Shown here one piece after another: positions 1-64,000 of a DNA stretch of 64,000 nucleotides. Numbering within the stretch: the stretch's first letter is position 1; each line of letters begins with the position of its first letter. A program made the position numbers and the translations under genes. Source of the DNA: a virus; IMG/VR virus record IMGVR_UViG_3300021963_004854, positions 1 to 64,000 of that record, one strand, 5' to 3'. The notes below the pieces were generated by a model. That model made no database searches. It saw only the letters and a list, made by a program, of their open reading frames with translations, and had not been told where the DNA came from.

Positions 1-1
1 A

Positions 2-109
2 ATTGGTGTAACTGTCACGCAAAATAACTTGACCGCTGCCGACTCTGCGAAAATGGAAATAACATGCACGACTGGACCATGTAATGGATACTCTTATACA
101 AAAAACTAA
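2..109 (+). CDS. 3' end of an upstream gene (partial), possibly a curlin-like/beta-repeat secreted protein
   Basis: Open frame IGVTVTQNNLTAADSAKMEITCTTGPCNGYSYTKN* ending TAA at 107-109 and overlapping the cyclase start; has a VTQ motif and a terminal Cys pair. Confidence 0.5.
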   Translation: MGVTVTQNNLTAADSAKMEITCTTGPCNGYSYTKN

Positions 110-2150
110 AAAAGTTCTACTCTCGCCTTGGTTGGCACTGATTACTTTTGCGGTATTGTTAACAGTAAAACTAGCAAACCCTTACTTGGTTGAATCCACA
201 AGATTGAAGTTTTATGATTATTTGATGCTCGGTTCGCCGACGCAATCCGAACAAATTGTAACTGTTAATATTGGGGAGAAAGCAATTGAAAAATATGGAC
301 AGTGGCCTTTCCCTCGCGAAGTCCACGCTAAAATTATTGGCGATATTTATGGCAGAGGGGCTGCTCTTGTTGGTAGCACTATACTTATGCCTGAGCCTGA
401 TAGGATGGGGACTGACGGAGTTCTTGCGAATTCCTTAACCAAATACCCAGTTGTTCTTAGTCAGACTGTGACGGCGGATTGCGGTCGACCATCCAGTCGC
501 GATGTTCGTCGGACAGGTGTTGCTGTCGTTGGCGACGGACAACCGACCGAATTTCTTCCTCAATATCCATGCGTTCTAAGTAATATTCCACCTCTTCAAG
601 AAGCCGCTGCCGGTGTTGGGATAACGTCAACCCTACCCGAGAGTGATGGGGTTGTAAGGCGAGTTCCTCTTCTATCTCAATCATCAGGCGAATACTATCC
701 CGCATTTGCTCTAGAGATGCTGCGTGTAGCTGCAGGAGACTCTTCATATCAAGCCAAGATAAATCAGACTGGGGTCGAAGCATTACGAATTCCTTCTTTT
801 GAAACAATTAAAACAGATGAATATGGAAGAACGTTTATCAATCCTAATTACCAATTTCCGTCATACGAAATTGGAAAGGATCCTTTACCTGTCCTGAGTG
901 GTAAAATCGTGATTCTTGGCGTAACTGCTGCTGGTATTTCGAATCCTGTAGCGACTCCATCAGGTGCGCAACATCCCCACGTCCTTCAGGCGAGTATTCT
1001 TGAAACTCTGATAAATGGGGATTCTGTTTCGATTCCGAACTGGTCAGTAATTGCTGATCTTGCGGCTTTTCTTGGTCTTGCTCTGGCATTGATTATTCTT
1101 TCGAGATTTCGTTTCTCTATAATTTATATCGGCATATTACTAGCTGGATATTTTTATCTGCCAGTATATCTGTTCGCCACAAAAAATATTCTCTTTGATG
1201 TAACTTTTAACATTTTTGCTATTGCTATTATCTACATTCATCTGTATACTGCTAAGTATATCTCAGAGTATCTACAGAAGCAACAGATTAAAAAGCAATT
1301 CGGTACATATCTATCGCCGGCAATGGTTGAGAAGCTCCAGAAGAATCCAGAGTTGTTGCAACTTGGTGGTGAATCCAGAGAGTTGTCAATTATGTTCACA
1401 GACGTTCGTGGCTTCACGACCATCTCAGAACACTACGGCAAGGACGTTCAAGGTCTAACAAAGATCATGAACAGATATATGACCGCGATGACTGCTAGAA
1501 TTATTGAGAATGAAGGTACTCTGGATAAGTATATTGGCGATGCTCAGATGGCATTCTGGAACGCGCCACTAGACGATAAAGACCATGCATTGAATGCCGT
1601 CCGCACTGGTATGGCAATGTTGACAGATTTAGAAAGATTTAATGATGAAGTTACTAGAGAAGGCATCCCTGCTTTTGGAATGGGCCTTGGTATCAATACT
1701 GACACCGTTGTCGTTGGCAACATGGGTTCTGATCAACGTTTTGATTATACCTGCCTTGGTGATGGAGTTAATCTCGCGAGTCGTCTTGAAGGCCAGTCTA
1801 AACCTTATGGTGTCAAGATCGTTATTGGACCAAAGACTGCGGAATATGTTTCTAACGAGTTCCAGGTAGTAGAACTTGATCTTATTGCGGTTAAGGGTAA
1901 AACCGAGCCAGTGAAGATTTACACTGTCCTCGACGAACGTGATACCCTAGGCGAAATGCAGCATGATAAGTTTCTAACTTTATATCGCGCCGGACATTGG
2001 GAAATAGCCAAAAAATTTGCCAGCGACTTAAAGAAGTGCTGGCAAGGTGAATTATCAGATTATTACGATTTGATGATTAGTCGTATCGAAGAGTTTGAGA
2101 CAACTCCGCCTGTAAATTGGGACGGGGTTTATCGGGCGACTTCGAAGTAA
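84..2150 (+). CDS. CHASE2-domain membrane adenylate/guanylate cyclase (class III)
   Basis: N-terminal TM; CHASE2 motifs GQWPFPR and DGVVRRVPL; three TM helices; catalytic motifs FTDVRGFT, DKYIGDAQMAFWNAP, DYTCLGDGVNLASRLEG, VKGK. Confidence 0.93.
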   Translation: MDTLIQKTKKVLLSPWLALITFAVLLTVKLANPYLVESTRLKFYDYLMLGSPTQSEQIVTVNIGEKAIEKYGQWPFPREVHAKIIGDIYGRGAALVGSTILMPEPDRMGTDGVLANSLTKYPVVLSQTVTADCGRPSSRDVRRTGVAVVGDGQPTEFLPQYPCVLSNIPPLQEAAAGVGITSTLPESDGVVRRVPLLSQSSGEYYPAFALEMLRVAAGDSSYQAKINQTGVEALRIPSFETIKTDEYGRTFINPNYQFPSYEIGKDPLPVLSGKIVILGVTAAGISNPVATPSGAQHPHVLQASILETLINGDSVSIPNWSVIADLAAFLGLALALIILSRFRFSIIYIGILLAGYFYLPVYLFATKNILFDVTFNIFAIAIIYIHLYTAKYISEYLQKQQIKKQFGTYLSPAMVEKLQKNPELLQLGGESRELSIMFTDVRGFTTISEHYGKDVQGLTKIMNRYMTAMTARIIENEGTLDKYIGDAQMAFWNAPLDDKDHALNAVRTGMAMLTDLERFNDEVTREGIPAFGMGLGINTDTVVVGNMGSDQRFDYTCLGDGVNLASRLEGQSKPYGVKIVIGPKTAEYVSNEFQVVELDLIAVKGKTEPVKIYTVLDERDTLGEMQHDKFLTLYRAGHWEIAKKFASDLKKCWQGELSDYYDLMISRIEEFETTPPVNWDGVYRATSK

Positions 2151-2217
2151 CTTCTAGTTCGTATAGTTCCTTCTCCATTTGAAGGAAATGTTCTTCTAGC
2201 TCTTCGTCGTTCAACAT
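2077..2217 (-). CDS. Small acidic hypothetical protein (46 aa, not in ORF track)
   Basis: MLNDEELEEHFLQMEKELYELEVTSK...LRYD*; ATG coupled to the previous stop (TAATG); overlaps the cyclase 3' end by 74 nt. Confidence 0.5.
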   Translation of the reverse strand: MLNDEELEEHFLQMEKELYELEVTSKSPDKPRPNLQAELSQTLRYD

Positions 2218-2432
2218 TAGAAACTTCTTCCGATTGTATGCTGACAAAATTGCCGAAATAGTTCCTCAAAATCGCCAGTCTTGTAGACCCATGCATCATA
2301 GAGACTCTGTGCGACAGGAATATCGCCACTTGACTTGCTAACGTAGTAACCTCGATCTGTGAGTTCTTCAATTAGTTCGCGGTCGTCAAAATCGTCCATG
2401 TAAACTTCGACTTCTGTAGTAATGCTAACCAT
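2217..2432 (-). CDS. Small acidic hypothetical early protein
   Basis: 71 aa, DDFDDRELIEEL; coupled to both neighbours by TAATG overlaps. Confidence 0.75.
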   Translation of the reverse strand: MVSITTEVEVYMDDFDDRELIEELTDRGYYVSKSSGDIPVAQSLYDAWVYKTGDFEELFRQFCQHTIGRSF

Positions 2433-2635
2433 TATGCAATCTTCCTTTTATATTCAACACGGTCTTCAAGATATTCTGTGAACGTAGCGTAGACAGGAAT
2501 GCCATTTGCTTCTAGTTCCGAATTCATTTCATCGAAGTCGGCACGTTCATACTGCCAACCATTCCATGGAACACCAAGCTGTTCAAGAAGGTGTTCTTCA
2601 CTTTCATTGATTTCGAGAATCATCACACTCTCCAT
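2432..2635 (-). CDS. Small acidic hypothetical early protein
   Basis: 67 aa, directly downstream of a near-consensus sigma70 promoter. Confidence 0.7.
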   Translation of the reverse strand: MESVMILEINESEEHLLEQLGVPWNGWQYERADFDEMNSELEANGIPVYATFTEYLEDRVEYKRKIA

Positions 2636-2648
2636 AACTTATATTCTA

Positions 2649-2677
2649 GTTATAAGCGATTCTAGACCAAATGTCAA
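2649..2677 (-). promoter_or_regulatory. Sigma70-type early promoter
   Basis: TTGACA-N17-TATAAC on the minus strand; GAATC in the spacer. Confidence 0.75.
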
Positions 2678-2691
2678 CCATTATTTTTCTA

Positions 2692-2720
2692 TTGACAATC
2701 TTGGCTATATGTTGTAATGT
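2692..2720 (+). promoter_or_regulatory. Sigma70-type promoter for the radical SAM operon
   Basis: TTGACA-N17-TAATGT, then GAGGAG RBS before ATG 2742. Confidence 0.55.
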
Positions 2721-2741
2721 GAAAGTCTTGAGGAGATTATT

Positions 2742-3143
2742 ATGTCAATGCATCTGTTAGGCCCAGCGTATACTACGACAAATACTAAGAAACGCAAAAC
2801 TGCAAACAAGGGTGTTACTAGTAGGTATGCGCAGGATTGGGTAGACTATAATAAGCAGATGAAAAAACTGGGTTGTAAGTCTAAGACTTTTGATGAATAT
2901 GTCGCATATCGTCAAGGTAAGTATAAACCTAAGTTGCGCGGCACACCTTTGCCGGAAGCATATAAGTCTGACCACCGTGAACGTTATAAATCAGTGGATG
3001 GTGTCGGCGTGACTTTCGCTAAGAAGCCCAATGAATACACTGGTACCCTGATTAAGGGTATTGCCACGATGCATAAATCTAATGCAGTACCAGTTATCAA
3101 TCAAGATCAGATGGAAGAAATTTCGAGGATGCGCCGTGGTTAA
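2742..3143 (+). CDS. Conserved hypothetical T4-like phage protein
   Basis: Strong RBS; basic protein with YTGTLIKGIATMHKSNAVPV motif. Confidence 0.8.
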   Translation: MSMHLLGPAYTTTNTKKRKTANKGVTSRYAQDWVDYNKQMKKLGCKSKTFDEYVAYRQGKYKPKLRGTPLPEAYKSDHRERYKSVDGVGVTFAKKPNEYTGTLIKGIATMHKSNAVPVINQDQMEEISRMRRG

Positions 3144-3714
3144 TTTTGACATTACAATGAAGTGGATGGAATACATCCGCAATAATCCAGAAAATGCATA
3201 TCGGTTCTCTGAAAACTTCTGGTCTAGTCAGATTGAAAGTAAGAAGTGGTTGCTTGAATGTATACCCGAAGACGCCCATACAATTTGTATTTTCGGTGGA
3301 TGGTATGGTATTCTAGCACAGTTTATTGCCGAGAAATTTCCCGACAGTTACATCGCAACAACTGACCTAGATCCTAGTTGCGAGGAAGTGTTCTATCAAA
3401 TTCGTACCAGCGATAACATTTATCATAAAACATGGAATATGCGAGATGGTATTCCTGATAGTTTGTGTCCAGACTTAGTAATCAATACAAGTAGCGAACA
3501 TGTGACGCAGGAAGTTTATGATGCTTGGTGGAACTCTATTCCAGCTGGTACTAAATACATCGTTCAAGGAAACAATCTAGAAAATCCCGAACATGTTCGA
3601 ACGTCAGATACTCTAGATGAATTTTTGAAAATTAACAAGATTAAAGACCCGCAGTATGCAGGAATGTTGCGCTGCGGTCATTTTTATAGGTTTATGGCGA
3701 CAGGTGTTAAATGA
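3136..3714 (+). CDS. Class I SAM-dependent methyltransferase-like protein
   Basis: ICIFGGWYG motif I, acidic DLD, DLVINTSSEH; likely GTG start at 3136 after GAGG. Confidence 0.75.
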   Translation: MVNFDITMKWMEYIRNNPENAYRFSENFWSSQIESKKWLLECIPEDAHTICIFGGWYGILAQFIAEKFPDSYIATTDLDPSCEEVFYQIRTSDNIYHKTWNMRDGIPDSLCPDLVINTSSEHVTQEVYDAWWNSIPAGTKYIVQGNNLENPEHVRTSDTLDEFLKINKIKDPQYAGMLRCGHFYRFMATGVK

Positions 3715-5135
3715 GCGATAATATTAGAGGTGACGAAGTTACGCCAGACTTAAAGGGCGCCTACAAAAGTGTTTATTTTGAAAACACTAAAGATATGCTA
3801 GATGGTCTTAATAAAGTTAGTCCGTCATTCTGTCTTGCTAAGTGGTTTAATGTAAGCATTCACATTCCAACTGGTAGAACCCACAGTTGTTATCACCCAC
3901 AGACCCACAAAGTTCCTCTAGAAGAACTTGCTGCGGATCCGGGTGCTTTGCATAATACAAAGTATAAGAAAGAACAACGAAAGAAGATGTTGATGGGTGA
4001 AAGACCCAAGGAATGCTCTTTCTGTTGGGATATTGAAGATACTGGTAATATGAGCGATAGAGCATATCGCAGTTTTGATGTTAATGCACCGGGAGTAATC
4101 GATGAAGCCCTAGCAGTTGGTTTTGAGGGTAATCCGGCTCCAAAATATCTTGAGGTAAACTTCAATCAAGCATGTAACTTTAAATGTGCTTATTGTTCAC
4201 CTCACTTGTCAACTGAATGGCACAAAGAAGTTAAAGAGCATGGTCCATTCAAATTAGTAGACCGGACTCACAACGACGATAGTTGGATGAAGGCACAGGG
4301 CTGGGTTCCAGACAACTCACCGACTAATCCATATTTGACTGCATTCTGGGAGTGGTTCCCTACTGTCTATGACAAACTGAAAACGTTTAGAATGACGGGT
4401 GGTGAGCCATTGATGGACAAAAACACATTTAAGATTTTTGACCATGTGAAGAAGAATCCAAAAAAGGATCTTCAACTAAGCATTACTAGCAACTGTTGTC
4501 CACCAAAAGGCCAGTGGCAAAAGTTTATCGATGACTTGAAAGAAATTACAGACCAAGATGCTATTGATCATTTCATGTTGTTCTGTAGTCTAGATACTTG
4601 GGGTAAACAGGCAGAATATATCAGGACTGGTCTAGACTTTGATGTATTACATAAGAATATTACTCAATATCTGAGAGAATCTAATAAACATTCTTTGACT
4701 TTTATTATTACATGTAATATTCTATGTTTGCCTAATTGGATGACATACTTCCAAAATATTCTGGAACTTAGAAAGACATATAACACAGATAGACAGTTGA
4801 TTTGGTTTGATACTCCTATGCTTACTGACCCAAAGTGGATGAGCATGAAGTTGGCATCTAAAGAAATGCTACAGCCTCTTCTGGACAGCATTGCATTTAT
4901 GGAAGCAAATAAAGAGACAGTAGAAAATCGTTTCAAGGGTTTCAAAGACTATGAAATCGATAAGGTTCAACGTTTGTATGACTGGGCTGTAGAGCCTATG
5001 TCTAAGGAAGACGAAATTCTCTACAAGAAAAACTTCTATAAATATTTCGAACAATACGATGCCAGACGGAATCTTAATATCAGAGAAACTTTTCCAGAAC
5101 TGGTTCACTTTATCGATGACTGCGGGAAATTATAA
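3711..5135 (+). CDS. Radical SAM protein with N-terminal twitch-like auxiliary Fe-S domain (1)
   Basis: CNFKCAYC, GGEP; N-terminal FCLAKW..SCYH..CSFCW. Confidence 0.9.
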   Translation: MSDNIRGDEVTPDLKGAYKSVYFENTKDMLDGLNKVSPSFCLAKWFNVSIHIPTGRTHSCYHPQTHKVPLEELAADPGALHNTKYKKEQRKKMLMGERPKECSFCWDIEDTGNMSDRAYRSFDVNAPGVIDEALAVGFEGNPAPKYLEVNFNQACNFKCAYCSPHLSTEWHKEVKEHGPFKLVDRTHNDDSWMKAQGWVPDNSPTNPYLTAFWEWFPTVYDKLKTFRMTGGEPLMDKNTFKIFDHVKKNPKKDLQLSITSNCCPPKGQWQKFIDDLKEITDQDAIDHFMLFCSLDTWGKQAEYIRTGLDFDVLHKNITQYLRESNKHSLTFIITCNILCLPNWMTYFQNILELRKTYNTDRQLIWFDTPMLTDPKWMSMKLASKEMLQPLLDSIAFMEANKETVENRFKGFKDYEIDKVQRLYDWAVEPMSKEDEILYKKNFYKYFEQYDARRNLNIRETFPELVHFIDDCGKL

Positions 5136-6664
5136 TGACTGACAAATTGAAGAACCACGGTGGTTCTCTTCATACTTACAAGAATGAATTCATCAACAAG
5201 CTAAGTCCATCTTTCTGTGGCGCTAAATGGTACAATGCAACTATTTGGCTTGGTACTGGGCAGACCGCTAGTTGCCATCACCCGCCCGCACATGCGATCG
5301 ATCCTAAAGAACTAGAGACAAATCCTTCTGCAATTCATAATACGCAACACAAAAAGCAGATGCGTAAGTTGATGCAAGAAGGCGTTCGTCCTAATGAGTG
5401 TGAATATTGCTGGAAAATCGAAGACATGGGTAAGGATAGTATTTCCGACCGTGTTATGAAATCAATTACATTCACCGACGAAGAAAATGTCGAAGCGCAG
5501 AATATGCCATGGGATTCAGATGTTCAACTAAGAACTCTTGAAATTAGCTTTGATAGAACTTGCAATTTTGCATGTTCGTATTGTAATCCATCCTTTAGCA
5601 CTTCCTGGGTGCGTGATATCAAGCAAAATGGTCCGTATCAGAATATTCAGAGTGACGGTCGCGGTCACTATGTTTCGTCTCATGATCATGCCAAGGGATT
5701 CAACAGCGAAGATAATAATCCCTATATTCAGGCATTCTGGAAATGGTTCGAGGGTGACCTATCGGAGCATCTAAGAGAATTGCGTATTACTGGTGGTGAA
5801 CCTCTGATGGCACCAAGTGTATGGAAGCTATTCGACTGGTTCAAAGATAATCCAGAACGAGCGCAGAAGTTGAATTTTGCCATCAATTCTAACATGCATC
5901 CTAAACAAGAGTTGCTAGACAGATTGATTGAAAAATCACATAATGTTCCTGTGCTAGATGTATATACTAGCATGGAAAGCGTGGGTAGTATGGCGGAATA
6001 CATTCGTGACGGTCTAGACTATGCTCAATGGTTTAAAAATGTTGAGCGTCTGATTAAAGAGGGTAATGTCCGTCAGATGATTTGTATGTCAACCATCAAT
6101 GGACTATGTTTACCGGGTCTAGTAGATTTTCTAACTGAAATGCGCTACTTCAAAAAGACTTACGGTTGGCAATACATGACTGTATCGTTGAACGTTCTAC
6201 GTTTTCCTAGTTTCCAGTCTTGTGCGATGTTGCCAGATGAAATCAAGATGAAATACAAGAATGAGTTGCAACAGTGGTACGATAACGTCAAAGCAAATCT
6301 TACAACAGACCTTGACCCGACCGGCAAACCTCTGTATAATCAGTGGGAACTTTCGCAGGTCGAAAGACTGATTGATTATTTAGATATTATTAAGACACCT
6401 CACGCATTTACCGCGGAGACTCCGAAACTGTATAACGATTTTAAGCAATATTATTTACAGTATGACCGTCGTCGCGGCAAGAATTTCAGAGAAACATTTC
6501 CAGTAGAATATGTTGATTTTATCAACTCTATTCCGGGTGATGATCCGGTCGCTCTTATTAAAGTGCAGGAAGAAAATCTTATTCCCAAGTTGATTCCAGA
6601 TGAAGTGTTACATGATATTAAAACAGGCGGCGGCTATGTTAGTGATGAGTTAAAGAATGAGTGA
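5135..6664 (+). CDS. Radical SAM protein with N-terminal twitch-like domain (2)
   Basis: CNFACSYC, GGEP; FCGAKW..SCHH..CEYCW. Confidence 0.9.
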   Translation: MTDKLKNHGGSLHTYKNEFINKLSPSFCGAKWYNATIWLGTGQTASCHHPPAHAIDPKELETNPSAIHNTQHKKQMRKLMQEGVRPNECEYCWKIEDMGKDSISDRVMKSITFTDEENVEAQNMPWDSDVQLRTLEISFDRTCNFACSYCNPSFSTSWVRDIKQNGPYQNIQSDGRGHYVSSHDHAKGFNSEDNNPYIQAFWKWFEGDLSEHLRELRITGGEPLMAPSVWKLFDWFKDNPERAQKLNFAINSNMHPKQELLDRLIEKSHNVPVLDVYTSMESVGSMAEYIRDGLDYAQWFKNVERLIKEGNVRQMICMSTINGLCLPGLVDFLTEMRYFKKTYGWQYMTVSLNVLRFPSFQSCAMLPDEIKMKYKNELQQWYDNVKANLTTDLDPTGKPLYNQWELSQVERLIDYLDIIKTPHAFTAETPKLYNDFKQYYLQYDRRRGKNFRETFPVEYVDFINSIPGDDPVALIKVQEENLIPKLIPDEVLHDIKTGGGYVSDELKNE

Positions 6665-7982
6665 ACGTAAAAGAGACTATCTCTTTTTCAAAAAGTCTGT
6701 ATTGGATAAAATAAGCGGAACATTTTGTGCGGCAAAATGGTACGAAGTTACTCTTTGGTTATACATGGGTTCCAATGCGAGTTGCCACCACAATCCAACT
6801 CATAGAAATGATTCTGTTGATGATCCCAGTCTTCTTCATAATACAGAACAGAAAATAGCAGAACGAAAGCAAATGCTGGCGGGTGAGAGAGTTGGTGGCT
6901 GTCAATATTGCTGGAATGCAGAAGATTCGGGTATTATCTCTGATAGAATAATGAAATCCTATGGTTATGCGTGGGATGATATGAAAAAAGATATACCACT
7001 AAAAGTAAATCCGAAAAAAATTGAGGTTGCTTTTAGTAGATCGTGTCAATTAGCGTGTGCTTATTGTAGTCCAACTTTTAGTTCTAGTTGGGCAAATGAC
7101 GTTACTGCTAATGGCTCCTACAATCTAACAACAAATACTCGATTTAATAAAGATATCAAAAACAAGTTGATTCCTGACGATGATAACAAGTATATTCAGG
7201 CGTTTTTTGATTGGTGGCCAGAACTCAAAAAAGACTTGTCAGTAGTTCGGTTCACGGGTGGCGAACCATTACTGCATCCTAGATTCTGGGAATTTTTAGA
7301 TGTTCTCCATAAAGATCAAGACTATATTGGAGACTTTATTGTAAACTCCAACTTGATACACGAAAAGGGTCAGGTACAAAAGTTTATTGATAAGACAAGA
7401 TATCTAACAGAGAACGGTAAGAATGTAGAAATACATACAAGCTGCGAATCTAGTTTAGACCATGCAGAATATACTAGAGATGGATTTGACGGTAAAGTAT
7501 GGTTAAAAAATGTTAATGATGTATTAGCGAACAGTGACATTAAAATTACTGTTACTACTGCGATAAACAATATGTCGGTGTGGTCTTTTGGTGAATACCT
7601 TAAAATGATTTCGCAATTGAAAGACAAGTATGGTACAGATAGGGTAACAACTAATTTCAATCGCGTATTGTATCCCCAGTGGCATTCTCTAGCAATATTA
7701 CCACAAAAATTAAGAATTGAAATCGCAAATGATCTTAAATTGGTTTTTGATGATTTAGAAAATCTTCAAGACGATAAATCAATTATGCCATTTCAGGATC
7801 TCTATGACTATCTAAGAAATACTAAATTTCATGATATGATATATTCTGAAAAACAAGTTCTTAAAGATGCTGTCAGTTTTTACGACCAATTTAATAAAAG
7901 ACGAAATAAAGATATTTCTGTTTTAGATCCAAGATACGTTAAATGGATTGAACAGACGAGATTGGAACTTGACAATGAGTGA
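6657..7982 (+). CDS. Radical SAM protein with N-terminal twitch-like domain (3)
   Basis: CQLACAYC, GGEP; FCAAKW..SCHH..CQYCW. Confidence 0.9.
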   Translation: MSERKRDYLFFKKSVLDKISGTFCAAKWYEVTLWLYMGSNASCHHNPTHRNDSVDDPSLLHNTEQKIAERKQMLAGERVGGCQYCWNAEDSGIISDRIMKSYGYAWDDMKKDIPLKVNPKKIEVAFSRSCQLACAYCSPTFSSSWANDVTANGSYNLTTNTRFNKDIKNKLIPDDDNKYIQAFFDWWPELKKDLSVVRFTGGEPLLHPRFWEFLDVLHKDQDYIGDFIVNSNLIHEKGQVQKFIDKTRYLTENGKNVEIHTSCESSLDHAEYTRDGFDGKVWLKNVNDVLANSDIKITVTTAINNMSVWSFGEYLKMISQLKDKYGTDRVTTNFNRVLYPQWHSLAILPQKLRIEIANDLKLVFDDLENLQDDKSIMPFQDLYDYLRNTKFHDMIYSEKQVLKDAVSFYDQFNKRRNKDISVLDPRYVKWIEQTRLELDNE

Positions 7983-9246
7983 TAGACCCGAAAAACTATG
8001 TATGATTCCTTGGGTTGGATTCAGTAATAATCCCTCTGGCTTGGCACAACCTTGCTGCTTATTTAAAGGCCATATTACAACTAACCGAGGCAATAACATG
8101 TATGTGCAAGAGCATTCGGTTAAGGATATTTTCACTAGCAAATACATGAAGGACCTTCGTCAACAATTTCGAGATGGAAAGCAACCAGAGGGTTGCTCAA
8201 CATGTTGGACAGATGAGAACAACGGATATACTAGCAAAAGAACTTTATATAATTCGCAAGTTTATCCTATGTTGGGTGTAGATGTTGACTGGCAAGATGA
8301 GCCAGAATATCCAGCTGAATACCAGATGATTATTAGTAATAGTTGCAATTTAAAATGCAGATCGTGTAGTCCGAGCCATAGCACACTGTGGCAACAAGAG
8401 TTGAAAAAATATACTGGCTCGACTCAATTTGAAATGCCGCACAAGCAAGCTGGTGATGAAAATGGCATGCTCTGGAAAACTAGACATGACTGGTATAAAA
8501 ATCTTCGCCGAATTGAAGTTGTTGGTGGTGAGCCGATGTATATCAAACAATGGCACAAGATATTTGATGAATTGATTGAGACTGGCAGATCAAAAGAAAT
8601 TGCTCTTGATATGTCTACCAACTGTAATATCATTCTTCCAGAATTGGTGCAGAAATGGATTGACAACTTTGAAAGAGTTGGTATAGGTCTAAGTGTAGAT
8701 GGAATCGGTCCCACATATAATTATATGCGTCATCCTGGAAACTGGGACGTTGTATATAACAATATGAAAACATATAACCAGATACAACACAGAAATGCTC
8801 CTTATTCACCAGACAAGAAGTTTTTCTTCCAAATAAGTTTTACTTTAAGCTGGGTAAATGCATTAGATTTGACAAGAATGCATGATTTATTGAAGAGCGA
8901 TTTTCCCACTTCGAAGATATGGAATAATTTAGTTCACTATCCCGAATGGATGTCCCTCAAGAATGCACCAGAAAAACTAAAAGGTTACCTGTATTCTATC
9001 TGGAGCCAATATGACTGGGGAGACTATCAATCTGATATTGATTCGATTATTAACTTTATGTTTTCTAATAAAGTATCAGATGAACAGTTTAAAGAATATT
9101 TTAAGCAAAATGAGATTATAGATAGTAGAAGAAGTGAAAAGCTATTTGATGTTGTACCAGAATATAAGTTCTTATTATCGGAGTTTGTAAATGAAGAATT
9201 TGATCAATCATATACGGAAGATTATTCAGACGATTATCCAAAATAG
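7975..9246 (+). CDS. Radical SAM protein with N-terminal twitch/SPASM-like domain (4)
   Basis: CNLKCRSC, GGEP; LCMIPW..PCC..CSTCW; likely ATG at 7975. Confidence 0.9.
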   Translation: MSDRPEKLCMIPWVGFSNNPSGLAQPCCLFKGHITTNRGNNMYVQEHSVKDIFTSKYMKDLRQQFRDGKQPEGCSTCWTDENNGYTSKRTLYNSQVYPMLGVDVDWQDEPEYPAEYQMIISNSCNLKCRSCSPSHSTLWQQELKKYTGSTQFEMPHKQAGDENGMLWKTRHDWYKNLRRIEVVGGEPMYIKQWHKIFDELIETGRSKEIALDMSTNCNIILPELVQKWIDNFERVGIGLSVDGIGPTYNYMRHPGNWDVVYNNMKTYNQIQHRNAPYSPDKKFFFQISFTLSWVNALDLTRMHDLLKSDFPTSKIWNNLVHYPEWMSLKNAPEKLKGYLYSIWSQYDWGDYQSDIDSIINFMFSNKVSDEQFKEYFKQNEIIDSRRSEKLFDVVPEYKFLLSEFVNEEFDQSYTEDYSDDYPK

Positions 9247-9304
9247 AAAACATAAAAAAAGATTAAAAGAATTAAGAAAAATGGATCCGTTCATTTATGA
9301 CTAA
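9191..9304 (+). CDS. 37-aa basic peptide ending DPFIYD (not in ORF track)
   Basis: GGAG RBS; MKNLINHIRKIIQTIIQNRKHKKRLKELRKMDPFIYD*; bridges rSAM4 and the SGNH gene, overlapping both. Confidence 0.7.
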   Translation: MKNLINHIRKIIQTIIQNRKHKKRLKELRKMDPFIYD

Positions 9305-10121
9305 AAATTTTCCATATAAAAGAATAATTAGTTATGGGTGCAGTCTCACTGCGGGGTCAGAACTGACAGACCATGAATTTCTTGGAATTACAGAAGATGC
9401 ACTTTTTGATCTTGTAAAAAAACGCAATATGAAGGGTTCGCATGAAGTTTTTCAGTTTTTTAAACTCACTTCAAATGCACATAAACAACTCCTAGCTAAA
9501 AATGCCGCCGCCAGCTGGCCAAATTACGTTGCGCAAAATTTTAATGTCCCCCTAGTTAATAGGGCAATGCCCGGTACCAGTTTAAGTCATGCCACCTATA
9601 ATATTCTACATGATTTACATTACAATGCGATTGAACCAGATGATTTAATACTAGTCGGAATAACATCTCATCCTCGGTGGTTTCAATTCACTGAACAAGG
9701 AGAAAAATTTGGCGGTGTATTTGGATTTCTGGGCGATGGTGAATATGTCAAACAATTAGAACTTGAATGGGCAAATCCTTATAACTTAATGTATACTCAC
9801 TATAAAGAAATAGCATTTCTTTCGGGACTTTCTGATAGACTTAATGGTCAAATAAAAATATGCTATGCATTCGGAACACCCGAATATCTGAAACATTCTT
9901 ATGGGCCAGAATTGAAAGAAAAAAAGTTTTCCGAATTTTATCAATTTGCGCTTTCCTTATATCCGCGTCATAACTTTATCGACCACACAACATCGATAAG
10001 TGAATTGGCTAGTTGGATTCATCCGACTAAACATCATGTTTTCGGTCATCCTAGGGTACAATATCATAAAATTTTTGCTAATATCATATCGGAAAATCTG
10101 GAAAAAATGTATAATGATTGA
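9297..10121 (+). CDS. SGNH/GDSL hydrolase-like protein
   Basis: Block I YGCSLTAG, block II NRAMPGTS, C-terminal GHP...H. Confidence 0.7.
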   Translation: MTKNFPYKRIISYGCSLTAGSELTDHEFLGITEDALFDLVKKRNMKGSHEVFQFFKLTSNAHKQLLAKNAAASWPNYVAQNFNVPLVNRAMPGTSLSHATYNILHDLHYNAIEPDDLILVGITSHPRWFQFTEQGEKFGGVFGFLGDGEYVKQLELEWANPYNLMYTHYKEIAFLSGLSDRLNGQIKICYAFGTPEYLKHSYGPELKEKKFSEFYQFALSLYPRHNFIDHTTSISELASWIHPTKHHVFGHPRVQYHKIFANIISENLEKMYND

Positions 10122-11544
10122 ATGGGGTATATCCGCTGCTGCACATGATGCGTCATTGACTGTCGTTTCTGACAACGAAATTTTGTTTGCGTCTCACGCA
10201 GAGAGATATTCTGGAGTCAAGAATGATAAAGACCTTAATGCAGATTTAATTCACGCCGCATTAAAATTTGGTAAGCCAGAAAAGATTCACTGGTACGAAA
10301 AGCCAAAACTTAGAGCAATGCGAAGACTGTTAGCTGGACAGGGTTTGATTAGATTTAGTGTTCGACAATACTTGGAACATTTTGGACTAAAAGATATTCC
10401 AGTCGAGTTTGCACATCATCATGAATCACATGCAGCGGCAGGATTTTACACTTCGCCGTATGATGATGCAACCGCTCTTGTTATTGATGCTATTGGCGAA
10501 TTCGATACAGCATCAATCTGGAAATGCTCTGGTAGTAAACTCAAAAAGAAATGGTCGATGGACTATCCCAAGTCTTTGGGACTGTTCTATTCTGCTATGA
10601 CAGACCGAGTTGGTCTTAAAGCAAACGAAGATGAATATATCTTAATGGGAATGGTAGCATATGGTGACCCTGAAAAATATTACGACGAAGTTAGAAATCT
10701 TTGGGAATCTGAGAACCTTCATCGGGGATGCCGTTGGTGGAATCCTAATGGGGATCTTGATGTGTATAGTGTTGCAGCGGCAACACAACGAGTATATGAA
10801 GAAGAATTTGAAAAACTACTGATACGCGCAAAGATGAAAGATACTTTCCAAGACAATCTCGTTCTTATGGGTGGATGTGCGCTAAACTGTAGTGCAAATC
10901 ATATTGCTACAAAATACTTTAAGAATATTTGGATAATGCCAAATCCAGGTGATGCTGGAAGTTCTCTGGGTGCAATTGCTGCTAACAACAGACAGAAGTT
11001 AAACTGGAAGGGTCCGTATCTCGGCGCAAACATGGGTGGTGAATATCCCATAGAAAAACTCTTGACAGAATTGCGTAAGACTGGTATAGTAGGAGTTGCT
11101 AATGGACCAGCGGAGTTCGGTCCAAGGGCATTAGGTAATCGCAGTCTTCTAGCTGATCCTCGCGGTCACGATATCAAGGATAGAGTCAATGAAATCAAGC
11201 AACGACAGAAGTTTAGACCATTCGCACCCCTCATTATGGCAGAACATGCACACGACTATTTTGACCTACCAGTTGAAGAATCCCCTTATATGCAATTTAC
11301 TGCACGATGTAAATACCCTGATAGGTTTCCTGCTATTGTCCATGCAGATGGGACTTCTCGTGTCCAGACTGTAACATTTGAGCAACACCCTCAACTATAC
11401 AATCTTCTACATACCTGGCATCTTGAAACTGGCTGTCCGATGCTATTGAATACTAGTCTCAATATCAAAGGTATGCCCATGGTGAACAACTTTAAAGACG
11501 CGGATGACTTCGAAGCCAAATATGGCGTGAAAGTCTTTTCCTAA
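10114..11544 (+). CDS. Carbamoyltransferase, CmcH/NodU/TobZ family
   Basis: HDAS, HHESHAA, DAIGE, EYILMG, GGCALN, PGDAG, EFGPRALGNRS, RPFAP, DGTSRVQTV, LNTSLN; likely ATG at 10114. Confidence 0.93.
   Translation: MIEWGISAAAHDASLTVVSDNEILFASHAERYSGVKNDKDLNADLIHAALKFGKPEKIHWYEKPKLRAMRRLLAGQGLIRFSVRQYLEHFGLKDIPVEFAHHHESHAAAGFYTSPYDDATALVIDAIGEFDTASIWKCSGSKLKKKWSMDYPKSLGLFYSAMTDRVGLKANEDEYILMGMVAYGDPEKYYDEVRNLWESENLHRGCRWWNPNGDLDVYSVAAATQRVYEEEFEKLLIRAKMKDTFQDNLVLMGGCALNCSANHIATKYFKNIWIMPNPGDAGSSLGAIAANNRQKLNWKGPYLGANMGGEYPIEKLLTELRKTGIVGVANGPAEFGPRALGNRSLLADPRGHDIKDRVNEIKQRQKFRPFAPLIMAEHAHDYFDLPVEESPYMQFTARCKYPDRFPAIVHADGTSRVQTVTFEQHPQLYNLLHTWHLETGCPMLLNTSLNIKGMPMVNNFKDADDFEAKYGVKVFS
11062..11090 (+). 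promoter_or_regulatory. Internal sigma70 promoter within the carbamoyltransferase gene
   Basis: TTGACA-N17-TATAGT with extended -10 TG. Confidence 0.6.
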
Positions 11545-11555
11545 TAAATATTTGC

Positions 11556-11825
11556 ATGAGTAATATTCTACAGTTCCCGGACAAGTTTCGTAAGGAACCT
11601 AGACACTATCGAATCCCATTGTATACCGATGAGGATATTAATGTTGTGTTATTTTGCCTCAATGCATTTGGAAATAGCGACAAAAGAATTATCTTTGATG
11701 ATTTATTAGAATTAGACCCTATTGATGTGATGGAATGTCTTGACTTTGCCGTAGAATCTGATATGATATCAACTATGACTAAAGAACATATACATTGCAT
11801 TCGTAAATCTGTGGAAGAAAGTTAA
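11556..11825 (+). CDS. Hypothetical protein
   Basis: 89 aa ORF after a TAATAAATA late-like promoter. Confidence 0.7.
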   Translation: MSNILQFPDKFRKEPRHYRIPLYTDEDINVVLFCLNAFGNSDKRIIFDDLLELDPIDVMECLDFAVESDMISTMTKEHIHCIRKSVEES

Positions 11826-11831
11826 TATATT

Positions 11832-12380
11832 ATGAATATCTTTTATCTTGATCGTGACGTTACAAAATGTGCCGAATATCATAATGACAAACATGTTGTC
11901 AAAATGATTCTTGAGTATGCACAACTACTGTCTACTGCGCACCGTGTTCTGGACGGTACTGAGTATACAGACAAGACTGCCAATGGCAGGTCAATCAAAC
12001 GTTGGCGATTAGAGGACAAAGCCTTTGAAGCGGAACTTTACAAAGCTACGCACATCAATCATCCGAGTGCTGTCTGGGTTCGTCAGTCTAACAATAATTA
12101 TAACTGGCTTGTATGTCTATTCCAATCCCTTCTTACAGAATACACTCATCGATATGGCAAACTTCATTCTTGCGAACGACTAGTATATTGGTTGCGTAAA
12201 CCACCCAAGAATATTCCTGTCAGTCATCTTACTCAGCCGACGCCCGCTATGCCAGAAGAATACAAGGTACAGAATGACTCTCTACAGTCATATCGTAACT
12301 ATTATATTGGTGCGAAAAAAAGTATGGCAAAATGGAAAAATCGTGAAATTCCTTGCTGGTGGAGAGACGCTACTCAATAA
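11832..12380 (+). CDS. denV: Pyrimidine dimer DNA glycosylase / endonuclease V-like
   Basis: MNIFYLD..DKHVVKMILEYAQLLSTAH, HINHPSAVWVR, YRNYY. Confidence 0.8.
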   Translation: MNIFYLDRDVTKCAEYHNDKHVVKMILEYAQLLSTAHRVLDGTEYTDKTANGRSIKRWRLEDKAFEAELYKATHINHPSAVWVRQSNNNYNWLVCLFQSLLTEYTHRYGKLHSCERLVYWLRKPPKNIPVSHLTQPTPAMPEEYKVQNDSLQSYRNYYIGAKKSMAKWKNREIPCWWRDATQ

Positions 12381-12444
12381 ATAACTGCATGAAGACAGTT
12401 ATACCGATTTCACCCTCTAGTATTTCAAGTGCCTCTCTCGGCAC

Positions 12445-12477
12445 AGGCGACTCTGCTCTTGCAGGGTCGCCTTTTTT
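12445..12477 (+). terminator. Intrinsic terminator-like hairpin upstream of phoH
   Basis: AGGCGACTCTGC-TCTT-GCAGGGTCGCCT followed by a T run. Confidence 0.7.
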
Positions 12478-12506
12478 GTATCAACCTCAAACCTCAAAGG
12501 ACTGTC

Positions 12507-13271
12507 ATGTCAAGAAAAAACCAGAACAAATTACAAGTTGTCTCAACAAATGACTCCCCTGTAACCTTAGAGAAGAGTAAACTATGCAGAGTAAAATATG
12601 ACGACCTCAAGCATATTCAACCAAAGAACTTCAATCAGAGACAATTTTTTGAATTATACGATCAACAGTCCACAGCAATTTTATTACACGGTGTAGCAGG
12701 AACAGGGAAGACCTACATCGCACTTTATAAAGCATTAGAGGAAGCACTAGATCCAGAAACATCTTTCGACCGAGTTATCATTGTTCGCTCGGCCGTGCCA
12801 TCACGAGAAATCGGTCACTTGCCGGGTGACGAAAAAGAAAAGACAGAAGTTTATCAGTTGCCTTATGTAGAAATCTGCGAGGATTTGTTTAATCATATCC
12901 AGCCATTTCAGCGATTGCAAGAACAGAAGTCGGTGAACTTTATGATCACCTCATTTGTTCGTGGTATCACTCTAGATAATTCCATCGTCATTGTTGATGA
13001 ATGTCAAAATATGACGGACATGGAACTCAATTCAATCATGACTAGAATCGGGAAAAACTCAAAGGTCATCTTCTGCGGAGATTTCCGTCAGACCGACCTA
13101 TATAAAAAGAACGATATGTCAGGACTTCAAAAGTTCATGGCAATCGCCGAACTAATGCCTTCGTTCAAAACACTAGAGTTTTCAGTTCATGATATTGTTC
13201 GTTCCAAATTGGTAAAGGAATATATTCTCGCAAGGCTCGAATATGAAGAAAGATATTTAGAAACCGCTTGA
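12507..13271 (+). CDS. phoH: PhoH-family ATPase
   Basis: Walker A GVAGTGKT, IGHLPG, RGITL, VDECQN, GDFRQTD, DIVRS; AAAGGA RBS before ATG 12507. Confidence 0.93.
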   Translation: MSRKNQNKLQVVSTNDSPVTLEKSKLCRVKYDDLKHIQPKNFNQRQFFELYDQQSTAILLHGVAGTGKTYIALYKALEEALDPETSFDRVIIVRSAVPSREIGHLPGDEKEKTEVYQLPYVEICEDLFNHIQPFQRLQEQKSVNFMITSFVRGITLDNSIVIVDECQNMTDMELNSIMTRIGKNSKVIFCGDFRQTDLYKKNDMSGLQKFMAIAELMPSFKTLEFSVHDIVRSKLVKEYILARLEYEERYLETA

Positions 13272-13296
13272 CAAACTAGGCGAATCGTGTTATACA
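13268..13296 (+). promoter_or_regulatory. Sigma70-type promoter, probably giving a leaderless mRNA
   Basis: TTGACA-N17-TATACA, ATG 7 nt downstream; CGAATCG in the spacer. Confidence 0.7.
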
Positions 13297-13302
13297 TATA
13301 GT

Positions 13303-13971
13303 ATGTTCAAAACAATCTATGATTATACCGATTTCGCCCAAGATGAAACAAGAGAAGATGGTAGCAGAGTTTACGTCAATGCCTCTGGCGTTGGATATCC
13401 CTCTGCTACCACCGTTCTCGGAGTCTTAAACAAAGACTCGATAAACAAGTGGCGTGAGCGTGTTGGTGAAGAAGAAGCCAATCGCATTTCTAAACAGGCT
13501 TCCACGCGTGGCACTAAAATCCATGCGCTCACCGAAGCCTATCTCAAGAACGAAGATGTTGATTTTGATGGCGTAAAAGCCTCGCTCCTCGATCGAGAGA
13601 TGTTTAACAAGTTCAAGGACATTCTTGAACCCATCGACAATATTCATTGTCAAGAACTTGCTCTATACAGCGACTATCTTCGTATGGCTGGTCGTGTTGA
13701 CTGTATCGCAGAATACAATGGTGTTCGCGCTGTCATCGACTTCAAGACCTCCAATCGCTTGAAGAAGAAGGAATATATCAGTTCCTACTTTATGCAAGCC
13801 ACTGCATATGCAATCATGTATGAAGAACGAACTGGTATTCCGGTTCCCTTCATCATTATTCTAATTGCTGTTGACGGCGATGAGCCTCAGGTATTCATCG
13901 AAAAGCGTGATAACTGGGCAGAAAAATTGATCGAAGCAAGAGACTTGTTCGAAGCCACAAAAAAGAACTAA
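13303..13971 (+). CDS. PD-(D/E)XK family exonuclease
   Basis: YPSATTVL, RGTKIH, AGRVDCI, IDFKTS, QATAYA. Confidence 0.88.
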   Translation: MFKTIYDYTDFAQDETREDGSRVYVNASGVGYPSATTVLGVLNKDSINKWRERVGEEEANRISKQASTRGTKIHALTEAYLKNEDVDFDGVKASLLDREMFNKFKDILEPIDNIHCQELALYSDYLRMAGRVDCIAEYNGVRAVIDFKTSNRLKKKEYISSYFMQATAYAIMYEERTGIPVPFIIILIAVDGDEPQVFIEKRDNWAEKLIEARDLFEATKKN

Positions 13972-13972
13972 T

Positions 13973-14569
13973 ATGATATTAAATATCACTCCTTTGATTT
14001 GTTATTTCGATGATTTTATTTCAGAAGAAGATAGACTTCATATTATAAGTCTGGCTGAAAAACAGGTGGAACCATCTACTGTGTGCGCACCTGATAAAGT
14101 AGAAAGTGTTTTCGACCCGGGCAGAACTAGTAATCATACGTTTATTCCCACTACGTTCGATGACACAATCATATCGTTGACCGCAAAAATTTCGAAGTTT
14201 GCAAATCTTCACCCCGCTACCGCAGAACCTTTGCAGGTAGTTCGTTATGAAGTGGGTGAAGAATATAAGCCGCATTATGATGCATGGGATTACACTGAGC
14301 AAAAAAATTGGCAAGGTAAAGCTGGTCAAAGAATTTTAACTGCATTGCTATATCTGAATGAAGTTGAAGAAGGTGGTAATACTATCTTTCCAAATCTAGA
14401 TTTAGAAATTGACCCACGACCCGGCAGAATAGTGTTTTTTCATAATGTTTGGCCAGCTAATCCACATCGTCATCCGCAAGCGTTACACGGGGGTGCGCCC
14501 GTGACAAAAGGTACCAAATGGGTATGCAATTTGTGGTTCAGAGAAAGAATATGGGAAAATGCTGACTGA
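13973..14569 (+). CDS. 2OG-Fe(II) oxygenase, prolyl 4-hydroxylase-like
   Basis: EPLQVVRY..YKPHYD, LYLN..EGGNTIFP, ALHGGAPV..KW. Confidence 0.88.
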   Translation: MILNITPLICYFDDFISEEDRLHIISLAEKQVEPSTVCAPDKVESVFDPGRTSNHTFIPTTFDDTIISLTAKISKFANLHPATAEPLQVVRYEVGEEYKPHYDAWDYTEQKNWQGKAGQRILTALLYLNEVEEGGNTIFPNLDLEIDPRPGRIVFFHNVWPANPHRHPQALHGGAPVTKGTKWVCNLWFRERIWENAD

Positions 14570-14735
14570 TTTCTCAGAAGTAGAACGCCGATTAAACATA
14601 TGCAAAACTTGTCAATTCAAGAGAATGGGAGTTTGTATGAAATGTGGCTGCATTATTGTAACAAAAGTTAGAGTTTCTTCTGCAAAATGTCCGGTTGGCA
14701 AATGGGAATCTCTTGACAATCAAGAGCAAACCTGA
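14559..14735 (+). CDS. Small Cys-rich metal-binding protein (58 aa, DUF6171-like; not in ORF track)
   Basis: RLNICKTC..CMKCGC..KCPVGKW; overlaps the oxygenase stop. Confidence 0.7.
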   Translation: MLTDFSEVERRLNICKTCQFKRMGVCMKCGCIIVTKVRVSSAKCPVGKWESLDNQEQT

Positions 14736-14743
14736 TATAAATA
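14713..14743 (+). promoter_or_regulatory. Composite sigma70 plus T4 late promoter for the tmRNA
   Basis: TTGACA-N17-TATAAA, where the -10 box is part of TATAAATA. Confidence 0.7.
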
Positions 14744-14747
14744 AATT

Positions 14748-15053
14748 ATCAGTTGTTGACAGGCAACAATAAAGGCGGAAAGACGCGGGTGCAACTCCCG
14801 CCACCTCCACCATAGATACACCAAGGTCCGACCCGAAAGGGGTGCCTACTAAAGTGAGGGATGATGGTGTATCTATTATGGGGGTGAACTAGGATCGATT
14901 TTCGTGTAATAGGAAGTCCGAGACTGATTGCTTGGCAAAGTGCCACTAAAAGTAAATGCAAACGATAACGTTGCCTTTGCAGGATATGCGCTAGCCGCAT
15001 GATCCCATTGGGTTTTTGATAGTTTTCCCTCGAAACAGAATAAAACTATCACC
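14748..15053 (+). ncRNA. ssrA: Circularly permuted two-piece tmRNA (alphaproteobacterial type)
   Basis: T-arm and acceptor 3' strand CACCTCC-A-CCA end at 14812, upstream of the 5' strand GGGGGTG (14880-14886); G3.U pair; tag frame 14958-15002 reads ANDNVAFAGYALAA*; 3' hairpin with AACAGAA loop motif. Confidence 0.92.
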
Positions 15054-15231
15054 TGTTCTTCATATACGACGAAATGCGTGGAAGTAGAACTTAGAAACGC
15101 TAAATAGTTATATGACCCGAAGTGTGTAACTGAATAAGCCAAACACAGCGGGTCTTTTTGTCTTCGGACAAATCAGTGTGGGGAGTCACTGGCTAATACC
15201 CTCTCAAGTTTAACAACCAAATGGAAATAAG

Positions 15232-15837
15232 ATGACTTCCTTAAACAAGAAGTTCTTCAAGTTTCTTTCGATTATTACACTATTAAGTTATGGTTTATAT
15301 GGAATTAATTCATATGCTGAAACTGCCATCGAAAGAGAAGCAAGGGAATATTCCCTCGGCGTCGGAGAAGTAATCCAGGGCATCAAAGAAGATGCTCAAG
15401 AACAACAACGTAAAGTAACACAACAAAAAATCCAGACACAAAATATCCGTCTGGCAAATAATAGAGAATTGAAGTGTCTAGCAGACAACATCTATTATGA
15501 GGCTGGTAACCAGCCTACTCGCGGCAAATTGGCCGTTGCTGCCGTCACTATCAATAGGGTAAATAGCCCGAAGTTTCCGAAATCAGTATGCTCCGTTGTA
15601 TACCAGAGAACAAAACGTGTTTGTCAATTCTCGTGGGTATGCGAAGGAAAGAAGAGTGTCCGCAGTGCGCAACAATATGCAGAAGCCAAAAGAGTAGCTG
15701 AAAAGGTACTGTTCGCTGGGGCAAATCATGGCGTATTAGGTAAAAATGTTCTATTCTACCATGCCGACTATGTAAATCCAGGTTGGAATCTTCGTAGAGT
15801 AACTAAAATTGGTGATCATATATTTTATGCAGGATAA
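15232..15837 (+). CDS. Cell wall hydrolase, SleB/Hydrolase_2 family, with N-terminal signal/anchor
   Basis: CLADNIYYEA, NRV, VCSVVYQ, CQFSW, IGDHIFY. Confidence 0.9.
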   Translation: MTSLNKKFFKFLSIITLLSYGLYGINSYAETAIEREAREYSLGVGEVIQGIKEDAQEQQRKVTQQKIQTQNIRLANNRELKCLADNIYYEAGNQPTRGKLAVAAVTINRVNSPKFPKSVCSVVYQRTKRVCQFSWVCEGKKSVRSAQQYAEAKRVAEKVLFAGANHGVLGKNVLFYHADYVNPGWNLRRVTKIGDHIFYAG

Positions 15838-15840
15838 AGA

Positions 15841-16386
15841 ATGGGTAAGAGAAGTAACTTTGAACATCGTAAGAATGATTTCTATCCGACTCCGTTGGAT
15901 GCAGTAAAGCCTCTCTTACCCTTTCTTCCCTCGGAGTTTACCTTCGCTGAGCCTTGTGCAGGCGATGGTAGACTCTGTAGACATATCGACACCTTGACGG
16001 GCAGTAATGCAGTGGCTACTTTGGTTTCTGATCTTGAGCCTAAAGACCCATCTATTGAAAAATATGATGCATTAACTGTTGACATTCCCGCAAATACAGA
16101 CTATATTATAACTAATCCGCCGTGGTCTAGATGGATACTTCATCCTCTGATTGATAGATTCGCTGATATTCGTCCTACGTGGCTTCTTTTCGATGCTGAC
16201 TGGATGCATACCAAACAAGCGATACCCTATCTAGAGTATTGTAGTAAAATCGTGGCCATCGGGAGAGTAAAGTGGATTGAAAACAGCAAATTTACTGGCA
16301 AGGATAATGCTTGTTGGTATCTATTTGATAAAAATGAAACGAGTGGGACACAATTTTATGGTCGAGGATTTTCTAGTGGTAGATGA
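15841..16386 (+). CDS. Putative N6-adenine DNA methyltransferase
   Basis: DFYPTP, EPCAGDG, ITNPPW. Confidence 0.8.
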   Translation: MGKRSNFEHRKNDFYPTPLDAVKPLLPFLPSEFTFAEPCAGDGRLCRHIDTLTGSNAVATLVSDLEPKDPSIEKYDALTVDIPANTDYIITNPPWSRWILHPLIDRFADIRPTWLLFDADWMHTKQAIPYLEYCSKIVAIGRVKWIENSKFTGKDNACWYLFDKNETSGTQFYGRGFSSGR

Positions 16387-16633
16387 TATCAGTAACGAAT
16401 TTCTTATTACAAAGAAGTTTAAAACTTCAACTGAATTTTCACAGTATATTGAAAAGCAAGCTACCCAGACAGGACTACCATGTATGGACTTACTAGTAGA
16501 TTACTGTGTAAAAAATGATATTGAGATGGAATCTGTCTCGGTTCTTCTGACTACTTCACTGAAAGAAAAGATTCGAGCGGAAGCAGAAGAACTCAATATG
16601 TTGAAGCGTAAGGATGGAAAGCTGCCACTCTAA
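16358..16633 (+). CDS. gp33: Late transcription co-activator gp33
   Basis: FSQYIEK..DYC..LKEKIRAEAEELNML; lies before gp59 and gp32. Confidence 0.85.
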   Translation: MVEDFLVVDDISNEFLITKKFKTSTEFSQYIEKQATQTGLPCMDLLVDYCVKNDIEMESVSVLLTTSLKEKIRAEAEELNMLKRKDGKLPL

Positions 16634-17223
16634 TGGAACCTTTTGACGTATATCGTTTATACATGTCATTGAAGTTGCATTTCACCAAAGAAAATTATGA
16701 TATCACCAAACAGAAGTCTATGGTATCATGTAAGCGCGAAACATTCATGAAGCGCAAAGATATTCTTCTTTTTCGCAAACTCGCTAAGAGAATGCAAAGA
16801 GATGAAATGATAAATTACTTTGTGGCTAATTTTGTAGAGGGTCACAATGGATTGTTTGAAGGTGGTAGCGATGAAATCTATAGGGAGTGGAAGAGTCGTC
16901 AAGAAAAACTGACCTATCAGTTCACACAGGACTTATCTACTATATTTCTTGAAGCCGAGAAACAAGAAAAAGATCCTCTTATTTCATATGATGGACAACA
17001 CCCTATAGTATTCAAACTTTATCTCGGCAAAAAAATCTCAATCGAAACAATAATTATTCTTGACAAATTGTTCGATTTTGTGTATTCTAATACTACTTTA
17101 ACAGATGATTTCGTCTGGAAAGACTTTGCTCATCTAGTAAAGAAATATCGTATTTTCATCCGAATCGATCGGGAGAAATATAACCAACTATGGATCAAGG
17201 AGAAAGGCCAAGTGGTCTGTTAA
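16633..17223 (+). CDS. gp59: Helicase loader gp59
   Basis: YMSLKLHFT, KRKD, YFVANF, ISIETII; T4 synteny. Confidence 0.88.
   Translation: MEPFDVYRLYMSLKLHFTKENYDITKQKSMVSCKRETFMKRKDILLFRKLAKRMQRDEMINYFVANFVEGHNGLFEGGSDEIYREWKSRQEKLTYQFTQDLSTIFLEAEKQEKDPLISYDGQHPIVFKLYLGKKISIETIIILDKLFDFVYSNTTLTDDFVWKDFAHLVKKYRIFIRIDREKYNQLWIKEKGQVVC
17060..17088 (+). promoter_or_regulatory. Internal sigma70-like promoter upstream of gp32
   Basis: TTGACA-N17-TATTCT. Confidence 0.45.
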
Positions 17224-17391
17224 ATGAGTCATTCTAAGCGTAGAGACTTCGATTACGAACCTCGTGTCAAAGAAGTTCGTAAAGGTGTTGATAAATCTAA
17301 TAAACACCGCAAAAACCTGTATAAATACTCTGGTAGTCAAGAAGAAGATTTCGATGACTACGATGATTATGATACAAATCGCAAATACTAA
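17224..17391 (+). CDS. Small basic-then-acidic protein (55 aa, not in ORF track)
   Basis: MSHSKRRDFDYEPRVKEVRK...EEDFDDYDDYDTNRKY*; starts right after the gp59 stop; contains TATAAATA at 17320-17327. Confidence 0.65.
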   Translation: MSHSKRRDFDYEPRVKEVRKGVDKSNKHRKNLYKYSGSQEEDFDDYDDYDTNRKY

Positions 17392-17420
17392 CATACAACG
17401 CAAATATAAGGAACATACAT

Positions 17421-18338
17421 ATGTCTTTTAATTCTCTATCGGAACTCCGTAAGAACCGTGGCAACTTCGACTCGCTCATGAAGGAAGTCGAAAAGATTGC
17501 AAATCCCACAAACGAAAAGCGCGGCGATGATGATCGCTTCTGGAAGCCTAGTGTAGACAAGGCTGGCAATGGTCAGGCTGTTCTCCGCTTTCTACCTGCT
17601 CCCGCGGGTGAAGAACTTCCTTGGGTGCGCGTCTTTGACCATGGTTTCCAGGGTCCAACAGGTAAGTGGTATATCGAAAACTCGCTAACTACTATCAACA
17701 AGCCTGACCCCGTGGGTGAATTGAATTCCGAACTTTGGAATTCGGGCATCGAAGCCAACAAGGAAATCGCTCGTAAGCAGAAGCGCCGCCTCTCTTACAT
17801 CTCAAACGTTCTTGTCGTTCGTGACCCAGCAAATCCTGAAAACGAAGGTAAGGTCTTTCTCTACAAGTATGGTAAGAAGATTTTCGACAAAATCAAGGAT
17901 GTGATGCAGCCTACATTCGAAGACGAAAAGCCCGTCAATCCGTTTGACCTTTGGGAGGGTGCTAACTTCAAGCTCCGCATTCGTCAGGTTGAAGGTTATC
18001 GTAACTACGATAAGTCGGAATTTGATGGTCCTGCTGCTCTTGATGAAGATGATGCGAAACTTGAATCTGTCTGGAAGCAGACACATTCTCTTGCCGCATT
18101 CCTTGACCCGTCAAACTTCAAGTCTTATGATGAACTCAAGACTAAGCTGAATGCTGTTCTTGGAAGCGGTGTCCGTGTTCCTAGTGCAGACAAGGTTTCA
18201 CCTCTTGATGCTGAGGACGAACTCTTCGTTGAAACCAAGATGAAGTCGGCTGCTAAGGCTACCGAAGATACTCCACCGTGGAATGAAGATGAAACAGATG
18301 ATAACATGAGTTACTTCGCAAGTCTTGCGGATGACTAA
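17421..18338 (+). CDS. gp32: Single-stranded DNA-binding protein gp32
   Basis: DDRFWKP..DKAGNG.AVLRFLP, WYIENSLTT, YKYGKKIFDKI, NYDKSEF, acidic tail. Confidence 0.96.
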   Translation: MSFNSLSELRKNRGNFDSLMKEVEKIANPTNEKRGDDDRFWKPSVDKAGNGQAVLRFLPAPAGEELPWVRVFDHGFQGPTGKWYIENSLTTINKPDPVGELNSELWNSGIEANKEIARKQKRRLSYISNVLVVRDPANPENEGKVFLYKYGKKIFDKIKDVMQPTFEDEKPVNPFDLWEGANFKLRIRQVEGYRNYDKSEFDGPAALDEDDAKLESVWKQTHSLAAFLDPSNFKSYDELKTKLNAVLGSGVRVPSADKVSPLDAEDELFVETKMKSAAKATEDTPPWNEDETDDNMSYFASLADD

Positions 18339-18343
18339 AAGAG

Positions 18344-18371
18344 AAAGGGGCGCTTTAAGCGCCCCTTTTTT
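18344..18371. terminator. Bidirectional intrinsic terminator
   Basis: AAAGGGGCGC-TTTAA-GCGCCCCTTTTT between convergent genes. Confidence 0.85.
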
Positions 18372-20916
18372 ATGCTGCTGCGGTTCTTCTTCTCTGCCAC
18401 GTTAGCCATGAGTTATCATCCGGTCTAGAATGTGGAGATGTATGTGGTATAGTAGGACCACTTTGCTGCGGCGGTGCCTGAATTACAGTCGGTGGCGGCA
18501 CATTAATTACAGGCTTTTCTGCCGCGCCCTTGGCTGTCGCAACTGCCGCAGTCGATCTTGAAATAATAGCAGAATCTTGATTTTGTCCGCCTTGAACACT
18601 TGCTCGAGGTCTTTGCTGTAGTGTTGCGCCGCCAGATTGTCTAGCACCCTGTGGAGTAGCAATAGCTGCTTTGGGTTTTTCGCCCGCCTTAGCTGGTTCT
18701 GCTTTACCCCAGATAAGATTATCTATCTTGTCGGCACCCCAACTTCCTGCTTTCTCACCGGCATATGCACCAGCAGCGCCGCCTGCCACAAAGCCAACAC
18801 CAGTTCCTACTGGGCCAGCCAGAGAGCCTACCGCCGCACCGCCGGCTTCACCTAATACCTGCCCGCCGTATGTAGCCAACCCTGTGATGCCACCCGCCAA
18901 TAATGCTCGACCTGTGCTACCGGTTCTGGCTTTAGTTTCTTTATATTTTGAATATGCGCCGATTGCAGCAGGTAGAAAAGGAATTGCCTTACCAGCAACT
19001 CTTGCTAGTCCACCAGCTTTTGCTAATACTGGCGCGGCTGCCTTGCCAAATCTTGATGAGCCTATCGCTTCTGCCGTTCCACCGAAGACTTTGCTTGCCT
19101 TACCCTTTACCCAATCAAAACCCTTACCTAGTGCTTCTGCACCCTTAGCACGTTGACCTTGTATCCAGCTGCCCGCTGTCTTTGCAGCACCAAGTGCCGA
19201 AGTACCAAACGATTTTGCCTTTTCTGCGGCGCCGGTTGCCATGCCACTGACGGTAGTTTTAGTGCTTTCCCATGCCCTTGAATACCACGGTTTTGATGCT
19301 GTAGCTTCTACTGCGCCTTTTACTGGAACTAGATTTCTTCCAGTGGGTGCAGTTCTAGATGTTTCCTGTAAACTACGACTTAATGAACCTTCTTGCATTT
19401 CGGCCGCTTTTCTTGCGCGCCAGTTATTTCTACCCTCTTCGGTGGTAATATTTTCGTTTGCTCTACGATTAAGATCTCTTCCACCAACAACAGCTTTAGG
19501 TTCGACTTTAGCTGTAGACGCCGCTTCTGCAATGTTACGATTTCTAATTGCTTCTCGTAGTTCATTGCCCTTCAAGCCAGGTTTGATGCCTCTATATGCA
19601 TCTGCTTCTGCTACAGACCTTCCCTGTAATTTTGGCGATAATTCTACATCGCCAGCTCGGCGAACTAAAACTTTTTCTTGCTGTGCAGTTTTTAGACCTA
19701 ATTCTTCTAATGTTGCCCCGCTTGCTTGCTGTGTCAATTGTGGAACAGCGGTTTGTCTTGCAACTGCGGTTCTAGCATCTGTTAAAGCTGGGACTCGTGT
19801 TGCAGCCGTTTCAGATGCTAGAGCTAAAGCTGGGACAGCCATTGGTACCCTGGTTGCAACCGCGGCGGGTACTCTAGATGCAATTGCCGCCGCCGCAGCC
19901 GTTTTTACAGGACCGCCAACTGGTATCGGTGCCGGAAGAGGTAAGTTCATTCCGCTGCCATTGCATTGACATTCGCAAACACACTTCTTTATTTCTTCTA
20001 ATAATCTTAAAAGTTCAGGCCAATAGTCCTTTACACCCAAAGCACTAGAACTACGAGAGAATGCAGGGTCGGTATCTCTAATACCGGCACGAAGTTCTTC
20101 GGCATCACTCTTAGTTTTGGTATCGGGAGCAATATTAGCAGAAGCTAATTGTGTAGTTTCTTCGCCGCCGCCTTGTGTGACCTTGTCCGTTGTCTGTCCA
20201 GAATTGTCAAGCGTTGATGTTAGATTTTGTTTGGACTCTTCTAAAAATGCGAGTTTTTTATTTTCAGTTTCGGTCTGTTCTCTAACTTCTCGGCGTCTCT
20301 CTTCGTTAGACTTACTAACCCCAGCAAACGCACCACCCATAAAGGTCGAAGAAAACCCGCTTGCAAAACCACTACCTGCATTCTTGAGAATACTTTTACC
20401 TTGCACCCAACCAGTTGCTTTTGTGCCATCTGGAGTTTGTGCTTGTTTGCCAAAAATTCTTTCTTTAACTCTTTGGCCAGTAGTAGGATCGCCATCAATC
20501 CCCATTGCTTTATATTTTTCTTGTAGGGCGATTTCTTTTAGTTTTTCGCCCACTTCCTTAAGTGCATCATTTTTTTGCACTTCGCCTCGAAGAATCATTT
20601 TCTCCGAGTGTTTCATTACTTCATCTAATTTTTTAGCAAACTCTTCTACTGTTTTTCCCTGTAGGTTTGACAGTGCTTTTACCGTGTCAGTAAGAAGATC
20701 CTTATCTTCTTTGACTAGAGTTTCAAGAAGAACCGCATTATTTTCTTTTAGAGACTTTGAAAATGCATTTACGACCTTTAATACGGACTCATCGCGCACA
20801 GAACTCATTGCATCCGACGACACCGATGCAGCAATTCTATCTAGAATTTCATCTCTTTTATTCTGTCTAGATGCATCTTCTGCACCTGGATTGCTGTCAT
20901 TTATTACAGGTAGCAT
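18370..20916 (-). CDS. Tape measure / gp29-like baseplate hub protein
   Basis: 848 aa, Ala/Gly/Lys-rich helical, glycine-zipper region; lies after the gp26/gp51-like genes. Confidence 0.65.
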   Translation of the reverse strand: MLPVINDSNPGAEDASRQNKRDEILDRIAASVSSDAMSSVRDESVLKVVNAFSKSLKENNAVLLETLVKEDKDLLTDTVKALSNLQGKTVEEFAKKLDEVMKHSEKMILRGEVQKNDALKEVGEKLKEIALQEKYKAMGIDGDPTTGQRVKERIFGKQAQTPDGTKATGWVQGKSILKNAGSGFASGFSSTFMGGAFAGVSKSNEERRREVREQTETENKKLAFLEESKQNLTSTLDNSGQTTDKVTQGGGEETTQLASANIAPDTKTKSDAEELRAGIRDTDPAFSRSSSALGVKDYWPELLRLLEEIKKCVCECQCNGSGMNLPLPAPIPVGGPVKTAAAAAIASRVPAAVATRVPMAVPALALASETAATRVPALTDARTAVARQTAVPQLTQQASGATLEELGLKTAQQEKVLVRRAGDVELSPKLQGRSVAEADAYRGIKPGLKGNELREAIRNRNIAEAASTAKVEPKAVVGGRDLNRRANENITTEEGRNNWRARKAAEMQEGSLSRSLQETSRTAPTGRNLVPVKGAVEATASKPWYSRAWESTKTTVSGMATGAAEKAKSFGTSALGAAKTAGSWIQGQRAKGAEALGKGFDWVKGKASKVFGGTAEAIGSSRFGKAAAPVLAKAGGLARVAGKAIPFLPAAIGAYSKYKETKARTGSTGRALLAGGITGLATYGGQVLGEAGGAAVGSLAGPVGTGVGFVAGGAAGAYAGEKAGSWGADKIDNLIWGKAEPAKAGEKPKAAIATPQGARQSGGATLQQRPRASVQGGQNQDSAIISRSTAAVATAKGAAEKPVINVPPPTVIQAPPQQSGPTIPHTSPHSRPDDNSWLTWQRRRTAAA

Positions 20917-21072
20917 TTATTGTCCAGTGTTTAAATCGTTTTCTTGTTTTTTCAAGTGGGTCACTAACATACCTATATAAACTTCCCTTTCCCACGGCAT
21001 CATATTTTCCAATTCGCTCAAACTATATTTATGCTCTTGCATTAGAATAAAGTTTGTTTGATAGAAGTTCAT
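20917..21072 (-). CDS. gp51: gp51-like baseplate hub assembly domain (probably the -1 frame extension of the gp26-like gene)
   Basis: MNFYQTNFILMQEHKYSLSELENMMPWEREVYIGML; not in ORF track; no SD; frame stays open upstream into the gp26 end. Confidence 0.85.
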   Translation of the reverse strand: MNFYQTNFILMQEHKYSLSELENMMPWEREVYIGMLVTHLKKQENDLNTGQ

Positions 21073-21092
21073 CAAATTATCATGGGAAAGGG

Positions 21093-21776
21093 CTATCCGA
21101 AAAAACTTTCTAGCCCGTCCATGAATACAATGTTTTCTTTACTACAATTAGAACAAGTGTAATCTACAGTATGCTCTAGCTTAGGCATAGTTTCAAAGAA
21201 CTTTGCAATTCTTTCGAATTGCTCACTTGTCAGACTATCAATAAACTTTTCAATTTCTTCTTTCGATTCATCTGCGGTGCTGTATACTCGTTGTTCATCA
21301 AAAATCTGGTCAACACAATTCACTACAAGATCGAATACCTTTAGTTCATCGCTTACCGTGTCTTCTGGTGTAGGATATTTCATAACTACACCCACTGTGT
21401 CGGTCAACATAATCTTATTTGTATGCTCTTCGTTTGTCTGCAATTGAATTGCATCTAGATTTAAAGTAAATGGTGTTCTATGACCACATTCGCCGCAAAT
21501 CAAATTGAAATCCGAAGTTCCGCCGATTGATTGTGATCTAATTCGTAAGAAAAGATTCTGTAAATCAAAAATCGGAAGGGTGTGTCCATTAACAGCACCG
21601 TTGCTACATGCAGTAACAATATCCTGCATAGCATTTAGAATTTCTTTTTTATCATCTTGTTCTTGTGCCATCACAAGAATTTTTTCTTCTTTCACTAAGA
21701 AAGGTCTGCACCGTATTTTCTGTTTAGTCGAAAGAACTTCAACTTCAAATGTTGGTGTAGTAATTACAGGAATCAT
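21093..21776 (-). CDS. gp26: gp26-like baseplate hub assembly protein
   Basis: RPFLVKEEKIL, FLRIRSQSIG, two CxxC, FFETMPKL, ends GLESFFG; GGAG RBS before ATG 21776. Confidence 0.88.
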   Translation of the reverse strand: MIPVITTPTFEVEVLSTKQKIRCRPFLVKEEKILVMAQEQDDKKEILNAMQDIVTACSNGAVNGHTLPIFDLQNLFLRIRSQSIGGTSDFNLICGECGHRTPFTLNLDAIQLQTNEEHTNKIMLTDTVGVVMKYPTPEDTVSDELKVFDLVVNCVDQIFDEQRVYSTADESKEEIEKFIDSLTSEQFERIAKFFETMPKLEHTVDYTCSNCSKENIVFMDGLESFFG

Positions 21777-21795
21777 AATAATCTCCAATTAATGT

Positions 21796-22479
21796 TTATA
21801 TAGTGATATCATCGTCAAAATTTATATCCATGTCCATATTTGGGTCATTGGAATCTAGTTCGAAATCTACTGGTTCTTCTCTATCAAGGTCAGAGACTCC
21901 TCCGACACCAGAACCATCTGGTTGATAGCCACCGATTACTTGCCACTTCTTGTAAGTAAAAGTTACTGGCATTCTCAGCACCTGTGCATTAGTCGCAGAT
22001 GCCTGAATGGGTGCTATCGATCTAGGAAACAAATCAATCAATCTCCAACTTGCGATAATATTATCTTGCTCATTGAGAGATACAATGTCCATTTGTCCAT
22101 AATACTCTTCTGGGTATCGAATTTCTCTTGTATTCGGATCTATTGCTTTTCTCATCCAATCGCCAAAGAAGTCTTTTGCCACCCAAGCATTATCACATAA
22201 AAATGTTACTGTTATGGAATCTCCGCCAAAATCAATAGCAGTTGCTCTTGGTTCCAAAATATTATTTAGTTTCAACATTCTTGTTCCCAGGAGAAGACCT
22301 GGAAAGATAACATCTTCTGCTAACATCGAAACTACGCGAGTGGATTCACCTTGTGATGTTTGATGGCCAACTAAACATTCAGGCTCACTAATGTATACCT
22401 CAAATCTATTTGATCTAGCAAGATTTTGATTTCTAATTAGTGTTATGAAATCTCTTAGACTATGTGCGGCTTCTGCCAT
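21796..22479 (-). CDS. Tail tube-like baseplate/tube junction protein (gp54-like)
   Basis: ARSNRFEV, FPG, VTFLCD, FP.SI, VTFTYKKW pattern of the gp19/gp54 fold. Confidence 0.7.
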   Translation of the reverse strand: MAEAAHSLRDFITLIRNQNLARSNRFEVYISEPECLVGHQTSQGESTRVVSMLAEDVIFPGLLLGTRMLKLNNILEPRATAIDFGGDSITVTFLCDNAWVAKDFFGDWMRKAIDPNTREIRYPEEYYGQMDIVSLNEQDNIIASWRLIDLFPRSIAPIQASATNAQVLRMPVTFTYKKWQVIGGYQPDGSGVGGVSDLDREEPVDFELDSNDPNMDMDINFDDDITI

Positions 22480-23054
22480 TAGATTTTACCTCTAGTGTCT
22501 CTGAAAACGGATTCTTTAGTTGCACCAACAAATGCTTCTACTGGTAAGAATACTGCCGCTTTCCAATCCGAAGGATTTATTCTCATAAATTGCGATTTAA
22601 CATGACCTGTGAGATAATGCTTAATGCAAGGCTTTATTTCTGGTGCATTTTGTAAACTAGTTAATAGTTGATATGACAAGCGCATTTTGCTAGTATTTGA
22701 AAGAGTTTTAGAGTCCGCATATTCTAAAAGTTCTCCTAACACTTTAGCTCTAAGCATGTAAGGAAGATAATGCAGATTGATGCCATAGAATCCACCCTTA
22801 GCTGGTCCAAAAGGAAGCACTAAAGGAAATGTATCATAAAACGGAAGTTGGTCTTTCCACTTAGGGTCATAGAAATACAGATACATAGAACCGATTTCAA
22901 AGTTTGATTTCAGTTCACCGATATCAGATTTCATAACCGTATTATTGGAAAGTCTCGCACCCACAAGATTGCGCACATTATTCATGTACCATTGAATGGA
23001 CCTTTGCCCATCGCCAATGTTAGCTCGTAATTTCTGGAATGCGTTATTTGCCAT
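22479..23054 (-). CDS. gp2: DNA end protector protein gp2
   Basis: YDPKWK.LPFYDTFPLV, GINLHYLP, CIKHYL. Confidence 0.88.
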   Translation of the reverse strand: MANNAFQKLRANIGDGQRSIQWYMNNVRNLVGARLSNNTVMKSDIGELKSNFEIGSMYLYFYDPKWKDQLPFYDTFPLVLPFGPAKGGFYGINLHYLPYMLRAKVLGELLEYADSKTLSNTSKMRLSYQLLTSLQNAPEIKPCIKHYLTGHVKSQFMRINPSDWKAAVFLPVEAFVGATKESVFRDTRGKI

Positions 23055-23179
23055 TAACGGCCCTGACCTCTATACTTCTTAAAATTGCGGCGCTTATGCT
23101 TGTTCATCGTGCTTAGTTTGATTCCCTTGCGGCGCGGTGCTGCAAATACTGTTTTTGTATTTCCTGATGCTTTAGCCAT
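23054..23179 (-). CDS. Small very basic late protein (41 aa, not in ORF track)
   Basis: MAKASGNTKTVFAAPRRKGIKLSTMNKHKRRNFKKYRGQGR*; AAGGAG RBS; CATAAATA upstream; TAATG overlap with gp2. Confidence 0.8.
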   Translation of the reverse strand: MAKASGNTKTVFAAPRRKGIKLSTMNKHKRRNFKKYRGQGR

Positions 23180-23202
23180 AGTATTGTCTCCTTAGTCTAT
23201 AT

Positions 23203-23658
23203 TTATGCAGTAATTCCAAGTTCTTTTTCAGTAAGTATCATAAATTCCCAGCCACGATCTTTACAAAATTCGGACGCATATTTCCACTTTGCTTGATTGA
23301 CACCCCATGTCAACACTTCATTTAGAAATTGCTTAGTCTTTCTTTTGGGAATTTTTGGTTGTGCAACAAACTTAGATGGTTTTATTTCTATCAAGTATTT
23401 TTTAGTTTGCCCACTGTTTTCTTTTACTTTCATGTAGAAATCAACGAAGTATCGATGCACCCTATTATCTTTGGGTGAAATATAGGGAATTGCAAGTTCT
23501 TCTGAACCCCACTCCAATATATTTGGATTACTATCGCACCATTTCATGAATTTCAGTTCCCAGCTAGAACGATATATAATAGTGTTGGGATTACCAATAT
23601 ACTTCTTGGGATTCTGTATTTTATAGATTCCCTTCATAGTTTCTTTTGAATATGACAT
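23203..23658 (-). CDS. gp4: Head completion nuclease gp4
   Basis: NPKKY.G, YRSSWE, WGSEE, HRYFVDF, EIKP, NQAKW. Confidence 0.92.
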   Translation of the reverse strand: MSYSKETMKGIYKIQNPKKYIGNPNTIIYRSSWELKFMKWCDSNPNILEWGSEELAIPYISPKDNRVHRYFVDFYMKVKENSGQTKKYLIEIKPSKFVAQPKIPKRKTKQFLNEVLTWGVNQAKWKYASEFCKDRGWEFMILTEKELGITA

Positions 23659-23696
23659 ATAAATAGTCCAAACTTGTCTCAATAGGATATTTATTA
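23658..23696. promoter_or_regulatory. Face-to-face T4 late promoters
   Basis: TATAAATA (+) at 23658-23665 and TAATAAATA (-) at 23688-23696. Confidence 0.7.
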
Positions 23697-23699
23697 CTA

Positions 23700-24998
23700 A
23701 TGGTAGAAACTACAACTACTGCGGCGCCAACCACAACTTCTTCGCCTCAGCAACAAGCGGCAGATCAGAAGCAGCAAGCACAGGGTGCTCCTGGTGCCGC
23801 GCCGCCGGCTGCCCAGCCAGCGTCTAGATTTTCCAGAGATGTTGATGAATTATCCAATCCGCTTGAGAATGAGAATGAAGCACTTATTTTAAAATATCCT
23901 CAGAATTTAGGAGAAGAAGAACATCTCCATTGGGTAGTTTTTTATCCACTAATTAGAAAAGGTTCTGCTACAGGTAAACCATCTAAGCCAACATCTGGCG
24001 GTGAATTAAAACAATTTATATCTGGTGCTAATAATATCGGAACAGAAAGACAAGCAGACGCAACTACTCAAGCCGCATCCGAAGTAGTAGGTTTTCAGAC
24101 CGGTATGGCAGCTGGCCTCGCTGGCAAATTATTAGATAATGGCGGTAACGCAAACGGCACACCTGCCAATGGACTAGTTTCTGGTATTACAAATGGCTTT
24201 GGTAAATTAGTAGGAAACGCAGGGAATGCATTAATTGGAGGTGGCGTTGGATATTTGGGTGGCAAGGCGGCGGGTGCGGCATATAATGCAGCTACAGTCA
24301 GTTTAGCCAATACTTATATAGGCGAGACTTGCATTGCACTACATGTTTCTGAAAAACTAAGTGCATCATATTCTGCAAACTGGGATGTGGCAGATTTGGG
24401 TGGTCTACTAGCGGCAGCAGGTAGCGGAACTTCTGTGATAGATTCTTTAACGAGTGCAGACGGCGCGGACTACATCGCAAGAAAACTTGGTAAAATTACA
24501 TCAATTGTCGGTGGCGATCTATTGCAAAATGCAGTTGAGGCGTCTACCAAACGAGTTGAAAATCCATACAAACAACAACTATTCAAGAGCATGGGTTTTA
24601 GAAAATTTGCGTTTGATTATAAGTTTTCTCCTCGAAACGAAGCAGAAGCAAGAGCTATTTTCGGCGACGGCGCAAATGAAGTTATGGATAATGGAAACTA
24701 TAAGAAGGGTGGTATTCTATACACATTTCTTAGACATATGCATCCAGAAAAATCTAAGACAACTATGTTCTTAGAATACCCATCAGAATTCTTGATTGTT
24801 TATTATTATCAAGGAAGAGAGAACCAGTTTGTTAGAAAGATTTCAAATTGCGCTCTAACTAGTATGTCAATCGATTACGGCGCAGAGGGTATGACTTCTT
24901 TCTACGATACATGGGGTGTGCCAACAGAATGCACAATTAGATTAGAATTCACAGAACTTGAAACTCTCACCGGCGATAGAATTCAAAAGGGTTATTAA
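23700..24998 (+). CDS. gp48: Baseplate tail tube cap gp48
   Basis: LKYP, NPYKQQLFKSMGFRKFAFDYKFSPRN.AE, YPSEF, L.FTELE. Confidence 0.85.
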   Translation: MVETTTTAAPTTTSSPQQQAADQKQQAQGAPGAAPPAAQPASRFSRDVDELSNPLENENEALILKYPQNLGEEEHLHWVVFYPLIRKGSATGKPSKPTSGGELKQFISGANNIGTERQADATTQAASEVVGFQTGMAAGLAGKLLDNGGNANGTPANGLVSGITNGFGKLVGNAGNALIGGGVGYLGGKAAGAAYNAATVSLANTYIGETCIALHVSEKLSASYSANWDVADLGGLLAAAGSGTSVIDSLTSADGADYIARKLGKITSIVGGDLLQNAVEASTKRVENPYKQQLFKSMGFRKFAFDYKFSPRNEAEARAIFGDGANEVMDNGNYKKGGILYTFLRHMHPEKSKTTMFLEYPSEFLIVYYYQGRENQFVRKISNCALTSMSIDYGAEGMTSFYDTWGVPTECTIRLEFTELETLTGDRIQKGY

Positions 24999-24999
24999 A

Positions 25000-25503
25000 A
25001 TGTTTTTTCGTTCTTTCCCAAAATTAATCATCAAAATGGATGGAAAAGATACTGTAGTAACAGATATCTTTCGTAGAGTTTCTGTAAATAGATTTGCTAA
25101 TGACTTTATTGACTTACAAACTATTACTATTCCAGACGGCTTCACGATTGAACAGGTAGCTGACAAATATTATGGGGATCCAAATTATCATTGGGTAATT
25201 ATGATATTGAATGATATCATTGATGCTAGAACAGAGTGGCCAATGAATTCTTGGGATCTCGATCTTTATTGCAAAACAAAATATGGTTCAGATGGAATGT
25301 ATGAAGTTCATCATTATAGAACTACAGATGAAAACAAATATATTGTAGATTTTGACGCAGCCGATCTTGCAAATGGTGATATTGAAGAAGTTACTAATCT
25401 GATATATGAGACCGAATTGAATGAATCCAAACGAGAAATCAAAATTCTTCCGCCTAAATATATAGGAAGTTTTGAAGCGATGTATAAGAGTATGATTTCG
25501 TAA
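25000..25503 (+). CDS. gp53: Baseplate wedge subunit gp53
   Basis: FF..FP, ADKYYGD..YHWVI..LNDI, EWP, NESKREIK. Confidence 0.88.
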   Translation: MFFRSFPKLIIKMDGKDTVVTDIFRRVSVNRFANDFIDLQTITIPDGFTIEQVADKYYGDPNYHWVIMILNDIIDARTEWPMNSWDLDLYCKTKYGSDGMYEVHHYRTTDENKYIVDFDAADLANGDIEEVTNLIYETELNESKREIKILPPKYIGSFEAMYKSMIS

Positions 25504-25504
25504 T

Positions 25505-27610
25505 ATGCCCGACCAACAAGTAGATAATAGAAAAACGCTTCAAAAAGCGGGTGACGTAAGAGTCAATCAAATTAAATTGTCGAGAACAGTTGATGGTACT
25601 GTTCTCGATTTGGCGCCGTTTATGGTTGAAATTAATATCTACGAAGATATCTTCACTCCATCACTATATGGCAATCTTGTTATAAGAGATTCTAGAAATC
25701 TAGTTGGACAGTTTCCAATCGTAGGAGATGAAGTTCTTCTATTAGATATTGAAACTCCGGGTATGGCAAAAGCTGGTACGGGTCATGACCCACTAAACAA
25801 GATTGAAAAAGCGTTTGCTGTATATGCAGTAAAAAATAGAACCGTCTATGATGATAAAGAGCAGGTGTATGTTTTACACTTCTGTTCACTCGAGGCAATA
25901 TACGATAACGTAACTCGGTTAAGTAAAAAATATACCGGAACAACAGATGATATTATCTATCAAATCTTCGAGGAAAATCTCAGATTACCTAGATATTTTA
26001 AAGATAACATTTCAGAAAACGAATCAGACGATGCCAATAAAAATACTCTGGTTATCGGTGATACTCCTCATCTTTCTAAAGTATCTTTTGTTTCTCCTAT
26101 GTGGTCGCCTATCGAATGTATCAACTGGTTAGCAAAAAGATCAATTGGAACAAAGCGAGATAAATCACCCACTTTTCTTTTCTATGAGACTACTAAGGGT
26201 TTCTATTGCGTATCTCTAGAGGACCTAATTGTAAATCAAATAGAAAGTGAAATGATTTATTCCGAATATGTCTTTAATGCAAATACTCATCAAAACGAGA
26301 TTAAAGAAAATTATTCGAATGTAGAAAATATCACGTTTAAAACTAACCTTGATATTATACAATCGCAGGATCTAGGTCACTTTACTAGCTCTCTTTACAC
26401 ATTTGATATGATTAAAAAAGAAGATGCTCTTTACTACTATGACCACTCGTTCGGGTTCAAAGATACTGTGCATTTGGAGTCTTACAAAAAAGATGGAAGC
26501 AGTGTTGTTAAGGACGACACAAAAACATACAATATGTTATTTCCATTCAACGTTCTTCGCTCGGCATATTCTAAGCCCATCGTGGCAACTCTAAATCCTG
26601 GCGTTTTAGATTCAACCGAGGATAGTATCGATTTACATCCTGATACTTTTGTTTCTCAGCGTCTAAGTAGTTTGATGGATATCAATACACTGAAACTTGA
26701 GATTACTGTGCCCGGAAGAACAGATGCAGAAGTTGGTAGATTGGTCAGATTTTGGTATCCTTCTGTGGGGCAACAGCAAGGAACTGCCGAATTAGTGTTT
26801 GATCCATTTGTCAGTGGATTATACATGATAACTGCAATTCATCATCAAATAACTATTTTCCGACATACTATGACGTTAGAAATTTCTAAGGATTCTTACG
26901 CAAATCCAATTGTCGACCTAACTCTACCCGAAGACGCACCTGGCTCGGTACAGATTGTGCCGGGTGGTGGAAATAGTAGCAGCAACAATTCATCACCCTC
27001 AAATTCATCTGGTGAGCCAACAACTACACCTGCTCCGAACTCGGGAACCCCATCCGGTTCAAGTGCGCCGGGCAACGCTACGCCTGCAGCCGCAGGAAGT
27101 AAGATGTTCGTATTCGGTGATAGTATCGGTGTTGGTGTTCAAACTGCTGGCAAAGCGCCCGGGGCGGCAACCGGTGGTGATAGTCCTAAAGTTGTATTTA
27201 ATAAGATGACTGCATATCTGTCTAAAAATAATATTAAGGGAGCTACGATACTTCTAAGTAGTGGCGCCTCTAATGGGGCTAAATATGAAGTTCAGGGTGA
27301 TAAAATTTATCCGCAGAGAGAATTTGAATATATCGCAAAGCAAATTGAAGCACTTAAAAAGGCTGGCGCGGCCAAGGTTATTCTGCTTGGAACGGCATCA
27401 GGCTATTCTACTTGGTTCCCCAAAACAAAATATACAAAGGGTAAATATCGAGTTGATTTGCGCGGCGTAAACGATCAATTAAGTAAAATTGCAGCATCAA
27501 GTGGTGCGCAGTTTACTGGACCGCTTGAACAGTTTGACGATTTGAAAACAGATGGAATTCATCCTTTCGGTGGCTACTCTAAAATTTGGAAGAAATACTC
27601 AGGTAAATAA
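25505..27610 (+). CDS. Baseplate hub (gp27-like) fused to a C-terminal SGNH hydrolase domain
   Basis: NIYEDIF, FLFYET, SGLYMITAIHH hub motifs; S/P/G linker; GDSIGVG..SSGASN..DGIHP. Confidence 0.75.
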   Translation: MPDQQVDNRKTLQKAGDVRVNQIKLSRTVDGTVLDLAPFMVEINIYEDIFTPSLYGNLVIRDSRNLVGQFPIVGDEVLLLDIETPGMAKAGTGHDPLNKIEKAFAVYAVKNRTVYDDKEQVYVLHFCSLEAIYDNVTRLSKKYTGTTDDIIYQIFEENLRLPRYFKDNISENESDDANKNTLVIGDTPHLSKVSFVSPMWSPIECINWLAKRSIGTKRDKSPTFLFYETTKGFYCVSLEDLIVNQIESEMIYSEYVFNANTHQNEIKENYSNVENITFKTNLDIIQSQDLGHFTSSLYTFDMIKKEDALYYYDHSFGFKDTVHLESYKKDGSSVVKDDTKTYNMLFPFNVLRSAYSKPIVATLNPGVLDSTEDSIDLHPDTFVSQRLSSLMDINTLKLEITVPGRTDAEVGRLVRFWYPSVGQQQGTAELVFDPFVSGLYMITAIHHQITIFRHTMTLEISKDSYANPIVDLTLPEDAPGSVQIVPGGGNSSSNNSSPSNSSGEPTTTPAPNSGTPSGSSAPGNATPAAAGSKMFVFGDSIGVGVQTAGKAPGAATGGDSPKVVFNKMTAYLSKNNIKGATILLSSGASNGAKYEVQGDKIYPQREFEYIAKQIEALKKAGAAKVILLGTASGYSTWFPKTKYTKGKYRVDLRGVNDQLSKIAASSGAQFTGPLEQFDDLKTDGIHPFGGYSKIWKKYSGK

Positions 27611-27612
27611 TT

Positions 27613-28650
27613 ATGGATAATATTACATCAAACAATAATGCAAATTTTTATTGGTGGTTCGGTTGTGTGGAAGACCGAGACGATCCTCTACGAATGGGTA
27701 GATGCCGCGTTCGTATTATGGGATATCATATCGATGATACTGATATTCTTCCTACTACAGATTTACCTTGGGCTATTCCTATCGGTCCAACAACATCGGC
27801 TGGCACTTCAGGTGTAGGTTGGTCGCCAACTGGTCCAGTTACTGGATCGTGGGTAGTCGGTTTCTTTGCAGACGGCGCAGACGGACAGCACCCTATGTTT
27901 TTCGGAACAGTTGGTTCTATTCCGGGTGGACTTTCTGGAAATGGAGATTGTGAACCGGGTTCTGGACCAGGTAATCAGAACGATCCCACTGGTTCTGGTC
28001 CGGGGTCAGATCAAGATGCTGGCCAGCCAATTAATGGCGGCCCGCCAAACCAAGAGTTTTGGACACTTGTTGCTATTGTTGCGTGTGAGGCTGGCGTAAG
28101 TCTTGCTCGTGCGCAAGATAGAGCCGACGTTGCCCAGACAATTTACAACAGAGCGGCGGCAGCTAAGAAAAATGGATATACCAACGGTGGTGTAAGAGCT
28201 AATATTATCGCTGATAAACAGTATGAACCTTGCTGGTCTAGACCTCGCGCAGGCAAAAAGAACATTGCCAACAATGAATGGAAAAATATCACCGATGTGA
28301 ATAGTGCCGCTAGAGCATGTGGTGGAGGAATAACAGCAAAACAACTTATGGAAGTAGCAAGGCAATTGAAAGACGCAACATATCAAAATAATGCGAAACA
28401 ATTTATTGGTGCAAGAACCGACTTTAGAGGTAACCCACATAAAAATGATGTAATGACTCGTGTAGATAGAGGAAACGGAAATCTTTCTAACGCATTCGGA
28501 TATAATATTAACGGCCGTTATAGGGGTGCAAATGGAATAGCTCAAATTCCAAATTTTGTTACTAGTTATAATTTGGGCGACGGTAAACCAACTGTCACCA
28601 CTACAGCAACCCCCGCTAAGACCACAACTGCCAAACCCGGAGTAAGATAA
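27613..28650 (+). CDS. gp5: gp5 N-terminal OB-fold part with a cell-wall-hydrolase-like domain
   Basis: VEDRDDPLRMGRCRVRI.G.H, LPWA, WVVGFF.DG; then ACEAG..ADVAQTIYNR..QYEP. Confidence 0.82.
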   Translation: MDNITSNNNANFYWWFGCVEDRDDPLRMGRCRVRIMGYHIDDTDILPTTDLPWAIPIGPTTSAGTSGVGWSPTGPVTGSWVVGFFADGADGQHPMFFGTVGSIPGGLSGNGDCEPGSGPGNQNDPTGSGPGSDQDAGQPINGGPPNQEFWTLVAIVACEAGVSLARAQDRADVAQTIYNRAAAAKKNGYTNGGVRANIIADKQYEPCWSRPRAGKKNIANNEWKNITDVNSAARACGGGITAKQLMEVARQLKDATYQNNAKQFIGARTDFRGNPHKNDVMTRVDRGNGNLSNAFGYNINGRYRGANGIAQIPNFVTSYNLGDGKPTVTTTATPAKTTTAKPGVR

Positions 28651-31600
28651 TGGCCGATTTTACCACAATTACATTGACTGCGGAAGACCTTGAGGGGCAT
28701 ATTCGAGCGGTTACTGACAAATATGATGATGATTTCAGCATAGGTTCCTTAAGCTCCGAAGCGATTGCAAAACTACTTACAAATTCTGCCGAAGCTCTCA
28801 ATAAAATATATCCGACCAAGGGTGTATTTGGTGATGGCGGAGTTATTCACACTCTATACGAAAGAGTAGATTCTCGCGGTAGATATGGCGCGTGGCGCTT
28901 TACTGTTCAACAGTTAGTGGACGCAGGCGCAGTTGATCAGACTATTATTCCGTGGGCGGCACAAAGATTGGCTGCATCTGGTGATGGTCCTTATGTAGCA
29001 GAAAGAAGATCATCTTGGGCAGACGAGGCATTAAAGCGTTTTGCCACTGAAAATGATGATATGACTTTTGCTTCTCCGAGAACAGAAGAAAGAAATAATA
29101 TTCAATTCTATCTGCTGGCAAATAATCCACCCGCAGAAATTCCCTTCTCTAAAAAGATGATACGCACTTCTGGGGTATCTCCCTTTGCGTCATTTGTATC
29201 GTCTTCTGAAATCAATCAAGTATATTTTGCTTACGAATATTTACAATTTGTTTACAAGATGTTTGTCACCGCGAGAATTGTAAATGAATTAGGACCCTCT
29301 CAAGAAACTATTGCGGGTCTATTGTCAGTTGCATTGTGCGAAAGTTATGATGCTGCAATAAACTTTTCGAATAACGTTATCAAAACAAACACAGACGGCG
29401 TATCTGCCAGATACTGGTATGATATTGGCTGGAATTCAGTAGCAAAGACTCCTCTTGCTACAACAGAAGCCTCTCCTGTTCCAGATCCGGCTGCTACCGC
29501 AGTAACGAACGTAAAGAGTACCGCAACATCGGAAGAGCCACAAGAAGGTAGTGCGGCGGCAGTTACGTCAACTACTACCGATAATGGGAATCCAAATGCT
29601 GAACCTGAGAAGAGTGATACGCCACCAGCGACAGCGGATTCAGCTCAGGTTGCAGAGGCTGCGGAGGCTACATCTACAGAAAAGAATACGGAAAAATATA
29701 ATAGTAAAACCATAACAGAAAATATTATATCGTTAACATATTCAGTTTCTGGCGCAGAGGGTGCAAAGGGTGCATACTCGGCTAGAGTAATAGAAATTTC
29801 TAATAGCAGAATTTTAGCAGCTTCTACAAGCTCAAGCATTCGTGAAAATATGAAATCCGAATTGCTGTCTCAAATACAATCCCAGCAGGATAAGTATCAG
29901 AGAGATTTAGAAAGCATTGCATCCGATGTTGCCGCTGCAAATCCATTGCTAATAAATTTTGGAAATGCAGAACTTGTTTACCTGTGGCAAGGAACTAGTG
30001 GCACAATTTCTATTCGCTATCAGAGTGATACTATCTCATCTTGTTCCGTTACAAATACAAACTTAGATGAAACCTCAGTTTTACAGTTCATCGCAGATGT
30101 AGATAGTAAAATTAAAACTTTCACCGGCGAAAAGAAAAATGATGTAACTAATGCATTTGATAAATTAAATGTTGCTACATTTGCCAGCGTTAAGAATCTA
30201 TATGATGTAGATGAAAAAAGCAAATATTTAAATGAACTATTAGATTCATTGGCTGCGATAAACTCTTCGATTTCTAGTGGTTTCGATACAGATACTATAC
30301 CACTTGAAAACTGGAGAAATGTCGTAGCGACCCAACCAGCCGCGACAACGGAGACTGGTGAAGATGGCTCAACTTCTGTAACTCAGACACAACAGTTTTC
30401 TGACGGTAGTTCGACAACTGTAAAAGTAACAGAAAATGCAGACGGAACAGTATCGAAGCAGAAAGAAGTTGTTCCAGTTGCGCCGCCTCTAGAGAAAAAG
30501 CCCGATACTAATCTTGAAAAAGAGGGTAATGTTCCTCACCCGGAAACTGATCCTGGTATAGCGTCAGGTCCAAATCACTTATCTTCAAATGATGCGCAAA
30601 ACAAACCACAGAATACTACGACTGCAAATCAGAAAAACCAGTCAAAGGGATTTCAGGATCCTAATAGGACGTATCCATCTAAAGACCATCAAAATAAACC
30701 AGATACTAATCCTCTAGCAGTGGGTGAAAACTCTACACATATTCAGAATTCACCTAAAACACCTGCTGGTGATAAATCTGGAATGAGTCGAGGTGCATCT
30801 CCCGCTGCCAGAAATGCTACAAGAAAACGTGAAGTAAAAATGGCGGGCAGAAATGGCGCAACTTGGTCACAGCCAGAATCGCCATATGCGGCACAATATC
30901 CATATAACAAAGTCTTTGGTGGCGAATCTGGACACGCACTTGAAATCGATGATACTCCTGGTGCAGAAAGATTGAACTTTGCTCACCGCTCTGGTACATA
31001 TGACGAAACTGGCCCAGACGGAACAAAAGTAAGTCGCATCGTCGGTGATGGTTATACTATCTACGACAAAGATGGCTACATATTAATTGAAGGTCAAGCA
31101 AACGTTCACGTTGCTGGTAAATGCAACGTATTCATTGCGGGTGACACCAATCTAACTATGCATGGTAAAGCATCGATTGATATTCATAATGATCTGGACT
31201 TAAACGTTGGCGGTCACATCGCTGTTACTGCCGGTAAGGGTATATTTGTTCGTAACCAAGGCATCTTCTCACTTGATAACGTAGGTGATATTGAAATGCG
31301 AGGTAAGGGCAATCTTACTCAAGAGATTGTTGGTGCATATAACTTAACAACAACCGGTGGTTATAATATGACTTCCAAGGGTGACTCCCATATTAAGGTT
31401 GTTGGAGTTACCTACTCTACTTCTAAGGGTGACATGAACTTCTGCACCGAGGGAGTATTCAAAGCCAAGTCAACTGGTGATATGAACTTGAAGACTGGCG
31501 CTATCATGAAGCAAGAAAGCGCGGGTGCTTTCAACACAAAATCTGGCGCCGCAATCAATCACGAAGGCGCAGGAAATATTAACTTGAAGGCGCCTCTTGT

Positions 31601-32639
31601 TGCATCTTCGCCAATTGATACTTCAACCATTGATGTATCGACTGCAAATGTTACAACACTAAATGCTGGCACAACAAACCTCAAGGGAACACATAACTCA
31701 ACCGATGATACCACAAATATTCGCGGCACAACAACTGCTAGTGTTACTGTACCAGCAAGCGCAGTGGCATCGGTAGAAGCAGATTGCGCACAGGCAGCTC
31801 CATTATCCGCACCAGTTCCTTTGGAGAAGCCAGTAAGTATCTCTCGCGGTGCAAGCAATAATCAGAGTTTAGCGGATTCTGGTAACGCTGGCACGGGTGC
31901 AAATGGAACTGGTCCGAGTAGCACAGGTGAAACTCCTGCCATGGCGACTGACGGTTCAGATAATAGAGATACCAGTTGCGTCAATGGAACAGATGGTTCA
32001 ACATCCAATAATGGTGATGGCGTTAATGACGGCTCAGCTTCTCCGGGTGGTGAAAGCGTAGTTGGTCCATATAATCCTCCGCCAAGTGGACCATATAATA
32101 AATCTCCATCCGGTAAGACTTATGCTCTACCCACTGTTACTGGTAAAAATATTCCACAAACACTGCAACTATCAGATCACTATACTGTTAAAGACCTAAT
32201 GGCTGGTTCTTACTATAAGGGCTATTATCAGTCAGTGAAGCACTGGGCGGTTCAGGATATTCTTATCAATCTTCAAGCAATGGCAAACCTTGTATTGGAG
32301 CCATTGAGACTCAAATATCCAGGCTTCACTATGACTTCTGGGTATAGAACTTATCCATATGCACCTGGTAACGGCGCAAAACTTTCCGCTCACCACATCG
32401 GCTGCGGCATCGATTTTCAGTGGCGAGGAAGAAACTATAAGGGTATGCTAGAAGTTGGTAACTGGATCGCAAAAAATATTGCGGTTGACCAAGTAATCTA
32501 TGAAGCTCAAAGTTGGATTCACATCGGTCTGTATGCACCAAGTGCATCTGGTAGAAAACAAAGAAGACAGTGGTTTGAATCTGATAAGAATGGTAATTCA
32601 ATTAAAGGCAAAATTTATAATGCTGGCATTCGTGTATAA
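28650..32639 (+). CDS. gp5 C-terminal part (beta-helix spike) with a C-terminal peptidase M15 domain
   Basis: YPYNKV..ESGH..EIDDTPGAERL..HRSGT; beta-helix repeats; LEPLR..SGYR..SAH..IDF..WIHI. Confidence 0.8.
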   Translation: MADFTTITLTAEDLEGHIRAVTDKYDDDFSIGSLSSEAIAKLLTNSAEALNKIYPTKGVFGDGGVIHTLYERVDSRGRYGAWRFTVQQLVDAGAVDQTIIPWAAQRLAASGDGPYVAERRSSWADEALKRFATENDDMTFASPRTEERNNIQFYLLANNPPAEIPFSKKMIRTSGVSPFASFVSSSEINQVYFAYEYLQFVYKMFVTARIVNELGPSQETIAGLLSVALCESYDAAINFSNNVIKTNTDGVSARYWYDIGWNSVAKTPLATTEASPVPDPAATAVTNVKSTATSEEPQEGSAAAVTSTTTDNGNPNAEPEKSDTPPATADSAQVAEAAEATSTEKNTEKYNSKTITENIISLTYSVSGAEGAKGAYSARVIEISNSRILAASTSSSIRENMKSELLSQIQSQQDKYQRDLESIASDVAAANPLLINFGNAELVYLWQGTSGTISIRYQSDTISSCSVTNTNLDETSVLQFIADVDSKIKTFTGEKKNDVTNAFDKLNVATFASVKNLYDVDEKSKYLNELLDSLAAINSSISSGFDTDTIPLENWRNVVATQPAATTETGEDGSTSVTQTQQFSDGSSTTVKVTENADGTVSKQKEVVPVAPPLEKKPDTNLEKEGNVPHPETDPGIASGPNHLSSNDAQNKPQNTTTANQKNQSKGFQDPNRTYPSKDHQNKPDTNPLAVGENSTHIQNSPKTPAGDKSGMSRGASPAARNATRKREVKMAGRNGATWSQPESPYAAQYPYNKVFGGESGHALEIDDTPGAERLNFAHRSGTYDETGPDGTKVSRIVGDGYTIYDKDGYILIEGQANVHVAGKCNVFIAGDTNLTMHGKASIDIHNDLDLNVGGHIAVTAGKGIFVRNQGIFSLDNVGDIEMRGKGNLTQEIVGAYNLTTTGGYNMTSKGDSHIKVVGVTYSTSKGDMNFCTEGVFKAKSTGDMNLKTGAIMKQESAGAFNTKSGAAINHEGAGNINLKAPLVASSPIDTSTIDVSTANVTTLNAGTTNLKGTHNSTDDTTNIRGTTTASVTVPASAVASVEADCAQAAPLSAPVPLEKPVSISRGASNNQSLADSGNAGTGANGTGPSSTGETPAMATDGSDNRDTSCVNGTDGSTSNNGDGVNDGSASPGGESVVGPYNPPPSGPYNKSPSGKTYALPTVTGKNIPQTLQLSDHYTVKDLMAGSYYKGYYQSVKHWAVQDILINLQAMANLVLEPLRLKYPGFTMTSGYRTYPYAPGNGAKLSAHHIGCGIDFQWRGRNYKGMLEVGNWIAKNIAVDQVIYEAQSWIHIGLYAPSASGRKQRRQWFESDKNGNSIKGKIYNAGIRV

Positions 32640-32642
32640 ATA
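32635..32642 (+). promoter_or_regulatory. T4 late promoter
   Basis: TATAAATA 5 nt before the gp25 ATG; others at 38005, 40039, 46484, 54958, 59103 and 63724. Confidence 0.75.
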
Positions 32643-32647
32643 TACTC

Positions 32648-33046
32648 ATGGCTATAAAACAAGTAAACAAAATATATTCGGATATTGATCTAAACTTCTC
32701 GTCACATCCCATAACTGGTGATGTGGCGATGAAGTATGATGTGCAGTCAGTAAAGCAGTCTTTAAAAACATTAATTCTTACTCAATACTATGAGCGTCCT
32801 TTTCAGCCAAGATTAGGGTCTCCTATTTACAAATTATTATTTGAGAATTTAGATGTTATTACCGCTAATGCATTGAAGATTCAATTAGAACTATTGATTG
32901 CAAAACATGAGCCAAGAATAAAAACACATACGGTAGACGTTCTTCCTTTGTATGATAGTAATTCTTTTAGAGTTGAAATATATTTTCATGTTATAGGAAT
33001 TTCCGAACCAGCAACATATTCAACTATTCTGAGAAGAAGAAGATAA
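32648..33046 (+). CDS. gp25: Baseplate wedge subunit gp25
   Basis: YSDIDLNF..HP.TGD, ERPFQP.LGS, EPRI. Confidence 0.92.
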   Translation: MAIKQVNKIYSDIDLNFSSHPITGDVAMKYDVQSVKQSLKTLILTQYYERPFQPRLGSPIYKLLFENLDVITANALKIQLELLIAKHEPRIKTHTVDVLPLYDSNSFRVEIYFHVIGISEPATYSTILRRRR

Positions 33047-33047
33047 A

Positions 33048-34922
33048 ATGGCAGAACTAAATGTCTCCGATCTTGATTTTGACACAATCAAAGAAAATCT
33101 AAAAGGTTATTTGAATTCTCAAACGGAGTTTTCAGACTATAATTTTGATGGTTCTGGTCTGTCCATTTTACTTGATATTCTAGCATACAACACTCACTAC
33201 AATGCTACTCTTGCACACCTTGCAGCAAACGAAATGTTCCTCGACAGCGCGGTGAAAAGAGGTTCTGTAGTATCGATTGCAAAGTCTATGGGCTATACTC
33301 CTAGAAGTATGACTTCTGCTAAAGCAGTCTTAGATATTATCATCACGCCATCTACTTCTTACAACTCGACTTCTCTCACATTAGAAAAGACTGTTGGCTT
33401 TTCTGCCGCAGCTAATGGTAAAGTTTATACATTTTATCCAAAAACTTCACAAACGGCGCAAAAGATTAATGAAGTCTTCACGTTCTATGATGTTGAAGTT
33501 GTAGAGGGTTCGAGACTAAAAAATACATTTACAATTGATCAGGCAACTCTTTCTGGTCCGCTAGTTATTCCTAACTTAAATGTTGACAAATCTTCGTTTA
33601 AAGTTATCGTGCAAGAATCCGCGTCTACTCCTACCGTTGAAACATATTCATACTATGACAGCATTTTAGATGTTGATAGCACATCTAAGGTATTTTATGT
33701 GGATGAAAATCCATACGGACTTTATGAGATTAGATTTGGAGATGGTGTAGTCTCGAAACAACTAACTGTAGGAAATATAGTAACTGTAGAATACATTGTC
33801 TCAAACGGACCAGCAGCAAATTATATTTCTGCATTTAGCATGAATGGCAATTTAACTGGCTCTGGCGAAACTAAACAAATATTCACCAATGTATCCGCAG
33901 CTGGTGGAGCGAATGCGGAAAGCATAGAATCTATTCGCTTAAACGCACCTCTGTATAATGCAGCAAAAAATAGAGCGGTAACAGCAAACGACTACTCGGC
34001 GCTTATCAAATCTCGTTTTGATAATGTAAATTCCGTCATGGTATGGGGCGGCGAAGAAAACGATCCACCAGTATATGGCAAGGTTTTTGTTTCTATCGAT
34101 CCTCTGCCGAATTCTATTATTACTGCTTCTGATAAAGACTTTATTGTTAGAGAAATAATTAAGCCAAGAAGCGTTGTGTCGATTCAAACCGAATTCGTGG
34201 ATCCAATTTATCACTATCTCACGGTAAATGCCACGGTGAGATATGATAGAACAGTCACAACAGCAACTAGCGCAACTATTCAGAGCGCGGTAGATGCGGC
34301 AGTTAGAACATACTTCACAGAAAATCTTAACGCGCTAGAGAAGAATTTTTATTATACAGATTTGATCAAATACATTCAGCGAGTTTCTTCTGCTATCTTC
34401 TCGGTTTCTATCGACCTTAAACTTCATAGAAGAATTGGTATTTACGAAGCCGCAGAAAATGTTCTCGATTTAGTATTCAACACAGAAGTCGAACAAAATT
34501 CTTTCCGTAGTTCCAATTTCTTTACTACAATCGGTTCGGCATCAGCAAAAGTATACCTCACAGATAGAATTGATAATGACCCGTTATCAACCACTGGTGA
34601 TATTGTTGCAAGAAGAGTTGACACAGATGAAATACTTCTACGAAATGTAGGAACAATCAATTACACAAATGGAAAAATTCAAATTCCATCTATCTTCATC
34701 ACAAGCACAGTTGATGAATTTAGATTTTATGTTACTCCAGCTGGTACTGCTCCAGATGTATTGACCGTCGACCTAACCAGAATTGCTGATATTTCGACCG
34801 CTGCCGTATTTCCGTTAGCTGCTAGAAATACAGTTCTTAAATTAGACGACTCAGGTGGAAATACGCTAGAGAATATTTCTGCTGGTCTAATTGTGAATGC
34901 AATTCAAAGTGTTGGTAAGTAA
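33048..34922 (+). CDS. gp6: Baseplate wedge subunit gp6
   Basis: LDFDTIK, DYNFDGSGLS.LLD.LAYNTHY, FGDG, RAVT..DY, WGGEENDPP.YGKV. Confidence 0.94.
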   Translation: MAELNVSDLDFDTIKENLKGYLNSQTEFSDYNFDGSGLSILLDILAYNTHYNATLAHLAANEMFLDSAVKRGSVVSIAKSMGYTPRSMTSAKAVLDIIITPSTSYNSTSLTLEKTVGFSAAANGKVYTFYPKTSQTAQKINEVFTFYDVEVVEGSRLKNTFTIDQATLSGPLVIPNLNVDKSSFKVIVQESASTPTVETYSYYDSILDVDSTSKVFYVDENPYGLYEIRFGDGVVSKQLTVGNIVTVEYIVSNGPAANYISAFSMNGNLTGSGETKQIFTNVSAAGGANAESIESIRLNAPLYNAAKNRAVTANDYSALIKSRFDNVNSVMVWGGEENDPPVYGKVFVSIDPLPNSIITASDKDFIVREIIKPRSVVSIQTEFVDPIYHYLTVNATVRYDRTVTTATSATIQSAVDAAVRTYFTENLNALEKNFYYTDLIKYIQRVSSAIFSVSIDLKLHRRIGIYEAAENVLDLVFNTEVEQNSFRSSNFFTTIGSASAKVYLTDRIDNDPLSTTGDIVARRVDTDEILLRNVGTINYTNGKIQIPSIFITSTVDEFRFYVTPAGTAPDVLTVDLTRIADISTAAVFPLAARNTVLKLDDSGGNTLENISAGLIVNAIQSVGK

Positions 34923-37900
34923 TGTCTCAGGTACCTTCATACTATAAAAAGGTAGTATCAGCAACAATCGTATCTGGTGGCTCAGGGTATACCTCTGCAC
35001 CGGAAGTTACTTTTGTTGGAGGTAAATCTGGAACATCGAACAGTGCATTTTCGACTGCCGCCGGCACCGCAATAATTCAAAATGGCAGTGTTGTTTCTAT
35101 TGAAATTACAAATGAAGGGTTTGACTATCTTTCTACACCCGAAATTACATTTTCTGGCGGGGGTGGAAATGGTGCATCTGCTACAGCAAATCTATTAACA
35201 ATAGACAGTATCTACGGAGACTTCAAGGGTTCTCTGGGTCATTTGATTCAACATCAAGTCCCATCATTTGTTCGACAAGAATATCCGCAGTTTGTTTTAT
35301 TCCTTGAGAAATACTATCAGTTCTTAGAGCAAGATAATCAAGCTAATAACATTATTTTACAACTTGAATCATTTTCTGATATTCATAGAACATTAGATTT
35401 ATTCATTCCTCAATTTAGATCGCAGTATCTAAAGTATTTTCCTAAAAATACAAGAGTAGATGAAAGACTTCTCATAAAATTCATTAGAGATTTTTATGAG
35501 GCTAAAGGCTCTGAAAAATCTATCAAGTTTTTATTCCGTTTGCTATTTGATGAGAACGTTGAAATTTATTATCCGTCGGAGAATATTCTTCGGGCGTCTG
35601 ACGGTGTTTGGATCACAGACAATGTAATTAGACTTACACCCACGGATGGTGAAAATGTTTTCTCTCTAAAGGGTAAAATTGTCGATGTTGTTAGCTACTT
35701 GTCGATTGGCAGTATTACATCTCAGTTAAAAACCGAAGTAATTATTCTAGATGTTAGAAAACTAGCGTATACATCACCCGCAATCTATGAGCTAATTGTT
35801 GATAGAGACATTTCAAATATTCCAGTTCCTGGATTCGGTGCGACCGCTACAGTTGTTTTGGCGGAAGATTATACAATCGATACGATTGAATTAGATTCTG
35901 CTGGCTTTGGTTATTTTGCTAATCCGGCAATAGTTATAAACTCATATACCGGCACAGGTGGTGCAGCAAAAGCTGTTATCAATTCGTCTGGAAATATATC
36001 CGAAATAATTTTAACAGACCCGGGTTCTAAATACGGCGGCACAACAGCAGGCGGTGAAGACTATTATTTCGATGGTAATAATTTTCTTTCAGATGATGAC
36101 TGGCCGCAGGTTATAGACACAACATTCAGATTTAATTCCGATGACGCAACAGCGGTCACAGAAATTTATGTGAATAAAAATTCTATATATCGTGATAGCT
36201 CCACGTGGCTTGAAGATATTGCAGATCAAATTTCAAATACAGACGATACTGGCTATCTTACTTTATTCTCATCAACAAAGCAATTTCTATATAAAGTTAC
36301 TGCCGCGGCAGTTGATAACACTACATTATACGACTACTGGAAATTCATTGTCGAATATCAATGGGGTACCGATGGTAATTTCTCCAATGCAGAATCTTGC
36401 ACCATCGCTTTCTCGCCAACAATTGTTATTCCTTCTGTAGAATTTTCAACTGATAGCATTTCAACAAGCATTGTTTCGAAGACTACTCCAAATATCAATT
36501 ATGGTAATCTTCTTCGTATTCTAAGTTCGGTTAGCATAGGCGATGACACTCTTGCATCGGGAGAAACTAACTACGGTTTCAAAGAGAATACGATTTATGA
36601 TATCGTGGAATCAGGTTCAACGGGATTATATGCATACTCAGGTTATTTTGCCGGTGACTATGTTCAGCCGGGTATTAACAACAAGGCATCTATCAAGGTA
36701 ATTACTGTTAACGCAAACGGACTACCAACTAAGATTGCCATTGCATTCTCTGGTTATGGATTCCAATCACAAGAATTTACCGCGACGATTACTTCGCCCA
36801 ATGGCAGTCAATTGGATGTAGTTTGTGTAACCGGATCACAATTTACCACGACTGGTAGATTTAAAGATTCTCGCGGATTCCTTTCAGATGCTAATAAACT
36901 TCAAGACAACTACTATTACCAAAACTATTCTTATGTAGTTCGTTCAAGTGTTTCTGCTAGAAACTGGCTAGAAATTGTAAAGAATACAGTTCACCCTGCC
37001 GGTATGGCAATATTCGGCGAATTGATGATCAATCAAAATATTGATTTCAGTCAGAATATAACAGTTCTAGAAGATAAACTTCAACTTTATAGATTCCCAA
37101 TGGATGTTGCAATCGCATCGGTTCAAACATTCTCGTTCGGTGTTGAAATTTTAAAGTCAACTTCTGATACAGCAACACAAAAAGAATTTGACCGTGCTAC
37201 AGATTATCTAGTAGCATTCGCTAAAGTTACTTCCGACCAAACTACAAATTATGATGACCAAACCACCGAAGTTGGAAAGAATGTAGATGATTCTGTTGCC
37301 TCTGCCGACTTCCTTGATAGAGACACAAATATAATTGTCTCATATAATAGAGAGCCAGAAGATGTTGCAACTACAAGCGAAGCTCTTGACTTCGATCTAG
37401 GCACATCTAGAAGTGATACGGCAACACAAAAAGAATTTGACCGTGATGCGGACTATCTAGTAAACTTCTCTAAACTTATAACATATCAAGACGATCTTGA
37501 GCTGGTGGGTGATTATGTATTTGACCCTGCGACTCCGTATTTCGCAGAAAATTATGTCGAAGAACCTGGTCTAGCTCAAATTCTTGTTAACACAATAGAT
37601 GTTACAGATATAGAAACTGGTAAAAATATTAGTGATACCGCGTCAACTATTGCGGACATTGATAATTTCATTGTATATAAAGTTCTTGTAGATACTGTGA
37701 TTGCAACGGATACAATCCAGTCAATTGAACCGATGTTTATGATTCCAAATGATGACCCAATCATCACGGACATTGCTGAAATTACAACACATAAATTCTT
37801 GACTGACGGTGTTACTACTAGCGACACTCATAGTAAAAACATTCTCCAGGCAATTGAGGAAAGTATACCACACGGTGTAAACGAAGATATTAGTATTATT

Positions 37901-38077
37901 GAGCCGGGTAAAGCGGCTCAATCTACTCTTCACACAATGGAACATATATATTCTGATATCAATAAAAACCCAACAGAAACTACAACCACAACTGATACAG
38001 GTCTTATAAATATACAAGACTATTGGTCAGCAGATTTTGCGTCCGGGGATTATGTCGGCGCAGGCTATTCATTTTAA
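34922..38077 (+). CDS. gp7: Baseplate wedge initiator gp7-like protein
   Basis: FLEKYYQFLE, FYEAKGSE.SI.FLFRLLF, LQDNYYYQNYSY, VHPAG; lies between gp6 and gp8. Confidence 0.75.
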   Translation: MSQVPSYYKKVVSATIVSGGSGYTSAPEVTFVGGKSGTSNSAFSTAAGTAIIQNGSVVSIEITNEGFDYLSTPEITFSGGGGNGASATANLLTIDSIYGDFKGSLGHLIQHQVPSFVRQEYPQFVLFLEKYYQFLEQDNQANNIILQLESFSDIHRTLDLFIPQFRSQYLKYFPKNTRVDERLLIKFIRDFYEAKGSEKSIKFLFRLLFDENVEIYYPSENILRASDGVWITDNVIRLTPTDGENVFSLKGKIVDVVSYLSIGSITSQLKTEVIILDVRKLAYTSPAIYELIVDRDISNIPVPGFGATATVVLAEDYTIDTIELDSAGFGYFANPAIVINSYTGTGGAAKAVINSSGNISEIILTDPGSKYGGTTAGGEDYYFDGNNFLSDDDWPQVIDTTFRFNSDDATAVTEIYVNKNSIYRDSSTWLEDIADQISNTDDTGYLTLFSSTKQFLYKVTAAAVDNTTLYDYWKFIVEYQWGTDGNFSNAESCTIAFSPTIVIPSVEFSTDSISTSIVSKTTPNINYGNLLRILSSVSIGDDTLASGETNYGFKENTIYDIVESGSTGLYAYSGYFAGDYVQPGINNKASIKVITVNANGLPTKIAIAFSGYGFQSQEFTATITSPNGSQLDVVCVTGSQFTTTGRFKDSRGFLSDANKLQDNYYYQNYSYVVRSSVSARNWLEIVKNTVHPAGMAIFGELMINQNIDFSQNITVLEDKLQLYRFPMDVAIASVQTFSFGVEILKSTSDTATQKEFDRATDYLVAFAKVTSDQTTNYDDQTTEVGKNVDDSVASADFLDRDTNIIVSYNREPEDVATTSEALDFDLGTSRSDTATQKEFDRDADYLVNFSKLITYQDDLELVGDYVFDPATPYFAENYVEEPGLAQILVNTIDVTDIETGKNISDTASTIADIDNFIVYKVLVDTVIATDTIQSIEPMFMIPNDDPIITDIAEITTHKFLTDGVTTSDTHSKNILQAIEESIPHGVNEDISIIEPGKAAQSTLHTMEHIYSDINKNPTETTTTTDTGLINIQDYWSADFASGDYVGAGYSF
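37165..37475 (+). repeat. Internal direct repeat of about 60 bp in the gp7-like gene
   Basis: TGATAC.GCAACACAAAAAGAATTTGACCGTG at 37165 and 37414 (SDTATQKEFDR..DYLV.F.K twice). Confidence 0.85.
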
Positions 38078-38096
38078 ACAAGAAGGTAATTGACAT

Positions 38097-38537
38097 ATGA
38101 TCAAAGAATTTCTCAGCGCAAAGGGTGTTCTATCAATCGCAGTTCGCGATGAAACAGGAGCATTGAAGCAAGAATACGAGGCAACAAATCTTGTTGTCGA
38201 TACTGGTCTTGCTTACATTGCATCCCGTATGAAGGACACATCTAAAACCGCAATGTCTCACATGGCAATCGGTTCGGGTTCAACTGCACCTGCAGCGGGT
38301 AACACAACACTTGGCTCACAACTAGGTCGCGTTGCCCTAACTTCGACTACTGTAACAGCAAACTCAGTAGAGTATATCGCATCATTCCCTGCTGGTACTG
38401 GCACTGGTGCAGTAACAGAAGCTGGCATTCTAAATGCATCATCTGGTGGTGATCTTCTTTGCCGCACAACCTTTGATGTTATCAACAAGGCTGCTGGCGA
38501 CTCGATGACCATCACTTGGACGGTAACTGTAGAATAA
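38097..38537 (+). CDS. Virion structural protein (baseplate/fibre-associated)
   Basis: NLVV..G, MAIGSG, F.AG.GTGA.TEAGI, INK...DS..ITW; late promoter upstream. Confidence 0.7.
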   Translation: MIKEFLSAKGVLSIAVRDETGALKQEYEATNLVVDTGLAYIASRMKDTSKTAMSHMAIGSGSTAPAAGNTTLGSQLGRVALTSTTVTANSVEYIASFPAGTGTGAVTEAGILNASSGGDLLCRTTFDVINKAAGDSMTITWTVTVE

Positions 38538-38551
38538 TAGGTATATAAACT

Positions 38552-40165
38552 GTGCCTATTCTTCTGTGTAATCAGGCTAGAACGGAACTCGCTAGAAGTT
38601 TCTATCGTGACATAGCAAATGAAAATGATTTTTTGTATTTCTATGTTGCTAGAACTCAGGTGTGGAACGACGAAGAGGATCCGGAAACTCCTGTAGATTC
38701 CGTATCTTATATCAATGCGTCTAGAAAAAATATGATGTTAATGCGTAGAGTAACATCTGCGGATGCGGTATTGATGGCGACAAGATATGATTGGGTTTCT
38801 GGTACTGTTTATGATCACTATGATGATAAACTTGGTACCCTAATTGACCCGACAGACCCTGCATCTGAAATCTATACATCATATTCGGGCGCATCCACAC
38901 TTAAAGATGCTATCTTTTATGTCATGACCGATGAATATAATGTGTATAAGTGTTTAGACAATAATAACGATTCTCCTAGCACGGTTCAGCCCACAGGCAC
39001 AGATATATCTACTTTTGAAACCGCAGATGGCTATATTTGGAAGTTTCTATTTAGAGTAGAAACTGCCGATAGAATTAAGTTCCTGACTCCAGACTATATT
39101 CCAGTTCGGAAAATGTCCGGGGTTGGAATTCCTCTGTATGATGTAAACGGCATCATTGATGATATTAATCTAGTAGATGGTGGCTCTGGCTACACTTCGC
39201 CACCAACAATTGTAATTCATGGTGATGGAACAGGTGCAGTTGCTACAGCGACTTTATCTGGCAATTCAGTTGCAAGTATTAACCTCAATAATGCAGGTAG
39301 CGGATATACGTTTGCATATGTTACGTTCGAAAGCTCAAGTGGCGATGGCGCAACTGCCGAAGTTATCTTAGGTGGAATTGATTCGACTACGCCGCAACAA
39401 GATGTTGAAAGCGCCGCAATTGGTGGAACCGTTGATAAGATCAATATTATTAATACGGGCGTGGACTACATTCCGGGTGATGTAATTGTTACGATTTCTG
39501 GAGATGGCTCAGGCGCAGAAGCTATTGCTACCGTAGATGATAATGGCGAAATTGCCGCAATCACGGTTACAGATGTTGGCTCTGGCTACTCATATGCAAA
39601 TGTTACTATAACAAATAACGTAGGGATTGGCACAGGCGCAACCGCAAGAGCGATTGTCTCTCCTCTATATGGTCACGGCGGAAATGCACAGAGAGAACTT
39701 TTTGCTGACAAAGTTTGTATCTCTGTAAATCTAGATAACGATACTTCCGATTATTTCTTTAACAACGATTTTAGACAACTTGGTCTAATTAAGAATGTTA
39801 CTGAATATGAATCTACAAATTATTTTACTGACCAAACAGGCACAACACTTCATAAAATTGAAGTAGATGATATAACAAAATATAATATAGATGATATCGT
39901 TATTACAGATAGCGGTGGTAAATTCACAGTCATCAATATTGACCAAACCAACAATCTAATTGGTCTTTTATCCGATGTTGATCTAATAACATCCGAGAGT
40001 ATAATTACAAATTTGACTACCGGTGATGATAATTTGACTATAAATAGTCTTACTGAGCCTGAAATTGATTCTAAAACTGGTACTGTATTGTATATCGATA
40101 ACAGAACCTATATAATCAGACAGGAAGATCAGGTAGAAAAGATTAGAACTATCTTACAGTTTTAA
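38552..40165 (+). CDS. gp8: Baseplate wedge subunit gp8
   Basis: FYVMT.EYNVYKCLDN, DGYIWKFLF, GHG, NDFRQ.G, Q.E.I..IL.F. Confidence 0.88.
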   Translation: MPILLCNQARTELARSFYRDIANENDFLYFYVARTQVWNDEEDPETPVDSVSYINASRKNMMLMRRVTSADAVLMATRYDWVSGTVYDHYDDKLGTLIDPTDPASEIYTSYSGASTLKDAIFYVMTDEYNVYKCLDNNNDSPSTVQPTGTDISTFETADGYIWKFLFRVETADRIKFLTPDYIPVRKMSGVGIPLYDVNGIIDDINLVDGGSGYTSPPTIVIHGDGTGAVATATLSGNSVASINLNNAGSGYTFAYVTFESSSGDGATAEVILGGIDSTTPQQDVESAAIGGTVDKINIINTGVDYIPGDVIVTISGDGSGAEAIATVDDNGEIAAITVTDVGSGYSYANVTITNNVGIGTGATARAIVSPLYGHGGNAQRELFADKVCISVNLDNDTSDYFFNNDFRQLGLIKNVTEYESTNYFTDQTGTTLHKIEVDDITKYNIDDIVITDSGGKFTVINIDQTNNLIGLLSDVDLITSESIITNLTTGDDNLTINSLTEPEIDSKTGTVLYIDNRTYIIRQEDQVEKIRTILQF

Positions 40166-40180
40166 GAGAGAATTGAACAC

Positions 40181-43100
40181 ATGGCACTGAATTTAAATGT
40201 TTTTCCTTATTTTGATGATACAGCCGGACTTGCTGGCGCGGATCTAAAAAATTATAATAGAATTCTATTCAAGCCAGGCTATGCAGTTCAAGCAAGAGAG
40301 TTGACTCAACTCCAGTCCGTTCTTCAAGGACAAATTGGTAAATTTGGCAATAAGATTTTTACTAACGGCTCTGTAATCTCGGGCTGCGAAGAAACGTTTG
40401 ATACTCGGTTATCTTATGTGAAAATTATAGACCAGGATTCGAGTGGGAACGAACTATCGAATGACTTATCTGCATATGTAGGAGACGAACTTGTTTCTCC
40501 CACTGGCATGAAAGCAGTCATTGTTGATTACGTTCCTGGGAATACCTCCTCGCAGCCAGATTTAAAAACATTCTATCTAAGATATGTTAGTGGTGATAAC
40601 TCTGATTATTCACACTTCTGGTTAGGCGAAACGCTTGAAGTAGAGTCAACGAATTCGGGTAGAAATGGTGATACGTTCGTAGTAGATTCGACGTATGGTC
40701 TTTCTGGCACATCTGAATATGATGCCGTGGGTCATGCTTCTGTAATGTCTATTAAAGATGGTCTAATTTATTTTGACGACAAATTTGCATATTTTTCTGC
40801 ACAGAATGTAGTAATTTCAAAGTATGCAAATAAAGTAACTGGGGTCGTTGGTTTTGAACTCGAAGAAAGCATTGTAAGCGCCGAAGAAGATCAAACACTT
40901 CTAGATCCTGCACAGGGAACATTTAACTATCTTGCGCCAGGTGCTGATAGACTCAAGCTGACTTTAAATCTAAAGTTCTATCGCTGGGATGAAACACCAC
41001 CTGCCAATTTCGCTGAATATCTAAAAATTCAAGCGGGTGAGGTTCTTCGCAAGAAGGATAACAATAATATCTATGCAGATATTTACGATATGATTGCCAC
41101 CAGAACGTTTGAAGAATCTGGCAACTATACCGTAAAAGCACCAGCACTTCATATCAGAGAACACTTGAACGATGGTTCAAATTACGGTGTATTCACTGCG
41201 GGTGAAGGTGGCGATGCTAGAAAACTTTGGGCTGGCGTTGAAGCATCTACGTTCTATGTTGGCGGAAGAAGACATTCACCTGCTACTACAACACCGCTCG
41301 TTCTATATAAGGGAGTTGATAACGTAGCAATTACGGATCTACCCCTTACTTTCGATTACGGAAATTATGTAGAAGTAAATCAGCTTGCTGGTGTATGGAG
41401 CATTAGTGCAGGTACCCTAGTAACTCTATACGACGAAGCAAATACTGTTGTTACAGATGGGACGTTCTCGAATTCCACTGTTACTGGCACTGCTATTGGT
41501 ACCGCCAGAGTCCGTCAACTTGTCTATGTGTCTGGTACTCCTGGTGCTGCAAATGCCGTCTACAGAATGTATCTGTATGATGTGACAATGACAACTGGTG
41601 CGTTCTCAGACGTTGGATGTGTATATTACAATAACGGCACTGCAAAGGGCTTTGCAGATGTTATCAGCGGCACACTAGTTGATAGCAATTATGACCGCTC
41701 TCTAATTAGATTCCCATTCCGTGCGCTTAAAACAACGAAGCCGGATGGTACCACATTTAATAACAATTTCTTATACACGAAAGAAATTGATGGTCAGATC
41801 GACACTAACGGGTCAATTACACTAAACGTTTCTGGAAAAGAAAGATTCCAGACAGGTACAAGTGGAACATTCCTAAAAGAGAACTATATTATGGTTCTCG
41901 GTGCAAACGTTACGCTTGATGGCACATTGCGATACAAGGGTGAGTTTGTAAATCTTTCATCGGCAACGGCAACTGTTGGTGGTGGTGGAACTTCTCTCAC
42001 TATCGATCTTCCTGGCACAGCTTCCGCAATTACAGCGGTAAAAGTTTATGCTAACATTTCAGTTAGCAATGGTGACCCAACTCTAAAGCAATTGCGCGAA
42101 AATATATACGTTAAGGTAGATACGGCAACTGCTGGTGCGAGTGGAACATATCCATTAGGCTTCTCAGATGTTTATAGAATTGTTTCTATTAAGATGGGCG
42201 CATCTAGTGCGCTTTATGAGACTATTGCCGCGTCTGGTCAAGATGTAACTTCTGAATTTTTACTAGATACTGGTCAGACCGATACCCTTTATAAAACATC
42301 AAAAATTGTAAAGAAAGCTACAAGTTCTCTCGGCAGCTTGGCTAATAAGAAACTGGTCATCAAGCTAGACTACTTCACCCATGACGGCAACTCGCCATCT
42401 GGGACTTTCTTCACAATTGATTCATATCCAATTGATGATACTGGTGTAGCTGCTGGCACAATTAAGACGCAAGATATTCCAACGTATCTTTCTCCTACGA
42501 CAAAAGAAACATACGATCTAAGAGATGTTTTAGATTATCGTGGAAGAATTGCTGATACTGCTTCAAGAACTACAGTTCTGGCCGATGCATCGGAGAATCC
42601 AACTGTTGGTACTGCACTATCGACACCTGTAGTTGGTTACACTTCTCCGGTAGTTAATACAGATTTCACGACAGACGTTTCATATTATCTTGCCAGACAA
42701 GATAGAATTGTTGTGGGTCTAACTGGTGAATTCAGAGTCATCACTGGTACATCAAGTATTACACCTGTTGTTCCTGTTGAGCCTGAAAATACGATGACAG
42801 TTGCTACTGTCTATATTCCGCCTTATCCATCACTCTCGGCTCAAGCGGCAACACTAGCAAATAGATCAGATTATACTGTTTCCTCGACTGCGGTTGAAAA
42901 CAGACGATATACAATGCGTGATATTGGCGCACTGGAAAAGAGAATCAATCGTCTAGAATATTATGCATCTCTATCTCTCCTGGAGCAATCTGCGGCTTCG
43001 ATGACCGTTCCAGATGCAAATGGTTTAGATCGTTTTAAGAATGGTATTCTAGTAGATTCGTTCATGGGACACAACATTGGTAATGTGTATGATGGAAATT

Positions 43101-46100
43101 ATCATTGCGCAATTGATCCTATCAATAGAGAACTAAGACCATATTTCAATTTAGAAAATATCGACGTAAATCTAAACTGGTCAAAGAGCGCGTATGTTAG
43201 AAAAACTGGTGACCTTCTAACTCTTCCATATGTCGAAACTGAATATATGGCAAACAATTCTTATTCAAAGATAAGAAATTGTGTTAGTGAACTTCTGTTC
43301 GATTATATGGGTGATATTAGCATGGATCCGCCAGACGATAACTGGTTCGATACTACTGCTATAACTCCATCACAAATTAATATTGAGGGAACCGCAGACG
43401 CATGGAATAATCTAGCGGATGCATGGGGAACACAATGGGGTGATTGGAGCACCAATTGGACGGGTGAGGAGACGACTCGAGGTCCAGTCACTGCGGGCAC
43501 TCCTTTTGTCGGTGGCGACGGTAGAACAGTATATCAAAGTCAAACACAACAAGTTACCACAACTAGAACTGGCACTCAAACGAGGGCGGGAACACAACTC
43601 GACGTTTCAACATCGACAATTCCACAAACTCAAACAACCGGCGCTAGAGTAGTTGACGTTTCAGTTATTCCATATATGCGCTCGAAGGTTATAACCTTCA
43701 AAGCAAAAAGATTAAAGCCCAATACAAGGGTTTATCCATTCTTTGATGGTATGGATGTATCGGCACATTGTCGTCCAATCTCAACCTTGCTTGTAGATTA
43801 TCAACCAGAAGACCCAACTTCTGGCTACCTAGACGCTTCATTCCTAATCGCAGGTAAAGAAGCATATGGTTCAACTCTAGTATCGGATTCAGAGGGTGTA
43901 GTCTGCGGTCACTTCTTGATTCCAGAAAATACATTCAAAACCGGTTCTAAGATTTTCAGACTTGTTGACGACAAGTTTAATAGATCGTCATTTACAACCA
44001 CATGGGCAAATGTAACGTTCACCGCTAGTGGTTTTAATCAGACGGTACAAGATACGGTTGTATCTACTCGTCAGGTACAACTTGCGGTATCAACAGTTAA
44101 TGACAGCGAAAACTTGAGACAATCATCTACAGTTGAGTCTCGCTTAGGCGACAGAGTAGTTGGAACACTTCCACCTCCACCTCCGCCGCCGCCACCAACT
44201 GTAATCTATGTTGAACAATCTACTACACCATCGCCAGTTGTAACTTCGACGCCTGGTCCTACTCCATCGTCTACAGTAAATGTTCCGACAAGCACAACCA
44301 CAACAGCTGGACCAACTTCTACAACTACAACAGCGGGACCATCGCCCTCTACTACAACTACAACTACGGGGAAAGTGCAGCCCCCGGTACAGCCGCCGCC
44401 GTCAACAACTCCAGACCCATGCGCGACGGTTGAAGTATGCTCGCCGCCATGGACGGAAACAATCACAAGCATCGAATATGTTGATGTTCCTGATGTATGG
44501 CGTTATGGTAGCGAAATTTACGGTGGTTTTTATCCTTGGGCAGAAACAGTTCAGGCGCCGCCTAAGGTTATTACTGAAACTGTCACGCATGAAGGCATTT
44601 GCACTCAATTTAATCCGTGTGAAGTTGCGACAATTCAAATCGGACCGTTTGGCTTCGACCCTATCGCACAAACATTCTTTGTTTCCGGAATGAAAGATGG
44701 CATGTTTGTAACATCGCTCGATCTTCGTTTCCAAAGTAAGTCGACCACAATGGGCGTAACTGTTCAACTTCGCGAAGTTGAAAATGGATATCCTAGCAAC
44801 AGAGTTATTCCTTTTGCAGAGAAGTTCTTGGCTCCATCAGATGTTGACGTTAGCGAAGATGGTACCGCACTTACTAGTTTTGTATTCCCATCACCAGTCT
44901 ACCTAAAGACTGAAACTGAATATTGCTTCGTGGTTCTTCCTCAGGGCAATAGTCCAGACTATAATCTTTGGGTGTCTGAATTAGGTGAAAACCAGTATAA
45001 TACAAATACAAGAATTTCTCAACAGCCTAATGCTGGTGTTCTATTCACTTCTGCGAATAATAGAACATGGACGGCATGGCAGTCAGAAGACATTTCATTC
45101 CAATTGAACCGAGCATCATTCTCAATTGGCTTGCCGGGTGTTGCCACATTCTCGAATTACAATACTGATTATCTGAAACTTGCAGATTATACTAATGGAT
45201 ATTTCAATCCGGGTGATGCAATCTACAGCTATAATATTCAAATTGAAGACGGTGGCACAGGCTATAGCAACGCAACTGTTTCGGGAACACTTACGGGCGG
45301 TAATGGAACTGGTGCGACTGTAGCAGTAACAATTTCTGGCGGTTCTGTCACTAACGTGGTTGTTACAAATCCAGGTATTGGTTACACTACTGCGCCAACC
45401 GGAATTAGTTTTACTAGTGGCTCGCCAACAACAGTAGCTTCGTTTTCAATCGAATATGTGAAGGGTATTGTCAAAGAAGTCAATACTTTCTACGGTGTGG
45501 CAGAAGTATCTGTTATGGGTTCGGTTGCATTTGTCGCAGGCAATAGAATAACAAATAATTCTACTATTGCTACCATTTCAGAAATTCAAGATAAGAAGGC
45601 GAACTTAGTAAGAACTAACGTTGCGTCTATGTCACCAAATAGCACTGAATTGAATTGGGGATTAGGTCTATCACAATCAGCCGATACGGCAGGTCCTGCC
45701 GGTCTTATTGGTATGATTAAAGATCAGGATCTTCTTCTTCCAGCAGAATCTTATGTTCGCTCATACTCGAATGAACTTGAAGTTCTAGGTGGAAACAAAT
45801 CGACAGAATTTAGTGCCGTGTTTGGCACTAGAAACGAAGCAGTTTCGCCGGTTATTGATATGAAGAAAAATTCTTTAATCATTGTTCGAAATGATATCAA
45901 TAACGATGCAACTAATGAAACATCTAATCGTGGTAATGCAGCATCTAGATATATCTCAAGAAATGTAATTCTTGAGGACGGCCAAGATGCAGAAGATATG
46001 AAAATATATCTATCGAGTCTTCTGCCAGCTGGTACAGATGTTAAGGTGTATGGTAAATTCAGAAATGTCGATGACGCAACGGCACTAGATGATATCGATT

Positions 46101-46339
46101 GGATTGAACTAGAGCGTGAAGTTGAGCCAACCGTGGCATCCAGAAAAACGCAGACAGATTATGTCTACAATATTCCAGATGCCTATAAGAACGGCGATAA
46201 CGTATATACATATAATATAGGCTCTTCACCAGTTACGGGCTTCAAGACTTTTGCTGTTAAAATTGTTCCTCTATCGGATAATACTTCTGTTATTCCTGTA
46301 ATCAAGGATTTCAGAGCAATAGCACTACAGAGATATTGA
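40181..46339 (+). CDS. Large virion structural protein, VrlC/DUF4815-like
   Basis: PYFDD, LFKPG.AVQARELTQLQ, APGADR, RT.EESGNY, RRYTMRDIG.LEKRI..LEYY, RFKNG..VD.F, DP.AQTF. Confidence 0.85.
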   Translation: MALNLNVFPYFDDTAGLAGADLKNYNRILFKPGYAVQARELTQLQSVLQGQIGKFGNKIFTNGSVISGCEETFDTRLSYVKIIDQDSSGNELSNDLSAYVGDELVSPTGMKAVIVDYVPGNTSSQPDLKTFYLRYVSGDNSDYSHFWLGETLEVESTNSGRNGDTFVVDSTYGLSGTSEYDAVGHASVMSIKDGLIYFDDKFAYFSAQNVVISKYANKVTGVVGFELEESIVSAEEDQTLLDPAQGTFNYLAPGADRLKLTLNLKFYRWDETPPANFAEYLKIQAGEVLRKKDNNNIYADIYDMIATRTFEESGNYTVKAPALHIREHLNDGSNYGVFTAGEGGDARKLWAGVEASTFYVGGRRHSPATTTPLVLYKGVDNVAITDLPLTFDYGNYVEVNQLAGVWSISAGTLVTLYDEANTVVTDGTFSNSTVTGTAIGTARVRQLVYVSGTPGAANAVYRMYLYDVTMTTGAFSDVGCVYYNNGTAKGFADVISGTLVDSNYDRSLIRFPFRALKTTKPDGTTFNNNFLYTKEIDGQIDTNGSITLNVSGKERFQTGTSGTFLKENYIMVLGANVTLDGTLRYKGEFVNLSSATATVGGGGTSLTIDLPGTASAITAVKVYANISVSNGDPTLKQLRENIYVKVDTATAGASGTYPLGFSDVYRIVSIKMGASSALYETIAASGQDVTSEFLLDTGQTDTLYKTSKIVKKATSSLGSLANKKLVIKLDYFTHDGNSPSGTFFTIDSYPIDDTGVAAGTIKTQDIPTYLSPTTKETYDLRDVLDYRGRIADTASRTTVLADASENPTVGTALSTPVVGYTSPVVNTDFTTDVSYYLARQDRIVVGLTGEFRVITGTSSITPVVPVEPENTMTVATVYIPPYPSLSAQAATLANRSDYTVSSTAVENRRYTMRDIGALEKRINRLEYYASLSLLEQSAASMTVPDANGLDRFKNGILVDSFMGHNIGNVYDGNYHCAIDPINRELRPYFNLENIDVNLNWSKSAYVRKTGDLLTLPYVETEYMANNSYSKIRNCVSELLFDYMGDISMDPPDDNWFDTTAITPSQINIEGTADAWNNLADAWGTQWGDWSTNWTGEETTRGPVTAGTPFVGGDGRTVYQSQTQQVTTTRTGTQTRAGTQLDVSTSTIPQTQTTGARVVDVSVIPYMRSKVITFKAKRLKPNTRVYPFFDGMDVSAHCRPISTLLVDYQPEDPTSGYLDASFLIAGKEAYGSTLVSDSEGVVCGHFLIPENTFKTGSKIFRLVDDKFNRSSFTTTWANVTFTASGFNQTVQDTVVSTRQVQLAVSTVNDSENLRQSSTVESRLGDRVVGTLPPPPPPPPPTVIYVEQSTTPSPVVTSTPGPTPSSTVNVPTSTTTTAGPTSTTTTAGPSPSTTTTTTGKVQPPVQPPPSTTPDPCATVEVCSPPWTETITSIEYVDVPDVWRYGSEIYGGFYPWAETVQAPPKVITETVTHEGICTQFNPCEVATIQIGPFGFDPIAQTFFVSGMKDGMFVTSLDLRFQSKSTTMGVTVQLREVENGYPSNRVIPFAEKFLAPSDVDVSEDGTALTSFVFPSPVYLKTETEYCFVVLPQGNSPDYNLWVSELGENQYNTNTRISQQPNAGVLFTSANNRTWTAWQSEDISFQLNRASFSIGLPGVATFSNYNTDYLKLADYTNGYFNPGDAIYSYNIQIEDGGTGYSNATVSGTLTGGNGTGATVAVTISGGSVTNVVVTNPGIGYTTAPTGISFTSGSPTTVASFSIEYVKGIVKEVNTFYGVAEVSVMGSVAFVAGNRITNNSTIATISEIQDKKANLVRTNVASMSPNSTELNWGLGLSQSADTAGPAGLIGMIKDQDLLLPAESYVRSYSNELEVLGGNKSTEFSAVFGTRNEAVSPVIDMKKNSLIIVRNDINNDATNETSNRGNAASRYISRNVILEDGQDAEDMKIYLSSLLPAGTDVKVYGKFRNVDDATALDDIDWIELEREVEPTVASRKTQTDYVYNIPDAYKNGDNVYTYNIGSSPVTGFKTFAVKIVPLSDNTSVIPVIKDFRAIALQRY

Positions 46340-46340
46340 T

Positions 46341-46565
46341 ATGGAAAAGATAAAAATTGAACACTCTGATAACTATGTGCGTGACAGGCATTCAAAAGCC
46401 ATTTTGTCGGCCGACAGTGGTGGATTAGAGGCATATAAACGCACAAGAGAGAGAATGAAACAGATTCAAACTTATGGAGATGATATAAATAATCTCAAGA
46501 CAGAATTTTCAGAAATAAAGTCTCTCTTACAACAGATACTTAAAAATCAGGATAAGGCAACATGA
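46341..46565 (+). CDS. Small coiled-coil hypothetical protein
   Basis: VRD..SKAIL; DINNLK.E..EIKSLL. Confidence 0.75.
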   Translation: MEKIKIEHSDNYVRDRHSKAILSADSGGLEAYKRTRERMKQIQTYGDDINNLKTEFSEIKSLLQQILKNQDKAT

Positions 46566-47047
46566 CAAGTATTACCTTTAGAGATGTAAAGGGATCTCCT
46601 TTAACAAACGCGGAAGTTGATGCCAACTTTCGAAATTTAAATGATAATAAGTATGAGTCTGGAGATAACCCAAGTTTTGGTGACCTAACTCTTACTGGCA
46701 CACAAACGAATTCTTCTGAATCTGTTTCTGCCGCGGGCACGACACAGGGCACTGCTACCCCATTAACAAAGACAGTGGTTTTTGTAACGTCGGTAACGGC
46801 ATCTAGTGCAGAGGGTGTTGCCTTACCGGGCGCTGTTGCTGGACTAAAGATGGTGGTGACGAATACAACTTCGACTAACTTAAAGGTTTATCCAGCCTCT
46901 GGTGATGGTATAAATGATTTATCAGCTAACGCGGCATTTACTATTCCGGGTGAGTCTTCGATGGAATTTTATGCTAAAGATAGCACCAACTGGCTTTCTT
47001 TAACACAAACTGTCATCTATGATTCGAGCGGCACAAGACTAAATTAA
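46562..47047 (+). CDS. Short fibre/adaptor protein
   Basis: N-terminal KGSPLTNAEVDANF.NLN motif; C-terminal IYDSSGTRLN. Confidence 0.7.
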   Translation: MTSITFRDVKGSPLTNAEVDANFRNLNDNKYESGDNPSFGDLTLTGTQTNSSESVSAAGTTQGTATPLTKTVVFVTSVTASSAEGVALPGAVAGLKMVVTNTTSTNLKVYPASGDGINDLSANAAFTIPGESSMEFYAKDSTNWLSLTQTVIYDSSGTRLN

Positions 47048-47058
47048 GGTTATAAGAA

Positions 47059-48483
47059 ATGAATCCTCTAAAGATCAAGGCATCTGCTACGCCGATAACC
47101 TCTTCAAACTTTCAAGGTTTGCAGACCATGTCGGATACAGAAGTTAAAAATTATATTGCTAATAAGATCACAGTAGGATTTGCTGGCGCGGCAAATAATG
47201 GTTCTAATACTGCCGACCTTAATGTGGATACAGCAAATGTATTGTCTGGCACAGCAATCGGCAGTTTTGTTGATACTGATAGAAACGAAGCAACAGGCAC
47301 TCACCCAGCTACTGGCGCTATTACTACTACAACTTATTATGCAAAGCAAATTACTGCAACCGATTCTGGCACAATCACTAATCGCCCAATCGGTTACGAT
47401 ACTGCAATTAGACAGTTGACAGATGCCCAGATTAATTCGGATATTCTCGACAAAGCAATTACTGCCATGGTCACTGAATCCGATTATACTGCTGGTCAAT
47501 ATCGCCTAGCTGGTTCAGCTCCATCTGGTGGCACATGGACCGCTCGTTACACGATTACCGATGTTGCCAACGGTGGTAATACAACTTATTACATCTGGCA
47601 GAAGACTGCGGCTACATCATCACCTGATGCCGATCTTCGCCCACTTAAAACATACAGTGGGAATAACGTAAAGCAAATGTCGGATGCTGAAATTCAGGAA
47701 ATGATTCCTTATTTCAGAAATCGTATTATCAGCACTGGTGTTGGTACATATAAACTACAAGCATCGACACCTGCTGGTGGAACATGGGTTCAAATGGGTT
47801 CTGGTTCTGATACTCGTGAGCAAGTTGCATCACAGAACTATACTGGCACTTATGGTGGTACTCGTTCATACAGCACAACTTATGGTGGTAACAGAACTTA
47901 TAGCACCTCATATGCAAATACTTTCGCTGGTACTAGAACATATTCTAACGTTGCATATGCTGGTAACAGAACATATTCTAACACATATGTATCCGAATTT
48001 GCTGGTACTAGACCTTATGCGGGTTCAAGAACTTATTCCGGAACATATATAACACAGTTTTCTGGTACTAGACCATATGCTGGCTCTAGACCATACTCAG
48101 GAAATTATATTCTGTATTACGGTGGTTTTGTTGGTGGAACGTTTGCCGGTTCTAGAACATATTCGGCAAACTATGTATCTGCCCCACAGAACTTTGCTGG
48201 TTCGTTTGCTGGCACAAGAACATATTCTGCAAACTATATTTCCGGCACTCTATACTTTTCTAGTGGATACGCCGGTTCAAGAACTTACTCTGCCAACTAT
48301 TCCGGTTCGAGAACATATTCTGGTACGTATGGCAATACTTTTGCTGGTTCTAGAACATATTCTGCAACGTATGCTGGTACAAGAACTTATACGGGTTCGT
48401 ATTCTGGTACATATGCTGGTGACACAATTCAGGCAACTAAAGATACAGTAACTACAGTATCTCTTTGGATTCGCACCGCTTAA
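47059..48483 (+). CDS. Putative virion fibre protein with a Tyr/Ser/Thr/Gly repeat region
   Basis: Duplicated N-terminal module (LK...MSD.E) and 14 copies of G[STN]R[TPS]Y. Confidence 0.7.
   Translation: MNPLKIKASATPITSSNFQGLQTMSDTEVKNYIANKITVGFAGAANNGSNTADLNVDTANVLSGTAIGSFVDTDRNEATGTHPATGAITTTTYYAKQITATDSGTITNRPIGYDTAIRQLTDAQINSDILDKAITAMVTESDYTAGQYRLAGSAPSGGTWTARYTITDVANGGNTTYYIWQKTAATSSPDADLRPLKTYSGNNVKQMSDAEIQEMIPYFRNRIISTGVGTYKLQASTPAGGTWVQMGSGSDTREQVASQNYTGTYGGTRSYSTTYGGNRTYSTSYANTFAGTRTYSNVAYAGNRTYSNTYVSEFAGTRPYAGSRTYSGTYITQFSGTRPYAGSRPYSGNYILYYGGFVGGTFAGSRTYSANYVSAPQNFAGSFAGTRTYSANYISGTLYFSSGYAGSRTYSANYSGSRTYSGTYGNTFAGSRTYSATYAGTRTYTGSYSGTYAGDTIQATKDTVTTVSLWIRTA
47839..48420 (+). repeat. 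Coding tandem repeat [FY]xG[STN]R[TPS]Y
   Basis: Degenerate GCTGGT.C.AGAAC.TATTC units in frame with the 474-aa ORF. Confidence 0.85.
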
Positions 48484-48527
48484 ACTATACTATATACTTT
48501 ATATTATTTCTTTTTATGGAGATTTGA

Positions 48528-48995
48528 ATGACTGTGGATGAAGATGCCATTGTATTGGATTCGGCTACTATTACCGAAACAAAAGATTACGAAGAACCTT
48601 TTTGGTTAAATAAAGAACTAAAGCAAGTAATGGTGATTATCATCTATCCAGATGGTAAGAGACTGCCTGCATCCGTATCTGGCGAAGGCAGCAATCCAGA
48701 TTATATTGCTATCATGGAAAAGTTCACGGAAGAAGAAATTGACGATAATACTCGACGCCGCGAAGAGCGCCGCGCCGAAGAAGTTCGCCAACGCATGGAA
48801 CGTTCAAAGGTCGATATGCAGCGCCGCAAAGATGAGGCGCTATTCGAAGCCAAGTTGGAAGCCTTTGAAGTTCCTATTATCAAAAAATCTACTAACAAAG
48901 CCATGAAGACTAAGATCCGTAGATCGAAGTCCGCGCTAGAAGTTATGGCATATGCTACCATGCTTATCATGGAAGAAGAAAAGAATGCAGAATAA
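48528..48995 (+). CDS. Hypothetical protein, possible fibre assembly chaperone
   Basis: GGAG RBS; charged helix, then LFEAKLEAFE motif. Confidence 0.65.
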   Translation: MTVDEDAIVLDSATITETKDYEEPFWLNKELKQVMVIIIYPDGKRLPASVSGEGSNPDYIAIMEKFTEEEIDDNTRRREERRAEEVRQRMERSKVDMQRRKDEALFEAKLEAFEVPIIKKSTNKAMKTKIRRSKSALEVMAYATMLIMEEEKNAE

Positions 48996-49683
48996 CGGAT
49001 TTGTTTATGTAGCATCGCTTCGTAGGGGTTACTATAGGGCAGCCAAAAACTCCGCATTATCTCTACTAGACTATTGGCCAGAAGCAAAGATTACATTATT
49101 CACTCACCCGGAATGGGTAGAACCCGGTGACGAAGAAATCTTTGAAAACATCATCACCGATGGTGTTCCCTATCACAAGAGAGCTAAACTATGGGCGCTG
49201 GATAAAACACCATATGACTTGACAGTTTATATGGATTGTGATACAGAAGTTCAACACGAAGACATTCAAAAAATCTTTGACCAGATTCCAGATGATGTTG
49301 ATGTTTTGTTTACTGCAAATCGCCCATACAATGCAGCCCTCACAAAGTTATCAGAGACAGAAGAGATGACCGAACACTGCGGTCTATTTGTGTATCGCAA
49401 CAACCCTCAGACATTAAAATTGATGGGTGCCTGGTGGGGTGAATATTGTAAGCAGAATGAGCCTGGTTTTGATCGACAGCATTATCCAGCAGATGCACTC
49501 CAGTGGGACACATTCACTATGTGGCGACTATTGACCTACGGCAACATGGGTGTGAAGACAGGGAGATTTCCAGATCCAGACGCACGATGGAACTTCGTTG
49601 TCGGATATAAAGAAGAAGAATTACGGGGACAAGAGATTGTCATTTATCACTACACGTTGCCACCGGCAGTCAGGGACAAGTAA
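48985..49683 (+). CDS. GT-A fold nucleotide-diphospho-sugar transferase
   Basis: KLWAL..TPYD.TVYMDCD (DxD), HCGLF.Y, WD, RWNF. Confidence 0.75.
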   Translation: MQNNGFVYVASLRRGYYRAAKNSALSLLDYWPEAKITLFTHPEWVEPGDEEIFENIITDGVPYHKRAKLWALDKTPYDLTVYMDCDTEVQHEDIQKIFDQIPDDVDVLFTANRPYNAALTKLSETEEMTEHCGLFVYRNNPQTLKLMGAWWGEYCKQNEPGFDRQHYPADALQWDTFTMWRLLTYGNMGVKTGRFPDPDARWNFVVGYKEEELRGQEIVIYHYTLPPAVRDK

Positions 49684-50330
49684 TGAAGTTTTCTAACAGT
49701 ATCAATCCAGAACTTCTGGAAATCCTGATGCCCTACACAGAATGGTTCTTTTCGCAAACTGATCTTGATAGTCTACGAGAGCCAGACAGACGCCGCGGAT
49801 TTGATATTGACAGCGGCACTTCTGAAAAGTATATGAATGAAATCGTCGGCAAAGATGGAGAGCATGAAGGCTATCCAGAAACCGCATTCTGTTGCGATAT
49901 CGGAATGGTAGATTCTGTCCCCAAACATCACCGAGACATGCAACAGAAACTAAATCGTGAATTGATTTCGTTTCTAGGCGCTAAAAATAATGCAGTCCAT
50001 GTTTATTATCCAGAAAATGGATTTATGGGTTGGCACACAAACTGGAACGCAAGCGGCTATAACATTCTTCTATCTTATAATACAGAAGAAGGCGGGGGCT
50101 TCTTTAGATATCTAGATCCAATAACAAAAGAAATGGTCACTCTTTGGGACCCCAAGGGATGGTCGGTCAAGGTCGGTTATTTCGGTAGGCGTAGTGAGAC
50201 TGATAAGGTCTTCTATCATTGTGCTGGGAGTCGCAGTAAGCGGCTCACTCTCGGTTATGTCATTCCCCATGAGGACCTCTGGAAATCGATGGTTGAAGAT
50301 ATTTCTGGTGTAGATTTTACTGATCTTTGA
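49683..50330 (+). CDS. Cupin/2OG-Fe(II)-like (DSBH) enzyme
   Basis: YYP..GFMGWHTN, FYHCA, R.TL; HxN instead of HxD. Confidence 0.55.
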   Translation: MKFSNSINPELLEILMPYTEWFFSQTDLDSLREPDRRRGFDIDSGTSEKYMNEIVGKDGEHEGYPETAFCCDIGMVDSVPKHHRDMQQKLNRELISFLGAKNNAVHVYYPENGFMGWHTNWNASGYNILLSYNTEEGGGFFRYLDPITKEMVTLWDPKGWSVKVGYFGRRSETDKVFYHCAGSRSKRLTLGYVIPHEDLWKSMVEDISGVDFTDL

Positions 50331-50982
50331 ACTTTTCACGCTCAACATATTTGTTTACTAATTCCTCTAGAATAGTCAATTGTTCGTGCATCTTTTCAAG
50401 GTCATCTAGCATTTTGGGCACAGCAAATTTGGCGCGCTGAATAATTGCAGTCTCGTAATTTTTAATACCTACAGTTGCAACTTGTATTCTCCGTCTACGG
50501 AGAAATGCATTAATCCGGTTCCATAGAGACGGCTTTCTCTGCTTAACTAGATTCAATTGATTGCCACGTTCTTCTGTTGCCTTATTCCTCGCCGCAATAA
50601 TTTGTTGTTCGCGGGCTTTTTCGGCAGCTTCTTTTTCTCTTAGTAGCCGTTCGTTCGCAACACGCAAGGCTTCAATCTCAGCAAGAAGTTCTGGATTCTT
50701 TTTTGCGGCTTTCTTTTCTAACTTCTCTCTTTTCTTGGCCTCTTCATCGGCAGCGGCTTTTTGTCGTTGTAGCTCTTCGTATTTCTCTTGTGCAATACGT
50801 TCTTTTTCTAACTCTTCTTCCGATGGTCCCTGAGGTTCCTCTGGCACAACAACTTCTTCTAGCTGTTCTTGTAGATTGCTATCTAGCCATTCCTGGGCGA
50901 TAACCTCTTCTACGGGTTCGGCAACTAGTGGCTCTGGAGTATAATCTTTTGGTGGTGGCGCTACAACTCTAGCTCGTCCCAT
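50317..50982 (-). CDS. Hypothetical Glu/Lys-rich coiled-coil protein
   Basis: 221 aa, AGGA RBS; last gene of the reverse-strand GT operon. Confidence 0.7.
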   Translation of the reverse strand: MGRARVVAPPPKDYTPEPLVAEPVEEVIAQEWLDSNLQEQLEEVVVPEEPQGPSEEELEKERIAQEKYEELQRQKAAADEEAKKREKLEKKAAKKNPELLAEIEALRVANERLLREKEAAEKAREQQIIAARNKATEERGNQLNLVKQRKPSLWNRINAFLRRRRIQVATVGIKNYETAIIQRAKFAVPKMLDDLEKMHEQLTILEELVNKYVEREKFKDQ

Positions 50983-50983
50983 A

Positions 50984-51640
50984 TTATTTCCTTCCTATTA
51001 CCATAAATCTATCAAAGTCTACCTTACCATCCCATGACCAATAAAACTGATTGATGTTGCCACTATAGAGAACATCTTCAACACCAACATTTTCTATATG
51101 GTCTTCAATTGTTGGCACACAATTTATACCATACATTTCACGGAACACATTAGATGACTGACATGCAAAAATGCAATCTGGATTTGCAGTAGTCATATTC
51201 TTCAAAGGATACATAGTTTCGCAGCCAAGAGAAATTACTACATCTGTATTTAGTGCATTGATATCATGATATGCAAACGGTACATCCCAATTAAGATGAT
51301 TAAGTTCAATATCTTTTTCAGTGTAATAGCGATTGAAGACTTTGGACAACTCCAATGCGTCTTTGTCAATATCGATTAGATTTAACTTCTTTACGCTTAG
51401 ATTTTCGCAAAGCAAAGGAACAAGAGGAAAACCAAGCCAAGAGTTTAGAATTGTGATATCAAGTTTCTTAGTGAAGTCAACATGTTTTTTCAGTTCTTCC
51501 ACTAGCCATATTGCAGCATCCATTGTATTTGGATTTAGAGACTTGCGAAAGTCTTCGTGCTTCCATGGCATCTCATGGTTGATCTTTTCCAGACCTTCAC
51601 CCCAATTACGATAGTTATTCAAAAAATTATAGTTTAGCAT
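50984..51640 (-). CDS. Degenerate class I methyltransferase-like protein (paralogue of 3136-3714)
   Basis: WLVEEL..ILNSWLG..IDID..DVVI..CE.M..QS.N..RFMVIG. Confidence 0.65.
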   Translation of the reverse strand: MLNYNFLNNYRNWGEGLEKINHEMPWKHEDFRKSLNPNTMDAAIWLVEELKKHVDFTKKLDITILNSWLGFPLVPLLCENLSVKKLNLIDIDKDALELSKVFNRYYTEKDIELNHLNWDVPFAYHDINALNTDVVISLGCETMYPLKNMTTANPDCIFACQSSNVFREMYGINCVPTIEDHIENVGVEDVLYSGNINQFYWSWDGKVDFDRFMVIGRK

Positions 51641-52310
51641 CTTGTGGTCTTTCCATTGAATCATATAAACAAATTAGTGGCTCTTCTCGTAGAACTTGTT
51701 CCCTAGTATCTGTCGGCCACATATATCCATAATTGTAACTGTATACCCAGCCGTCCGGAAAATAATCGATCTTTAAAAGACGTTCTCTTTGATGACCGAA
51801 CATATTATCAAGACCGCGATAATAATAAAACATTTGGTCAGGATAATCTCTAACGAACTTGGTGATTTTATCAACATCCAATTTGTCATTCCATCTCAAT
51901 ACACTCGAATTGAGGTCTGTATACTTATGAGGAATATCCTTAGTATCACTTTTCATCTTCTTTAGATTGTGCCAATGTGTTCGAATGAAAGTAAGTTTAT
52001 CTTCGGGATCATGTTCAACAATACAATCAATGTTCTGTTGAATATCAATATCCAGATCGAAGAATAGTTTCTCACCTTGTTTACGAATAAAATGTTTGTC
52101 AAATAGATAAAGTTTATTCCACCATTTTTCGTAATAGTTATCAGCCGGTAGCGGAACAATAATTATTTCTGGATTCAATCCAACTTCATGTTCTGTTATA
52201 CAGTGAAACTCAAAATCACTGGTGATATGCTTCTTACATTGCTCAAACAATTTATTGACATATTCTGGACCATATTTGAAGCCCCATTTTACGGTGTAGA
52301 TATTAATCAT
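51627..52310 (-). CDS. Glycosyltransferase-like protein (GT-A, KWGxKY family)
   Basis: VKWGFKY, WWNKL, FFDLD, NSS..W, GLD. Confidence 0.75.
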   Translation of the reverse strand: MINIYTVKWGFKYGPEYVNKLFEQCKKHITSDFEFHCITEHEVGLNPEIIIVPLPADNYYEKWWNKLYLFDKHFIRKQGEKLFFDLDIDIQQNIDCIVEHDPEDKLTFIRTHWHNLKKMKSDTKDIPHKYTDLNSSVLRWNDKLDVDKITKFVRDYPDQMFYYYRGLDNMFGHQRERLLKIDYFPDGWVYSYNYGYMWPTDTREQVLREEPLICLYDSMERPQDAKL

Positions 52311-53128
52311 CAAACATTCCAATGCTCTAATAGGTCAGGGTCGACTAGCGATTCTTGTTTTACTTTACCTCTGCGGTCATCTTGGAATGGAAGTAAGTCT
52401 ACATTAAAGACACACAGAATACAATCTTTTCTATATTTACCAACCTCAAGATCGCCTTCGTGCCAGTTACGACCACGATTATATGAATACGCAAATGTGC
52501 TTGGGAAATGTCTCCAGAGTGGAGTATCACTAAAGTCACCCCAACGCCAACTGTGATAGTTATCAGTTCCATCTGTAAATGTGAACCAGATACGCTCTTG
52601 ATGTTCTAGAACATCCTGCCAAATACATTCTGTCTGATCATCTGACCAGACCATGCAGCTACCATTTGTATATGCGCCATGCGCCAACTTGAAGTTGCGA
52701 GACTTCATGGGGCGAGGGTCTTGCCACCATGACCGCAACTTAGTGGGATTCTCTAGGTCGTAAGTGATGATTGGCGACAAATCATTTTGTATGATAACAT
52801 CAAGGTCGAAAAAGACAAATCTTCCAGTGGGGTTATCGTCTGCGAAGTTGTGCGTATTGAAGATGAACGTCTTTGGTCTGTCCCAACAACGTGCCATGCC
52901 GTATTTGAAATCATCTGAACCAAACCAGTATTTCGGATGAATGTCGGGAATGTCTGGGAAGTCGATGACTTTAATTTCATTTTCAAATCCATCACTGTTG
53001 TCTGTATAACAATAGAAATGAAACTCAAAATTATCTGGTGTATGCTTCTTTGCCATCCGATATAGACGGTTGACAAACTCGGCATCATATTTGGTACCCC
53101 ATTTACAGCAAACGTAATTAACTCTCAT
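52310..53128 (-). CDS. Glycosyltransferase-like protein (GT-A, KWGxKY family)
   Basis: CKWGTKY, CYTD, FFDLD, NGS..W, GTDNY. Confidence 0.75.
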   Translation of the reverse strand: MRVNYVCCKWGTKYDAEFVNRLYRMAKKHTPDNFEFHFYCYTDNSDGFENEIKVIDFPDIPDIHPKYWFGSDDFKYGMARCWDRPKTFIFNTHNFADDNPTGRFVFFDLDVIIQNDLSPIITYDLENPTKLRSWWQDPRPMKSRNFKLAHGAYTNGSCMVWSDDQTECIWQDVLEHQERIWFTFTDGTDNYHSWRWGDFSDTPLWRHFPSTFAYSYNRGRNWHEGDLEVGKYRKDCILCVFNVDLLPFQDDRRGKVKQESLVDPDLLEHWNV

Positions 53129-53889
53129 TTCCATAATCCAATAATATTCTTATCTTTGCACTCTGACAATTCAACATGGTCTTTTGTAGATGGATGAGGA
53201 ACGTTATCAGTATTAAATACACAGATTTTGGCATCATCTCTAAACTTGAAACGTTCTACGTCATCTGGATGATAACGTCCTCTGTTCCAGGAATAAATCC
53301 AATGGTCAGGAATGTTTTTCCAGAAGTCTCTTTGTCGCCAGAAATGATAGTTGTCAGTTCCTTTGAAGAAAGTTTTGAAAATGATTTCGCTTTCTTCCCA
53401 AACATCATAATATATATGCTGACATTGACCGTATGACCATAGCATCATGCTAGAGTTATAATATGTGCCTCGGGTTTCAATAAAGAATCTTTCATCAAGT
53501 TGACCAGCTGGCTGCCAAAGACTATGAGCAATTCTTGGCTTTTTTGCCAGCTCATCAATTTCATCGATATTATTTTGAATAACAATGTCTAAATCAAAAT
53601 AGCAAAATTGATCTTCCGGTTCACAGTTAATCCATTCTTCTGAATTAAATACCAGAAATTTTGCTCGGTCAAAACAATATTCTTCTTTACCGAAATAATA
53701 TTTTGGATGCAGAAGGTCGTCATCTGGAATAGGAACGACCTCAATATTCTTATTAATCTTCTTTGCATCGTCTGTGTAACAAATAAATCTGAAATCTTTT
53801 GTATAATTCTTCTTTACCATCTTGTAAAGATTGTTCACATACTTTTCGGAATATTTGTCACCCCATTTGATTGTTAGAAAGTTCATCAT
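53125..53889 (-). CDS. Glycosyltransferase-like protein (GT-A, KWGxKY family)
   Basis: IKWGDKY, CYTDD, YFDLD, NSSMM.W, GTDNY. Confidence 0.75.
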   Translation of the reverse strand: MMNFLTIKWGDKYSEKYVNNLYKMVKKNYTKDFRFICYTDDAKKINKNIEVVPIPDDDLLHPKYYFGKEEYCFDRAKFLVFNSEEWINCEPEDQFCYFDLDIVIQNNIDEIDELAKKPRIAHSLWQPAGQLDERFFIETRGTYYNSSMMLWSYGQCQHIYYDVWEESEIIFKTFFKGTDNYHFWRQRDFWKNIPDHWIYSWNRGRYHPDDVERFKFRDDAKICVFNTDNVPHPSTKDHVELSECKDKNIIGLWK

Positions 53890-54544
53890 ATTTCTTGTCA
53901 TATCCTGGATAATAATCTAAACCATTGAGTAGACATACTGTATACTCTGGTCGGTATCTGTCTACAATTCTCTTTTCTGGGTCGTAGTAATCTGCTCCGT
54001 AAAGAAACGAATAAAACTCGCCCTTGGGAAACCACTTAAAATCAAAATTCTCATGCCATAAAAATCTATCGTCGCCCCAATACTTGACCATGTAATAGTC
54101 CATGTCTTTTTCAAAGTGTTCCCAAATCTCTTTGGCTTTTGGACTACCAGAGCGCCATAGAACGGCACTGGAGTTATAGTTACTCAAATATTGTTCGCTA
54201 TAAGACCTAGCATTTTTATCCACCCAACTTATATCTTTCCAATATGTATAGCATATAGTTGGGCGTTCGTCAAGATAATTCCATAGATGATCAATATCTT
54301 TTTGTATTCTAATGTCGAGGTCAAAGTAAAGAACATCACCCAAATCTTCTAGGCCATACATCCATATTTTAATAAAAGTACCGTCCACATCTTCTGGCAA
54401 AGGAATTACTTTGACTCTGGGATCGAGGGTAGTGTCATCGGTGATGCAGACGTAATTATACTTGCCATCCGTCGCTTCGATGATACGATCTACATCTTCT
54501 TTGGAATATTTTGTTCCGTATTTCAACATCAATATTGTTTTCAT
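53858..54544 (-). CDS. Glycosyltransferase-like protein (GT-A, KWGxKY family)
   Basis: LKYGTKY, CITDD, YFDLD, NSS..W, GDD. Confidence 0.75.
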   Translation of the reverse strand: MKTILMLKYGTKYSKEDVDRIIEATDGKYNYVCITDDTTLDPRVKVIPLPEDVDGTFIKIWMYGLEDLGDVLYFDLDIRIQKDIDHLWNYLDERPTICYTYWKDISWVDKNARSYSEQYLSNYNSSAVLWRSGSPKAKEIWEHFEKDMDYYMVKYWGDDRFLWHENFDFKWFPKGEFYSFLYGADYYDPEKRIVDRYRPEYTVCLLNGLDYYPGYDKKYDELSNNQMG

Positions 54545-54558
54545 TAGTCATCCAAAAG

Positions 54559-54584
54559 TATAAATAAGAACATAAAGATTTATA
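54559..54584. promoter_or_regulatory. Face-to-face late promoters for the fibre operon (+) and GT operon (-)
   Basis: TATAAATA (+) at 54559-54566 and TATAAATC (-) at 54577-54584. Confidence 0.65.
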
Positions 54585-54593
54585 AGGGTTCTC

Positions 54594-54923
54594 ATGGCAC
54601 AAGTTCAAAACATTTATATTGATCAAGGAACAACGTTCTCGTTTACGATTGCCGTTGCCGATCAATATGGCGATGTAAAGGATTTAACAGATTATGAGGC
54701 TGCCGCTCAAATGCGTAAGTCTTATTATACAAATACATCTATTGATTTTACCACAGACGTATCTTCACCGTTAGATGGTGAAGTTACTGTTAGTTTGACG
54801 GCAGAAGAGACTTCTGCAATCAAAGCAGGTAGATATGTCTACGATATAGAAATCACAAGCAGCGAAGAGACACTAAGAGTTCTCGAAGGTATTGTAGTAG
54901 TCAATCCGGAGGTAACTAAATAA
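54594..54923 (+). CDS. Virion structural protein, Ig-like anchor (BppU-N-like)
   Basis: IDQGTTF, AQMRKSY, GRYVYDIEI, R..EG...V.PEVT. Confidence 0.7.
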   Translation: MAQVQNIYIDQGTTFSFTIAVADQYGDVKDLTDYEAAAQMRKSYYTNTSIDFTTDVSSPLDGEVTVSLTAEETSAIKAGRYVYDIEITSSEETLRVLEGIVVVNPEVTK

Positions 54924-55138
54924 TGGCTATAAAAGTCACGGTTCCAAACAGCAAAACTATAAATACAAGCATAGTAAGTAAGCGTGGCGCTGCGGCTGTC
55001 CAATCTTTGGCAGATGTGGATGCAACCGGTTTGCAAGATGGATATACATTGATTTACAATTCAGAAACAAGAAAATGGGAAGCAGTAAATCCCGCAACCG
55101 CAGTAGCTCCCACAGCAATTGACGGCGGAACGTATTAA
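54923..55138 (+). CDS. Small fibre adaptor protein
   Basis: L.DVD, DG.TL.YN....KW, C-terminal IDGGTY. Confidence 0.7.
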   Translation: MAIKVTVPNSKTINTSIVSKRGAAAVQSLADVDATGLQDGYTLIYNSETRKWEAVNPATAVAPTAIDGGTY

Positions 55139-55167
55139 AAATATAATAGTAAGAAAAGGAAAACAGA

Positions 55168-56847
55168 ATGTCAACTATTATTCAAATTAAGAGAAGTTCG
55201 GGTTCAACTGCCCCATCAACTTCCGATCTATTAGAAGGTGAAATGGCGTATGCAGAAGACGCAGCCAACAATGGTACCGCTGGCGTTCTGTATATCGAAT
55301 CCGTAAACTCTTCTGGTGGTGCTGTTATCGACGCTATCGGTGGTAAGAAATACACCGCCGCTGTTGATGGTGCTACAAACGCAAACACTGTATCAACAAT
55401 CGTAAAGCGCGATTCGTCAGGTAACTTCTCGGCAGGAACAATCACTGCCGATCTTACAGGTGACGTAACTGGTACAGTTTCATCTATTGCCAACCACGAC
55501 ACAGATGCTCTTGACGAAGGTTCAACAAACCTTTACTTCACAGATGCAAGAGCAAGAGGCGCAATCAGCGTTTCTGGCGATCTTTCGTATGACTCAGTAA
55601 CTGGTGTTATCTCATATACAGATGCCGGTGTATCTCTTTCTGGTTTCGACACAGATGATCTCTCTGAGGGAACGAACAACCTTTACTTCACAACTGGTCG
55701 AGTTGAAACTGCCGTAGACAACTATCTCGTTGGCGGAACAGGTATTTCCTACTCAGCCGGACAAATTGATCTCGACAATACGACGGTAACTGCTTCTTCT
55801 TATGGTTCGGCATCGGCTGTTGCAACTTTCACAGTTGACTCTCAGGGTCGTCTGACTGCGGCAAGCGATACTACTATTGATATCACTGCATCGCAAGTTA
55901 ATGACTTTACAACTGCGGCAGAAACTGCTATTGATGGTCACGTTACTGGCGGAACAGGACTTACCTACACCAACGGAACAATCGATCTAGACGATACCAC
56001 AGTAACTGCCGGTTCGTATGGTTCTTCAACTCAAATCCCAACATTCACAGTTGACGCACAAGGTCGTCTGACTGCGGCAAGTTATGAATCAATTTCTACC
56101 GATCTTGATATTGCGGGCGACACTGGCACAGATACAATCTCGCTTGCCTCGGAAACTCTGACTTTCACAGGCGGAACAGGCGTTACAACTTCGGCATCTG
56201 CTGGTGCGGTAACAATCGGCATCGGACAGGATGTTGGAACAAGTGCGGACGTTGATTTTGGTAGCGTTTCGACCGACACAATCAAGGACTCTGGTGGCAC
56301 AACCGCACTTACACTTGACGGTGCAAACGTTACTGTTGCTGGTAACCTAACAGTTTCGGGAACAACAACTACTGTTAACTCGACAACACTTACTGTTACT
56401 GACCCTCTCGTATTCGTAGGTAACGACAACAATGCAACCGACGCGGTTGACCTTGGTCTGTTCGGTATGTATGATACAACAGGTTCGCAAGACCTTTACG
56501 CTGGTCTGTTCCGCGATGCATCTGACGGCAAGTGGAAGCTCTTCAAGGGTCTACAATCAGCGCCAACAACAACTGTTAACACAGCTGGAACAGGTTACTC
56601 TGTTGCTACTCTTGTTGCTAACCTCGAAGGTTCGCTCTCGGGTGGTACAGTTTCCGGTCTATCATCTGCAATCGCAGTAGGTGACGGTGGTACTGGTGTA
56701 ACAACTCTAACTGCTAACGGTGTTCTGTTCGGTGGTGGCACAAGTGCAATCAGCGCAACCGCTGTTGGCACTGCCGGTCAAGTTCTAAAATCAAACGGTT
56801 CAGGCAATGCGCCTTCGTTTGGCAACATCGACGGTGGCACATACTAA
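55168..56847 (+). CDS. Fibre/whisker protein
   Basis: IQIKRS head; TD.L.EG..NLYFT and TVTA.SYGS..TFTVD.QGRLTAAS repeats; C-terminal IDGGTY. Confidence 0.75.
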   Translation: MSTIIQIKRSSGSTAPSTSDLLEGEMAYAEDAANNGTAGVLYIESVNSSGGAVIDAIGGKKYTAAVDGATNANTVSTIVKRDSSGNFSAGTITADLTGDVTGTVSSIANHDTDALDEGSTNLYFTDARARGAISVSGDLSYDSVTGVISYTDAGVSLSGFDTDDLSEGTNNLYFTTGRVETAVDNYLVGGTGISYSAGQIDLDNTTVTASSYGSASAVATFTVDSQGRLTAASDTTIDITASQVNDFTTAAETAIDGHVTGGTGLTYTNGTIDLDDTTVTAGSYGSSTQIPTFTVDAQGRLTAASYESISTDLDIAGDTGTDTISLASETLTFTGGTGVTTSASAGAVTIGIGQDVGTSADVDFGSVSTDTIKDSGGTTALTLDGANVTVAGNLTVSGTTTTVNSTTLTVTDPLVFVGNDNNATDAVDLGLFGMYDTTGSQDLYAGLFRDASDGKWKLFKGLQSAPTTTVNTAGTGYSVATLVANLEGSLSGGTVSGLSSAIAVGDGGTGVTTLTANGVLFGGGTSAISATAVGTAGQVLKSNGSGNAPSFGNIDGGTY

Positions 56848-56856
56848 TAAATTATA

Positions 56857-56885
56857 GGGGAGGGACTATTCCCTCCCCACATTTT
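56857..56885 (+). terminator. Hairpin (weak terminator or RNA stability element)
   Basis: GGGGAGGGA-CTAT-TCCCTCCCC, then ACATTTT. Confidence 0.5.
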
Positions 56886-56896
56886 GGAGATACATA

Positions 56897-57136
56897 ATGG
56901 ATCAAACTAAGTTCATCAATTCGTATATTAATAATTTGGCAGAGCAACTTAAAGCATCGACGCTTGACAACATCATGGTGAAAACCCAGTTGGCAATGGC
57001 AAACGAGACTGTAGCTGAATTGACAGCCAAGATACAGGAATTAGAAGAAGCATTAAAACTTGCATCTACTACTCCTACCTCAAACAAAGCCGCTAAATCT
57101 GACTGGGACGAAGGTACGTTTAAATCAGATGAATAG
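56897..57136 (+). CDS. Small coiled-coil protein
   Basis: GGAG RBS; heptad pattern. Confidence 0.7.
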   Translation: MDQTKFINSYINNLAEQLKASTLDNIMVKTQLAMANETVAELTAKIQELEEALKLASTTPTSNKAAKSDWDEGTFKSDE

Positions 57137-57146
57137 GACTTAGCAT

Positions 57147-57497
57147 ATGTCAACGGTCGTTCAAATTAAAAGAAGTGAAACTACGGGCGCCGAACCAGGT
57201 GCAAGTGATCTCGCAGTAGGCGAACTGGCCGTAAATCTTGAAGATAAGAAAATCTTTTCCAAGAAGACAGACGGCACAATAGTAGCATTAGGTGGCGTAG
57301 AAGTAAATGATGGCGGCGCGGCAACAAGCGTTGCTACCATCTCGTTTGCTGACACCGCGTTTAGTGATTTCGATGTAGATACAACTACCACGCCAGGCAC
57401 TGCGATCATTCGCCTCAACCAGCTAACAGACTTAGATTACGGCTTGATCACAGATGCGGTTGCAGCATACAATTCTGTAGATTACGGGAGCATTTGA
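57147..57497 (+). CDS. Fibre adaptor protein
   Basis: VQIKRS..GELAVN head; two DYG.I tail motifs. Confidence 0.7.
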   Translation: MSTVVQIKRSETTGAEPGASDLAVGELAVNLEDKKIFSKKTDGTIVALGGVEVNDGGAATSVATISFADTAFSDFDVDTTTTPGTAIIRLNQLTDLDYGLITDAVAAYNSVDYGSI

Positions 57498-57498
57498 T

Positions 57499-57702
57499 AT
57501 GGCAGCTAGAGTAAAACTAAGAAGAGGCACAGCTTTACAACATCAAAGTTTTACTGGTGCCGAAGCGGAAATCACAGTAGACACAACGAATTGGTCTGTT
57601 AGAGTTCATGATGGTTCCACTGCTGGAGGCCATGAACTTTTAAAGACTTCATTAGATAACATAGAAGACGGTGCCATTCTAGATGGTGGAACATATAGCT
57701 AA
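57499..57702 (+). CDS. Fibre adaptor, Mtd-N/hyaluronidase-N-like head
   Basis: LRRGT..FTGA..E.TVDT..VHDG.TAGG; C-terminal LDGGTY. Confidence 0.7.
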   Translation: MAARVKLRRGTALQHQSFTGAEAEITVDTTNWSVRVHDGSTAGGHELLKTSLDNIEDGAILDGGTYS

Positions 57703-57726
57703 ATAGAGTGGGATTAGGAGATACAA

Positions 57727-58863
57727 ATGGCAACGATTTTACAACTTCGTAGAGGCACTACAGTCCAACACTCTAGTTTCACTGGTGCAGTTGGTGAAGT
57801 TACTGTAGATACAACTAAAGATACTGTAGTAGTTCATGACGGCACCACTGCGGGTGGCTTTGCTTTAGCTAAAGAATCTGCATTATCTGGATTTATTTCA
57901 TTGACTGCCCTTTCAGGCGGCACCGGTCTAGATTATAATAACACAACTGGCGTATTCGATATTGATAGCACCGTAGCTACAAAAACTTATGTTGATACTG
58001 CGGTTCAAGGCAAAGACAATACGGATGAAATCACAGAAGGCTCAACAAACCTCTACTTCACAAATGCTAGAGCAAGAGGCGCAGTATCGGTAACAGATTC
58101 CGGCGGCGACGGCTCACTTGCATATAATAGCACAACTGGCGTAATTACATATACTGGACCAAGTGCCTCAGACGTTCGCGCCCACTTTAGTGCAGGAACA
58201 GGCATCACTATTACTAATGGTGCGGTCGCAGTAGATTCTACAATTGCCACTAAAACTTATGCAGATAATGCCGCGACAACCGCAGTTGCCAACGTTATTG
58301 ATACTGCACCGGAAGCATTGAACACATTAAACGAACTTGCTGCCGCACTTGGCGATGATGCCAACTTCTCGACCACAATCACTACCAGCATCGGAACTAA
58401 GTTAAATTCTTCTGCGGTTAGTGCATTTGGCTTAACTCTAGTAGATGACGCAGACGCCGCCACCGCACGAACAACACTTGGTCTTGGCACCGCAGCTACA
58501 ACCGCTGCTACTGCTTACGCTACTGCCGCTCAAGGAACTAAAGCGGATGCTGCCTTACCGTCTTCAAGCGTAAGTGTATTTGGTCTATCTCTAATCGATG
58601 ATGCAGATGCCGCAGCCGCAAGAACGACATTAGGACTAGGCACCGCAGCAACTACAGCATCATCGGCATATGCTACCGCGGCACAAGGTGCTACGGCAGA
58701 TGCGGCTCTACCAGCAGCATCGTATACCGCCTCAGATGTTCTAACTAAACTTAAAACAGTTGATGGTGCAGGATCAGGACTTGATGCTGATTTACTAGAT
58801 GGCAATTCAAGCGCATATTTTCGTATTAATATCTATGACTCTGCAGGGACATTATTGAACTAA
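57727..58863 (+). CDS. Fibre protein with Mtd-N-like head
   Basis: LRRGT head, APEALNTLNELAAALGDD, DG.GSGLDADLLDG, C-terminal IYDSAGTLLN. Confidence 0.75.
   Translation: MATILQLRRGTTVQHSSFTGAVGEVTVDTTKDTVVVHDGTTAGGFALAKESALSGFISLTALSGGTGLDYNNTTGVFDIDSTVATKTYVDTAVQGKDNTDEITEGSTNLYFTNARARGAVSVTDSGGDGSLAYNSTTGVITYTGPSASDVRAHFSAGTGITITNGAVAVDSTIATKTYADNAATTAVANVIDTAPEALNTLNELAAALGDDANFSTTITTSIGTKLNSSAVSAFGLTLVDDADAATARTTLGLGTAATTAATAYATAAQGTKADAALPSSSVSVFGLSLIDDADAAAARTTLGLGTAATTASSAYATAAQGATADAALPAASYTASDVLTKLKTVDGAGSGLDADLLDGNSSAYFRINIYDSAGTLLN
58417..58713 (+). repeat. 51-codon tandem duplication in a fibre gene
   Basis: VS.FGL.L.DDADAA.ARTTLGLGTAATTA..AYATAAQG..ADAALP at 58417 and 58570. 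Confidence 0.85.
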
Positions 58864-58864
58864 T

Positions 58865-59107
58865 ATGACAACTGTAGTCCAATTAAAACGAAGTGAAACC
58901 TCTGGTTCTATTCCTAGTGCAAGTGATATTGCAGTAGGAGAACTTGCTGTAAATTTGGCGGACGGCGCACTATATTCAAAAAAGACTGATGGTAGTATCA
59001 TCGAAGTCGGTGGATATAATCCAGATTTTTTCACAGTACCAGAAACCATAGATTTGGGTGATATTGCTGGAGTCAATCCGACAACCTATGATATGGGTTC
59101 GTTATAA
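58865..59107 (+). CDS. Fibre adaptor protein (paralogue of 57147-57497)
   Basis: VQLKRS..GELAVN head; DLGDI and DMGSL tails. Confidence 0.7.
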   Translation: MTTVVQLKRSETSGSIPSASDIAVGELAVNLADGALYSKKTDGSIIEVGGYNPDFFTVPETIDLGDIAGVNPTTYDMGSL

Positions 59108-59129
59108 ATAGTCCTAAAGAGGACACGAT

Positions 59130-60098
59130 ATGACAATTTCATCTAGACAAGGACTAATCGATTACTGTCTCCGTAGACTCGGATTTCCAGTAATCGAAAT
59201 TAACGTTGATGACGATCAAATAGAAGATCGTATCGATGACGCTTTGCAGTATTTTCAAGAGTTCCACTTTGACGGTGTTGAGAGAGTATATCTCCACCAT
59301 CAAGTAAGTGGTGCAACGCTAAGATTTTCTGGTCTTTCTTCGCCCAGCTTTGAAGCAGGTGAAACATTACAGGGCGCAACTTCGGGTGCAACATGTAAAG
59401 TTATCTCTATAACTGGCACTACTCTATCAGTAAGTAAAGTTAGAGGAACATTTCAGGCATCTGAAACAGTCACGGGTGTAACATCGGGCTTTAGTAGAGC
59501 ATTGGCTCCATCGAATCCATATACTGCGGGTGACATTCAGAATGGATATGTTTCCATTCCAGATTCTGTAATTGGTGTTATTAGAGTATTACCAATCAAT
59601 GGTCCTAGCTCTGGTATGAATAATGCAAACAATATGTTTGATGTTGTTTATCAATTCCGTATGAATGATATGTATAATCTTTTGTCCGCGGACATGATTT
59701 ATTATACACAGATGAAGCAATACCTTTCGATGCTAGACATGCTTCTAGTGGGCGATAGGTCGTTTGCATATAATCGTAAGACTGACAAATTAGAAATTCA
59801 TTGCAACTGGGAAGATGTTTTTGATCCTGGTGATTACATTATTGTAGAATGTTATCGTATAGTGGACCCAAACACATATACACAAGTATATAATGACCGC
59901 TTTCTCAAGACTTATGCTACTGCGCTAATCAAAAAGCAATGGGGTGACAACATGAAGAAGTTTGGTGGTATGCAACTACCAGGCGGTATCGTCATGAATG
60001 GTCAACAAGTCTATGATGAAGCAGTAGAAGAAATTAGAATGATTCAACAGGACATGCAATTAAGTTCCGAGTTGCCAGTCGATTTCATGGTGGGCTAA
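59130..60098 (+). CDS. gp13: Neck protein gp13
   Basis: YCLRRLG.PVIEINV, HFDG, LIKKQWG.N..KF....LPGG. Confidence 0.92.
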   Translation: MTISSRQGLIDYCLRRLGFPVIEINVDDDQIEDRIDDALQYFQEFHFDGVERVYLHHQVSGATLRFSGLSSPSFEAGETLQGATSGATCKVISITGTTLSVSKVRGTFQASETVTGVTSGFSRALAPSNPYTAGDIQNGYVSIPDSVIGVIRVLPINGPSSGMNNANNMFDVVYQFRMNDMYNLLSADMIYYTQMKQYLSMLDMLLVGDRSFAYNRKTDKLEIHCNWEDVFDPGDYIIVECYRIVDPNTYTQVYNDRFLKTYATALIKKQWGDNMKKFGGMQLPGGIVMNGQQVYDEAVEEIRMIQQDMQLSSELPVDFMVG

Positions 60099-60102
60099 GA
60101 TT

Positions 60103-60858
60103 ATGCCTACAAACTTCTACTTTCAATCAGGAAATACATCTGGCACAACAAACGAACAACGTTTGTTGGAGGACCTGATTATTGAAAGCATGAAGATTTA
60201 TGGGCATGATGTTTATTATCTACCTAGAACAATTGCAAATGAAGATCCAATTCTAGGTGAAGACCCATTATCGTTCTTTTCTCAGGCATATCCACTGGAG
60301 ATGTATCTAGAAAATACCGAGGGCTTTGAGGGACAGGGCGAATTGTTGACTAAGTTTGGTTTTGAGTTTCGCTCGAATGCCACCTTTGTTGTTGCAAGAC
60401 GCCGCTGGGAAGAATCCGTTGGTAGAAATGCAGAGAATTTACAACTACCAGAGCGCCCGGCAGAAGGTGATTTGTTGTTCTTTCCGAAAACAAAAACATT
60501 CTTTCAAATTGATTATGTAGACTTTCTGAATCCATTCTACCAGCTAGGTAAGATTTATACTTATAGAATGTCTTGCTCTACATTCGAATTCAGTTCTGAA
60601 AATATTGATACTGGTATTTCAGAAATTGATGGTATCACGGATGGTAAGACGCAGGATTCTCTATCGTGGACTCTGCTAATGCAATCTGGTGATCGAGTAT
60701 TGACACAAACCACAGATGCAATAATTCAACAGAAATACGGAACAACGAATATTGACCCTCTAGATGATGCCAATGATTTTGAGTATGAAGCAGAATCCAT
60801 TCTAGACTTCACAGCATTCAATCCATTTGGCGAAGTGCAAGTTAGGACGGCAGCATAA
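60103..60858 (+). CDS. gp14: Neck protein gp14
   Basis: YG.DVYYLPR, LTKFG, RP.EGDL, FYQLGK, NPFG. Confidence 0.92.
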   Translation: MPTNFYFQSGNTSGTTNEQRLLEDLIIESMKIYGHDVYYLPRTIANEDPILGEDPLSFFSQAYPLEMYLENTEGFEGQGELLTKFGFEFRSNATFVVARRRWEESVGRNAENLQLPERPAEGDLLFFPKTKTFFQIDYVDFLNPFYQLGKIYTYRMSCSTFEFSSENIDTGISEIDGITDGKTQDSLSWTLLMQSGDRVLTQTTDAIIQQKYGTTNIDPLDDANDFEYEAESILDFTAFNPFGEVQVRTAA

Positions 60859-61634
60859 TGTTTTTGAAACAACATTTTTATCATCAACATATTAGAAAAG
60901 CTATCGTAGCATTCGGTACTATATTCAATCAATTGACGGTTGAACGTAAAAATTCCGCCGGTGAAGTTGCACAGTCTATTCGAGTGCCACTGTCATATGC
61001 ACCGAAGCAAAAGTTTTTAACTCGCGTTGCGGCAGTTCCTGGTATTGACCCAGCTTCAATGGCAATTACTTTGCCAAGAATTGGTTTTGAGATTACAGGA
61101 CTGCAATATAATCCGGCGAAGAAAATCAATCTACTAACAAAAAATGTTGCGGTTGGTGCGACCGATGATCCTAATAAATTAAGGTCGCAGTTCACTAGCA
61201 CACCATATGATATGAGTATTGCATTATATGTTGCTGCAAAAAATCAAGACGATGGCTTACAAATCTTAGAACAGATTTTGCCTTTCTTCAATCCAGATTT
61301 TTGTGTCACTATCAATGATATTCCAGAGATGGGAATCAAAAGAGACTTACAAATCATTCTTGAAAATATCTCATACGAAGATAATTATGAGAGTGATTTC
61401 ACGCAAAGAACAACTTTAATCTGGAATTTAAATTTTACACTCGGACTAAACTTCTATGGTCCAGTTGAACAGCAATCTATTATTAGAACCGCGATTGCAA
61501 ATACATATGCAGCAATCGACCCTAATAGTTCAACAATAAACTATCAAGTTACAACAAATCCTTCAGATGCTACCGTGGTTGATAATTGGGATTATGTGGA
61601 GCAATTTAATGAAACCTTCGAACAATCAGTATGA
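60858..61634 (+). CDS. gp15: Tail sheath stabiliser / tail terminator gp15
   Basis: FYH..IRK..AFGT.FN, VPL.YAPKQKF, LPR.GFE, EQILPFF.P. Confidence 0.92.
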   Translation: MFLKQHFYHQHIRKAIVAFGTIFNQLTVERKNSAGEVAQSIRVPLSYAPKQKFLTRVAAVPGIDPASMAITLPRIGFEITGLQYNPAKKINLLTKNVAVGATDDPNKLRSQFTSTPYDMSIALYVAAKNQDDGLQILEQILPFFNPDFCVTINDIPEMGIKRDLQIILENISYEDNYESDFTQRTTLIWNLNFTLGLNFYGPVEQQSIIRTAIANTYAAIDPNSSTINYQVTTNPSDATVVDNWDYVEQFNETFEQSV

Positions 61635-62070
61635 TAAATTAGATGCCATTTTTGGCACGCACATGGAGGAAGTTCTTAATAATAAAGAACAACTGCCAGC
61701 TGTGGTAGAAGAACCATTGGTACCAGAGATTGTGTCTACTGGCGATGATATCGAAGATGACTATAACGTGGCTAGAAGTAAGCTGAATACTACTCTAGAG
61801 CAAACGGATCAGGCTTTGCAGGGTATGTTAAATGTTGCCCTTGCTAGTGATAGTCCTCGCGCATATGAAGTTGTGGGTCAGCTACTAAAGATTAAAGGCG
61901 ATGCGGCTAAAGATTTACTAGCTCTCCAAAACGCAAAAAAGAAATTACGCCAAGAAGAGCCAAAGAAACAGAATATTGATACACAAAACAATATCATCTT
62001 TTCCGGTTCTACTTCGGATTTACTCAAAGCATTGAAAGCAGAGAAAGCAAAAGTCATAGATCATGAGTGA
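61609..62070 (+). CDS. gp16: Terminase small subunit gp16
   Basis: DDY..AR, PRAYEV, F.GST.DL; GGAG RBS before ATG 61609. Confidence 0.9.
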   Translation: MKPSNNQYDKLDAIFGTHMEEVLNNKEQLPAVVEEPLVPEIVSTGDDIEDDYNVARSKLNTTLEQTDQALQGMLNVALASDSPRAYEVVGQLLKIKGDAAKDLLALQNAKKKLRQEEPKKQNIDTQNNIIFSGSTSDLLKALKAEKAKVIDHE

Positions 62071-63706
62071 GGAATCCTCGTATCACGGTAATATTAACTT
62101 AAAGCCGCTGGGTCACAAACATAATTTTACTTTAGAGCAACTGGCAGAAATTGAAAAGTGCCAGGAAGATCCAATTTATTTTATTGAGAACTACTGCCAG
62201 ATTGTTACTCTTGACCACGGTCTACAGCTATTCAAGTTGTATGATTGTCAGAAAGAAAAAGTTCTTCACATTCTAAACAATCGTAAAGCTATCCTTATGG
62301 AAGGTCGCCAGCAGGGTAAGACTATTACATCTGCGGCTTGTATTTTGTGGTATACTCTATTTCAAGACAGCAAGACAGTTGCTATTATGGCCAACAAGAC
62401 AGCCGCTGCTAGAGAAGTTATGTCTCGTTATCAGGGCATGTATGAGAACTTGCCACTTTGGATGCAACAAGGCGTGAAGACCTGGAATAAAGGTGACGTA
62501 GAACTAGAAAATGGTTCTAAGATTTTCACCGCTGCTACAACAGCATCTGGTATTCGTGGTAAGTCAGTTAACTGGCTATACATCGACGAAGCCGCAATCA
62601 TTCCAAATACCGTTGCAGAACAGTTCTTCGCTTCTGTTTATCCTACGATTTCGGCTGGTCAAACTACTAAGATTCTATTGACTTCTACTCCGCTTGGCTA
62701 TAATCACTTCTGGAAATTCTGGAACGAAGCAGAGAAGGGTCACAATGGCTTTGTGCCTATGTTCATTCCTTATCATAGAATTCCAGGTAGAGATGACGCA
62801 TGGGCAGAAGAACAACTAAAACTTCTTGGTGAATTGAAATTCAATCAGGAAGTTCTTTGTGAGTTTCTTGGCTCAAGTAATACACTGATTAATGCCAAGA
62901 CATTGGGTGCGATGAGTTCTATTGATCCCATCCACTCGAAAGATGGACTGGATATTTACGAAGAACCAGTCGATGGTCATATCTATGCAATGGGTGTAGA
63001 TACGGCGCGTGGTGTTGGCGGTGACTATTCTGCTTTTACCGTATTAGATGTTACAGAAACCCCATATAGATTGGTGGCCAAGTATCGTGATAATAAGATT
63101 GCGCCTATGTTGTTTCCAAACATCATAGCGAAAGTTGGTAATGACTATAACAAGGCATATATTCTAGTCGAAATCAATGATATTGGCCAACAAGTGGCTG
63201 ATATTCTCCACATGGAACTAGAATATGATAACATTTTAACAACTGTAAAGACGCAATTAAAACAGTATTTGTCACCGGGTTTTGGTACAAAGACACAGCG
63301 TGGCGTTAGAATGACTAAACAAGTTAAACGACAAGGCTGTTTTGCTTTGAAGTCCATACTTGAAGAGAATAAACTACTAGTATTTGATGCCGAGACTATT
63401 TCTGAGTTCTCTACTTTCATTGAAAAGCAGGGAAGTTGGATGGCGGATGAGGGTTATTTTGATGACCTTGTGATGAGTTTAGTTTTGTTTGCTTGGATGA
63501 CAAGCAATCCTTACTTTAAAGATATGACAAATGTGGACATTCGTGAGAAAATGTATAAAGACCAGATGGATAGTATCGAAGATGAGTTGACTCCATTTGG
63601 TGAAATAAATAGTGGATTTCAAGAAGATTATTTTGTGTCGAACGGCGACCTGTGGAAAGTATCACAAGATGATGAAGCGCCTGAACGTAAAAACTGGATG
63701 TTCTAA
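62063..63706 (+). CDS. gp17: Terminase large subunit gp17
   Basis: RQQGKT, YIDEAA, TSTP.G, D.ARG.G.DYS, VEINDIG, DDLVM. Confidence 0.96.
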   Translation: MSEESSYHGNINLKPLGHKHNFTLEQLAEIEKCQEDPIYFIENYCQIVTLDHGLQLFKLYDCQKEKVLHILNNRKAILMEGRQQGKTITSAACILWYTLFQDSKTVAIMANKTAAAREVMSRYQGMYENLPLWMQQGVKTWNKGDVELENGSKIFTAATTASGIRGKSVNWLYIDEAAIIPNTVAEQFFASVYPTISAGQTTKILLTSTPLGYNHFWKFWNEAEKGHNGFVPMFIPYHRIPGRDDAWAEEQLKLLGELKFNQEVLCEFLGSSNTLINAKTLGAMSSIDPIHSKDGLDIYEEPVDGHIYAMGVDTARGVGGDYSAFTVLDVTETPYRLVAKYRDNKIAPMLFPNIIAKVGNDYNKAYILVEINDIGQQVADILHMELEYDNILTTVKTQLKQYLSPGFGTKTQRGVRMTKQVKRQGCFALKSILEENKLLVFDAETISEFSTFIEKQGSWMADEGYFDDLVMSLVLFAWMTSNPYFKDMTNVDIREKMYKDQMDSIEDELTPFGEINSGFQEDYFVSNGDLWKVSQDDEAPERKNWMF

Positions 63707-63784
63707 CTGTAACTTTCACATTTTATAAATAAAAACATAAAAACGACAAGTGAATATTGTCTAGTTTACAACGAGGAGAAGAAT

Positions 63785-64000
63785 ATGGCTTTTCAATTAT
63801 CGCCTGGTGTTCTAGTAACTGAAAAGGATCTAACTAATGTTGTTCCTGCAGTTTCGTCATCGGCAGCCGCATTTTGCGGGGACTTCGCTTGGGGTCCAGT
63901 AAATACAGTTCAACTAGTTACATCTGAAAACGAACTGGTTAAAAAGTTTGGTAAGCCAGGCTTTAGAAACACAGTAGATTGGTTCTCGGCTGCTAACTTC
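63785..64000 (+). CDS. gp18: Tail sheath protein gp18 (5' partial)
   Basis: MAFQLSPGV...E.DLT, F.WGP, FGKP, WFSAANF; GAGGAG RBS and TATAAATA upstream. Confidence 0.92.
   Translation, partial: MAFQLSPGVLVTEKDLTNVVPAVSSSAAAFCGDFAWGPVNTVQLVTSENELVKKFGKPGFRNTVDWFSAANF

Follow-up and report, generated by a model that had tools for sequence, protein, structure and literature searches.

A run of four paralogous radical SAM (rSAM) enzymes, packed together with a methyltransferase-like, an SGNH-like and a carbamoyltransferase gene in a viral genome, raises the question of which substrate is modified by the encoded proteins. The genome is that of an uncultured T4-like phage (171,566 bp, CheckV completeness estimate 100%), and its first 64,000 nucleotides constitute the stretch analyzed, referred to as the window. 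We lean towards a swappable sugar-tailoring cassette, the product of which would most likely be a surface glycan, either of the host envelope or of the virion.

The operon comprises seven genes on the plus strand (window positions 3136-11544). The gene content given in the preliminary description was confirmed: a methyltransferase (MT)-like gene (3136-3714), the radical SAM genes rS1 (3711-5135), rS2 (5135-6664), rS3 (6657-7982) and rS4 (7975-9246), the SGNH-like gene (9297-10121), and an O-carbamoyltransferase gene of the NodU/TobZ/NovN/GdmN type (10114-11544). That description also had every junction overlapping, which holds for five of the six internal junctions (4, 1, 8, and 8 nt from MT/rS1 to rS3/rS4, and 8 nt between the SGNH-like and carbamoyltransferase genes); rS4 and the SGNH-like gene are separated by an A-rich 50-nt spacer (9247-9296, plus strand), the sole nonoverlapping junction. 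A 7-codon mini-ORF (9281-9304) starts within this spacer and overlaps the SGNH start. At its 5' end, the MT-like gene overlaps by 8 nt the gene for a basic protein of 133 amino acids (p133, 2742-3143, plus strand, phrog_27048), which marks the island's conserved left edge and has homologues upstream of the array in loci L005, L008, L051, and L090. The C-terminal motif of p133 recurs in Delftia phage phiW-14, a phage with hypermodified thymine, which provides a weak link to DNA-base modification. The island extends from p133 to the DenV-like/PhoH genes, away from the fibre and glycosyltransferase (GT) genes, and the operon neighbors are early-type accessory genes (cyclase, DenV-like, PhoH). A promoter and terminator scan of positions 2000-12500 performed no better than chance. 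Near position 2694 there is a TTGACA with a weak -10 element, and the intergenic region upstream of the operon lacks the TATAAATA late-type motif; both are only hints at early expression. Megablast with the operon as query gave no match in 50,697 phage records, a set from which near relatives may be missing, and in a tblastn search of phage records with rS1, Ralstonia phage RsoM2USA was the sole match.

Each of rS1-rS4 carries the CxxxCxxC motif, GGEP, and four auxiliary cysteines upstream of the core (C41, C60, C102, and C105 in rS1, preceding C155/C159/C162). In a comparison of 144 family members, the radical SAM motif and the auxiliary cysteines were invariant or nearly so, and no further conserved cysteine was present C-terminal to the radical SAM core. 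In agreement, Pfam finds SPASM in rS4 at residues 9-78, ahead of Radical_SAM (118-269). The permuted twitch architecture pointed out previously is thus confirmed; it already defines the NCBIfam family NF033640 (N_Twi_rSAM) and is therefore no new observation. All four enzymes match this family far above chance (E values of 3e-74 to 5e-95), with 318.8 (rS1), 300.6 (rS2), 250.5 (rS3), and 291.3 bits (rS4) against a curated whole-protein cut-off of 170 bits, and the alignments span practically the entire model (positions 1-2 to 394-397 of 398). A search of the phage's own genome retrieved exactly these four members. The paralogues are diverged, with rS2-rS4 sharing 29-36% identity with rS1. The latter has an 86% identical counterpart in the closest relatives (L005), orthologues of rS2 occur in L051 (71% identity) and at a second site of RsoM2USA (52%), rS3 is sister in the tree to the copies from L051 and L014, which keep the same gene order, and rS4 represents a separate, old subfamily. 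Among sequence clusters at 50% identity, 9,144 matched the NF033640 profile at E ≤ 1e-30.

The MT-like gene may start with GTG at 3136 or ATG at 3157; the former is favored because homologues align through the residues before 3157. Its product had no Pfam, NCBIfam, or PHROG match. The label methyltransferase, given to it earlier, draws on the conserved motifs (FGGWYG and D70-x-D72), a weak PDB profile match to the putative methyltransferase 3dtn (E = 1e-3), and a language-model (Atlas) lead to Methyltransf_31, which together suggest that the protein probably adopts a class I SAM fold. Homologues adjoin N_Twi genes in seven viral loci and in RsoM2USA. The SGNH label stands at the level of the fold. 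The protein had no match in Pfam (including Lipase_GDSL), NCBIfam, or PHROG; a PDB profile search for its family yielded nothing useful, and the fold was assigned from an AF2 model (pLDDT 70.6, pTM 0.75) and Foldseek instead. The top matches were the CE2 esterase 2w9x (E = 7e-5) and GDSL enzymes at a probability of about 1.0, alongside acetyl-xylan esterases, TesA, and PatB (E values of 7e-5 to 5e-3, at TM scores of only 0.4-0.6). With moderate confidence, the product of 9297-10121 is predicted to have an SGNH alpha/beta fold and to be a probable O-acyl esterase or transferase. G14, S16 (in G-C-S), H251, and H257 are invariant in the family, and neither a block III Asn nor a block V Asp is conserved. 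Since the best fold match is a carbohydrate esterase, the protein was counted in favor of sugar tailoring. The carbamoyltransferase was identified with Carbam_trans_N (7.4e-37, 128 bits, cut-off 24 bits), Carbam_trans_C (7.5e-52, 175.8 bits, cut-off 27 bits), and phrog_1601 (6e-98), and its PDB matches were NovN (3e-50), GdmN (1e-47), and TobZ (7e-35). The solved relatives all O-carbamoylate hydroxyl groups, and two of them act on sugars.

The genes that accompany the family elsewhere point to carbohydrates. Of the 58 viral loci with enough upstream sequence, 47 have GT8-like (glycogenin-like) genes no more than 6 kb upstream of the array, the viral loci being mutually related so that counts over them do not represent independent events; the GT8-like profile matched glycogenin at E = 8e-10. 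Other arrays also hold genes for UDP-glucose/GDP-mannose dehydrogenase and a nucleotidyltransferase-kinase, and canonical C-terminal SPASM genes (cluster 6), absent from the window, are present in arrays of relatives. In most phage loci, fibre-like genes precede the array, first c5, whose product has a Peptidase_G2 chaperone domain, and then c4. The commonest gene ahead of rS1 orthologues belongs to cluster c1, which matched nothing in Pfam, PHROG, or PDB and whose profile showed no similarity to that of the GT8-like genes. RsoM2USA carries two GT8-like genes, c1, N_Twi, c1, and MT at one site, and an rS2-like gene, two SGNH-like genes, and a carbamoyltransferase gene, ordered as in the window, at the other. 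RsoM2USA_349 and RsoM2USA_202 are N_Twi genes of this phage, and RsoM2USA_199 is its carbamoyltransferase gene. Relatives with 83-94% identical flanks hold different rSAM sets at the same locus; this resembles surface-glycan loci and was therefore counted for sugar tailoring. Of 80 viral loci, only 12 contain the carbamoyltransferase, and the MT and SGNH genes are likewise confined to a minority. Independent assortment of the genes across genomes, named at the outset as an argument against a common pathway, thus applies in part, namely to the accessory genes, and their minority spread fits swappable tailoring cassettes and not one fixed pathway.

In P0153, c1 and an N_Twi domain form a single protein. 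Other domain fusions add to the picture of carbohydrate tailoring: the best library matches to the family profile included one protein each with GT2-type domains (Glyco_tranf_2_2 and Glyco_transf_7C) ahead of the N_Twi part (P0201), a GT2 domain after it (P0228), and a GNAT domain ahead of it (P0219). The nearest cellular homologues were almost all from Bdellovibrionota, including 1.8-2.5 Mb chromosomes and a cultured Bdellovibrio. An origin of these matches from mis-binned phage contigs was rejected where the homologue lies on a chromosome (contigs of 0.9-2.5 Mb) but accepted for L090, L102, L104, L106, L138, and L139. In the Bdellovibrionota locus L155, the gene order is GT1, two unknowns, carbamoyltransferase, GT1, DegT aminotransferase, N_Twi, and N_Twi; in L113, an N_Twi gene overlaps a GT2 gene, and in L121 it overlaps both its upstream neighbor, an SPASM rSAM gene, and its downstream neighbor, a GT1 gene. 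The nonredundant immediate neighbors in bacteria (n = 142) comprised 10 GT1, 6 GT2, 3 GDP-mannose-dehydratase/epimerase, and 2 ABC-2 proteins, and five contained the peptide-recognition domain PqqD. Of the two targets suggested in the preliminary description, a glycan or a DNA base, the glycan is thus supported by the GT2 fusions, by the GT and sugar-enzyme neighbors in bacteria, and by the GT8-like neighbors in phages.

The phage's own genome is less accommodating. It has a separate glycosyltransferase set beside its fibre genes (at about 49-54.5 kb), the presence of which was counted for sugar tailoring. This set is about 40 kb from the operon, no glycosyltransferase gene adjoins the operon within the window, and profile comparisons detected no similarity between the set and either the GT8-like or the c1 family. 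Their distance and their unlikeness to the GT8-like genes were counted against sugar tailoring. Searches of the genome revealed neither a sugar aminotransferase nor a sugar nucleotidyltransferase, and its only SDR epimerase-family gene is located at about 114 kb. The AF2 model of rS1 (pLDDT 95.6) also retrieved peptide-modifying enzymes (SkfB, SuiB, anSME) in a tie with sugar- or nucleotide-modifying ones (BlsE, MoaA, viperin, DesII) at Z scores of 11-13, SkfB being the top structural match (Z = 13.3), and peptide-acting and sugar-acting relatives were not separable by structure searches with this model. Together with PqqD among the bacterial neighbors, this tie was likewise counted against sugar tailoring.

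Both observations favor an explanation that we nevertheless consider unlikely: the target of the rSAMs is a protein or peptide, such as a virion fibre protein or a small precursor, in which they might cross-link or epimerize residues and which the MT-like, SGNH-like, and carbamoyltransferase proteins would decorate further. Most characterized SPASM/twitch enzymes act on peptides, and the best PDB sequence match of the family profile is 8vpo (TigE by its PDB title), which is cited in papers on RiPP-maturing rSAMs. The position of the array after c5 and c4 in most phage loci would also suit this explanation, but both fibre-like genes are absent from the genome studied here. Whereas RiPP-maturing rSAM systems have an RRE/PqqD domain and a precursor gene in the operon, no RRE or PqqD was detected in the seven window proteins (Pfam, E ≤ 0.01), and no precursor-like small gene was noticed in the operon, the mini-ORF in the rS4/SGNH spacer being the only small frame noted. 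Elsewhere in the family, some members may still act on peptides, given the PqqD proteins encoded beside some bacterial homologues. The fusions to GT2 and GNAT domains and the GT, DegT, and NDP-sugar-enzyme neighbors indicate carbohydrates instead, and the solved carbamoyltransferase relatives use small-molecule or sugar hydroxyls.

Alternatively, the product could be a free small molecule and not a surface glycan: the operon would then make or alter a metabolite resembling an aminoglycoside or a nucleoside, or a modified nucleotide for host takeover. The closest solved carbamoyltransferases, NovN, GdmN, and TobZ, belong to antibiotic pathways, BlsE, MoaA, viperin, and DesII all stand near the top of the structural matches of rS1, and the early-type surroundings of the operon with no upstream late-type motif would be compatible with such a role. 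Its probability is nonetheless low, as Pfam and NCBIfam searches revealed no scaffold-forming enzyme (cyclitol synthase, PKS, NRPS) in the operon, the glycosyltransferases found as fusions or neighbors are of the polysaccharide type, with ABC-2 transporter neighbors, and cassette swapping among close relatives better suits surface structures. Hypermodification of a DNA base, for example carbamoylation of 5-hydroxymethylcytosine (5hmC) after radical SAM chemistry, is very improbable: a phage carbamoyltransferase making 5-carbamoyloxymethylcytosine has been published, but a thymidylate-synthase-like hydroxymethylase accompanies it (Yang et al. 2021, PMC8670742), the DNA-base half of the earlier suggestion is not supported because the complete-estimated 171,566-bp genome gave no match to this family (PF00303) in a search that did retrieve it from control genomes, the chromosomal Bdellovibrionota copies reside in glycosyltransferase operons, and only the lack of a Tet_JBP match in the genome, from a search without a positive control, is uninformative.

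The analysis establishes family membership, motifs for cluster binding, the packing of the operon, gene context, and fusions. For sugar tailoring, a course of events can be proposed in which we infer the substrate class (from gene context alone), the individual reactions, and the location of the final product. Each rSAM probably generates a 5'-deoxyadenosyl radical by means of SAM and the cluster bound to its CxxxCxxC motif. The radical would abstract hydrogen from a different sugar carbon in each enzyme, with a nucleotide-sugar or an assembled glycan as substrate, and the auxiliary cluster bound by four cysteines would act as electron acceptor or substrate anchor. Oxidation, epimerization, deoxygenation, or C-C bond formation are possible outcomes, as in BtrN, DesII, AprD4, and BlsE. 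The MT-like protein, the SGNH esterase/acyltransferase, and the O-carbamoyltransferase would then decorate hydroxyl or amino groups. A bolder version, tentative and in our view doubtful, is that N-terminal-twitch rSAMs constitute a combinatorial radical glycan-editing toolkit, in which each paralogue would carry out its specific C-H functionalization on an assembled sugar chain or a glycosylated fibre protein, and which phages and predatory Bdellovibrionota would shuffle as cassettes to diversify the surface coat. Such a toolkit would amount to post-assembly carbohydrate chemistry without characterized precedent. If N_Twi enzymes edit sugars, carbohydrate biochemistry would gain several new radical reactions, and a hypervariable part of phage host-recognition regions, so far annotated just as radical SAM, could be explained. 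The family is very large and abundant in aquatic phages and predatory bacteria. With four rSAMs and three tailoring enzymes, the window offers a compact test set, and homologues are available in the culturable systems Ralstonia phage RsoM2USA and Bdellovibrio sp. HCB2-146, the latter with an N_Twi-GT2 pair.

Compared with known systems, rS1-rS4 share with NF033640 the N-terminal four-cysteine twitch motif, CxxxCxxC, and GGE. The family bears a descriptive name only, with no function assigned, and its definition does not include tandem arrays, a phage setting, or partner genes; a full-text literature search found no paper naming it. In canonical SPASM/twitch enzymes of the BtrN and anSME type, the auxiliary domain is C-terminal, whereas the auxiliary cysteines of rS1-rS4 are N-terminal. 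BtrN and BlsE contain a single auxiliary [4Fe-4S] cluster (twitch), in a domain that follows the core and does not precede it as in rS1-rS4. The enzymes acting on sugars or sugar nucleosides (BtrN, BlsE, DesII, AprD4) have the radical SAM core in common with rS1, and BlsE (Z = 13.2) and DesII (Z = 11.3) are among its best structural matches, but the identity is only 10-16% and the Foldseek TM score about 0.3.

The phage carbamoyltransferase has both the Kae1-like N domain and the YrdC-like C domain of the NodU/TobZ type, and its HHHESH stretch, which by analogy with TobZ is a putative Kae1-type metal-binding site, aligns with the same region of NovN. At 476 amino acids, it is about 100-200 residues shorter than TobZ, NovN, GdmN, and NodU (576-702), and with 133.1 bits against a cut-off of 1000 for the NodU equivalog NF041651, it is a relative of NodU and not NodU itself. 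The 5hmC carbamoyltransferase is likewise phage-encoded and from the same superfamily, but requires 5hmC from a thymidylate-synthase homologue, of which the genome studied here has none, and the term radical SAM has 0 occurrences in the paper describing it (PMC8670742). Radical SAM cassettes in a host-recognition cluster were mentioned in passing for pelagimyophages in 2020, in a paper that analyzes neither the rSAM family nor its architecture and function (Zaragoza-Solas et al., PMC7029224). That setting fits most of the viral loci found here, whereas the cassette of the window occupies another island, away from fibre and GT genes.

The operon comprises seven intact genes on the plus strand (3136–11544), which encode a methyltransferase-like protein (MT, 3136–3714), four radical SAM (rSAM) paralogues (rS1 to rS4), an SGNH-like protein (9297–10121), and a carbamoyltransferase (10114–11544). 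At its left border, the gene for a 133-amino acid protein (p133; 2742–3143, plus strand) overlaps the MT gene by 8 nt, followed by overlaps of 4, 1, 8, and 8 nt; the final junction again overlaps by 8 nt. The preliminary description had every junction overlapping, which holds except between rS4 and the SGNH-like gene, where a 50-nt A-rich gap (9247–9296) was found. A mini-ORF of seven codons (MDPFIYD; 9281–9304, plus strand) begins within this gap, the only one in the operon, and its last part extends over the start codon of the SGNH-like gene.

Each rSAM protein contains CxxxCxxC and GGEP motifs with four Cys residues upstream of the core; rS2–rS4 share 29–36% identity with rS1. Alignment of 144 members of the family, drawn from phage as well as bacterial loci, showed C41, C102, C105, C155, C159, C162, and G230-G231-E232 to be invariant and C60 nearly so, and Pfam placed a SPASM match (residues 9–78) ahead of Radical_SAM (118–269) in rS4. 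The N-terminal position of the auxiliary Cys set, as initially proposed, was thus confirmed. This N-terminal-twitch architecture is real but already catalogued: all four proteins matched NCBIfam NF033640 (N_Twi_rSAM, twitch domain-containing radical SAM protein; here N_Twi) with 250–319 bits at a cut-off of 170 bits. A full-text literature search retrieved no paper naming NF033640, and the family is catalogued but uncharacterized. The rS1 model was confident (pLDDT 95.6, pTM 0.93) and remote from every solved structure (Foldseek best E 3e-4, TM about 0.3); with an exhaustive structure aligner, SkfB, BlsE, MoaA, SuiB, viperin, anSME, and DesII tied at Z 11–13, mostly across residues ~120–440 (core and downstream part) and not the N-terminal twitch. 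Because of this remoteness and tie, the predicted structure confirms the superfamily and the SPASM/twitch neighbourhood only, and does not separate a peptide from a sugar or nucleotide substrate.

The carbamoyltransferase assignment is secure: both Pfam domains and phrog_1601 (6e-98) were matched, and the solved relatives NovN, GdmN, and TobZ (3e-50 to 7e-35) are all O-carbamoyltransferases, two of the three acting on sugar hydroxyls. The SGNH assignment stood at the level of the fold, but searches of Pfam, PHROG, and NCBIfam gave no family match. The predicted structure, based on nine homologues (pLDDT 70.6, pTM 0.75), matched SGNH enzymes only, with a CE2 carbohydrate esterase on top (E 7e-5) and acetyl-xylan esterases and the peptidoglycan O-acetyltransferase PatB further down the list. 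The Ser of G-C-S and two His are invariant, but the Asn and Asp typical of SGNH enzymes were not observed. The methyltransferase-like annotation, based on conserved FGGWYG and D-x-D motifs, a weak PDB profile match, and a language-model lead, is the least certain annotation.

The source record (171,566 bp, complete by CheckV estimate), whose initial 64 kb form the window, represents a T4-like myovirus, with baseplate, hub, and terminase genes matching PHROG families and a large terminase sharing 49% identity with its counterparts in Synechococcus myoviruses; no near relative was visible in the phage record collection searched. G+C content drops to 36% at 6–10 kb versus roughly 40–43% in the flanks. 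Upstream lies a gene for a 688-amino acid protein that combines a CHASE2 sensor domain with the catalytic domain of an adenylate/guanylate cyclase (84–2150, plus strand; phrog_35576, 790 bits), conserved at 83–84% in the related loci L005 and L090; downstream are genes for a DenV-like pyrimidine-dimer glycosylase and a PhoH-like protein (11832–13271, plus strand), and a strong terminator-like hairpin (12445–12472) is found in this stretch. ARAGORN called a permuted, two-piece tmRNA gene at 14720–15093 (plus strand) with the tag peptide ANDNVAFAGYALAA. Over its C-terminal ~37 residues, p133 shares 59–73% identity with hypothetical proteins from Delftia phage phiW-14, Acidovorax phage ACP17, and phage C48C1.

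Between conserved flanks, the content of the locus is exchanged. L005 and its near-copies share with the window the cyclase (83% identity), p133 (88%), rS1 (86%), and the carbamoyltransferase (94%). In these relatives, the stretch from p133 to the carbamoyltransferase contains six other N_Twi genes, two rSAM genes of the canonical type with C-terminal SPASM, and two SGNH-like genes, and lacks MT. L090, a phage contig assigned to a Bacteroidetes MAG, has flanks 84–86% identical to the window; MT is present there, the rSAM set differs, and SGNH and carbamoyltransferase genes are missing. In L051, L014, and L032, the order rS1-rS2-rS3-rS4 is kept and extra copies are added. In the N_Twi tree, each window paralogue groups with its positional counterpart; rS1, rS2/rS3, and rS4 form old, separate subfamilies, and phage and bacterial sequences interleave. 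L090, L102, L104, L106, L138, and L139 are bacterial MAG contigs (labelled Bacteroidetes, Haliscomenobacter, Betaproteobacteria, Pelagibacter, and Rickettsiales) with phage gene sets, either a fibre-like/GT8-like/N_Twi block or the window's flanking genes at 84–86% identity, and are probably mis-binned phage DNA.

A search of one genome per species yielded 148 cellular stretches encoding relatives; the best 79 of the 148 were almost all from Bdellovibrionota, including complete chromosomes and a cultured Bdellovibrio. In L155, the order is GT1, two unknowns, carbamoyltransferase, GT1, DegT sugar aminotransferase, and two N_Twi genes; in L113, an N_Twi gene overlaps a GT2 gene, and in L121 one overlaps both of its neighbours, SPASM rSAM on the upstream side and GT1 on the downstream side. 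The genes directly adjoining N_Twi in 66 bacterial loci (142 non-redundant neighbours) were scanned in one batch; the commonest families were further Radical_SAM/SPASM (13/10), GT1 (10), GT2 (6), and PqqD (5), followed by GDP-mannose dehydratase/epimerase (3), methyltransferases (3), and ABC-2 transporters (2). From the GT1 and GT2 counts, glycosyltransferases amount to ~11% of neighbours versus roughly 1–2% of bacterial genes, the latter being a general figure and not a matched baseline. The N_Twi profile retrieved 9,144 proteins (E ≤ 1e-30) among 1.84 billion representatives. Representatives P0121–P0270 included double and triple N_Twi proteins of 800–1200 amino acids and fusions in which N_Twi follows GNAT (P0219) or c1, a family described below (P0153); a partial subtilase-like segment fused to N_Twi was also observed. 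Of all the evidence, two independent fusions to glycosyltransferase domains, GT2-type domains followed by N_Twi (P0201) and N_Twi followed by GT2 (P0228), point most directly to a carbohydrate as substrate.

In viral contigs, 109 rS1 relatives were detected and 80 of these loci kept. Mapping of the window proteins revealed one to eight N_Twi genes per locus, mostly in tandem arrays; the carbamoyltransferase occurred in 12 loci, with MT and SGNH-like genes likewise in a minority. Other arrays hold a B12-binding rSAM, UDP-glucose/GDP-mannose dehydrogenase, and nucleotidyltransferase-kinase. Clustering of all ORFs gave a conserved block upstream of most arrays: fibre-like genes with a Peptidase_G2 intramolecular-chaperone domain (cluster c5), c4, c3, c2, c2, and c1. 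The c2 profile matched glycogenin (GT8, E 8e-10). Of the 58 loci whose upstream sequence extended for 6 kb or more, 47 had a c2 gene no further than 6 kb from the first N_Twi gene. The c1 family (~300 amino acids, conserved D-G-D-N and R-E-G-x-K; for example L013:9088–9999, L085:9004–9957 and 11362–12063) precedes the rS1 orthologue in 62 of the 80 loci and had no match in Pfam, PHROG, or PDB. The sole cultured phage with an rS1 match was the Ralstonia jumbo phage RsoM2USA. At ~217 kb it carries c5-like, c4, c3, c2, c2, an unclustered gene, c1, N_Twi, c1, and MT, with c1 thus on both sides of N_Twi; at ~124 kb it has an rS2-like gene (52%), two SGNH-like genes, and a carbamoyltransferase gene (49%), with a DenV-like gene three genes further on. 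The latter order is that of the tail of the window operon; that so different a phage has retained it speaks for a joint function of the rSAM, SGNH-like, and carbamoyltransferase genes.

The operon probably tailors a glycan, and the likeliest reading, held with moderate confidence, is a swappable sugar-tailoring cassette whose product would end up on a surface, host envelope or virion. The virion is suggested by a separate glycosyltransferase set beside the fibre genes of the same genome and by the fibre genes adjoining most other N_Twi arrays; an early, host-directed role is suggested by the early-type accessory genes around the operon and by the intergenic region upstream of it, in which no late-type TATAAATA was found. 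Neither is decisive. The genome's sole SDR epimerase/dehydratase-family gene (113852–114382, 260-amino acid frame) is far from the operon as well as from the glycosyltransferase set. A protein or peptide substrate is rather unlikely, and a free metabolite as product marginally more so. Tailoring of a DNA base, also proposed initially, is very improbable: phage carbamoyltransferases can indeed modify 5hmC, but the published enzyme pairs with a thymidylate-synthase-like hydroxymethylase (PMC8670742), and the genome had no PF00303 match where control genomes did (a Tet_JBP search, run without positive control, also gave none). As for the favoured sugar-tailoring cassette, the window operon occupies a different island, apart from fibre and glycosyltransferase genes, and is particular in its compact four-enzyme rSAM set with MT, SGNH, and carbamoyltransferase partners; the viral N_Twi block in general matches the "host recognition cluster" of pelagimyophages (Zaragoza-Solas et al., PMC7029224).

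Follow-up and report, generated by a model that had tools for sequence, protein, structure and literature searches.

A probable programmed −1 ribosomal frameshift linking gp26-like and gp51-like coding sequences in an uncultured T4-like phage

The window, that is, the whole 64,000-nt stretch of DNA analysed here, derives from an uncultured T4-like phage whose genome of 171,566 bases (~172 kb) is rated 100% complete. Its minus strand bears a late tail module, in which a gp26-like gene and a small gp51-like open reading frame (ORF) lie between a tube protein gene and a long tape-measure-like gene. The features of this region are given below, 5′ to 3′ along the minus strand.

22479–23054, minus strand: gp2-like DNA end protector
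About 21796–22479 (start also given as 21799), minus strand: gp19/gp54-like tube protein
21093–21776, minus strand: gp26-like gene with T4_baseplate domain, encoding the 227-aa short form; ATG at 21776, TAG at 21095–21093
21099–21105, minus strand: slippery heptamer U UUU UUC in X XXY YYZ register, Phe225-Phe226 in the zero frame
21093–21098, minus strand: 6-nt spacer GGAUAG, which holds the zero-frame stop UAG
21081–21092, minus strand: 5′ arm of the stem, CCCUUUCCCAUG, reading Ala-Leu-Ser-His in the −1 frame; paired in the minimum free energy (MFE) fold
20985–20996, minus strand: 3′ arm of the stem, CGUGGGAAAGGG, encoding Pro-Trp-Glu-Arg-Glu of the extension; paired in the MFE fold
20917–21099, minus strand: −1 frame extension, 60 residues after Phe226, ending with TAA at 20919–20917
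TTG 21075 or ATG 21072 to 20917, minus strand: 52-codon gp51-like ORF inside the extension
18370–20916, minus strand: tape-measure-like gene, 848 aa, putative identity
18344–18368, minus strand: terminator-like hairpin of 11 bp (7 GC) with a T-rich tail, after the tape-measure-like gene

The gp26-like ORF is preceded by a Shine-Dalgarno sequence, GGAG at 21786–21783. At the other end of the pair, the ATG at 20916 of the 848-codon ORF directly adjoins the TAA of the extension, and the terminator-like hairpin 3′ of this long ORF closes the operon. A preliminary description of this DNA had a tape-measure-like gene following immediately; the adjacency is as described, and the identity is the more tentative part. 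Genes syntenic with the 848-codon ORF carry a tape measure annotation in HTVC008M and phiM12, and the protein gives a weak match to phrog_1047 (E = 3e-8) and weak Atlas leads to tape-measure clusters (0.77–0.85). It matches no Pfam family and has no significant BLASTP similarity to T4 gp29. Position, syntenic annotation and these leads together suggest that the product is the tape-measure protein.

The last codons of the gp26-like gene are AGT TTT TTC GGA TAG, and the slippery U UUU UUC reported in the preliminary description is read directly from the minus strand at 21105–21099. From this heptamer the −1 frame reads FFRIALSHDNLMNFYQ... and runs into the gp51-like ORF, as that description had also noted, remaining open as far as the TAA at 20919–20917; it is also free of stops over the 43 nt that precede the gp26 stop. 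A ribosome changing frame here would produce a predicted trans-frame protein of 226 + 60 = 286 residues.

Both reading frames belong to recognised families. The gp26-like protein, which has CxxC pairs at residues 94/97 and 208/211, matches Pfam PF12322 (T4_baseplate) over profile positions 2–218 of 219 with 215.1 bits (E = 1.2e-63), above the curated cut-off of 24.5 bits, and matches phrog_150 with E = 2e-66. For the small ORF the match is to phrog_634 ('baseplate hub assembly catalyst', E = 7e-21). Along the 282 positions of phrog_150, the zero frame covers 7–232 and the −1 frame 242–280; coverage of a single profile by both first hinted that in other phages the two ORFs belong to a single protein. 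The gp26-like gene is the only copy of PF12322 in the complete 171,566-base genome, and a gp51-type long form can therefore arise here only by changing frame. It is the predicted trans-frame product alone that has both components of that long form, the PF12322 domain and the conserved C-terminal extension. We infer from the sequence that this fusion protein is made; its predicted junction tryptic peptides, ENIVFMDGLESFFR and IALSHDNLMNFYQTNFILMQEHK, can be given neither by the zero frame nor by initiation at ATG 21072.

The T-even phages have the same two kinds of protein in single frames. T4 gp26 and T4 gp51 both match PF12322, the latter over residues 1–201 (E = 4e-52). In T4, JD18, CHI14 and Aeromonas 25, gp26 (~205 aa) is the PF12322 domain alone, and gp51 (~250 aa) is the PF12322 domain plus the C-terminal extension. 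Residues 200–237 of T4 gp51 align with the −1 peptide, beginning at the second residue of the latter (FRIALSHDNLMNFYQTNFILM...; E = 2e-7), and a single-frame T4 protein therefore spans the very point where this phage changes frame. When 31 extensions, including three T-even gp51 C-termini, are counted from the heptamer, they align almost without gaps. The comparison corrects the earlier equation of T4 gp51 with the tail alone: T4 gp51 corresponds to the full long form, PF12322 domain and extension together, and T4 gp26 to the short form. Three things are established at the level of comparison among genomes: the frameshift signal, the fact that this signal is conserved, and a trans-frame peptide colinear with T4 gp51.

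The comparison of junctions drew on 50 IMG/VR loci and on regions of cultured phage genomes in GenBank; among the 53 related loci are those of Prochlorococcus P-HM2, Pelagibacter HTVC008M, Sinorhizobium phiM12 and Aeromonas 65.2. The preliminary description had regarded homologous junctions in variable frames as evidence against a frameshift; the gp51-like part instead lies in the −1 frame, open across the gp26 stop, at 53 of 53 loci, a count that overstates independence because the junctions are kin. The same kinship applies to the heptamer counts that come from the junction alignment proposed there. In a first set of 32 distinct junctions, T TTT TTC occurs in 28 and T TTT TTT in 4, all in X XXY YYZ register and with 6–12 nt between heptamer and stop, and T TTT TTC, TTT or TTG stands in register in all 41 distinct heptamer-type junctions, with TTG in one. 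Rhizobium N34 has the heptamer T TTT TTG, and the combination of the same −1 frame with a heptamer is found in KVP40, S-CAM1, S-CAM8, Acidovorax ACP17, Stenotrophomonas Moby, Rhizobium N34 and Desulfovibrio 7757. Single-protein scans with the gp26 of KVP40 and of Moby matched only those phages or near-identical genomes. Frame, heptamer and register coincide in each of the heptamer-type relatives examined, which goes beyond chance.

The codon preceding the two Phe codons varies (AGT, GAT, AAT, TCT), with T always as its last base, and the first Phe codon of the junction is always TTT. This constancy is not a matter of codon bias, since high-GC phages that avoid TTT elsewhere retain it at the junction. 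In the rest of gp26, ACP17 (59% GC) uses TTT 0 times versus TTC 12 times, phiM12 2 versus 11, and N34 1 versus 11, and their junctions read GAT/AAT TTT TTY (TTG in N34). T-even gp26 provides a natural control, in which the Phe-Phe motif is kept as GAG/GAA TTC TTT and is non-slippery. Both observations, the codon use of the high-GC phages and the T-even TTC TTT, speak against the heptamer as simply a consequence of the conserved Phe-Phe motif, and this idea is rejected.

A more trivial origin of the split would be an artefact or decay, in which a homopolymer error or a recent frameshift mutation divided a long gene and left its downstream part dead. The T6 run is a typical site of indel errors, yet the same arrangement occurs in an independent, 99%-identical assembly (L005) and recurs across dozens of finished genomes of cultured phages that represent seven or more families or genera, and the downstream frame is conserved as protein. 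We regard this explanation as practically negligible. As for homopolymer sequencing error in particular, it is ruled out by the dozens of independent genomes.

Downstream of the heptamer, the RNA has a strong potential for secondary structure. Starting 6 nt after the heptamer, CCCUUUCCCAUG (21092–21081) and CGUGGGAAAGGG (20996–20985) form a perfect 12-bp complement that closes the MFE fold of −36.4 kcal/mol (z = −4.8), a value equalled by none of 200 shuffles. In an ungapped alignment of 20 relatives (A1), this stem is paired in 87.9% of cells, as against 44–67% when one arm is slid by 1–3 columns. The outer stem of the preliminary description thus stands in full: it is perfectly complementary, it is part of the MFE fold and it is conserved among the 20 relatives. 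The compensatory changes that were to be looked for are present too, as pairs 15–120 and 18–117 of this stem switch between C-G and U-A, in 7 sequences each. The covariation score was reached by none of 500 shuffles, a control that relatedness alone can exceed and that is applied here to sequences that are kin; because relatedness inflates covariation statistics, we take the covariation as good but not conclusive support for the stem. The two arms lie in codon phase, with third positions facing third positions (Ala/Thr, Leu, Ser, His against Arg, Glu, Trp, Pro), and the stem can therefore co-vary while both peptides stay unchanged. Two inner pairings, UAAUUUG/CGAAUUG and UGAACU/AGUUUG, had been proposed to extend the stem; they are complementary in this phage, but they are absent from the MFE fold and are not conserved, being paired in 52.7% of cells across the 20 relatives, no better than the slid controls.

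Over 41 distinct junctions, the folds of the 120 nt 3′ of the heptamer have a mean z of −2.5, and in 22 of 41 relatives pairing in the MFE fold begins 6 or 7 nt past the heptamer. Other clades without the 12-bp stem have a different strong hairpin at the same spacing of 5–7 nt, such as GAUGUUGCAU...AUGCAGCAUC, which shows compensatory variants of its own, and KVP40 has a long-range stem in its place. A search of Rfam (evalue mode) over 20500–21500 gave no match.

These structures bear on a second explanation, transcriptional slippage, by which RNA polymerase would add one U on the T6 run and the same 286-aa fusion would be translated in a single frame. A homopolymer run is present at the site, and since the protein would be identical, the comparative protein evidence fits this process equally. 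The run of 6 to 7 T is nevertheless short, efficient bacterial transcriptional slippage usually needing a run of 9 or more, and position 7 is C rather than T in 28 of 32 junctions. Moreover, a strong stem with compensatory changes is kept 5–7 nt downstream. A downstream stem at such spacing is a hallmark of ribosomal frameshifting, and we know of no role for one in polymerase slippage. We consider transcriptional slippage very unlikely at this locus.

The third explanation dispenses with any fusion and has two separate proteins, the gp51-like ORF being translated from ATG 21072 or TTG 21075, or by re-initiation 17–20 nt past the gp26 stop. Both start codons exist here, and many GenBank records annotate a small 'gp51'. 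As the preliminary description had stated, however, no purine-rich Shine-Dalgarno sequence precedes ATG 21072, and this start sits inside the stem-closed structure. Its position is also inconstant: depending on lineage, the extension frame has its first ATG at codon 4–5, 10–11, 20–21 or 33–35, and in 15 of 41 distinct junctions that ATG comes 20 codons or more after the conserved peptide has begun. The conserved peptide itself starts at the heptamer, upstream of any start codon. The residues RIALSHDNL, ahead of ATG 21072, are conserved and correspond by homology to an internal stretch of T4 gp51, and their colinear alignment with that protein and with the 31 extensions identifies them as coding. 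Separate translation would also leave unexplained why the heptamer is kept against codon bias. Some independent initiation at ATG 21072 or TTG 21075 may occur, but as an account of the locus the production of two separate proteins appears very unlikely.

Certain lineages do seem to have taken that course. The heptamer is missing from Vibrio K362, Vibrio YC (Ackermannviridae) and Pseudomonas Cygsa01, whose zero frames end CTT TTC AAG TAA, GCT TTC ATG TAA or ATT TTC ACC TAA and whose small ORF starts at a TAATG overlap; the extension can therefore apparently work as a separate, translationally coupled protein, and a free small protein seems viable. In a maximum-likelihood PF12322 tree, the three form one clade among the frameshift forms (support 99/98). 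In KVP40, Moby and N34 the heptamer and a TAATG overlap occur together. The proposal that the tiny annotated gp51 genes of T4-like aquatic phages are frameshift tails is upheld, the conserved peptide beginning at the heptamer, but is not universal, since in K362, YC and Cygsa01 the ORF is separate. None of the GenBank records examined annotates a join or a frameshift at the gp26/gp51 site, and in Aeromonas 65.2, S-CAM1, S-CAM8 and ACP17 the extension segment is left unannotated.

The same tree, which is unrooted, separates T-even gp26, T-even gp51 and the single-gene forms into three well-supported groups without giving the order of events. Straboviridae hold both states, a frameshift in KVP40 and Aeromonas 65 and a duplication in the T-even types, which makes a derived origin of the T-even 26/51 duplication the simpler reading.

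Taken together, we interpret the junction as a programmed −1 ribosomal frameshift that ends the single PF12322 gene and would give forms of 227 and 286 aa, with a probability of roughly 0.85. The comparative evidence strongly supports the preliminary description on this point, namely that one gene yields a short gp26-like and a long gp26-plus-gp51-like protein. Most ribosomes would read AGU UUU UUC GGA UAG and stop, yielding the 227-aa short form as the counterpart of T4 gp26. A fraction would stall on the 12-bp stem 6 nt downstream, whereupon tRNA-Phe in the P and A sites would slip from UUU UUC to U UUU UU and decoding would continue with CGG AUA GCC. The slip would add the 60-residue three-helix module and so produce the long form of 286 aa, which corresponds to T4 gp51. 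The chaperone-like N-terminal domain shared by the two forms could hold the tape-measure protein during hub assembly, while the extension could dock the complex to another hub or tube component. A real shift of ribosomes at this heptamer, and its rate, are likewise matters of inference.

Structure prediction offers some indication of what the shared domain may do. The AlphaFold2 model of the short form has a pLDDT of 87.5, and that of the extension, a three-helix arrangement, a pLDDT of 76. A Foldseek search of the short-form model against the PDB returned nothing at E ≤ 0.001. With VIA-align, residues 1–94 were compared with 48,161 chains; the top match is 3fgx_B (Z = 7.4), followed by the HK97 tail assembly chaperone 2ob9_B (Z = 6.8, rmsd 3.9, 83 aligned residues) and YqbN 3klu_A (Z = 6.5), the next having Z = 5.4 and Lactococcus p2 ORF12 reaching Z = 3.0, all of them below Z = 8 and hence in the range where chance arrangements occur. 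The top matches are specifically tail chaperones, with near-whole coverage of the target. The resemblance of the N-terminal ~90 residues of the model to tail assembly chaperones is therefore suggestive.

Frameshifts of this kind are known from tail-chaperone genes, and their occurrence at gp26/gp51 is unreported in the literature we found. Literature on gp26/gp51, the baseplate hub, cyanophages and tail-chaperone frameshifts yielded no report of a gp26/gp51 frameshift, and the NAR 2016 recoding review and the PRFect paper mention no baseplate or T4-like cases. If the frameshift reading is correct, the tail-chaperone frameshift of long-tailed phages would extend to a large T4-like group made up of cyanophages, pelagiphages, rhizobiophages, KVP40-like phages and Aeromonas 65-like phages. 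T4 genes 26 and 51 would be the short and long forms of one chaperone, and the function of the essential T4 gp51 would become testable. Annotation would be corrected in the many phage genomes with this arrangement, where the extension appears, in the records examined, either as a tiny 'baseplate hub assembly catalyst' with an arbitrary start or as an unannotated gap of ~180 nt. Frameshift, coupled small ORF and duplicated gene would then be three natural solutions to one stoichiometry problem.

T4 provides the closest comparison. T4 gp26 and gp51 are hub assembly chaperones, gp51 being essential for hub assembly and absent from the particle (PMC3004832, Leiman et al. 2010). T4 gp26 (208 aa) is like the zero-frame product in its PF12322 domain and C-terminal Phe-Phe motif, and T4 gp51 (249 aa) is like the trans-frame product in joining the domain to the same ~50-residue extension, colinear across the shift site. 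Gene 51 of T4 heads an operon with the tape measure gp29. In contrast to the one gene with a frameshift signal found here, T4 and other T-even-type phages have two diverged, divergently transcribed genes and no slippery heptamer.

Phage lambda makes gpG/gpGT by a −1 shift towards the 3′ end of a chaperone gene that immediately precedes its tape-measure gene, and the longer form differs by a C-terminal extension. The probable shift here, ahead of a putative tape-measure gene, would likewise give a short and an extended product, and in both systems these are expected to be missing from the virion. The sequences show no similarity to the lambda proteins, and compared with typical tail chaperones the protein here is more than twice as long and has an extra Cys4 domain. 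The lambda slippery sequence is G GGA AAG; the one here is different and is accompanied by a conserved downstream stem. Genes for tail assembly chaperones conserve the −1 frameshift (Levin 1993; Xu, Hendrix, Duda 2004, 2013, 2014, as cited in PMC5009743). Phage P2, which has a contractile tail, also makes a −1 shift on a T6 run, in a gene pair between the tube and tape-measure genes: its E/E+E′ slips on TTTTTTG (Christie et al. 2002, described in PMC3091744). P2 E, at 91 aa, is unrelated in sequence to the gp26-like protein, and no downstream structure was found in P2-like phages (PMC3091744), unlike the conserved stem here. The P2 heptamer itself is matched exactly by the T TTT TTG of Rhizobium N34 at the homologous gp26 site.

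With the gene position, the chaperone class of T4 gp26/gp51 and the TTTTTTG frameshift of P2 in view, and with a moderate fold match of the N-terminal domain, a logic of the lambda G/GT type appears to be the best working model for the gp26/gp51-like pair, and the frameshift would, by analogy, fix the ratio of short to long form. A fuller equivalence can be entertained at somewhat less than even odds, in which gp26/gp51 would be the T4-type version of lambda G/GT: the N-terminal domain would coat the tape measure, the module would dock the resulting complex to either the first ring of the tube or the hub, the short:long ratio would follow from the frequency of frameshifting, and duplication in the T-even phages and a coupled small ORF in a few lineages would have replaced the frameshift. 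Were this equivalence to hold, the long-unexplained 'catalytic' gp51 of T4 would acquire a concrete role, and T4-like phages would no longer be an apparent exception to the general tail-chaperone frameshift.

The conserved C-terminal Phe-Phe motif of the gp26-like proteins is retained in the T-even gp26 proteins, where it is written GAG/GAA TTC TTT. These genes serve as a natural control, showing that the protein sequence does not force the slippery T6 heptamer found elsewhere.

L063:3803-4429 (T4 gene 26), L057:523-1152 and L055:523-1152, T-even gp26 genes

The slippery heptamer is also absent from Vibrio phages K362 and YC (Ackermannviridae) and Pseudomonas phage Cygsa01, in which the gp51-like extension forms its own small ORF with a start codon within a TAATG stop-start overlap. 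These three phages constitute a single clade nested among frameshifting forms.

L066:2100-2346, L069:2211-2429 and L070:2121-2405, extension as a separate small ORF

A ribosomal-slippage join at the gp26/gp51 junction is annotated in none of the GenBank records inspected, and in four phages the segment of about 160–180 nt that encodes the conserved extension is left blank.

L004:2209-2371, L059:1214-1397, L060:1214-1393 and L061:1814-1966, unannotated extension segments (Aeromonas phage 65.2, S-CAM1, S-CAM8 and Acidovorax ACP17)

In one clade of relatives, a nearer hairpin, about 14 bp in length, takes the place of the long-range stem. Its arms pair Ala-Met-Leu-His codons with Leu-Met-Gln-His-His codons and show their own compensatory variants, CAUGAGG/CCCUCAUG versus CAUCAGG/CCUUGAUG.

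L023, L036, L039, L044, L045, L048, L049 and L054, nearer hairpin about 7–70 nt after the heptamer

The gp26-like protein of the window (21776-21093, minus strand) contains two CxxC pairs, LICGEC and YTCSNC, at residues 94/97 and 208/211. Because this region of the structural model weakly matches zinc ribbons (ZitP, Z 3.5; LysW, Z 3.0), a Cys4 metal site is possible.

Several neighbouring elements flank the tape-measure-like gene and the gene for the gp2-like DNA end protector.

18344-18368, minus strand, strong terminator-like hairpin (11 bp, 7 GC) directly 3′ of the tape-measure-like gene
gp32 gene, plus strand, convergent, ending at 18338 and faced by this hairpin
23054-23179, minus strand, 41-codon ORF for a very basic peptide (MAKASGNTKTVFAAPRRKGIKL...KKYRGQGR), immediately upstream of the gp2-like gene with a 1-base overlap

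Upstream of the heptamer, a Shine-Dalgarno-like element (GAGGG, GGAGG or GAAGG) lies at a distance of 8–12 nt in 24 of 35 distinct junctions, as counted in relatives L001, L002 and L021-L060, against a background of 10.7% of sequence windows in the same genes. The element overlaps conserved Glu-Gly codons; the phage studied here reads GGACGGGC and is not a carrier. The element of the relatives resembles the upstream stimulator of dnaX frameshifting.
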